Origin: the human T2T-CHM13v2.0 reference genome, Homo sapiens
Direction: 5' to 3' (one strand)
Assembly: GCF_009914755.1 (NCBI RefSeq)
Contig: NC_060931.1
DNA: 64,000 nucleotides
The position numbers were made by a program, and so were the translations under genes. A model generated the notes under the pieces. The model saw nothing but the letters and a program-made list of their open reading frames with translations. It made no database searches and was not told the origin of the DNA. Positions 1 through 64,000 of this stretch are shown piece after piece; the stretch's first letter is position 1; each line of letters opens with the position of its first letter.

Positions 1-456
1 GATAATACTGAATGTCAATAAATACTGCTCACTTTCCCCAATAAATGTCATCATCAGAAGGCTGTTTGTTACTCTGTCGTTATCCAGAGATGTCTTCCTT
101 GTAGGAATCATGCTGCTCTCAAGTGCCTACATGGTGATTCTCTTGTCCAGGCATCAGAGGCGCTCCCAGCACCTTCACAGCACTAGCTTTTTATTAAGAA
201 CCTCCCCAGAGAAAAGGGCCACCAAAACCATCTTGCTGCTGGTGAGGTTCTTTCTGGTTATGTACTCATTGGACTTGTCTCATCCTCCACAATGTTGTTA
301 TGGGTATTCAGTCCTGTCATCTACAGTGTCCACAAGCTTATGGTCAATGCCTATGCCACTGTCAGTCCTATGGTGCTAATCAGATCTGATAAAAGAATCA
401 TCAGTATTCTGCCAAAGGTTCATTGGAAGTGCCATCCATTTTTAACAAGTTGGTGA
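1..456 (+). pseudogene. Vomeronasal type-1 receptor (V1R/VN1R family) pseudogene, 3' part; the 5' part lies outside the window
   Basis: Frame from nt 2 reads IILNVNKYCSLSP...RDVFLVGIMLLSSAYMVILLSRHQRRSQHLHSTS...SPEKRATKTILLLV (V1R TM5-IC3-TM6 motifs). After a frameshift near 275-280 it continues SSTMLLWVFSPVIYSVHKLMVNAYATVSPMVLIRSDKRII...W, with TGA at 454-456. Intronless. Confidence 0.9.
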
Positions 457-551
457 TATTTATTTTGTCGTCATCAATTAAATTATTCAAAAACAAAATT
501 TGCTATCTGATTTAAATAAAACATGTGGAATTGCACTTTTGTAATATCTAA

Positions 552-861
<310 letters not shown>

Positions 862-1006
862 TATCTCAATATTTTTAAAATTTCCTGGTGCTAAGAACTA
901 CATGGTGTCCTCAGTTTGGTGTCCTCAGTTCAGTTTCCCCCATGATTTAATATTCCCCAAGCATGTCTCTCACTTCTTAATTTTACCTTTATACAGGAAA
1001 CACTAA

Positions 1007-2320
<1,314 letters not shown>

Positions 2321-2439
2321 TATTAATATTTTATTAACTTTTTTTCTGTTTTCTGGTTTTATACAAAGGTGAGACATTTTGCTCTCACTGCTTTTATGAG
2401 CTTTTTTTTTATGTTGGTGTTATGAAGTTTGACCTTTTT

Positions 2440-3392
<953 letters not shown>

Positions 3393-4669
3393 ACTATTAC
3401 TTCACTTAAGATTTTTTTATCTCTTTTTGACACATTACACTTGTAAACTTTTAAAGGATTTAAAGATTTTCAGTTTTAGAAACTATTTAATCACCAATTC
3501 TTTAAATATTTTTTGTTTATATAGTCTAGTAAAGGAATTAGATGTTCATTTCTTCTCAATCCAATCTTCATATATGAATAATTTCATTCTCTATTAACTT
3601 GCCTTCTGTAAAATATGTAACTATATCAATTTTGCTTAGTATTCGATTTTATTGGCCTCTCGTCAGCTCAGTGTATTTTAATATGTAACCCATATGTTGT
3701 ACATTACACTGTTTCACCACATTTGTAATAGCTTACTTTCAATTTGCTTTTTTTTTTCAGATATGACTTGAGAAGCTTATCGTTTTTTTTTTCTTTGCCC
3801 ATTACTTTGGCTGTTTTTTCATTGTATTGACAAATATTTAAACATAAGCTAAATATCTGATGTTTATGTACCATATAATTTCTTTCGACCCTTCATCATG
3901 GTGGTTTATCTAATTGTGTGCAACATAATGCATAACTTAGTTTTCACATATGGAAGATATCATACTTGGATTGTCACCAGTCTGTATATTTATTCGCTGA
4001 TTCCATTTGCCTTGTTGGAAGTTGAACAACCCACATGAATCTGACGTTCTTGTGATTAGTCCTGTCTGAATAGAGCACGTGCTTCTTAGGTTGACTACTC
4101 CACTGGGATTATTCCCTTCATTTACTTCTGGTCCTGGGAATTTATATTTTTCTTCAACTATATTTAGCATAATATGGATTGTTTTAACTTCCTGACAATT
4201 TTAATTGTATTAAATGTTTAAAAAATATATATTATTTTCCTGAAAAGCATAAATAGCAACAGTTGCATACATTAGTAAAATGTGGCATAGTCTATGACAT
4301 AAAACATCATCTCGTGTGAAATCTCAAGTCTCTTGATGTAGAAGACCTCCTTCCCAATACATCATATTGGAGTAATTTGTGAAGTGTGATTACTTTTTAC
4401 TATTATGTATGTATTGTATACGTATTATGCACAAATTTCAGAAACACTCCAACGAATATATAGCCAGAATTACTGTTTTATATCATAGAAAGCTAATATG
4501 GGTTATTTACCTTAATTCAGATTTTTTTTCTACAATTACTATTATTTCTCACAGCACTTCCCTGATATCAAAAACGTAGTTGGATTTAGATTTTTTATTT
4601 AATCCAGAAGATGTTGAAAAAGGTTTTAAGTGGAGTTTACCCGTGGCTAGATAGTACTTGTTACCTTTA

Positions 4670-5220
4670 ACTTTTTTTTACATTTATTGAGGTATAATTG
4701 ACAAACTAAAAGTATATATATTTAGGATGTAGAATATGATGTTTTGAGACATGTTTATATATTTTTTAATTACCTCGGTTAAGCTAGTTAACATATTTAT
4801 CACTTTACATAGTTACTTTGTGTGTCTGTGTGTGAGTGGATATGAGTGGTAAGATTACTTGAGATTTGATTTTGAAAAAATTTTAAGTATACAGTATTAT
4901 TAACTATAGTCACCAGTCTGTATGTTGCATTCTCAGCATTTATTTATTTTATAGCTGTAAGTATGTATTTTTAGACTGATACCTTGTCATTTCCTCCCAC
5001 ATCCTAGCCTATAGTAATCATTATTCTTGTTTCTATGAGTTGGAGTTTTTAAAGATTTCACATAAATGTGAAATCATGCAGTACTTGTCTTTCTGTATCT
5101 GACTTATTTCACTTAACATAATGTCTTCATGGTTCATCAATGTTGTTGAAAAAGGCGGAATTTTCATCTTTATTAAAGATAAATTACATATATTAGTTTC
5201 TTCATATATTCATCTATGCT
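4670..5220 (-). mobile_element. Old L1 (L1MA/MB) 3' end
   Basis: tttattgaggtataattgacaa...ttatttcacttaacataatgtcttc antisense 3' UTR motifs. Confidence 0.7.
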
Positions 5221-6493
5221 AAGTAGTAACCTCTGTAATTTATCAAATTATCTTTTCCATATTATCATTCAAATACAATATTGTTTTGCATTTATTATTA
5301 TTAAAATTAATTTCCTGTCTTTAAAAAATTTTTATGAAATTTATGGGGCCAATTCAATCTGCCCTCTTGATAAAAGCCAAAGTTACATGTCAGTTTTACT
5401 AATTTGGATTTGATTGAGATTTTTATTGCCTCAAATAATAAGTATAAGCATTAAGGATAAAAATACAGTTATGTTCTTCATCTTACAACAAAGCAATCTT
5501 TGGGTTATTTATTGGACAAAAGACTCATTCTATATTATTATTTCTATTTTTATGTTACTTACCTAAACGTTTATTACACATAGAATGCCACAAAATAGGA
5601 ATAAATTGGTAGTCACAAATCATGAAAGTAAAATTAAGAAACAAGATATGCTTCCCAGAGAATGTCTGTAACAAAAATAAATGAAGTATGTTTTAGGTGA
5701 TGCATATTCTAATTCCCCTGATTTGATTATTACATATTATATGCTTGTATCAGACTATCACACGTATTACATAAAGATACACAACTATTATGTATCTGTA
5801 ACAATTAAAAATAAAAAAGAAAGTAGATATGAATATATGTATATATAATCATGTAACAAGTAAAGTATTAATTAAAAATATTTCCACAAAGAAAAGTTTA
5901 CAGCCTGATATCTTATGTGTCAAATTCAATGAACATTTAATAAATAATATCAATTGTTTAAAAAAACTTTCAAAAACTGAAAAGAAATTTATACTTTCTA
6001 ACTCACAACACTAGAGTTATTATACAACAAAATATATGACAAAAATGAAAAAATTCTCCAGATTGAAAAATAACAAAACTGTCTTTTTTTGCAGATGATA
6101 TAATTTTCTATATAAAAATATATAAGGGGTTCAATAAAATATCCCTAAAACTATAAAGTTAATTAATGTCACAAAATGAAAGATCAGAAAACAAAATTAA
6201 GTTGCAGTTATAGATGAAATAAATCAATGAAAATGAAATAAAGAAAAAAATCATTTATAATAGCAATAAACAGAAATATTAACAAAGTTTTAAAAAGAAG
6301 TACAAATGTATTACACTCGATTTCTTAATTCAGAAAAATCATAGAACTGAATACATTAACATACATTAAATAATCAATTACCATTTTTAAGATTATAATA
6401 TCTCACAGATCTACAGATTCAATAAAATCTCTTCAAATTTTTAACTAGTTCTAGTGGAAATTGACAAGTTCTTCCAAAAAACAAATATAGATA

Positions 6494-6765
6494 AGCTGGG
6501 CTTGGCGGCTTTGGGAGGCTGAGGTTGGAGGACTGCTTGAGGCCTGTAGTTGAAAAAGAGCCTGGGCAACATAGGAAGGTACTGTGTCTACAATGATAAA
6601 AAAATAAAATTAGCTGGATATGGTAGTGCATGCGTATAGTCCCACCTACTTGGGAGGCTGAGGTGGTGGAATTGCTTGAGCACAGGAGTTTGAGGTAACA
6701 GTGAGCTTTGATTGATCCACCTCACTCCAGCCTGAGTGGCAGAGTGAGACCCTGTCTCTAAAAAA
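6494..6765 (+). mobile_element. Alu (AluJ-type, degraded)
   Basis: ggaggactgcttgagg, gcttgagcacaggagtttgagg and gtgagaccctgtctc J-type features. Confidence 0.85.
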
Positions 6766-6901
6766 TGATTTTAAAAAACAATATAAATGTGCACAGAATA
6801 CCAAATACACAAAAGTCTTTAAAAACAATTTATACTTTTTGATATAAATTCTTATTATCAAAGATAGATTCACATAATTAATAGAATATATTTGAAGATC
6901 C

Positions 6902-7190
6902 AGCTGGGCGCGGTGGCTCATGTCTGAAATCCCAGCACTCTCGGAGGCCGAGGCAGGTGGATCACTGGGGTCAGGAGTTCAAGACCAGCCTGGCCAACAT
7001 AGTGAAATGCCATCTCTACTACAAATACAAAAAAATTAGCCAGGTGTGGTGGCATATGCTTGTAATCCCAGCTACTCGGAAGGCTGAGGCAGGAGAATCG
7101 CTAGAACCCGGGAGTCAGAGGTTGCAGTGAACCGCGATTGCACCATTGCACTCCAGCCTGGGCAACAGAGCGACCGTATCAAAAAAAAAA
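6902..7190 (+). mobile_element. Alu (AluS)
   Basis: Full sense dimer with A tail. Confidence 0.95.
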
Positions 7191-8125
7191 TGACTATCTC
7201 AAAAAAAATCCATTAAAAAACACATTGATTTATGGCAAATTAATATTCACAATAGTTCCAAAAAATTTAAATGTGGAAGAAACATCTTTTCTGGGAATTT
7301 TTCTAAGAACATTGGCTATAAACATTTAAAATAAAAAGTTAGACCCCTATCTCAAATCAAACATACAGAAGTACTTAATGTAAGCTGTAAGGCTAAATGT
7401 AAGAGCTAAAATGACAAATTTCTCACAAGAAACATAGAAGTAAATTTTTATAATCTTGTATTAATTTCTTTTGTTTGTTTTTTACATTTAGGTTTGTTTT
7501 ATTTAATGTTAATTCCATACTGTGTTTCAGTAAGAATGATACAGATTCTGTGTCTGTGGCTCCAGTCAGATATCCAGTAGTACAAATTAGCTTCCAGTTA
7601 CATATACTGAACAAAAGAGATTGAGCTAGTAGAGGGGAGGAGTGAAGTAAAAGTAGGCAAGAATGAGCAGCCACGATTGTTGAACTGTTACCAGCACCAT
7701 GCTTTCTAGTAATATTTCAGCAGAGTTTGAAACACTTTTTACAGCAAAACCATTACAACTCCTCCCTCCGCAAACAACGTTTAACCATCTCAAGCTAACA
7801 CCCAATTACTTTGAAACATTTGGTATAAAATACGGTTCAAACAATTAGAAAAACTGAAAAATGATACCACTTAATGCCTCTATAGTGTGATTAACATCTC
7901 CCTTAGATGCTTGCATCACCTAGAAGTCTAATGGCTTTCAAACGTAATTTCCATTTCTAATGGTAATCTTGCCACATCTGGCACGGAGACAATACAGTAA
8001 TGCTGAAAAAGCCTCTGCGGTCCTGTTAGTGTCTTAAAGAACCTAAAAGCTGGGACCAGTAAAATCCACAGAAATTCACTTCTTGACTTTAAGAACTTTT
8101 GAAAACTGTTAAAAAACAAACAAAC

Positions 8126-8128
<3 letters not shown>

Positions 8129-8172
<44 letters not shown>
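8129..8172. repeat. (CA)n microsatellite inside the YWHAE retrocopy 3' UTR
   Basis: Direct reading. Confidence 0.95.
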
Positions 8173-8175
<3 letters not shown>

Positions 8176-8527
8176 TCCCACAAAAAACAACAACAGGGCA
8201 GGAACCTAAATTCTGAGGCCAAATGTAAAAGTCAGATTTGGTGGTTCTTAGTGACAATGGGGACTTTCCAAGGGGTGGGTGGGATGGGGAAGAGTGGGGG
8301 GGTCAGGGATGGTTTCTCTTGTTGGCTTTTATGTCTCACTGATTTTCATCTTCCACGTCCTGCAGCGCTTCTTTATTCTGTTCTTCACCATCACCCTGCA
8401 TGCCTGAAGTCCATAGTGTCATTATAGCTTCCTTCACTCAGCGTATCCAGTTCTGCAATTGCATCATCAAAAGCTGCTTTTGCCAACCTGCAGGCATGGT
8501 CAGGGGACTTAAGAATTTCATAGTAGA

Positions 8528-8900
<373 letters not shown>

Positions 8901-9381
8901 TCACTAGCAGCTTTATAACCCACTAGGCTGTTCTCCACAGCCTCCTTCCTGTCATTTCCTGTGGCAAATTCTGCCAGATACCTGTGGTAGTCCCCTTTCA
9001 TTTTATAATAGAAAACCTTGGACTCACCAGTGTTAGCTGCTGGAATGAGGTTTTGTCCAGTACATACAGAAAGTGACAACAGATTAAATTTAGCTCAGTC
9101 TCAACCATTTGCTGATATTCCCAAATCATTTTTAGCTTGTCTTCTCCCTTGTTTTCTTCTTTCTGTTCAATGCTGATTATTCTCCAGAAGGCTCTTCTAG
9201 CTTCAATCACATTGTTATATGAAACAGATAGGAGGTTTCTTTCTTCAACTGTCAGCTCCACATCCATCCCTGCTACTTTCTTCATTGACTACACTATTTC
9301 TTGGAAGATACTGCGGGTTCGCTTCCAAAGCACGTTGTATTGCTCAGCCTGCTGGCCTGCTTTGCCTGGTAGCAGATCCTC

Positions 9382-9383
<2 letters not shown>

Positions 9384-9421
<38 letters not shown>

Positions 9422-9688
9422 GAGACGGTCTCGCTCTGTCGCCCAGGCTGGAGTGCATGGCGCCGGCTCACTGCAAGCCCTGCCTCCCAGGTACACGCCA
9501 TTCTCCTGCCTCAGCCTCCCGAGCAGCTGGGACTACAGGCACCCGCCACCGCTCCCCGCTAATTTTTTGTATTTTTAGTAGAGACGGGGTTTCACCGTGT
9601 TAGCCAGGATGGTCTCCTGACCTCGTGATCCGCCCGTTTTGGCCTCCCAAAGTGGTGGGATTGCAGGCATGAGCCACCGCGCCCAGCC
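9384..9688 (-). mobile_element. AluY inserted just after the YWHAE start codon
   Basis: AluY diagnostics and long pure T run; TSD a(g/c)cagatcctct at 9371-9382 and 9689-9700. Confidence 0.95.
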
Positions 9689-10826
9689 ACCAGATCCTCT
9701 TGATCACCCATAGTGGCAGAGGCTCCCACAGGGTCTGTGCGACGGACGGAAGCAGATAGTGTCTCTGACTCTCTCAGCCTCTGGTTCCATGTCCGGGCAG
9801 CAAAAATGGTGGCATCTCAATCTGGGACTTCCACCTGCGCACGCGGACAACTGCTCAGCTCTATGGCAACCGCTCCCTGGCAACTAAGGATTTCTTAAAT
9901 AATACCACAAAAAAGCATAATCAAGAAGAAACTGATAAACTTCATCAAATTGAGAAACATTTTTTTCAAACACCAAGAAGAATATATAATCTAAGCTGCA
10001 TAATGAGAGAAAATATTTCAAATTATATATCTTCTTAGGCTCTAGTATCCGGAATATAAACAAAACCAAAACAAAACTCTTATATGTCAAATAAAAGGAC
10101 AAATTACCAATTAAAAATGGTCAAGGGGCTTGAATATATGTTTTACCAAAGAAGATAGGCAAATTGCTAATATGAACATAAAAATATGCTCAATATAATT
10201 TCCTACTAGGAAAATAAAAATCAAATGACAATGAGATAACAATGAACACACTATATCGGCTATGACAAAGAGACAATAACAAGTGTCAGCAAATCTGGAA
10301 AGTATGGAATTTCTATGCATTGCAGCTGGAAAGGTAAAATAATGTAGTCATTTTGTAAAACAATTTGGCAGTTCTTCAAAATTTTAAACACAGAATTGCC
10401 ACATGGCCCAGAAATTTTTCTCCACATATGTATGCAAAGGAAATGAAAATCTAAGTCACACAAAGACTTGCATGTGAATGTTCACAGCAGCAATGTTTAT
10501 AAGAGCCAAAGGGGAATACCATCCAAATGTCCACCAGCTAGTGAAAAAATATGTGTCATATTTATGCAATAAAATCCTCAGCATTCAAAGGGAATTAAGC
10601 AATAATCCATGCTACATTGGAAATAAACCTCAAAAATAGTAAACTAAGTGAAACAAACTAGGTTTCAAAAAGATTATGTAATGTATAATTCCATATATAA
10701 AAAGAGTCCATAAAAAGCTCATTGATAGAAAATAAATTAATAGATGTCTAAGGCCTGGGTGATGGTGGAGAGTGAATGAAAACAAGATAGATTTTACTCT
10801 GAGATGATGAACATATTTTAAAGTTA

Positions 10827-11195
<369 letters not shown>

Positions 11196-12058
11196 TTACA
11201 ATGTCATTGTATTATATAAATTATATCCCATTAAAGCCTATCAAAAATAAACATGCCAAAAGTATTAAAATAGTTTCTGACTTTAAGAAATCCAAGTAAC
11301 AGACTTTTAACACCAAAGTTATTTCTGCTGATTTAATAAATATTAAAGAAAGAAGAAGATACTTTAAATATCACAAAAGGACACAAGTGCAACCAAAAAC
11401 ATTATAGAGGTTACGTAAGCAAAAAGAAAACAGTTTGTAAGGAGTATTTATGAACAGGAACCATCTGGTTTTACTAGACTAGAAAAGTGAAGTCATTCAC
11501 AGAAGACTACTGTAACTCACAGATGGTTAGAAACAAGTTATGTCATCATAGAATTAAAACAATTCATTTTAAAAATTAAAAATTAATTAAATTTTTAAAT
11601 TAAAAAATCATTAAAATTAATTAATTAAAAATATTCAGAGATGCAATCTAATATAAAGTTGGTTGATGGCACCCGTCTCTACAGTTAGAGTAGCCTATTG
11701 CTAATGCAAAAGCTGCACATTCATCACTTCTTCAAAACCAATCTCAATACCCAAATCTGATACTAATCTCTAAATTTATTACTACAATTTATGAGAAGAT
11801 ATCTGCCTATTTTTTAAATTATGTAACATGGCTAATGTTCAGTGTTTGAAGGTTTTTATTAAAAATAACTTAAATTTTTTATTTACAACTCATTATGGAA
11901 ATTAAAAATGTAAACAAAGATATGGAAATTATACAAAAATTCATGAGTACCCATCACAAGGCTCCAGCCATTATTTTGTCTTTCATTTTCAATTATTAAC
12001 TCCATATTTTGGTAAAATGTTAAAGTAAATATAAGAATCTGTATTGTTAAATTTGTAG

Positions 12059-13880
<1,822 letters not shown>

Positions 13881-14044
13881 TATCTAATATTTTAAATAAT
13901 GTGCAAAAAAGGAAACAAAATCAGATTATTCAGTAACAACTGTAACAAAAATTATAGCACATCTGTACAACTTGACATCAAATAATTGTTACATTGCATG
14001 GTAGTTGTGAAAACATACATGTAGATAAAATATTTAAAAAAGAA

Positions 14045-15455
<1,411 letters not shown>

Positions 15456-15519
15456 TAATGAAAATGGGTTTAGAGGGAAAACACCAGAATTAACAGGGGA
15501 CTTTAAAAAAGCTAACTAA

Positions 15520-16119
<600 letters not shown>

Positions 16120-17809
16120 GCTAACTAATGAGCTCCCTTCCAAACCAACAGAATCGCGTTTTCTTACAGTGAGTGAGATCTGGAATACCAAATAATTTAT
16201 ATGCACATGAAAGCTTGAAAGGCAATGCTTAGCTAAGTGGCTCTCACCCTAAACTTCCATTTAAGAGCGTGTGGCCAGTTTGAAGAAATGCCATCCCCTG
16301 TGCCCTCGCCACTGCTTCTACCTATTGTTCTGGGTGGAATCGTTCATGTTGTTCTAATTAATTGCCCCATGTGATTCCAAGGTGAGGCCAGGGTAAAGCA
16401 CACAGGCTCCCAAATCCTTTCAGGAGAGTTGAGTTAAGCTTTTTCCCTGAAGGGAGATCACAGAGGCTGCTCTGCTTGCGTTTGGTAGGGAGCAGGTCAG
16501 TTTAGCCCATATTCCCATTGCTGTAACAGAAACCACTGGAGTCTGTGGCAAGGGAGAGTACCACAGGGCAGAAAAATGAGTAAGTCACAGTTTCATCTTT
16601 ATTTAGCAGGTCATTGTTTCTGAATTCTACAACAAAGGCCAGAAGGAGAGAACATTTTCTGCACTTTAAAGTCCTTCTGCCTGTGGGTGTGGTGGTACCA
16701 GGTAAAAAGTTTGTCCTGATGCCTTCAAGGACACATTCTCAAGATGAAGGTGAGATTTGTTCAGTTAATCTCTCCTGAGAAGGAATCAGAGAAAAGAGAA
16801 AAAATGGGTGATTCTCAGATAAGTGTCCCAGGTCAAAAAATGTGTCCACTTTTTCTTCTAGGATGTCATGTACCTAGAATTGCAATCATTTCCATTTCTA
16901 CTTCTGATGTTCCTGCCTAACAAGATTATTTGAACTACTTTTTTCCTTTTCTTCTCATGACAGTGAAAGGACCTCTTTTAAATAATTCTCCCCTCTATAC
17001 CAGAGCCTTATCTTCATTCTCTCCATCCAGGCTTCTTACATATCACAAATAATTCTTACCTTGAATTTATACTCTGAAATATTGACAGTATTCCCTGTGT
17101 TGACAGATCAGTCTGGGCAGGTGGGGATATAAAACATTCTTTTGGGGGATGGTGCTGGGTCCTCAGATATCAGTGAGTGAGAAAAGTCCACTGTTTATGT
17201 TCCATCTGGATGCTCCATCAGCTCTATGAAGAACATAACTTTTAAATGAACACTTAAAAAGGATGGAATTAATTGCCTAGGATAATTTGGAAGATAGGAA
17301 AAGGGATTAATTTTTACAAATGTGCCTTCTAGGATGCTAAAGAGAGAGCATTTAAATACACTATTAGAAATTACAAAACATGGGAAACATATATGGCTTG
17401 AACTTTACATAAAACTGATGTTTTTAATGATTAGATTCAGATTATGGTGTATGTTTTTTGGCCAGTAATCTTGCAGAAGTCATGTTGAATCCTCCCGTAT
17501 GTATCAGCACCTGATACCCATTTGTCCCATTAATTTTATTCACTTGGTTAAGGTGCTCTCTAAAGGATTCCTCCACCATAAAGTTACTTTTTCTTTGAAC
17601 TCTGTCATTAGCAGTTATCTTGGAGAGACTTTCTGATTAATGTGCATAAACAATCACATTTAATCTAGAAGTGTCCCTTTCTTATTAGTTTCTCTTTGTT
17701 TATATCTTGCTTCAGAAAATGAAGCTTGTCAGCATTGTTTACTGGTCTTATACACTGGGATAAAACCCAGGTTCTGTCACTTACTAGATGTTTTACAAAA
17801 TATTTTTCT

Positions 17810-17955
17810 TAGCTAGAATCATTGGCAACATTGATGAGTTGTTAGCAATGCAGAAACTCAAGTCTCATCCCAGGTCTCTTGAATTAGAATATGCATTTTA
17901 ACAAAATCTCCAGTTTATTGATGTACACATTAACAAATGAGCAGTACCTTCTAAC
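17810..17955. mobile_element. MER5-type (hAT-Charlie) DNA transposon fragment
   Basis: aatgcagaaactcaagtctcatcccagg...gaattagaatatgcattttaacaaaatctccag resembles the MER5 core. Confidence 0.6.
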
Positions 17956-18298
17956 TTAATGTGACTTCTCCATATGGGAACTATATACATCTTACTCTGT
18001 ATAATGTAAATATAGCACTCAAAATTGTATATGCTTGTGTTTATGCCATGAATTGTATGCTGCATCATTCAGAAAACTATAGTACCTACACTGGTTTTGT
18101 GGATCTTATTTCATTCTCTTTCCTCAGAATGAGGGAATACATTAGAGAATCATTCTGTATTAAACAGTATCTTATTGGATAATTCAAGTCTCTCGTGTAA
18201 AACAGAGCCAACTCTCTTAACTCTCAAACACCTAGAGTCAAATTAGGAATTCTGCCCACGGCCACTTGCTAAATATGTGTGTGTGTCTGTGTTTTTAG

Positions 18299-18845
<547 letters not shown>

Positions 18846-19245
18846 TAGGTCAGTACTTTTAAGGAAAACTTGAAGGTTTTTTGGAATAAAAGAAGTCTTC
18901 AAGATACGTTATCTTAACAGAAACCTTCCCCTTTCTTGAGCTAATCTGTATCCTTCACTCTAGATTAGTAGAAATCTAGAAATTCAGTGGCATAAAATAT
19001 TGTTGCCCAAATATTGAAATCCAATATTCATCACCAATTTTAAATTCAATAGTGTTGGATAGTAGAGCTGTGGACCCAGAAATGTAAAATATATTTTAAA
19101 TATTCTAAAGGTTCTGTCAGAAAACACTATTTTGAAATTAATTTTCTAGAATCTTTCATAATATTCTCTCCTCTCTACTGAACATAGTACTAGGTTGGTA
19201 ATTGGAGAATCCCAGCAAGTCATGTTACTTTTTCTAACAAAACCG

Positions 19246-19341
19246 GTCTTGCTGTCTCTAACCCTCATCAGATCTGCTGCCTTAAGCAAATAAAAGAGCC
19301 CTGGAATGTGAGGAGACGTGAGACAGTAGTCAAATACTAAG
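19246..19341 (+). pseudogene. KRAB-B exon, both splice sites mutated
   Basis: 96 nt, GLAVSNPHQICCLKQIKEPWNVRRRETVVKY*; acceptor reads aaaccg and donor reads ataggt. Confidence 0.88.
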
Positions 19342-19789
19342 ATAGGTAAGCATGAATGAAGCAGATAACACAGACCAGAGGTACAAAGGTCAAAAAGAAT
19401 GCCAGACCTTTAAATGTGATATGGGACACTGCTTCAATGGAAATGTTTCCTAAAAAGCCTTTTTCCCTCTTGCTCTCAAATAGGAGTATCTTCTGTCCCA
19501 TACCCTTAAATTCTCTAAGGACTCTACTTCCCATTCTGTGATTTTCCTTTGGGATTACCATGAGAGCCAGAGTCTCCTTTATGGCTTATAAGGTACTGCA
19601 TGATATGCCTGTTCTTCCATTGCTTTGGGGGGATACAAGAATATCTTTATTTTTAAGGAACTGCATATTAGATCATTTTTAAAGTTTTCTTTTTCCATCA
19701 TGTCTGAAACGTGTGAGAGCAGTGCTGATATTAAGATTTGTTTCAGGAATCTTAGAAACATCAATGACAAAAGTTGCTTGTTATTTCTC

Positions 19790-24240
<4,451 letters not shown>

Positions 24241-24354
24241 ATCTGTTATCTTAGGTTGATTTTCAAAACTGCATCTCAGAAAACAATTAATGTATCTTTG
24301 TTGTGTTGGTCATTGAGGTCATTGAGGTCCAGCATACTATGACACCTGACTTAA

Positions 24355-24525
24355 TAGGGTGAGCAGTTAGGATGGGGGTGGAAGATGAGAAATTACTTAA
24401 TGGTTATAATGTACATTATTTGAGTGATGCATGCCCTACAAGCCCTGACCTCACCACTATGGAATATATGCATGTAATTGAATTACACTTGTACCACATA
24501 CATTTGTATAAATAACTTAAAAAGA
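24355..24525 (+). mobile_element. L1MA 3' terminal fragment
   Basis: gatgagaaattacttaatggttataatgtacattatttgagtgatg...cctgacctcaccactatg. Confidence 0.7.
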
Positions 24526-24601
24526 ACTATTAGAGTTTGCTATCTTGCTTGTTCATAAATACAAATACATTATGGATGTTTCCCATGACATTAACTATTA
24601 C

Positions 24602-25213
24602 TGATACAGGAGTTAAAAAGAAATTTTAATTTTAATCAAAAGCAACCCCCAAATTATTTCTTTTCTAACGTAGAGCAGCCTGTAAAATTGAGCTGCACAC
24701 ATACATAAGCAAGATGGAAGCTTGTACAAATAAATGCCGGCAGCTGTGCCAATAGGAAAAGGTGCCACCTGGGGACTAGGCATGTTCAAAAGGGTGGCTC
24801 TATCTTCCCTTTCCTTTGTAAACCATGCGTACAGTAAGAAGCAGGCAACGTGGTGGCAGGCAACATGGCATCAGCCAGGCAAAGACTCCATTTGCATAAT
24901 AGAAGAGTGGTGGGGGCAGCCAGCTTTCTCGTGCACTGTGTAAACATCACACCTGGCCCAACCAATCTTTGGGCCCTATGTAAATCAGATACTGCCTCCT
25001 CAAGCCAGTCTATAAAATCTGGTGCACTTTGCTGCAGGCCGGAAGTCCACTCGGGCAACCCTCTCCCTCCCAGTAGAGAGAGCTATTCTCCTTTCTCTTT
25101 CTTTTGCCTATTAAAGCTCCACTTCTAAACCCACTTCCTGCATGTCCACATACTCAATTTCCTTGGCATGAGACAACAAAACTCAAGTATTTACCCCAAA
25201 TGACACCGCTTCA
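24602..25213 (+). mobile_element. Solo ERV1 LTR, MER50-like
   Basis: TG...CA ends (tgatacaggagttaa...accgcttca), ~4-bp TSD ttac/ttat, TATAAAA near 25011, attaaa signal. Confidence 0.8.
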
Positions 25214-25337
25214 TTATGTTGTAAGTGATTAATTTATTAGTTAAAATTGCTATGTTAAGAAATATAGCACATTTTAAGGCTGCTGATGCACAGTGCAATA
25301 ACTGCCATATACAAGTATTGACACCAATTTATACTAG

Positions 25338-25654
25338 GAGCTCAGGTGCAGTGGCTCACGCCTGTAATCCCAGCACTTTAGGATCCCGGGGGCAGGTGGA
25401 TCACTTGAAGTCAGGAGTTTGAGATCAGCCTGACCCAAATGGCAAAACCCCATTTCTACTAAAAATACAAACTTTTTTTTTTAGTAGAAAAAAACATTTA
25501 TATTAGTGGGCATGGTGGCACACTCCTTTAACCCTATAAGGGTGAGTCAAGAGAATCACTTGAACCCAGGAGGCAGAGGATGCAGTGAGTTGAGATCACA
25601 CCACTCCAGCCTAGGTGATAGAGCGAGACTTCTTCTCAAAAAAAAAAAAAAAAA
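25338..25654 (+). mobile_element. Alu (AluS) with rearranged linker
   Basis: Sense dimer with an inverted duplication in the middle A-rich region. Confidence 0.9.
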
Positions 25655-26289
25655 GAGTATTACAAAACTCTTGTTTCCTTACACTTACCATTTATGAATA
25701 GTTTAATGAAATATGTTATTTTTAGAAACATGTTTCATTTTGGCATGTAAAAAACTGGCATCTCATTAATTTGATATGCATTTTAGTAACTATTTAGTTA
25801 ACTTGGTTTTATATATGTTTAGTGTACTACTTTTTGAATTGCCTAATCATGTCTTCTGCTTATTTTGCTATTCAATTATTTAACGTTTTACTGATTCATA
25901 TGAGCTCCCCATTATAGTAACCACTTGTCCAAAATTATATATATATCTCCATTGGATTCCAGTGTTCATTCTCAATGTTTTTGAGAGAAAAGGAGTTCCT
26001 CCCTTCTAAAGATTTCCACTCTCTAAAGAGCTTAAATAATTACCAATTACTAAAACACAATTAGGGAAGTTTAAACATTGTCTAATTGAACTTTATTTGT
26101 GGAAAATAAATGTTCTCACCTTTCCATTATTATTTAACCATGTATAGAAAGGAGCCCATACATTCTGGGCTGATAAATTTCTCTTTTAAAAAAGGGAAAA
26201 TGTATTCTGTCAAAGAGGGTACCAAATTCCAAGTTCACACTGCACTTTGCTAAACACATTGCCTTTGTGTTGCCTGTGTTCTCTCTGAA

Positions 26290-26745
26290 ACACAGAGCTG
26301 CTCACATCACGGCCTTGTTCCAAAACATTTGATGGCTTATAGCAGCCAACACAACCGATCCCCCATTCATTTTTCCAAGGTCAACACCTCTTACTATCAC
26401 AACTCTATACAATATTTCCAAACTCTACTCTCTACTCACACTCCACTTCTTGTCCTACTCTGTCCTCGAATAAGCCTCATATTTTTATACTCCAAGGCCT
26501 GTACTTAAACTGTTTTTTTTTTCCTAAATGTACATTTTCCCTGTCCCACATCTTTCTCCTCCACATGGCAAACCCTGCACATTTGAGGGCATCACTTTCT
26601 CTTTCCACTTGAATGGTCTCCACTTGTTCTTGCTGGTTGTGAGGCACTGGTGAGTTTTAGAACTGGAACCATATTTTATCCATCTTTGCAGTTCTAGAGC
26701 CTTGCACCAGGGGTAATTGTCAAAAAATGGTTCCCAATGCAAGCT
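26290..26745 (+). mobile_element. L2 3' fragment (highly diverged)
   Basis: attttatccatctttgcagttctagagccttgcaccagg resembles the L2 3' end. Confidence 0.4.
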
Positions 26746-28119
26746 TGCTGATGGTGATATTCAACAGATGAGAAAATGAGCCAGAATGCCTGTCTACTAA
26801 TCCAGATTGCTTTTCACTATTATTTTGCTAAAACTCCCCCATTGTCATCAGCAAAATAACAATGATAATAATGATACTAGTACTAAATACACAAGATAAG
26901 TCAGTTATAACTGAGCTGGTAGCATGCATGACTTAAATTCTCTATTTACTGCTAGTTTCAAAATAGTCCTTATCCACAGATAGGAAAAAACAGGAAACAG
27001 ACCCTCAAGTGCCTATCACAATGCAAACTCTTCCAATTCTAAAACTTGTTCAGGCATGTTCATAAAATAAACGAGGCACACTGGTGACCCCCATCTCAGA
27101 CACACTCTAAGAGAGATAGAAGGTCTTCCTCTCACTGTCCTCCACTATACGTGACTCCTCCTGCTTCAAAAACAACAACAAAATAATATCTCCCAGAGGC
27201 TATCACACTTGAACTTGGACAAATTTTTAGATTTGATTAGTAATTAGGTCAATACAGTTGTTGCCCTTACTTGACCCATATCACATGTTATAAACCTCTT
27301 GGGATCATCCCAATACAAATTCTGAGGCAAAACTTTGAGTTTCTTATTATGTAAAATCACAATAACCTCTTATAACATAAAACAATGGACCTGTTCTCAG
27401 GGCATTGGCCCTACCCAAACAAAACTAAATTTCCCACACACTTATAAAGTTTACAGCTTCAAATCTCTTCAAAAGTAGGCTATATATGAGTCTTTGAACA
27501 GGGCTGAGCACTTTCAGTGAGGTTAAAAGTCAGTGTCCACAGGGAAGGTTTTGAAAGACAGGAGAGTCCCCCACTATCCACCACACAGAAGACCATTAGA
27601 ATGTTAAGAGTCCACGCCCACTTCTCCACTTCTAGGACATCTCCCACCATGTGAAAGACCATCTCCATTCCACACTCTAGCCTTTCCAATCAGAGCAGGG
27701 TAAAAATTCAGTCTTTGGCAGGACTTGTCCAAGGTTTCACTCTAGTTTGCCACTGGATCTCACTCTGCCAGCCTTCTGCTTTAGTATCTTGTTGACCTCC
27801 CCATTTCTAAGGGCACACAAATCCCAGTCAGTTCTTTCATGTACTAACACCACCTCTGCAAGCCCCTCACTCCACAAAACATCCCTCTCACTTCCTGACC
27901 ATCACAGAAGTAAAGGTCTAACTTATGTTTTCAAATACTAGCTAGAATGTGCTGTAATCTATTTCTGGAAGCCAGAACCCTGTGCTGGCACACTTCTTTT
28001 TCTCTCTTGGTGTGTCCATCTTTTCCCTTGATGTGCCTCATAGGGAGGACTCTGCACACAGGAGGTTATCAGTTAGTGTTTGCTTGGTGAATGGATCATG
28101 ACTCTATGGCAGGTAGTCT

Positions 28120-28330
28120 GGAAAGGGTCAGAAGCACAACCCTGGAGACACACTTAACAGTTTGAGTTCTAATAGCTGGCTGCCTCTCTGGGTCTCTTTC
28201 CTCATCTGAATCCTGAGGATAATAATTACATCTACATCTCTGTGTTAAGGAGTTGTTGTGGTGAATGAATGAGATGATGCATGAAAAAAAATTAGGATGC
28301 TGGTAGCTAGCGCTCAATAATCATTAGATC
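28120..28330 (+). mobile_element. MIR
   Basis: Core tttcctcatctgaatcctgaggataata...gttgttgtggtgaatgaatgagatgatgcatg...gcgctcaataa. Confidence 0.6.
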
Positions 28331-28694
28331 TTCTGACTTCTGCTCCTACTGCTATCATGCTGAGTGTGTTTCTACATAAAAAAGCTAACAACAAACAAAG
28401 GGTAAAAATTAAAGTATGAGTTTAGGTTCTTGACTTGTCAAACTGGAGTCCTACTGGGGTAATAAGTCTAGCACAGGAAGAAGAGAAAATGAAATACTTT
28501 ATTTCTGGTTTATCTGATTTAAAGCAAATACAGGCAGGTCTGGTTAAAAATGCTTTTCATCAAAGTTTGTCTGTAACTAGGATGTTGTAGGTTAAACTTA
28601 TTTAAAAGTAGTCTAGACAGATTCATTTGTAATATAAGCATGTCATAGTTTCTGGCGTTTAGGACTGGATTTCTGTTTGTTTGTCCAATTATTG

Positions 28695-29031
<337 letters not shown>

Positions 29032-29095
29032 TAGCTACTATCAGACCTCCTAGAGACAAGCTGGTCCAATGAGCTTTTACACAATTTCATTTACT

Positions 29096-29858
<763 letters not shown>

Positions 29859-30690
29859 ACAGTGGTTTTGAGTGTGCAAAGAATGAGCATATCACAGACA
29901 TGCTTAAGACACATTACATGGCCTGGCTTACCTGATACAATTTTTAATTTCTCTAAAGTAAACTCACTAAAATTTGAAAACATATATTTCTTTAGTAACT
30001 TATTTCATTAATTTTCTCAGGGACTTTACGGAAAACATATTCAACTTTCATTCATTTAATCTTACCGCAATAAATGATCTAACATATTTAGAAGACAGAG
30101 TATATAAGGTGTGCCCATACCCAAAGCATAGAAAACTCAACACACCAGGGCCTTGAGGAAGCCAACACTAGAACAGTACAAATACACAATTTTCCCTAAA
30201 ATGGAGAGACTAGTGCTCACTGGGGCCCAAAGGGATGTTCAGGTTGCATCTGTCAGGATTGACACCATAAAAGAGAACTTTCTTTGGAGCACAGTGGGGC
30301 TTACTTGAGGTTTTGGTGAGTCATTTGGATGACATCAGAGACAAGCATTACCCCAAATGAGAGTCACGTTAAGACTTCCATGTGAGATTGTCTTAGAGGA
30401 TTGTGGCCCAGTTCACACATAAGAGGATGGCTGTGCAGCCCAGGGAGACAGATATCTTCTCTCAGGAGCAGAAATCTTCATGTAAAAGATGGCCACTTGC
30501 TGAGTAGTTGAAGCACGCCCTGATGGAACTCTCTGGGGGTCAGATTGCACACTGTCTCTTGAGTTGCATAAAGCACAGAACAACATGTCTGCACTCCAGC
30601 TTCTAGCATTTACCAACTCGGCAGAAAACACATCATTGTCTATCTCATTCCAGAAAGATCTTATTTGCCGGGGGAAAAAAAAGTGAATTA

Positions 30691-30987
30691 GGCCAGGTGC
30701 GGTGGCTCACGCCTGTAATCCCAGCACTTTGGGAGGCCGAGGCAGGCGGATCATGAGGTCAGGAGTTCGAGATCAGCCTGGCCAACATGGTTGAAACCCC
30801 GTCTTTACTGAAAATACAAAAATTAGCTGGGCGTGGTGGTGGGTGCCTGTAATTCCAGCTACTCAGGAGGCTGAGGCAGAAGAATCACTTGAACCCAGGA
30901 GGCAGAGGTTGCAGTGAGCTAAGATCACACCACTGCACTCTAGCCTGGGTGACAGAGCAAGACTGTCTCAAAAAAAAAAAAATAAAA
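30691..30987 (+). mobile_element. Alu (AluSg-like)
   Basis: Sense dimer; TSD aaaagtgaat. Confidence 0.95.
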
Positions 30988-31535
30988 GTGAATGAATATA
31001 GTAGGAACCCAAGGACTGTCTAAGGGTAGGTAGTAAGTCTGCCATCACCAGAAGTATTTAAATGCTGGCTAGACAATCACACTGTGGGAATAAGTTTCAC
31101 TCTTTGTAAAAGGGGTAAATCTTTTTCTTTGGCACCCACAGATCTAGTGAAGATCTTAGCATACAGTAGATACACAGCAACTTTTGTTTACTAAATAAAC
31201 TTTATTTTCATACAGATTACTGGTAAGCAAAATATTGATATAACTCTAAGACATTAAGGATATCAGAAGACCATTCATGTTCTTTATGGGGTTCCAATTA
31301 AGAAATAAGTTGAAAAATCAGGCAAAGAAAGGAGTTCTGATGCTCCTAAGTAGCATCAGAACTATTCTGATGGACTTAAGCCATTGTAAGAGTCCCAGTT
31401 TGATTCCTACCAAAAGTCTCTTTCCATGAACATTATGCTTACAATCAGACAGATATAAAGCACCACTAAAGCAAACACAAACTCAAACACTCTTAAAATT
31501 TAGGTGTACATCTCATTTGAAAATTATTCAAAAGC

Positions 31536-36000
<4,465 letters not shown>

Positions 36001-36309
36001 GAAAACTATTCAAAAGCTCAGGCAATCTATAAGAAATCTTTTCTTTGCCTCTTAGTATCAAGAAATTAAAAAGAAAGGAGAAAAAGAAGTGGGTAGGAGG
36101 AAACCATTTAATTATTTTAACAGGTAAGATAATAACATTGATTTTTCTCTGTTACATAAGAACTTTTCATGCTTCATCCATGCCAGGTACATAATTTTTA
36201 ACCAACTAAAACACATTACAAGTAAAGAAAAAGCTAAAAACATAAAAAACATGTACATAACTCTTTAAAGGGTAGGGAACATGCCCTGTTCATAAACATT
36301 GCTTAATCC

Positions 36310-37450
<1,141 letters not shown>

Positions 37451-37755
37451 TAATACGGTTAAGACTTATTTTTTCTCTTAAAAAAGAAAAAAATGCTTTA
37501 GATAAAGGCCACATGGTGTACCTGTGTCAGATGCAAATAAGACCTCAGGAGTCTGCCTGAAGAAACTTAAAATAAAAGATCCTTTCATCAAAAGGTTACT
37601 TGTTGGATGGTGTAACAAGTTAGGAATGGGTGCAGCACCTGTACCAGCTCAGTGAGATTCATGTTCCCATCACATAACAAACACGTGTCTGCCATAAGGG
37701 CTTAGAGTGTGAATTTCTGATGAGAAATAAAATGGTATCTAGAAAACCCCAGAGA

Positions 37756-38483
37756 GGGTTCCTCCCCTGGCTCATGGGGAGGCAGGCTCGGCCGGGCCCG
37801 CGGAGCTGCAGCAGTCCTTAGCGCCCTCCTCGCCCTCCCCACTGACATCATGCTCCAGTTCCTGCTTGGATTTACATTGGGCAATGTGGTTGGAATATAT
37901 CTGGCTCAGAACTATGACATACCAAACCTGGCTAAAAAACTTGAAGAAATTAAAAAGGACTTGGATGCCAAGAAGAAACTCCCTAGTTCATGAGACTGCC
38001 TCCAGCACTGCCTTCGGGATATGCTGATTCTACTGCTCTTGAGGGCCTCCTTTACCATCTGAACTAAAAGTTTTTGTTTTTATCTCCAGCCTCAGTGCTC
38101 CTCTTCTTTGCTAGACTCTGTGTTTTTTGCTTTAGCGCAAGCAAAATGGGGCCCCAATTTGAGAACTACCCTACATTTCCAACATACTCACCTCTTCCCA
38201 TACTCCCTTTCTAACTGCATGGGAGGTTCTAAGACTGGAATTATGGTGTTAGATTAGTAAACATGACTTTTAATGAGTAGTATCTTCTTTATTGTTTCCG
38301 ATTTTTACTACATTTTGTCAAGAGAAAAATTAATGAGTTTTGTATAGCTGGTCAGATACAAATAATAGTGACTTTGACTTCACAGTTTAGCCATTATAAT
38401 GGGTACTTGTTCAACATTTGGTACTAAATTATGTTGCTGCAAAGTAATTAAAATTAATATCTAGAATAAAAATAAAAAAGAAA
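37756..38483 (+). pseudogene. STMP1: STMP1 (C7orf73) retrocopy with GC-rich 5' UTR, 3' UTR and poly-A
   Basis: Intronless; 15-bp TSD agaaaacc(c/t)cagaga at 37741-37755 and 38484-38498; attaaa followed by an A-rich tail. Confidence 0.93.
37850..37993 (+). CDS. STMP1: Intact 47-aa ORF, STMP1-like mitochondrial micropeptide (expression unknown)
   Basis: [47 protein letters not shown]; A at -3; below the ORF-track length cutoff. Confidence 0.6.
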
Positions 38484-38998
38484 AGAAAACCTCAGAGAAT
38501 GACATTCTATATACCAGTATATATAGCATCGGTGGCATTTTTTAAAGTATCACACATCCAGCAAATCCTTTAAAAAACAAGACACCCTAATATGCAACCA
38601 GTTTAGCCATATTTTTAAGAATGATAAGACAGTGTAACTTCATGTACCTGAAATGGAGCACAGGATCCTTTCGAAGGAATTCATACCCATTCCTGCAGAA
38701 GTTCTGTGGAATCTTGAATGTAGCACTGAACTAAGTGATTTTTGTTTTTTCAAAGAGGTTTCAGCCAAGACTTTGGTCTCTAACCTCAGACTCCCTAATT
38801 AAACTATGGCTTCAAAACTGTACCTGCCTAATTTCAAGTGCTTTTTCAAAAGCACCAAATCTAGAGGATGCTTTTGACGAGTGTGAAAAAATGAAACACA
38901 ATCACATCCTTCTCTTTGCAGTTCTCTTTCCCTCACCTTCCACTTCTATTAAACTTCCTTCAGAATAATCGTGCACAGATTTAGAGACAAGTATGTAT

Positions 38999-39195
<197 letters not shown>

Positions 39196-39679
39196 CCCTC
39201 TCAAATATATGTGAGTGCACTGAAAACTCTGCCTTTGCAGAAATCATTTTAAGTTAAGACAGAAATTTCTCACTATTTTCAGCATCCTTATTCAACGGGC
39301 AGTTTGTTTCCATTGACTTTGAAAGGGCTAAGCTTAAATTTAAACTCTTAAAAACGAGAGATCAATTTTCTATTAATAAAAATCCCGGACAGGTTTTTCA
39401 ACCTATCAAATAGTTATATTTTTAATTCACCCTTCTATCTCTCTCTGCAACCACGATCATCACCACCCACAAAAGAAGAAGAAAATCCCTCCGATGTTCC
39501 CCAAGTATGTGCTGGTGCTAGCTCGGAAGCTGTGCAGAGTTTTGTAATGGAATGTGAATTGCTACGGCGGATCTGGATTTCGGTTCTATCTCCTAAGCAA
39601 TAAGCAGAGAGAGAGGACAAATCGGCTAAGCAGGAAATTTTCTTTCCTTCTCTACATAAACTGACTAATGCAAAGCTGA

Positions 39680-40080
39680 CAAGGGTCGCCAGCAGCACAT
39701 GGCACCTGCCAAGTGGCCCGCTGGCAAGTGTGTTCCGTGCTGGGTAAGTCTCCTCCCTTCCTGGAAAGGATAGCGCCCCGCTGAGCAGTGGGATCCGCCG
39801 CCAAGCCCCGGCCTCACAGTTGGCCAGGTAGTGGGTCACATCCTCAATGCGTTCTTGGCTCAGAAAACATGCCGCTTCCCAGGGAGGGAGTCGGCGACGG
39901 GAAGGACCTCACCCCTGCTTCTTAGCAAACATTAGGGTCGCAGTTTTCTAAGAGTGGGGAGGGGGCGAGGCCCCCCCCCGCCCGGCAAAGGCTGTTGCTA
40001 GGGGCAGAGGTAGCGACACTAGACTGTGGGCCGGTATGAGAGGAGGAAGGGAAGCCCCGCAACCAGCGACAAATTTTTCC
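39680..40080. promoter_or_regulatory. GC/CpG-enriched promoter-like segment
   Basis: Local CpG retention outside recognisable repeats; GC boxes (ggggagggggcg, ccccgccc); RFX X-box-like gttgctagg at 39994-40002. Confidence 0.5.
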
Positions 40081-40084
40081 AGCA

Positions 40085-40380
40085 TGGCGGGGGCGGTGGC
40101 TCAAGCCTGTAATCTCAGCACTTTGGGAGGCTGAGGTGGGCGGGTCACTTGAGGTCAAGAGTTGGAGACCAGCCTGGCCAACATGGTGAAACCCCTCTCT
40201 ACTAAAAATACAAAAATTAGCCGGGCATGGTGGCATGCGCCGGTAGTCTCAGCTACTCAGGAGGCTGAGGCAGGAGAATGGCTTGAACCCGGGAGGCAGA
40301 GGTTGCAGTGAACCAAGACCACACCACTGCACTCCAGCCTGGGTGACAGAGTGACACTCCTCCTAAAAAGAAAAAAAAAA
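40085..40380 (+). mobile_element. Alu (AluS)
   Basis: Sense dimer. Confidence 0.94.
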
Positions 40381-40991
40381 TGAACAGTGGGAGAAGGACA
40401 CCTGCCTTTTTTCCGGGTTCACCATGGCACCCAGCACCTAGCCCCCCACCTCATGCAAGGAAGGTGCACTCCACACCAACAGTTTTCAGTAAAACATGCA
40501 CCCTGCCAATGGAAGTTCAAAGAACAATAGGTGACCCCATGACCAGGCCCTGGCCCCCCTTCTTTCCTGGGTACCTTAGGTGGTAGTCAGTCACACCACA
40601 ACTGCCAGCCAGGACAGAGCCGGGATGCAGCGCTGCCTGCTGCCCCCTTGGCGCCGCCAATGTCCTCTGCCCAGGAGGATCAAAGTCCACAGAGCAGAGC
40701 ACAGCAGATGCTCCTACCAAGCACCTTCGCAAGAGCACCCCAGGAGGCCGCCTCCTAGCTGGCACCCCGATACTTTGTGGCTGCAGTGGAAAGCAGACAC
40801 CCTAGTCTCCAGGCTTCCCTGTCAGGGAGGGACTGGAAAGAACATAAGAGAAAAGTTCCTCCTTCCACAGGGGGAAGGATGCCAGGACAGAAGGTGGGGA
40901 GTAGCGTCAGGAAGATGTTTCTGCCCTACAAGACTTGCACCATCGAATCCTACAAAAAAATATAAATTCACCCTAGTATTCTGGGAAGCCA

Positions 40992-41615
40992 GAAGCCCCT
41001 ATTTTAACTGAAGGCCACAATGACGTTTTGGATCCCCTGGAATTAACATCAGCTCAGAGCCAGTGTCCAGTAGTCCCCAAAATGTCTGGACATTTTCCTT
41101 TCCCAAATGCACAGTTACCCTGGTAAAGGGCCGGAGGTCTCCTTGGAGAAGGATGGGAGAAAGATTCACTGCTTAAATTGTCGGTAATGTAGTGGAGTCC
41201 CCTCTCAAGACAACCCGGCCTCCCTTTCATTCAAGAGGTTCTGGGTCTGTAAACTGGCTAAAGTCTGGAAATTGATTGAGGCGCCATGATTCTCTGATTT
41301 TATAATTCAAATTAGTCATTTGTCCATTTGCCCTAGAAGTTTTCTCCTTATGTAAATTAAGTAAGAATGCAGTAGGCATCTTATCAGTTTCACTTCTAGG
41401 AACACGGTGTTTAATTAGCCAATGCCGGAGCTCTACACAAGTCAGACTATTCTGACTGCCATTTTGCCTCTGCTGTCCATTATGGTAACTACACCCACCC
41501 TGCCTTTGATGGCTGAGTGTCACCACTTGGTCCCTGCCACCTCGGGATCCAATTATTCCCATTGCATTTAAAATTTGTGGCTGAGTGACTGCAGTTCCCA
41601 CCATTAGATCTGACC
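40992..41615 (-). mobile_element. HERV-L (ERVL) internal fragment: gag C-terminus and protease
   Basis: GIIGSRGGRDQVVTLSHQRQGG...HWLIKHRVPRSE...NQFPDFSQFTDPEPLE*, then GLLDTGSELMLIPGDPK (aspartic protease DTG motif). Confidence 0.88.
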
Positions 41616-41629
41616 TCAATTGGATCATC

Positions 41630-41740
41630 AGATGGTAATTTGAAAAGGAAGTGATTACCTTCAGTTCTCTGAGTAGGAAGAAAAGAATTACCTCAATTAG
41701 ATGGTAATTTGAAAAGGAAGTAATTACCTTCAGCTCCCTG
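41630..41740. repeat. Two-copy tandem duplication, 69-bp period
   Basis: gatggtaatttgaaaaggaagt(g/a)attaccttcag at 41631 and 41700. Confidence 0.9.
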
Positions 41741-42989
41741 ATTTCTAGAATTTGTAATATTTCACCCCCTGCTTTTTCCTGGTCTGCAGCAGAGCATCTT
41801 CTGTTTCCGCTCTGCTCAGAGTCCACTTTCCCTTCCCTGACAACCAGCTTCACTGAGGCTGGTTTAAACCTAACACAAAACATTCTCACTAATTAATGAA
41901 TTCCCACAAGGAATTCCATATAGATATTGTATGATCTTAATCTTCTAAGACATGAAATATTTGTTTTCATCACAGGCAAGATGCAATGTAAATCCTATCA
42001 CATATATAGGTTATATACCTCTGAAATTCCTGAGCTATTTATTGAAATAGCATCTTTCAAGTTCTTTGTAGGAATTTTTTTCTGATTTCTGCACACAGAA
42101 TAGAAACAAAAACTGTACTAGGATTTTGATAGAAACAATGGGTGATCTAAAAAGATGAAAGAGCAACCACGTCTATCCCACAGCCACTGCTTGGTTTCAT
42201 GGGAAAAGTAGCTGGCCCACTTCAGAGCTAGGAGAAATGTCAAACACATGGAGAAATGAGAAGTGATGAAACATTGTGAGTCACCCACAACCTCCCTGCT
42301 TAGAAGATAATGGGATAGATGACTAGATGACAAGGAGAAAGATGAGAAGGTGCAAAGATGTCCAAGTCAAACTGCTCGACTGAACTTTTCTTAATGGAAT
42401 ATTTAAAAAGTGGTACAATAAAAAACTTTCTCCAATTTACAGTGAAAATTCTCTGTTCAGAAGTAAGTGGGGTAGAGACTGTTTAATGTGCGTAGATATC
42501 TTTATAACTTACATATTTTCTGTTTTCTACATATCTTGAGGGGCAGTGCTAAATGATGTGCAATTATCTGGGTTGTAAATATAAAACATACTTCCTCTTC
42601 CCTTGAATATAAAAAATCACTGTGGTATTAGTATATTTTTATAGATCATTGTTCAGAAGAAGGTTCAGCCCCCAGACACCCAGACATTCTTACTATAATG
42701 AACAGCAAGAGAAAATGTAGAGCTCAGTTTATCCAATAAACAAAAGGCTTAAAAGCCAAATTATGGCACAACTTAGCAGCCAAATTCTTACCAAGTACAG
42801 ACTTTTGACATACTGATCTCTCTCCAATTGCAACCGGGAACATGCACTTTGAATAATGTCATTTGAAATGATCACTTATTACCCTGTCCAGACACACTCC
42901 TTAGTTATTATTTGGAGGGTTTTCTCTTCCTCATGAGATGCAATGCAGTTCTTTTTTTACCTTCCTGCAGTTTGTCGCCTCTTCCCTAC

Positions 42990-43293
42990 AATCTCAGAGG
43001 AACTTTGTCTCAGGCCAATTGTTTGTTTCTTGAGTTCTTTCATTTCCCCTAAAAAATCAAGTGGTGCTCCTCTAAGTTACCTATATCTTCATCTCCCTCT
43101 TCCCTGAGAAGAGGGTGCTCTTTAAGTATCAAGAATCTGGCTCTTCTTGCAGTCTCATTTTTTGGCTGGCTCCTATGTTTATGCCTATTAATAAGGTTGT
43201 ATGTTTTTCTTCTCCTGTTAAGCTGTCTGTTGTCAGTTTGTTACTGCAGTGAACCTTTAGAGAAGAGAGTAGAAGCTTTCCTTCCACCCATAC
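42990..43293 (+). mobile_element. ERV1 LTR 3' part (MER34/MER39-like)
   Basis: aataaggttgtatg...tctcctgttaagctgtctgttgtcagttt...gaacctttagag resembles MER34-group U5. Confidence 0.5.
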
Positions 43294-43649
43294 TATAGAA
43301 CTATAAGGCAGAAAAGTTTAGAAATAATTTTCTATTTAAGTGGTGAAACTTCATACTTCATTTCTGATAAAGAACACAAAGGAAAAAAACTTATTTTTAA
43401 CCAAAAACTCTGTTGACATTCTATTAAATGAACACCAACCTATTTAATTTTCATAATGTTAATGGCAGTTTTTTAATAATTCTTATGCTAATAAATCTTT
43501 TCCCTGATTTTTTTTTAAAAAACCCAATATTCATAATGATAATGGCTTCTGATAAGATTCTTACACGGTTTGCTCAGGATTTAATTGTATGTCCTTGGAA
43601 ACACCTTAATTTTAAATATTTCTTTCAAGATGGTGAATTAAACAGAGAT

Positions 43650-44860
43650 AGCCATTCAATAGGTAGGACTAAACATATGCTGAGTCCTAAATTGAAAGAA
43701 TTAGAAATACATGCAACAATGGGAATAATTTCAGAAACATTGTGTTGAGCAGAATAAGGTAGACAGAAAAGAGTATCTATGTCATGGCCTGCATCTATAT
43801 ATGTGAAATTCCAGATTAATCAAAATTAACCTATGATGAGAAAGGGATTGGCTGGGAAGAGGAGAGTTTACTTTCTGGGGTGACATAATATTGTAGATCT
43901 AGAAAGGGGGTGAAGGTATGCTGGTTTCAAAGTTAGTAAACTCACACTTAAGATTTGTATATTTTCTTTTGTGTCACTGTTCCTTAGAAGAAAATTTTAT
44001 TTAAAAAAAATACTGAATTCCAGTTAACATTAGTCTTGCTAAACTATTCAGCATGAAGTATGTTGATGTCTCCAATTTAGTTGGAAATATATCTAAAATA
44101 AGATGGGGTGATGAGTGGATGGAGGAATGGAAAGATGGGTAGATACGTGTTAAGTCACGTTCATTAAAATGTTAACAAATCAATGCTGTATGTATGAACA
44201 TTTTTATAATAAAATGTTGACGGTAATTGCAAAACTCACTTGTCTCATGTCAGTAATTTTTCCTTTTAACATGAGTTCCAAAATAATTATTATTAATGTT
44301 CTACATGTTTGAACAATTTTATACACAATATCAATTGGATATTTTCCCTGTCAATTGATCATGGAGTTGCAAAATGCAAGGAGACACAGAGAAATCTTGC
44401 AGAGGTGCTGCTTTCTGGGTTTTGGTTTTCAGGACAAAGACCAAAAGGAAAAATTAAGCCTCATGTCTCTTTCTAAGGTAGAGGATAGACACACTGTCAC
44501 GTGACCATGCAAAAGAATTTTACTTAGTAATAAAAAAGAACAAACTATTAATATTTAAAACAATGTGGATCAATGTGAAAATGATTCTGCTGACTTTACA
44601 GAATCCACAACAACAAAAATACCTGTCCTGTATGATTGCATTACATGAAATGGCAGCTCAGGGTAAGGATAATAGAATGGAGGGAGGACAGATGAATTAG
44701 AAAGGGGGAGGAGAAAAGCTTGGAGAGGGAGGGATGTGTTTATTATCTTGAATCTGGAATATGGTGGTGCTTTCATTGCTGTATCTATGTGTAAAAGTCA
44801 GCAAACTGTATTCTTTAAAAAGATGCTATTTACTATACAGGACATTACACAACTTAAACT
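43650..44860 (+). mobile_element. L1ME-type 3' UTR fragments
   Basis: tacatgcaacaatgggaataatttcagaaacattgtgttgag, gtaaactcacacttaagatttgtatattt. Confidence 0.55.
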
Positions 44861-45849
44861 GTAGGAAGGAAATCTGATACCCGAACTATTAGTTTTTATT
44901 TATCTGACAAAAACATTGCAAATATTTTTAAAAAATAATTACAGGACTTTACCCGGAAATGTATAATTCAATTTAAAATGGAGATAATAAATACAAACTT
45001 ACAATGGTCAGGAAGCCAACCTCTTCTTTTAAATATTTAGAATTTTGTCATACATTTTGTGTAATATACCCAAAAATATGCCTGCACTGTTTGGAAAAAT
45101 GAGAAAAATATAAGAAAAAATCTTAAAGTTATAGATAAAAATATTACATAAAGATATGATTATATAGACACAAAACTGAGCATGGACAGCTGCTATAATA
45201 ATAATACTTGGGATATATTTCAACAACAATAATCAGACTGTTGTTTAGTCCAAGTTTCTAAAACCATTAACCTTTAAAAATTAATGTTTACTTGCTGCTG
45301 AAAAGGGGACTTTTTGTTAGATTTTCAAAGTCCATAAATATTATCATAACATAGTCTTCTTGGAATTATGATTAACACTGTGAGAATTGAAATTAGTTAA
45401 AACACAACACCAAATCACCAATAACAAAAGCTCACCTTCACATGTTAGATCATTGCAACCAAAGCAAGCAATAGCAACTCTGAAAATCTATATGGAAAGA
45501 AATACAAACTTTCTGGAATGTATGGCCACCACCAAAAAAGGCACAGATATTATTTTACAAACACCAGGTTTACAAGTATTGAGAGAGAAAATAAATTCAA
45601 AATGTAATTTAGATCAATCCACACAACAAGACTCGGTTTTGTGCATATAAACCCTCTCTAAAAGCAGCCTCTGAGCTCTGTAGCACTTTTGTCTTTAGCC
45701 TCACTGTGCAGGTGAGTAAAGCCTGGGCCCATGGGAGGAACGTACTGTCTCTGAGTAGCCTCCATCTGAAAGCAAGCAGGAGTTCTGAAAACAATGGTTA
45801 AAGATGTGAATCAAATGCACAAGAAAAACAAACACTATCATAAGAGGTG

Positions 45850-48800
45850 GTGAAAGTCACAATCTTAACATTTAGCTGGGCCCTGTTATGAAACTCTGTA
45901 TACCACCCAAAAAGTTTATACAATACACATTCATGTTTTAAACTGTGTGAGCTTTGTACAAATATGCAACTCAGAACCTTACCTATTGCCCTAAGCCTAG
46001 CTATGAGAGGCAAATATCTCCTGTTGGTTGAATCTCAGTATAAGTTTAGTCATCAATCCTGGGAACTGAAGCGCGGTATATGTCATTATCCCATTTGTGG
46101 GCAAAATACTAGGCAGGGGGGTAATATCCTTTAGGTGTTGTCCCAAGCAACATGTTACAATGCCCTCTCTAGGCAGGCCCTAGGAAGGAGGGTAACATTA
46201 ACTGGGTGCTGGACCTAGCAATAGGACACAATTCCACATGTGGAAAAAACCCAGCCAAGAGATAAAAGACAAAAAACCTACAGAATGGGCCCAAGATATG
46301 TCAAAATACCTTCTGTGGCTCCAGCACATGCAGGAGAGTCACATCATCAGGGTGCTGGGACTAGCAATATGTCATAATTCCCTCTTTATGCAGGACCCAG
46401 GCAGAAGAGTGACATCATCTGGGTGCTGGGCCCAGCAATATGTTAAAATTCCCTTTTTGTGGGCATGGTTCAGGAAAGAGGAGAGTCACATTACCTAAGT
46501 GCTGGACTCAGCAATATGTCACAATCCCCCCATTGTAAAGGCCCAGGTGGAAGAAGAGAGTCACATCACTTAGCTCATAGGCTCAGAGATATGTCCCAAT
46601 GTCCCCAGTAGGCAGGGCTCAGGCAGAAAAGGGAAGTTGTATCACCTAGGTGCTTCTCTAGATGTATGTCACAATGTAACATGTGGGCAGAAACCAGGCA
46701 GAAGAGTCACATCACCTGGGTGCTGGGTCTTGAGGTATGTCACAGGCTACCTTAGGACAAGACCCAGGCAAGAGAGTTACATCACCTAACTTCAGGTTCC
46801 ACCCTTATGTCACAATGCTCCATGTGGACATGGCCCAAGCAGGGTGTCACATCACCTAGGTAATATGCTCAGAGATATGTCACAACACCCTCCTTGGGGA
46901 ATGGCCCAGGCAAAAGAATACCATCATTTCTCTGCCTCATCTAGTTAGATGTCATTATTCTCCCTGTGTGCAGGGCTTATTCAAGAGAGGAGAGCTACAT
47001 CACCTAAGTGGTGGACACAGTGATATGTCACAGTGATTTCAGTCATCATGGTGCAGGCAAGACTGTAACATCACCTGGGTGCTAGATCCAGTGATATGTC
47101 ACAATCCTTACTGATAGAAGGGTCCAGGAAAAAGAGTTACATCACGTAAAGGCTGGTGCAGGTAGATATCACAATCCCTTATGTGGGCTGGAATTAGTCT
47201 GCAGAGTCAAATCACACAAGCGCTTGGCAAAAACTTATATGACAATCACACGGCAGAAAATTTCAGGAAAAAGATTTACTATACCATACACATCCTGTTT
47301 TTATATATGACAGTTGGCTTCATTCATGTGAGAGAGTAACAGTCTTTACTGTCAGCTGGGTGTGCATACGAGACTCACAATTTCACCTGTGTACTGGGCC
47401 CTGTTATGATACTCTATACAATCCAAAAGCTTTATAAAATATGTGTGGGTATTATAGTCTTCTGTGACCTTTTTACCAGAAAAAGATCCAGGATATCACT
47501 CCTGTCCCTAAACCTAGTTATGAGAGTCCAAATTTTCCTACTGGCTGGGTCCACATATGACAGTCATTATCATGCCTGTGAGCTGTGCCTAGGTATATGT
47601 CACAATCACCTCTGTGGTTTTGAGACAGAAAGGACAGCCACATCACCTAAATGCTGGGCCAGAAATATTCCAATATTATCCTTGTAGGCAAGGCCCTGGC
47701 AGAAAATTCGCATAACATGGGTGCTAGGCCCAGCTCTGAGGCACAATGCCTCTTGTGGGCAGTGTCCAGGCAGGATAGGAAATTCATGTCACTTAAATTA
47801 TGGGCCCAGAGATACGTCACAATGCCTCATGCGAACAGGGTTCAGGTAAGAAAGTCATATCATTTGGAAGCAGTGCTTAGAAATGCTACAATCTCCACAG
47901 GAAGCAGGGTTCAGGCAGGAGAGGAGAATCATGTAACCTAGATGCTGGGTATAAAGGTATGCTACAATCCCCCCCTGAGGACACTGTTAAAACAAGAAAG
48001 TCAAATCACTAAGGAGCCTGGCCCTGGTATATGTCAAAATCTCATGTGTGTGCTAGACCTAGGAAGAGTTATTAAATCACTCAGGAGCTGGGCAAAGGTA
48101 TATGTCACAAAAACACCTGTGGAAAGGCCCAGAGATGAGAGTCACCATTCTGAACATGTCCTGGCTTCAGGCATGAATACTGGTCTCAGGTTTATGGTGC
48201 AATATCACCTGTGGGCAAGGAGAAAGCAGAAAAGTCACATCGCCTGGGTGGGTGTGGGTCCAGTGAGATGTCACAATCCTCTTTATGGGCAGGAACCTGG
48301 CAGAAGAATCCATCACCTGGATGCTGCTTCCAGTGATACATCTAAATCCCCACTTTGTTCAGGACTTAGGCAAGAGAGGAGACTCACCTCACCTAGGCAA
48401 TTGGTCTAGATATATGTCACAATGGCCCTTATGTGCAGTACTGAGGCAGGAGGGTGACCTCACATTGGTGCTGGGCCCAGCAATGTGTCAAAATCTTCCC
48501 TGTGGTCAAGGCCCAGGCAAAAGTGGAGAAACATCACCTAGGTTACAAAGCTTCCTGTTGGAAGAACCCAAAAAGGAGAGTCACATCACCTGGGTGCAGT
48601 ACCCAGTTATGTGTCACAATGCAGCATAAGTGCAGGGACAAGGCAGTAGAAGGGAGTCACATCACTTACATGGTGGACCTAGATATAAGCCACAATACTT
48701 TTTATAAGCAGGGCTCAGGCAAATAATTCACATCACCTGCGTGCTTGTCCTAGTAATACGTAAAAGTGCCCTTTGTAGGCAGGCCCAGGCACCTTCGCTT

Positions 48801-51800
48801 AGGTGTATGGTCCACGTATGTCAAAATTTCATCTATGGTCATGGCCTAAAAAGGAGAGTCAAATTATTCAGGAGCTGGGCTAACTTTTATGTCCTAATCA
48901 CACACTTGGAAATATTCAGAAGTAAGTTTCACAGTCCCACTCAGGTCCTGGCTTCATGTATGTGAGTCAACACCTCCTGTGAGTTGGGTCAAAGCAGAGT
49001 CACAATCTCAACAGTGGGCAAGATCCATGTATAAGATGCCCAATCCCACCTGAAGATTGTGTTCCAGTAGGGGAGCCCCAACCTCACAGGTGTGCTGAAT
49101 ATGCATCACCAAACCACCTGTGGGTCAGATCTGTGTACGAGAGGAACAATTTCAACCTTCAATTGCTCTTTTGTGTGAGTTTTAGTACCTTGTATGTAGG
49201 CCCTGTTCTTGTGAGAGAATGACAATCGGGTCAGCTGGGTAAGCATCCAAGAGTCACAATCGCACCTGGTTGCTGTTCCCTGCTATGACACTCTTTGTAC
49301 CACTCAGGCTTTATATGATGTGCCTGAGTGTCATAATCCTCTGTGAGCTTTATACAAACAGGGGACCCTTTACTTTACTTATGGCCATAGGACTGGCTAT
49401 AAGAGTCCAAATATCTCTCCTTTCTGGGTCCCGGTATAATAGTTATATTTGTGCATGTGAGCTGAACGCAGGTATAAGTCACAATTTCACTTGTGGGCAG
49501 AAAAGAGGCAGGAGAGTCTCATCGCCTGGATTCTGAGCTCAGGATATATTATAATTTCCTTTGCAGGCAGGGCCAAGTCAGAAGAGTCACATCACCTGGA
49601 TACAGCCTCAAGTCATGTGGTACCATGTCCACTGTAGACAGGGCTGAAGAAGAAGAGGAGAGTCACATCACCTAGCTGCTGGGCTCAGCAATATGTAACA
49701 ATCCCCTCTTTTGGCAGACTCCAGAATAAAGAGGAGAGTTGCATTACCTAGGTTTTGCACTCAGTGGTATGTCACAATTCCTTTAGTGGGCAGGACCTAG
49801 GCAGGAGAGAAGAGTCACATTTCCTAGATGCTATGTCCAACGATGTCACAATGTTCCTTGGGGGCAAAGCACAGGAAAAGTAGGCAAATCACATAGCTGA
49901 TAGGCTCAGAGATATGTGATAATATCCCTTGTTGGCAGGGCCCAGGCAGAAGAGTCACATTATTATGATTCTGACCCAACAATATGTCCCAATGCACACA
50001 TGGGAAACAATTTAAGCAAAAGTTTTCACAGCTGGGTACTAGGCCCAGCGATATGACACAATCTCCTCATCTTTGAGGGTGACACCTTTAACTGTTAGCT
50101 AGGTGGGTATATGAGAGTCACAATGTCACGTGTGTGCTGGGCCATCGTATGACATCCTCTACAACATCTGAGGGCTTTATACGGCATGCATGAGAGTTGC
50201 AAACTACTCTAAGGCCCACATGCTCATATGGACTCACAATCTTATATATTGCCTTAAACACAGGCATGATAGTCAACATCTCTCATTCAGGCTGAGTTCA
50301 GGAATGAGACCCATTTTTATCCCTGTGAGCTGGGTTCAAAAAAGAGTCACGATTGCACCTGTGGCCAGATCCACATATGAGAGTCACAATTCCATCTTTG
50401 TACTCTTTTCAATTGTTAGACTCAGTACCTCAACAGTGGGCTTTTTAAATGTGGGATGGTGACAACTGTTACTTTCACTTGAGTGTGTAATTGACAGTCA
50501 TAATCTTAACTTTTTGCTGGGCCTTGTTATGAAGCTCTCTGTACCACCTAAGGAGTTTACACAATATGAATCAGTGTTGTAAACTTCTGTGAGCTTTGCA
50601 CAAATATGCAACCGAGGATTTTACCTATTGCCCTAAGCCTAGCAATGAGAGGCAAAATACCTTCTATTGGCTGCATCCCAGTATAAGTTTGACCATCATG
50701 CCTATGGACTGAAGCAAGGTATATGTCATAATCCCATTTGTGGGCAAAAAATTAAGAAAAAGAGTAACATCACTTAGGTGATGTGGCAAGCAACGTGTCA
50801 CAATGCCCTCTCTAGGCAGAACCTAAGAAGGAGGGTCACATTAACTGTGTGCTGGACCCAACAATATGACACAATTCCACATGTGGAAAAACTTAGCCAA
50901 GTGATGAGAGCCAAAACACCTACAGAATGGGCCAAAGATATTTCAAAATACTCTCTATGGCTCTGGCACAGGCAGGACAGTACCATCATCATGGTGCTGG
51001 GCCCACCAGTAAGCAAAAATTCCCTCTTTATTCAGGACTCTGGCAGAAGAGTAACATCATCTGGGTGCAATAGGTCAAAATTTCCCTTTGACATGGTTCA
51101 GATAAAAGAGTAGAGTCAGATGACCTAAATGCTGGGCTCAGGAATATGTCAAAACCCCACCATTTTAAAGGACCTGGCAGAAGAAGAGAGTCCTATAACT
51201 TAGGCCATGGGCTCAGAGACATATTCCAATGTCCCCAGTAGGCAGGACTCAGGAAGAATAGGAGAGTCATATCACCTAGGCACTTCTTTAGGTATATGTC
51301 ACAGTCTAACACATGGGCAGAAACCAGGCAGAAGAGTCACATCACCTGAGTGCTGGGTCCTGAGATATGTTGCAGGGCTCCCTTAGGACAGGACCAAGGT
51401 GAAAGAGTTACAACACCTTTGGTGCAGGTTTAACTTTTATGTCACAATGTTCTACGTCGGTGAGGCCCAAGCGTTGAGTCATATCACCTCGGTGATAGGT
51501 CCAGAGATATGTCACAATGCCCTCCTTGAAACATAGCCCTGGAAAAAGAGTACCAACACCTGTGTGTCTGGCCTAGGAAGATGTCACTACCACTCCGTAT
51601 TCAGGGTCCATTCCAGAGAGGAGAGTTACATCACCTAAGTGGTGGACACAGTGATATGTCACAATGATGTCTCTGTGCATGGTCCAGGCAAGAATGTAAC
51701 ATCACTTGGGTGTTAGATCCAGTGATATGTCACAACCCTTACTGAGAGAAGGACCCAGGCAGGAGAGTCACATTATCTAGAGGTTGGCCCAGGTAGAGAT

Positions 51801-52478
51801 CACAATCCCGTATATATGGGCTGGAACCAGTTTGGAGAGTCAAATCACACAGATGCTTGGCAAAGATTTATATCACAGTCACACTGAGAGAATATTCGAG
51901 ATGAGATTTACAATACCACACATGTCCTCTTTTCATGTGTGACAGTTGGCTTCATGTATGTAAGATGGTGACAGTCCTTACAGTCAGCTGGGTGTACATA
52001 TGAGACTCACAATTTCTCCTTTCTGCTGGGTTCTGTTCTGACACTCTCTGTACAAGCCAAGGGCTGCAAATTATCTGAGGCTGTTATAATCTTCTGTGAC
52101 CTTTTCGCCAGAAAGAGATCTAAGACATCACTTATGTTTCTAAAGCAAGTTACAAGAGTCAAAATTACTCCTACTTGTGGGGTCCACATATAAGAGTCAT
52201 TATCATGCCTGTGAGCTGTGCCTAGGTAAATGTCAAAACTTACTCTGTGGTAATGAAAGGCATGACAGCCATATAACCTATATGCTGAGGCAGAAATGTT
52301 CCGATGTTCTCCTTGTAGGCAAGTTCCTGGCAGAAAAGTAACATAACTTCGGGGCTATGCCCAACCGTATGGCACAATGCCCCTTGTGGGCAGTGTCCAG
52401 GCAGAAGAGGAGAGTCATGTCACATAAATGATAGGACCAGAGATATGTCACAATGCCTTCTGTTGAAAGGGCCAGGCA
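45850..52478 (+). repeat. Complex beta-satellite (BSR, ~68-bp monomer) array with spacer blocks and a ~4.63-kb higher-order repeat
   Basis: Recurrent gagagtcacatcacctgggtgctgggcccag..atatgtcacaat.ccc..tgtgggcagg unit; anchors repeat at offsets of 4631-4642 bp. Confidence 0.92.
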
Positions 52479-52479
52479 C

Positions 52480-54700
52480 GTATCATTTCTGATTATAGTC
52501 ATTTTAACTGGAGTGGTTTGGTATCTTATTGTGACTGATTTGCATTTTTCTAATAATAATCTTGAGCATCTTTGCAGTACTTGGCCATTTGTATGTCTTC
52601 TTTGGAGAAATGTCACTTAAGGTCTCTTGCGTATTACTAAATTGTGTGTTATTTTTGCTGTTAAGTTATATGTTCTGTATGTTTATCCCTTGTCATATAT
52701 TTTGCAAATATATTCTCTCACACTGTAAGTTGCCTCTTCACTCTGTTATTTTTGCTATGTATTTTTTTTTTTAATTCTGGTAATTTCACTTCTCTGCTTT
52801 TGCTTTTGTTGCCTGTGCTTTTGAGGTCTTATTTAAATTTTTTTTCCCTGTCCTATTGGAGAAAGAATTTTTCTGTTTTATTCAAATAGTTTTATGAGTT
52901 TAAGTTTTACATTCAAATCTTCTATTTATTTTTAATTAAGTTGTTTTAATATGGTAACAGGTAGGCACCTAGTTGTATTCCTCTGTATTTAAAAAAAATC
53001 AATTTTCCTAGCACCATTCATTGAAAATGTTGTCTTTTTTACATGTGTTCTAAACAACTTAAAAATTATTTGTCTCTATGTTTATGAATTTATTACTGGT
53101 ATCACTGAATACTTTGGTCTCTGTGTCTGTTTTCTATGCCAGTATCATGCTGTTTTGCTTGTTATAGCTTTGCAGTATATTTTGAAGTCAGACAGTTTGA
53201 TACTTTCAGTTTTGTTATTTTTTCACAAGATTACTTTGACTATTTGGGAAGGTGTTTTGTTTTTTTTTTTTGGTTCCCCATAAATTTTAGGCCTGTTTTT
53301 TCCATTTCTGTGAAAAAATGTCATTGGTATTTATAGAGTTTGCATTGAATCTGTAAATTACCTTGAGTAGCATAGCCATTGTAACAAAATTTTTTATAAC
53401 TCATGAGCAAAAAACTCTCAAATTTTTTATGTTTTCAGTTTCTTCATCAATGTTTTATAATTTATAGTGTAGACAGTGTTTATCTTTTTAATTAAGTTTA
53501 CTGCTAGACACGTTTACTTTTTATTCTAGATGCAGAAAAAGTATTTGGAAAAATTTAAAATGCTTTTGTGATTAAAACAACTGAACAAAACAAATTAGGT
53601 CTAGATGATATGTACCTCAATGCAGTTAAGGCAAAATATGACAAATCAATAGCTGATATCACACTGAACCGAAAAAGAAGAAAGCTTTTTTTTTTTTTTC
53701 CTGAGTTGCTTCAGGAAGTAAAACATTTAATGCAAGCTTTATTTTCCCTAAAACTAGTAAACACAGGGAAGCAAACCTCTTTGAAATTGCAGTTGTAAAC
53801 CTCATTTCCTAATTCATGCTTTTATGTATTTTCTCTTTTTATTTTTTTATTTTATTTTTTATTAAACTTTAAGTTTTAGGGTACATGTGCACATTGTGCA
53901 GGTTAGTTACATATGTATACATGTGCCATGCTGGTGCGCTGCACCCACTAACTCGTCATCTAGCATTAGGTATATCTCCCAATGCTATCCCTCCCCCCTC
54001 CCCCCACCCCACAACAGTCCCCAGAGTGTAATATTCCCCTTCCTGTGTCCATGTGATCTTGTTGTTCAATTCCCACCTATGAGTGAGAATATGCGGTGTT
54101 TGGTTTTTTGTTCTTGTGATAGTTTACTGAGAATGATGATTTCCAATTTCATCCATGTCCCTACAAAGGACATGAACTCATCATTTTTTATGGCTGCATA
54201 GTATTCCATGGTGTATATGTGCCACATTTTCTTAATCCAGTCTATCATTGTTGGACTTTTGGGTTGGTTCCAAGTCTTTGCTATTGTGAATAATGCCGCA
54301 ATAAACATAAGTGTGCATGTGTCTTTATAGCTTTTTATTTAAGACCTGAAAGAAGACAGTGATATCTGCTTTTATCACTTTTATTCAGCAGAGTACTGGA
54401 AGTCCCAGCCAGATCATACATGAAAGAGAAAGCCATAAAAGACATCCAAAGACATAAAAGACATCCAAATAAAGGAGGAGAAAGTCAAATTGTCTGTGTT
54501 TGCAGATCACGTAATTGTCTATATAGCAAAACTTAAATACTATACTAAAAATCTTGAGAATTAATAAAGAAATTCAGTAAAGTGGCAGAATACCAAATTA
54601 ACATACAAAAATTACTAGGAGCATTTTTACATGCCAAGAATAAGCCATCTGAAATAGAAATTCAAGAAAAAATTATTTACAACAGCTATAAAAAATAAGT
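52480..54700 (-). mobile_element. Old L1M ORF2 with a 5'-inverted segment (~53525-54700)
   Basis: Antisense ORF2 to ~53520, then the sense RT-region gatgcagaaaaagtatttg...acaacagctataaaaaataa, which is the adjacent upstream L1 sequence. Confidence 0.8.
53686..54328 (-). mobile_element. Young 5'-truncated L1PA2-type element (53836-54328) with a 3' transduction (53700-53835) and a second poly-A
   Basis: cattgtgcaggttagttacatatg and ggtgcgctgcacccactaactcgtcatctagc diagnostics; ORF2 C-terminus MFIAALFTIAKTWNQPK; TSD agcttttt at 53683 and 54329. Confidence 0.9.
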
Positions 54701-54859
54701 CTTACTTCATTTTAAGTTCATGCTTGTGCTAAGGTTCAACTTTATTTTTTATCATTTGGATATTCAGTATTCTCCAAACCATTTGTTAAAAAGACTGTTC
54801 CTTTATCATTTTGAGTGACACAGACAGGAGATAGCCAAGGGACCTTTTCTCATTTTGAG

Positions 54860-57800
54860 TGATAGAGACCGGAGACAGTCTACGGTCCTGGGTGAAACTC
54901 CGCCTTCAAGCCTAAAACAGCAAGAAGGCTGAAAAACCAGATGGCTGGTTTCAGATGAAGCTTGCCCTTTCCTGACTGTTTCTCTCTGAGTAATACCCAC
55001 CTGTGCACTGGGAAAAGGAGGTGGAGCCAGGGAAATTCACACCTCTTGGCAGGGGAGGAGCCTGGACTCTTCAGTTGCTATGTGGTGACCTGGTGTTCAT
55101 CAATATGTGAGGTGGGCGTCTGTTAACAGGAATCCCTCTCACTTTGCTGACAGTTTTTCTCTTTTTCCTTTTCCTTTTTGCCCAATAAACTTTACTCCTC
55201 ACCCTTCAGTGTGTCCGATAGCCTATTCGTTCATGGTCATGTGACAAGATGCTGGTTTTAGCTGAACTAAGGAAAAAGTTCTGGAACATTTCAGTGACTA
55301 GATGTGGGGCTTCAGGAAGGATAAGATGTAAACCAAAAAATCATTTTCTCTTTTGTTTGTAAGCCTTTTCATCCTTGGACTTCTCCCGGGGGTAGAGGAA
55401 ACTGCACCACCCCACCCCAACAGCCCCAGGCACATGCGGGATGGACAGGTGAATGGCGGCTCCTCATCCCCATGTCCTCTGGGCTGGAAAATGCCAGGCA
55501 TTCATGGTGTCCTACCCTTCACCTGCCAAGGAATCCAGCCTCATCCAACAACAATTAAGTTTTTCTCTCTGTTGAAGAAACCCATTTGCGTAAGAATGAA
55601 AATTTTCTTCCCTGCCCTACACTTAAGCCTTTTTTTTTTCTTTTCTTCACCCTCTCAGCAGTTTACTTTTAAGCAAAAGGCTTTTTTCTTCTTCTTAGAA
55701 AATGTTTTGCTGGGCTTGGACCCCAACGTTCACTGTTTATATTCTCTGTAGAGTTTTAATTGTGAAAGGGTATTTGTGAGGTTAGTCTTGACCTGTGGCC
55801 AATCTGGTGTGCTTTGTATGTCATTCTCTAAGGTTGTTAGGAAATTTTGCTGCAGGCCTCCATCTTGTTTTATGTTTTTAGGAGCAGGACTTGTCACCAC
55901 GTGGCAATGTTTTGTTTTGGCCTCTGCCATTTTACAATGGTGGCCCAGGTTTAATTCTGGCTTCGGGAATGAATCCCTTCTGGTTTCATATCAGTTTGTA
56001 ACTTTTGCCGTTTGCGGATTCTCTTCCCCTTCCCAAACTGCCTTAATTTTTTTTTTTCCTCTGAGCACCTGGTAAGCTACCTTTGGTAAAGTTTGCAAGC
56101 CAGAAATACTGGCTGCTCGGCACTGCTAGAGTCAAGAAATAAAGAATTTAACAGGATTTTCTTAAAGAGTGCTCAACTTAATTAAAAGTGGATATCCAAA
56201 TTATAGGTATATTTAAAAGACCTTTATGTTTTTCTCTTCTGGGATCTTGTTTTGCTGGGAAAAGGTTTTTTCTCAGCCAGTTGAATTCTTTTTCTTCATT
56301 TTGTCTTGCCACTCTAATGCATGCATGAGAGGCCAGTAATTCAATCAGGAAATTGGCAAATAAAAAATCTTATGGTTACAGGGTTTTCTTCTGCCTGTCT
56401 GTGTAGTTATGTATGTGTTGTGTGTGTAGTGACTATAAAAAAAAGCTCTAATAAATTTACTTAAAGAATGATGAGAACTTGGATCAAATATTTTTTAAAT
56501 GAAGATAAAAGCTATGTACCTTTTAGTTCACATGACTTTAATCTTTGAGAAATAAAAGCAGCCTTAAATATTATGGGTAAAACACAAATGTCATCAATAT
56601 ATGAGTAGGTGAACTAAATTATGCAGGTCAGACACTAGGTTTGCTATATGTTTTAAGGTTATAAACTGCTTTTTAAGTTTTTGAGAACAGTTAAACTTTG
56701 CTTCACAACTGGAAAGACCTGAAGGACAAATGGAATTAACCACACCCTTAATTATGCTGAAAGTGTCAAACCCTTGGCTGCACCTAGCACATAATTAAAA
56801 CAATTTACCTGGTTTTACATTACAGTTAAAATTGCTAGAAGTTACCATTGTAACATGTAACTGAAACCATTGGAAGTAGATTTACATACAAGGTGTGTAA
56901 GAACAGTAAAATGTGTTTATAATAAAAGATTATAAGAAGGCTTGGAAATATAAATTATTGCCTAGGGTCAAATAATTGTTTTGAGTTAGATAAGACAAAG
57001 CTAAACATTCAAACAAGTTGTGGAAGGATTGCAAAAAATAAATCTTGCCAAAGAAATTACGTGTGTGAACATTAATTAAATTCAAAAAGGTATCATATGG
57101 TTTTTTTTGTAAAATTGAGCATTGAAATAAATGCGCAACAAGGTACTCTTAAGGCACTAATCTGCTCTTTAGCAAAATTTGTAAAGAATTATAAAAGGCT
57201 TTTGCTTTTTACATTTCTAAGTCATCATTTTGGTTAAATAAGTAATTTATGGCAATCTGGAATTTTATTTCATAACATGAAGTATTTTAAACCCCTAACA
57301 TGTAACATCCTTCTCAAAATCAAACTTTAGTTACAAAATTGTCTTTCCTAATTCCCGGCTTTTGGATGCTAAAGAGGGCCCTTGGAGTATCCACAAGAGA
57401 GGTAAACAGGATTATATGACATGTTTAGTTACATGGAATTGCCAAAATGGTGTTTAATATTCTTTAGATGATATTTTGGTGAATAACACTAATATATGTT
57501 CCAAAATTGTATGGGATTTCTAAAATTCTAATTTCTGAAGTATATGCTATCAACCACAATTAAGGATTTTATGTTAAGCTTTTGTATGTTAAGTTTTATG
57601 TTAAATTTTTGTCAATCATGTTTTTGACTGTAACTACTCTAGACATTTTGTTATACACAGACAATTGTCCTGTTTTGATTTTTTCAAAAAATGTTTTTTA
57701 ATCAGCTATAGAACTTTGACAGGTATTCTCAAATGCAGGCTTCTGATAACTTTGGAGCCTGTGATATTTGGAATACAGGATAAATGTACAGGACTCACGA

Positions 57801-60466
57801 AAAGCTAAAATGTTCATGAATATCAAACATAAAAGAGTTAACTGAATGGACTGGACTAGTAGAAAACTGAGGTAATCTGACTTTCGCTTATAACATTACT
57901 GATCCTTGTATTGTTTACCAGAGTCAAGGAAACTTATTATGAGCTATTTACAGCCTTTAATATTTGACTAAGCTGTACTCCTGTGAACAAGATTTGGAGC
58001 TTGTTTGTCTCTCTCTGCATTGCTTCTCCAGAGTTTGAGAAATAGTTGTGAGTATTCTTAACTTATGGCAATATAGCTGTTTGCATCAGTGTAATAATAA
58101 TCCATTTTCTTTTGCAACAGGACACAATTGGAGAAACTGGTTGTTTTACCAAGGCCTTGACTGAAAGGGTATGCTTCCCTTTAAGGAGTCAATCTCAACT
58201 TGCAGAGCCAGTAAGCACCCCTTGGGAAAAACTGGCCTCATACCTTATCTATGCAGTCCTTGTGCAGGGTTCCTGATCTGTGGTAAGTAAAGAATGACAC
58301 TTTCTGACAGGCCCAGGAGCTCCAAGGTTATCTTGGGATCATAAGAGGAGAGGATCACACTACAAATATTTGATGGCACAAACCCCTGGCTGGGCTTGAC
58401 TTTAGAAAGTCCTATTTGAAATTTCTTGTGGAACAGAGTTCCATCAAAGCCAATGTAAAAGACCTATGTAGAAATATTCTTGCTGCACTTTATGGAAATA
58501 ATAAGGCCAAGTATAAGACTAAAGTTTATTTTACAAACAACTCAGTACTATCATGATTTGTTTTTAACAAAAAAGAGAACTTGACAGAAAAGATTATGTT
58601 TCAAAATTATACATTTGTCATTAAATTCTTAACTTACTAGTTTTGAATTTTTACCTACATTTTAGACCAACCCTGCTTATTCCTGTGAACCAACTAGTTA
58701 TCTTCAACTGCAGCTCAGAAGAAACAAAAAAGGACAGGTAATGTAAAAATCTGGATTAATATTCCAATTCTGGGCAATTATCCTGCAAATCCTGTAGAAT
58801 GGTGGGAATGAATCAGGTGCCCACCCAATTCTTAGCAAGCATAAATATAGCCACTAGTTATCTGGGTGTGTCACAAGACGTTTCTTTTCTCTCCCTCGTG
58901 GAAAGAGGACTCAATTCAACAGCTTCATCTTAGCATTCAGCTCATGATAAGTAGTCCATGCAATACTCTGACACACATTTTTATCCCAACCTCAATTCCA
59001 AGCTTCAGGTTGAAGCCCTAGGAAAGAATACTGGATCTGAGAAACTCAGAGGCAGATGATAATGGAGGCTAAAAGGCACAGTGAAGGTGAGCATGACTAA
59101 TTCCAGCTGATTAAGCCAAGCCTCCTATTTCATGGATAAAGATCATGCTAGGATCTGTGGCATAAATGAGGTCTAGTGAACTCCAGAACTACTGGCAGCA
59201 GGGGAGATAGGGCATATATGGGTAACAGCAGATATTTCCACCCCCCAGGCCTCCCTGTTAACATGGGTGAAAGCTGCTTTGACACCCATGGGTGGCACCC
59301 TGTCACAATCACTGGGACTTGGGGATACAAGAATGGAAGTTGGAAAGAGAACATTCTTTCTTCTATCCCTCAACATACCCTGGGTATTTGCTATGAAGAG
59401 AAAGAAATCAGGGACACCTGCTCCTTTCTTCATAAATGAGTAGCCATTAATCTTCAGTCTATACCACTTTTGAATGCATCCTGGACTCTTGGGACTCCTT
59501 TGAAAAAATGCTTTTTTCCTTTTTTCTCCTCTGTCCTCCCTTTACAGATAGGTAATCATGTCTTCATACATGATTGATGTCTACATACATTCCCTCAGAT
59601 GCATCCTCCAAACTTGGAAGAGTTAATTTCCCAAGCCTTAGACTGGTTGGCTTAAGATTGAACTCAGGGCAAAAGCACCTGAAGCTTGACATGCTGGCAA
59701 AAGGTCAAAAATATACTTTTCCAGTTGGGCTTTTGGCTTCCCTCTCCCTATGCAAACTGATAAAGGGCATAGGAATTTTTTAGCTGTCCTTGACACCTTC
59801 CCCTTGTTTCGTTTTAATACATGTTTTTTAATAACCCAGTTTGATTCTTCTCACCTTCAGGCTACCAAACTTTAAACAGTCATGCAACCAGAACTTTGAA
59901 CAATGGCCCCTTTCACTGGGGACACTTAGATAGGCCTCTTAGGGAGATCTAACTGTTGGTTTTCCAAAACAGTGACCCCTGTCAGCAGGAAGCACTTAAA
60001 AGTGGTTTTTGTTCTCATCCTTATCCTTATTCTAACTGCAGTTAGATGTATTTCTTTAGAGGGGGAAATAACACAGTTAGGAAACAGCCAAGGGTCCTGG
60101 GTGAAACCCCACCTTCAAGCCTAAAACCTCCTGAAGGCTGAAAAATCAGACTGCTGGTCCCAGATGAGGCCTGGCTTTTTCCAACTGATTATGTCTGAAT
60201 AATGTCCACTTGCACACTGGGGGAAGGGACTGGAGCCATGGGAAGTTCACCCCTTGTGCAGGGAGGAGGAATCTGGCCACTTCAGTTCTTGTATGATGGT
60301 CTGGTGTTCAGCAATCTGGGAGGTGGGGGCCTGTAAACAAATTTTTTCTTTACTTCTTTTTTTTCTTTTTACCCAATCGACTTTACTTTTCATCCTTCAG
60401 AGTGTCCCTGACCTAATCTTTCCTTGTCATGTGACAAGAACCCAATTTTGCTAAAGTTCTGCAACA
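54860..60466 (+). mobile_element. Two-LTR ERV1 provirus, MER61-like (MER4 group, non-coding internal region); LTRs at 54860-55288 and 60069-60466
   Basis: Matching LTRs (gtcctgggtgaaac..ccttcaagcctaaaac); 4-bp TSD tgag at 54856-54859 and 60467-60470; polypurine tract agagggggaaa before the 3' LTR; degenerate PBS; host L1 resumes afterwards. Confidence 0.85.
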
Positions 60467-60470
60467 TGAG

Positions 60471-61350
60471 GATTTGGAACCCTCGTTTAGAATAAGCTGA
60501 GGATATGCATGTAGGTGTCTTTCTGGCTTCTCTTATCTGTTTCAACATGTATTTTTCTGTCTGTATGCCAGCACCACACTGTTTTGATTACTGTAACTTT
60601 GCAATATGTTTTGAAATAAAAAAGAATGATGCCCGAGTTTATTCTTTTCTTCCAGGTTGTTTGGCTGCTTGTGGTTTTTTGAGTTTATATAGAAATTATA
60701 GGGCAATATTTGATGGCTCACTCCTGTGATCCCAGAACTTTGTGAAACCAAGGCAAGTGAATTGCTTGAGCCCAGCAGTTTGAGACCAGCCTGGGCAATA
60801 TGGTGAAACCCTGTCTCTACAAAAATTACAAAAACTTGCTGAGCAAGGTAACATGCAACTGCAGTACAAACCACTTGTGAGGCTCAAGTGGGAGGATAAA
60901 ATGAGCTTGAGAGGTCAAGGTTACAGTGAGCCATGATTACAACACTGCACTCCAGCCTAGGTGACACAGCTAGATATTGACTCAAACATTTTAGAATATT
61001 TTAGTACTTCTGCAAAACGTACCATTGGATTTTTGTTAAAGATATCTCATTCATCTGTAGATCATTTCAAATACCATTAACATCTAAAGAAACTTGCATG
61101 TTCTACATCTTGAAAAAGAGTATGTTCAAGAATTTGTCTAGTTTTCATACATATGCAGACATGCTAGTTTTCTTTTGGTTTTTAACTTCCAGTTATGTTT
61201 TATTGCAGTCAGAAATAATATTTGTTGTGCTTACCCATCTGTTTAAATATGCTAAACCTTGCATTCTGTCTTAGAAGTTTGCCTATCTTAGAAAACGTTC
61301 CATATGCTATTAGAAATATTATGTATTATGTTATTGTTAGGTCAAATGTT
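60471..61350 (-). mobile_element. Old L1M fragments (host of the provirus), interrupted by an AluJ
   Basis: tatgccagcaccacactgttttgattactgtaactttg. Confidence 0.65.
60701..60987 (+). mobile_element. Alu (AluJ, degraded)
   Basis: ttgcttgagcccagcagtttgagaccagcctgggc, gaggtcaaggttacagtgagccatgat. Confidence 0.85.
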
Positions 61351-61820
61351 TTGTAGATTATCCTCAGGTCTTATTTTTCTTTTTAACCTGTATTTCTCTG
61401 CATATTTGTCTTTATCGTTATTTTGTTTCTCTTTATTTACTTTCTTTTTTCTATTAATTTCTTTTTTTAATTTTCATTACATTTCCTTCATTTCAAATTA
61501 TCTTGCTTGTAACATTTTAAAATTTCTTTTAGTTTCTTTTATTTCCATTCATATCCCTTCATATTATTTTTTCTCCAAATTTTTTTTATTTTTTATCTCA
61601 TTCTTAAAATTTTATTTTATTGCAAATTATTTCATTTATTTCTCTTAATTTTATTGTATTTCTTCATCTTCATTTTATTTTCACTGATCTTAATTACATT
61701 TCTCTTTATTTTTCTCTATTTTATTTCAGTTTATTTGTCCTATTTTTCAATTACTTTAAATTTTTATATTTCTCTTGATTTCATTTTTTCTCACTTTATT
61801 TTTCTATATTTTGCTTTGTA
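61350..61820. repeat. T-rich low-complexity tract
   Basis: Degenerate (TTTA/TTTC)-like sequence, nearly G-free. Confidence 0.8.
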
Positions 61821-62115
61821 AAACAGAAGAGATGAGCTATTTCAGATTAGCCCAGCCATACTGGTCAAGACTTGTTTGCTGAGGCTGTCTGGCAGCCACG
61901 CTACCCCAGGAGTCTCCAATCCAGGGTATAGTCAGGGCCTTCAAGCAGGATTGCTAAGATCCCTTCACAGATCTTTTATTATTACAGGCCCACCTAGCAT
62001 TCAGTGCCATGGGCCATTTCTGCTGCTTTCAGAAGCCCCCTTTAAGCCTCAGTGTTTCTAGGCTGAGGCCCTGACTGACTCTTTATTTGTGTCCTAATGA
62101 ATCCCCCACACATAA

Positions 62116-62505
<390 letters not shown>

Positions 62506-63383
62506 AAAAATTTTTTTATTTTAACTTGACATATAACTGATTATGAAAATGTCAACTTTATGGGTAGATATACATGCAAATATGTGCAAAAATGCTAATG
62601 ATGTAAGAAGACGAGCATTTCTACATTTTATCTAATGATTTCATGGAGTTGCTATTTTACCTTTTCCTGTCTTTATATTTTCATTGGGAAAATCCTCAGT
62701 GAAGACTCCTCAGTATGATAGACAAAATGATGTGCACAATCAATCATTGATAGATGCAGTGAAGTAACTTCTGGTTTTCATTTGGAGCTCTCACAGCTGG
62801 GATTAAAACCTCTTGGTTGTAAACTCACATGATGAGTAGTTATACTATGCTGTCCTCTTCTGCACATTTGTCTACCATCACAACTTTTAGAATAGCCAAA
62901 GGAAAAAGTGGAAAATAGTTTCCCTCAGACCTACTCATCTCCCTTTCATAGGTTTTCAGGTTGTGCATTGTTCAGATTGCTTAGAAGCTCATGATCACAG
63001 AGGTCATATTTGTCAAGAGAAAGCTTTGTTGCACGAAGATTAAGTGAAGTTGTTTACCACCCAGGGCCCATGGTTCCTCCAGAGGCAGGATGAGCTTAAA
63101 AACCATCAATGAAGCCAGAACGTGATGACAGAAGTTGAGGGCTGCCAGAGGAGAAAGCAAAATGCTCCCTTTTCTTTCCAAGTGGTCACTGCTTATTCTG
63201 GCATTAATCTTGCTTCTGACTACGATGTGTTTCTTAGTCATGTTTTTTGGTGTTCCACTGATTGTGCACCTAAGACGCCTGGATGAGAGCGGTAAAGACA
63301 ACAACTGCATCCTTCCACAGCTGATGCCTTGGTGAGCTTTGAAGCACATTGAGCAGTCTGAAATCCTTCCTCACTATGGGGTA

Positions 63384-63850
63384 AGTTGTGTCAAATTCGA
63401 CTCCCATGGAAATGGCACCATGTTCAAGATGTCAAAGAAGAAACTCAGAACCAGTGAATGAGATGTGGAGTTTTACTGGGGACTTTTACATAGAGGGGAG
63501 AATGTCCAGTGTCTGTGGGCTTAGCAGGATAACCACACCCACTTGCAAAAAGTGTGTAGTTTGTATAGCATTTTTATTTAGCACATTTTTTTCTGAACAA
63601 CCTTCCATCTATCAGCCTTCATTTAACAAAAAAGGAATGGCCTCAATCTCGTATGGCCTGTATTCCATTCCACAGAATGGGACAGACCAGGGGCTCAGAT
63701 GTTCCTCATAGATACAAAATAATCTCCAGATTGGCCTCTACTAGAGTTTTTAGCTTGGAACTCTGAACACTCAGAAGCATTTTTTAATACACGGTCAGTC
63801 TCCAGGTATGCCCAAGTCAAGTGAACACTGTCAGTTGCATCCATTATACA
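63384..63850 (-). mobile_element. Solo ERVL LTR, LTR47-like
   Basis: Minus strand tgtataatggatgcaactgacag...atctatgaggaacatctgagcccc...aatgctatacaaact...tcttgaacatggtgccat...acaac. Confidence 0.75.
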
Positions 63851-64000
63851 GGCTGGTTCAGGCAGTGGAGGTTCTTCCTGAGACTCGATTCAAAAAAGCT
63901 TTTGCTTTTTCTTCAATCGATGGGTTGACAGTTTACTAAAAGGCCTGATGTGTGTGCACATTGCTGGTACAGTTGTCTAAGTTTATGAGATGGTTTCTTA

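What the first reader, a model, noticed from the sequence alone, without database searches (positions are those of the whole stretch)
9300..9332. YWHAE retrocopy preserves a 33-nt cassette exon between exons 1 and 2, in an open frame
Seen: on the minus strand TGCTTTGGAAGCGAACCCGCAGTATCTTCCAAG sits between ...CAATACAACG and AAATAGTG..., with no TSD or repeat character. It is 33 nt and reads in frame ([11 protein letters not shown]). Recalled: this is the position of the first YWHAE exon junction, and a minor 14-3-3 epsilon variant with a small stop-containing extra exon is known. Inference: a minor isoform was retrotransposed. The in-frame CGA at 9321-9319 is one CpG deamination from TGA, so the copy may record an ancestral coding micro-exon in the N-terminal dimerisation helices that later became a poison exon.
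Basis: partly seen in the sequence, partly recalled or inferred. Interest (0 to 1): 0.8.

Follow-up and report, generated by a model that had tools for sequence, protein, structure and literature searches.

The report
Retrocopy fossil of a YWHAE transposon exon
An old, dead copy of the 14-3-3 epsilon gene on chromosome 7 preserves a 33-base alternative exon that comes from a transposon in the parent gene's first intron and already carried a stop codon, so it is a dated record of a minor splice form and not a lost coding exon.

Summary
On the minus strand, window 9332..9300 is a 33-nt insert placed exactly at the YWHAE exon 1|exon 2 junction of a processed pseudogene.

Genome-wide, the 33-mer has three matches at up to 3 mismatches: this copy, a second chr7 copy, and one site in YWHAE intron 1 on chr17. 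The chr17 site is on the gene's strand and is flanked by a T-run plus cAG on one side and GTATGC on the other. A minor isoform was therefore retrotransposed.

The "ancestral coding micro-exon" idea is not supported:
- The parent reads AAC TGA.
- The second chr7 copy also reads AAC TGA. It is a segmental duplicate of the same retrocopy, with 20 kb of collinear flanks and shared lesions.
- Only the window copy reads AAG CGA, a private two-base change.

The exon is the terminal ~40 nt of a sense-oriented pogo/Tigger-like DNA transposon. Of 20 family copies, 16 have TGA at that codon and none has CGA.

The 11-codon "open frame" is not informative, because a TAG follows four codons later. The capture is roughly 40-50 Myr old by a rough estimate. 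It is a sound but ordinary example of a known kind.

The parts
7479..9885 (-). Full extent of the YWHAE processed pseudogene (copy A), from the 5'UTR to the polyadenylation site. It includes two later Alu insertions, a (GT)n expansion and a 3'UTR deletion. The RefSeq model (8182..9382) covers only part of it.
   Evidence: blastn against parent exon 1 and exon 6 regions: starts at parent position 1446 of the exon-1 locus and ends at exon-6 piece position 1047. The ends are shown and the alignment.
9689..9885 (-). Exon 1, first part: 5'UTR and start codon (ATG at 9711-9709, reading M G D Q E D L).
   Evidence: 90% identity to the parent exon-1 region; sequence.
9383..9688 (-). Sense-oriented Alu with a long poly(A), inserted into exon 1 after the A/B duplication (absent from copy B). 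The target-site duplication AGAGGATCTG is at 9700-9691 and 9382-9373.
   Evidence: gap in P, B and C; Alu-type multi-hits.
9333..9382 (-). Exon 1, last part (codons ~5-22), ending ...CAATACAACG.
9300..9332 (-). The 33-nt cassette (YWHAE alternative exon between exons 1 and 2). It has 30 of 33 identity to C17:1258429-1258461 (-).
9319..9321 (-). CGA codon. The parent and copy B have TGA here. The preceding codon is AAG in A and AAC in the parent and B, so this is a private CT>GC dinucleotide change.
9289..9291 (-). TAG stop (parent GAG, Glu26), shared by copies A and B.
8816..9299 (-). Exons 2, 3 and most of exon 4, joined without introns.
   Evidence: 92-96% identity to parent exons.
8527..8815 (-). 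Antisense, 5'-truncated Alu with a degenerate T-rich tail, inserted into exon 4. The target-site duplication CTACTA(C/T)GAAATTCTT is at 8831-8816 and 8526-8511. It is absent from copy B.
7479..8526 (-). End of exon 4, exon 5 (with a 38-nt deletion shared with copy B) and exon 6 with the 3'UTR. In A only, there is a (GT)n expansion near 8130-8180 and a ~106-nt 3'UTR deletion.

Best explanation
The 33 nt are an alternative exon of YWHAE, lying between exons 1 and 2, that was spliced into an mRNA in the germline. That mRNA was then reverse-transcribed and inserted on chromosome 7 as a processed pseudogene.

The exon is the last ~40 nt of a sense-oriented pogo/Tigger-like DNA transposon in YWHAE intron 1. 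Its terminal repeat supplies the donor (AAG|GTATGC). A decayed CpG together with a T-run supplies the acceptor (TTTTTTTTTGCAG|).

The exon already carried an in-frame TGA when it was captured. The isoform was therefore the stop-containing form. It is expected to be an NMD target, or to be translated from Met23 in exon 2 to give an N-terminally truncated 14-3-3 epsilon.

After insertion the retrocopy acquired disabling lesions. It was then duplicated as part of a segment of at least 20 kb to the other side of the chr7 centromere. Only after that did the window copy change AAC TGA to AAG CGA and receive two Alus.

Shown here: the exon's origin, flanks, position and strand; one capture event followed by duplication; TGA in the parent, in the sister copy and in the transposon family.

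Inferred: the L1-mediated mechanism, germline expression, the NMD or reinitiation fate, and the age.
For: 1. Whole-genome pattern searches found the 33-mer only in copy A, copy B and C17:1258429-1258461 (-). Reversed controls gave 0 hits.
2. The parent site reads ...tatttttttttgcag|TGCTCTGGAACTGAACCCGCAGTATCTTCCAAG|gtatgcccgc.
3. The site lies between exon 1 (ends C17:1288771) and exon 2 (starts C17:1253779), on the same strand.
4. The retrocopy carries no intronic base on either side of the insert.
5. The parent with the cassette translates [37 protein letters not shown].
6. Copy B (C7:65641772-65641804) has the cassette with AACTGA.
7. A and B have collinear inverted flanks from window 20811..90 to C7:65632000..65651999, at 86-93% identity. 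They share the same 5' start and 3' end, the GAG>TAG change, the 38-nt exon-5 deletion and 3'UTR indels.
8. The cassette flank is a dispersed repeat: 3291 first-look candidates, of which 40 were scored at 77-82% identity. Most matches end 5-7 nt past the exon.
9. Twenty copies were aligned. All end near ...GGTATGCCTGTA and then diverge. 16 of 20 have TGA and 0 of 20 have CGA. 15 of 20 have GT at the donor. At the acceptor, 9 of 20 have AG and 8 of 20 have GG.
10. Upstream, on the same strand, Pfam finds HTH_Tnp_Tc5 at 25.2 bits (cut-off 22.2) and DDE_1 at 19.2 bits (cut-off 22).
11. Passages citing Han et al. 2010 describe a low-abundance 14-3-3 epsilon splice variant lacking the N-terminal helix.
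Against: - No transcript data were available, so present-day inclusion of this exact exon was not seen here. Its identity with the published 'sv' exon and with RefSeq variant 2 rests on recall.
- No outgroup genome could be examined. TGA at the time of capture therefore rests on parsimony (parent = B) and on the transposon family.
- The 20 family copies were taken from the 40 best hits to the YWHAE copy itself, which could bias them slightly toward its states.
- The poly(A) tail and target-site duplication of the retrocopy are degenerate. Only a 7-nt AAGAAAT match is seen.
- DDE_1 is below Pfam's cut-off.
- The name 'Tigger' is recalled. No repeat library was available.
Confidence: 0.9

Rival explanations
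1. The exon originally read CGA and encoded an 11-residue insert in the N-terminal dimerisation helix. Copy A preserves that state, and the parent gene later deaminated CGA to TGA and so became a poison exon.
For: CGA to TGA is a CpG transition, the fastest substitution class, so parallel changes in the parent and in copy B are conceivable. Copy A does read CGA, and the insert is 33 nt, which is in frame.
Against: - Parent and copy B both read AAC TGA. Copy A reads AAG CGA, so A needs an extra adjacent change under either scenario.
- The source transposon family reads TGA in 16 of 20 copies, CGA in 0 of 20 and CAA in 2 of 20. If a CpG had been ancestral, TG and CA products would be about equally common. 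CTGA 15 against CCAA 1 gives a one-sided binomial p = 2.6e-4.
- The family exon-equivalent is 32 nt in 18 of 20 copies. The in-frame length of 33 nt is therefore an accident of a 1-nt insertion.
Confidence: 0.03
2. The 33 nt entered the pseudogene at the DNA level after insertion, as filler DNA, by gene conversion, or as an independent transposon fragment, and not through splicing.
For: The sequence is transposon-derived, and small insertions do occur in pseudogenes.
Against: - The boundaries coincide to the base with the AG| and |GT of the intronic site and with the exon 1|2 junction.
- It matches the YWHAE intronic copy at 30-31 of 33 positions. No other family copy in the genome is within 3 mismatches.
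- The orientation is that of the gene.
Confidence: 0.01
3. Copies A and B are two independent retrotranspositions of the same minor isoform, which would imply that it was abundant.
For: Both carry the cassette.
Against: There are about 20 kb of collinear homologous flanks on both sides. The 5' start and 3' end are identical. They share a nonsense change, the 38-nt deletion and 3'UTR indels.
Confidence: 0.01
4. The captured transcript was a one-off splicing error at a cryptic transposon exon. It was not a stable or regulated isoform, and the resemblance to today's minor variant is only use of the same cryptic sites.
For: Family copies often carry the same GT (15 of 20) and AG (9 of 20), so the sites are generic to this transposon end. 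Sense Tigger elements are reported as a source of cryptic splice sites (PMC10901741, passages).
Against: The YWHAE copy has a strengthened T-run before the AG. A low-abundance variant lacking the N-terminus is reported in all tissues (passage in PMC5794190 citing Han 2010). One of the two independent junction-spanning YWHAE retrocopies found carries the exon.
Confidence: 0.05

Closest known systems
14-3-3 epsilon 'sv' splice variant (Han et al. 2010, BBRC 396:401, PMID 20417184); also RefSeq non-coding YWHAE variant 2 and the UniProt isoform lacking residues 1-22 (both recalled)
   Same: It is a minor YWHAE isoform that lacks the N-terminal dimerisation helix and is of low abundance in all tissues (citing passages). 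The cassette found here puts a TGA after codon 21+4, and the next in-frame ATG is Met23 at the start of exon 2. That would give exactly such a protein.
   Different: The paper itself is not held. That its extra exon is this 33-mer is my recollection of the abstract (a stop-containing 'exon 1-prime') and is not a checked fact. The transposon origin and the retrocopy record are not described in any passage I saw.
Processed pseudogenes as archives of transcript isoforms (Shemesh et al. 2006 PNAS; cited in Carelli et al. 2016, PMC4772013)
   Same: A retrocopy preserves an alternative exon and so dates the splice form. Carelli et al. state that retrocopies have served as archives of transcript isoforms (passage).
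   Different: Shemesh et al. is not held, so I cannot say whether this YWHAE case is in their lists. Here the archived exon is transposon-derived and stop-containing, and the record exists in two copies through a later segmental duplication.
Exonisation of sense-oriented Tigger DNA transposons (Ilik et al. 2024, Nature, PMC10901741)
   Same: It is a sense-strand, autonomous-type Tigger-like element in an intron that contributes splice sites. Such events are reported to be suppressed by SAFB in the soma and raised in the testis (passages).
   Different: YWHAE is not mentioned in the main text (0 occurrences). The events they stress are gene-trap-like terminal exons using the transposon's poly(A) site. 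Here a 33-nt internal cassette is made from the terminal repeat alone.
Poison (NMD-triggering) cassette exons
   Same: It is an in-frame stop in a short cassette, with five exon junctions downstream.
   Different: NMD sensitivity and regulation were not tested. Classic poison exons are ultraconserved, whereas this one is a young transposon-derived exon.

Membership tests
Processed pseudogene (mRNA retrocopy) | Parent exons joined exactly at splice junctions, with no introns | tested here: met
   Exons 1, cassette, 2, 3, 4, 5 and 6 are contiguous at the parent GT/AG boundaries.
Processed pseudogene (mRNA retrocopy) | Ends at the parent polyadenylation site with an A-tail, and has a target-site duplication | tested here: inconclusive
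   It ends 7 nt short of the chr2 copy's end and is followed by a degenerate A-rich stretch. Only a 7-nt AAGAAAT repeat flanks it. The chr2 copy has a clean A-tail and a 17-nt duplication.
Processed pseudogene (mRNA retrocopy) | Disabled coding sequence | tested here: met
   GAG>TAG, a 38-nt exon-5 deletion, small indels and two Alu insertions.
Cassette exon of the parent gene | Located in the intron between the two flanking exons, on the gene's strand, bounded by AG and GT | tested here: met
   C17:1258429-1258461 (-) is preceded by T9-GCAG and followed by GTATGC. It lies between exon 1 (C17:1288771) and exon 2 (C17:1253779).
Cassette exon of the parent gene | Seen in transcripts | not testable with these tools
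   No RNA data or chr17 annotation is held. The retrocopy itself is indirect evidence of one past transcript. The published variant is known only from citing passages.
Poison exon / NMD switch | In-frame premature stop upstream of later exon junctions | tested here: met
   TGA is the fifth codon that includes cassette bases, and exons 2-6 follow.
Poison exon / NMD switch | Isoform degraded by NMD, with regulated inclusion and conservation | not testable with these tools
   No expression data and no other primate genomes are held.
pogo/Tigger-type DNA transposon (source of the exon) | Dispersed multi-copy family with a defined terminus, followed by TA and unrelated flank | tested here: met
   3291 first-look candidates; 40 scored at 77-82% identity on many chromosomes. 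The 20 aligned copies end around ...GGTATGCCTGTA and then diverge.
pogo/Tigger-type DNA transposon (source of the exon) | Transposase remnants (Tc5-type HTH followed by a DDE domain) in the same element | tested here: inconclusive
   HTH_Tnp_Tc5 scores 25.2 bits, above the cut-off of 22.2. DDE_1 scores 19.2 bits, below the cut-off of 22. Both are on the gene's strand, in the expected order, upstream of the terminus and interrupted by Alus. The subfamily name was not determined because no repeat library is held.
Intrachromosomal segmental duplication (A and B) | Collinear homology extending well beyond the retrocopy | tested here: met
   Window 20811..90 against C7:65632000-65651999, in blocks of 86-93% identity in inverted orientation.

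The most novel reading that the evidence does not exclude
The transposon-derived exon is not splicing noise. It is a long-maintained switch of 14-3-3 epsilon that has been spliced in the germline for some 40-50 Myr. It would yield an NMD target or a monomeric protein starting at Met23. Inclusion would be raised in SAFB-low germ cells, which would explain why one of only two junction-spanning YWHAE retrocopy events captured it.
Probability: 0.12. Interest if true: 0.5.

Novelty: new member of a known kind. Interest (0 to 1): 0.3.

Why it matters
The finding gives a minimum age, before the chr7 duplication and roughly tens of millions of years, for a transposon-born, stop-containing exon in a dosage-sensitive hub gene. 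It also shows the exon carried its stop from the start. This argues against a lost coding micro-exon in the 14-3-3 dimer interface. It corrects the pseudogene's annotated extent and links two chr7 pseudogene copies to a single event. Beyond that, it is one more instance of two well-described phenomena: retrocopies archiving isoforms, and transposon exonisation.

Tried and rejected
- **Outgroup test (primates):** not possible. The held genome has no relatives (notes).
- **Literature, searches with no result:** 'YWHAE' + 'NR_024058' gave 0 papers. 'YWHAE' + 'poison exon' gave 0 papers.
- **Literature, papers not held:** Han et al. 2010 and Shemesh et al. 2006. Their content is known only from citing passages or recall, and supplements that might list this pseudogene could not be seen.
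- **Baertsch 2008 (PMC2584115)** passages did not bear on isoform archiving.
- **Pfam on whole three-frame translations of the transposon:** It was replaced by stop-free ORF pieces. Three of the five pieces gave nothing.
- **First whole-pseudogene DNA search:** swamped by Alu hits, so it was redone with Alu-free pieces.
- **Other loci considered and rejected as extra YWHAE retrocopies**. The chr4 and chr17:31.95 Mb hits are isolated exon-2 genomic copies. The chr9, chr10 and chrX hits are 65-70% identical and lack the cassette, so they are probably other 14-3-3 paralog copies.
- **The 38-nt exon-5 gap as alternative splicing:** rejected. It is not GT/AG bounded and lies between GAC(T/A)CTA microhomologies.
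- **My own recalled transposon consensus:** it suggested CpG at the codon, but the 20 aligned copies do not support that.

Full report
**Observation**

On the minus strand, window 9332..9300 reads TGCTTTGGAAGCGAACCCGCAGTATCTTCCAAG. It sits between ...GAGCAATACAACG and AAATAGTGTAGTC.... The local frame reads ...[17 protein letters not shown] and then a stop.

The surrounding sequence is a YWHAE processed pseudogene. Its true extent is window 9885..7479 (-), wider than the RefSeq model (8182..9382). It runs from the 5'UTR to the polyadenylation site. It is interrupted by the following:
- a sense Alu at 9688..9383;
- an antisense Alu at 8815..8527;
- a (GT)n expansion;
- a ~106-nt 3'UTR deletion.

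**Where the 33 nt come from**

A whole-genome pattern search with up to 3 mismatches found the 33-mer at only two places: the window itself and C17:1258429-1258461 (-). The reversed control gave no hits. Searching with the chr17 version added a third place, C7:65641772-65641804 (+).

The chr17 site reads ...ttattgcaatatttttttttgcag|TGCTCTGGAACTGAACCCGCAGTATCTTCCAAG|gtatgcccgc....

The parent exons were placed by Alu-free searches and by reading the splice sites:
- exon 1 ends at C17:1288771 (...GATACGACG|GTGAGT);
- exon 2 starts at C17:1253779 (...CCCATACAG|AAATGGTG).

The site is therefore in intron 1, on the gene's strand, 30,309 nt after exon 1 and 4,649 nt before exon 2. The retrocopy carries no intronic base on either side of the insert.

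**The stop codon**

With the cassette included, the parent translates [37 protein letters not shown].... The parent exon thus has TGA exactly where the window copy has CGA. The next in-frame ATG is Met23, the first full codon of exon 2.

**One capture, then a duplication**

The copy at C7:65.64 Mb (copy B) also has the cassette, and it reads AACTGA like the parent. A and B are not independent events:
- Window 20811..90 aligns collinearly, in inverted orientation, with C7:65632000-65651999 in blocks of 86-93% identity.
- Both copies start at the same parent base and end at the same 3'UTR base.
- Both share GAG>TAG four codons after the cassette, a 38-nt deletion inside exon 5, and 3'UTR indels. 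The exon-5 deletion is not GT/AG bounded and is flanked by microhomology.

The two Alus and the 3'UTR deletion are in A only.

A third retrocopy on chr2 (C2:138733592-138734593, -) is an independent event. It has its own 17-nt target duplication, and it joins exon 1 directly to exon 2. Other hits are isolated exon copies or distant 14-3-3 paralog copies. Of the two junction-spanning YWHAE retrocopy events that I found, one carries the cassette.

**Which state is ancestral**

The parent and B read AAC TGA, while A reads AAG CGA. That is two adjacent differences, private to A. By parsimony the captured mRNA had TGA.

I also tested the only escape route. This would be that CGA was ancestral and that both the parent and B deaminated independently.

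The cassette lies at the end of a dispersed repeat. A 291-nt query ending just past the exon gave 3291 first-look candidates. Forty of these were scored, at 77-82% identity on many chromosomes. Most alignments stopped 5-7 nt beyond the exon.

I fetched 86-nt ends of 20 of those 40 copies. I chose copies whose match reached query position 265 or beyond, and I dropped the rest because they ended earlier. I then aligned them.
- **Terminus:** they end around ...GGTATGCCTGTA and then diverge.
- **The codon:** 16 of 20 read TGA, 0 of 20 CGA, 2 of 20 CAA, and 2 of 20 something else.
- **CpG test:** a decayed CpG would give TG and CA about equally, but CTGA 15 against CCAA 1 gives p = 2.6e-4.
- **Donor:** GT is present in 15 of 20.
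- **Acceptor:** the dinucleotide is AG in 9 of 20 and GG in 8 of 20. This pattern is expected if an ancestral CpG decayed either way, so the YWHAE acceptor was probably made by CpG decay (inference).
- **Polypyrimidine tract:** the YWHAE copy has a pure T-run where the family has TTTGCTTTATT.
- **Length:** the exon-equivalent is 32 nt in 18 of 20, so the in-frame 33 nt is an accident of one inserted base.

One caveat applies. The 20 copies come from the best hits to the YWHAE copy itself, which could bias them slightly toward its states.

**Nature of the repeat**

Upstream of the cassette, on the gene's strand, stop-free pieces gave two Pfam matches. HTH_Tnp_Tc5 scored 25.2 bits against a cut-off of 22.2. 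DDE_1 scored 19.2 bits, below its cut-off of 22. They lie in that order and are interrupted by Alus. Three other pieces gave nothing.

Together with the defined terminus followed by TA, this supports a degraded autonomous pogo/Tigger-type element in sense orientation. The family name is recalled, since no repeat library was available.

**Age (rough)**

In 1604 non-CpG columns of the parent/A/B alignment:
- 53 changes are private to A;
- 45 are private to B;
- 28 separate A and B together from the parent.

Using the chr2 copy to polarise those 28, 17 fall on the A/B stem, 7 fall on the parent lineage, and 4 are unresolved.

That gives about 4-4.6% per lineage since capture and about 3% since the duplication. 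With a recalled neutral rate near 1e-9 per site per year, capture was about 40-50 Myr ago and duplication about 30 Myr ago. This is an inference and not a measurement.

**How it works**

The pseudogene itself does nothing that I can show. In the parent gene, including this exon ends the main reading frame after 26 codons. The transcript should then either be degraded by NMD or be translated from Met23, giving a protein without the first helix.

A low-abundance 14-3-3 epsilon variant lacking the N-terminal dimerisation helix is described in passages citing Han et al. 2010 (PMC5794190; PMC8455551; PMC12693811; PMC3422896). The paper itself is not held. That its extra exon is stop-containing and lies between exons 1 and 2 is my recollection only.

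**Comparison with what is known**

Retrocopies as archives of transcript isoforms are an established idea (passage in PMC4772013 citing Shemesh 2006 and others). Shemesh 2006 itself was not readable.

Sense Tigger elements are reported as a source of cryptic splice sites that SAFB proteins suppress in the soma and that rise in the testis (PMC10901741 passages). YWHAE is not mentioned in that paper's main text.

Searches for YWHAE with 'NR_024058' or with 'poison exon' found no paper. I therefore saw no printed description of this retrocopy record or of the exon's transposon origin. The two key papers and any supplements could not be checked.

**Verdict**

The 'ancestral coding micro-exon' reading is not supported, at about 3%.

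This is a clean, datable example of two known phenomena and not a new kind of thing.

Noticed in passing
window 90..20811: At least 20 kb of the window, including the pseudogene, is an inverted segmental duplicate of C7:65632000-65651999 at 86-93% identity. Alu insertions differ between the two copies.
   Followed up: partly
window 7479..9885 versus the RefSeq model 8182..9382: The annotated pseudogene LOC100130210 is truncated at both ends. The 5'UTR and start codon lie beyond the Alu (9689..9885), and about 700 nt of 3'UTR lie below 8182.
   Followed up: yes
window 8130..8180: A (GT)n microsatellite has grown where the parent 3'UTR has a T-run. Copy B has a (TTTG)n there instead.
   Followed up: no
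G000 C17: 16.76, 18.36-18.40, 20.44-20.66, 28.35, 37.19-37.42, 38.84-39.03, 63.12 Mb: About twenty copies of YWHAE exon 3 (109 nt, 83-93% identity), some with exon 4 at the parental spacing, lie in chr17 low-copy repeats. They often occur as inverted pairs about 630 bp apart. These are genomic, intron-containing fragments and not retrocopies.
   Followed up: partly
L078 / C2:138733592-138734593 (-): An independent, younger YWHAE retrocopy without the cassette. It is 5'-truncated, has a clean A-tail and a 17-nt target duplication, and seems to be inserted in L1-like sequence.
   Followed up: partly
L077 5430..8050 (C17:1258429-1261047): The transposon that supplies the exon is in sense orientation in YWHAE intron 1 and has itself been invaded by several Alus.
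   Followed up: partly
window 9319..9323: The private change in copy A is a tandem dinucleotide substitution (CT>GC) and not two separated hits.
   Followed up: no
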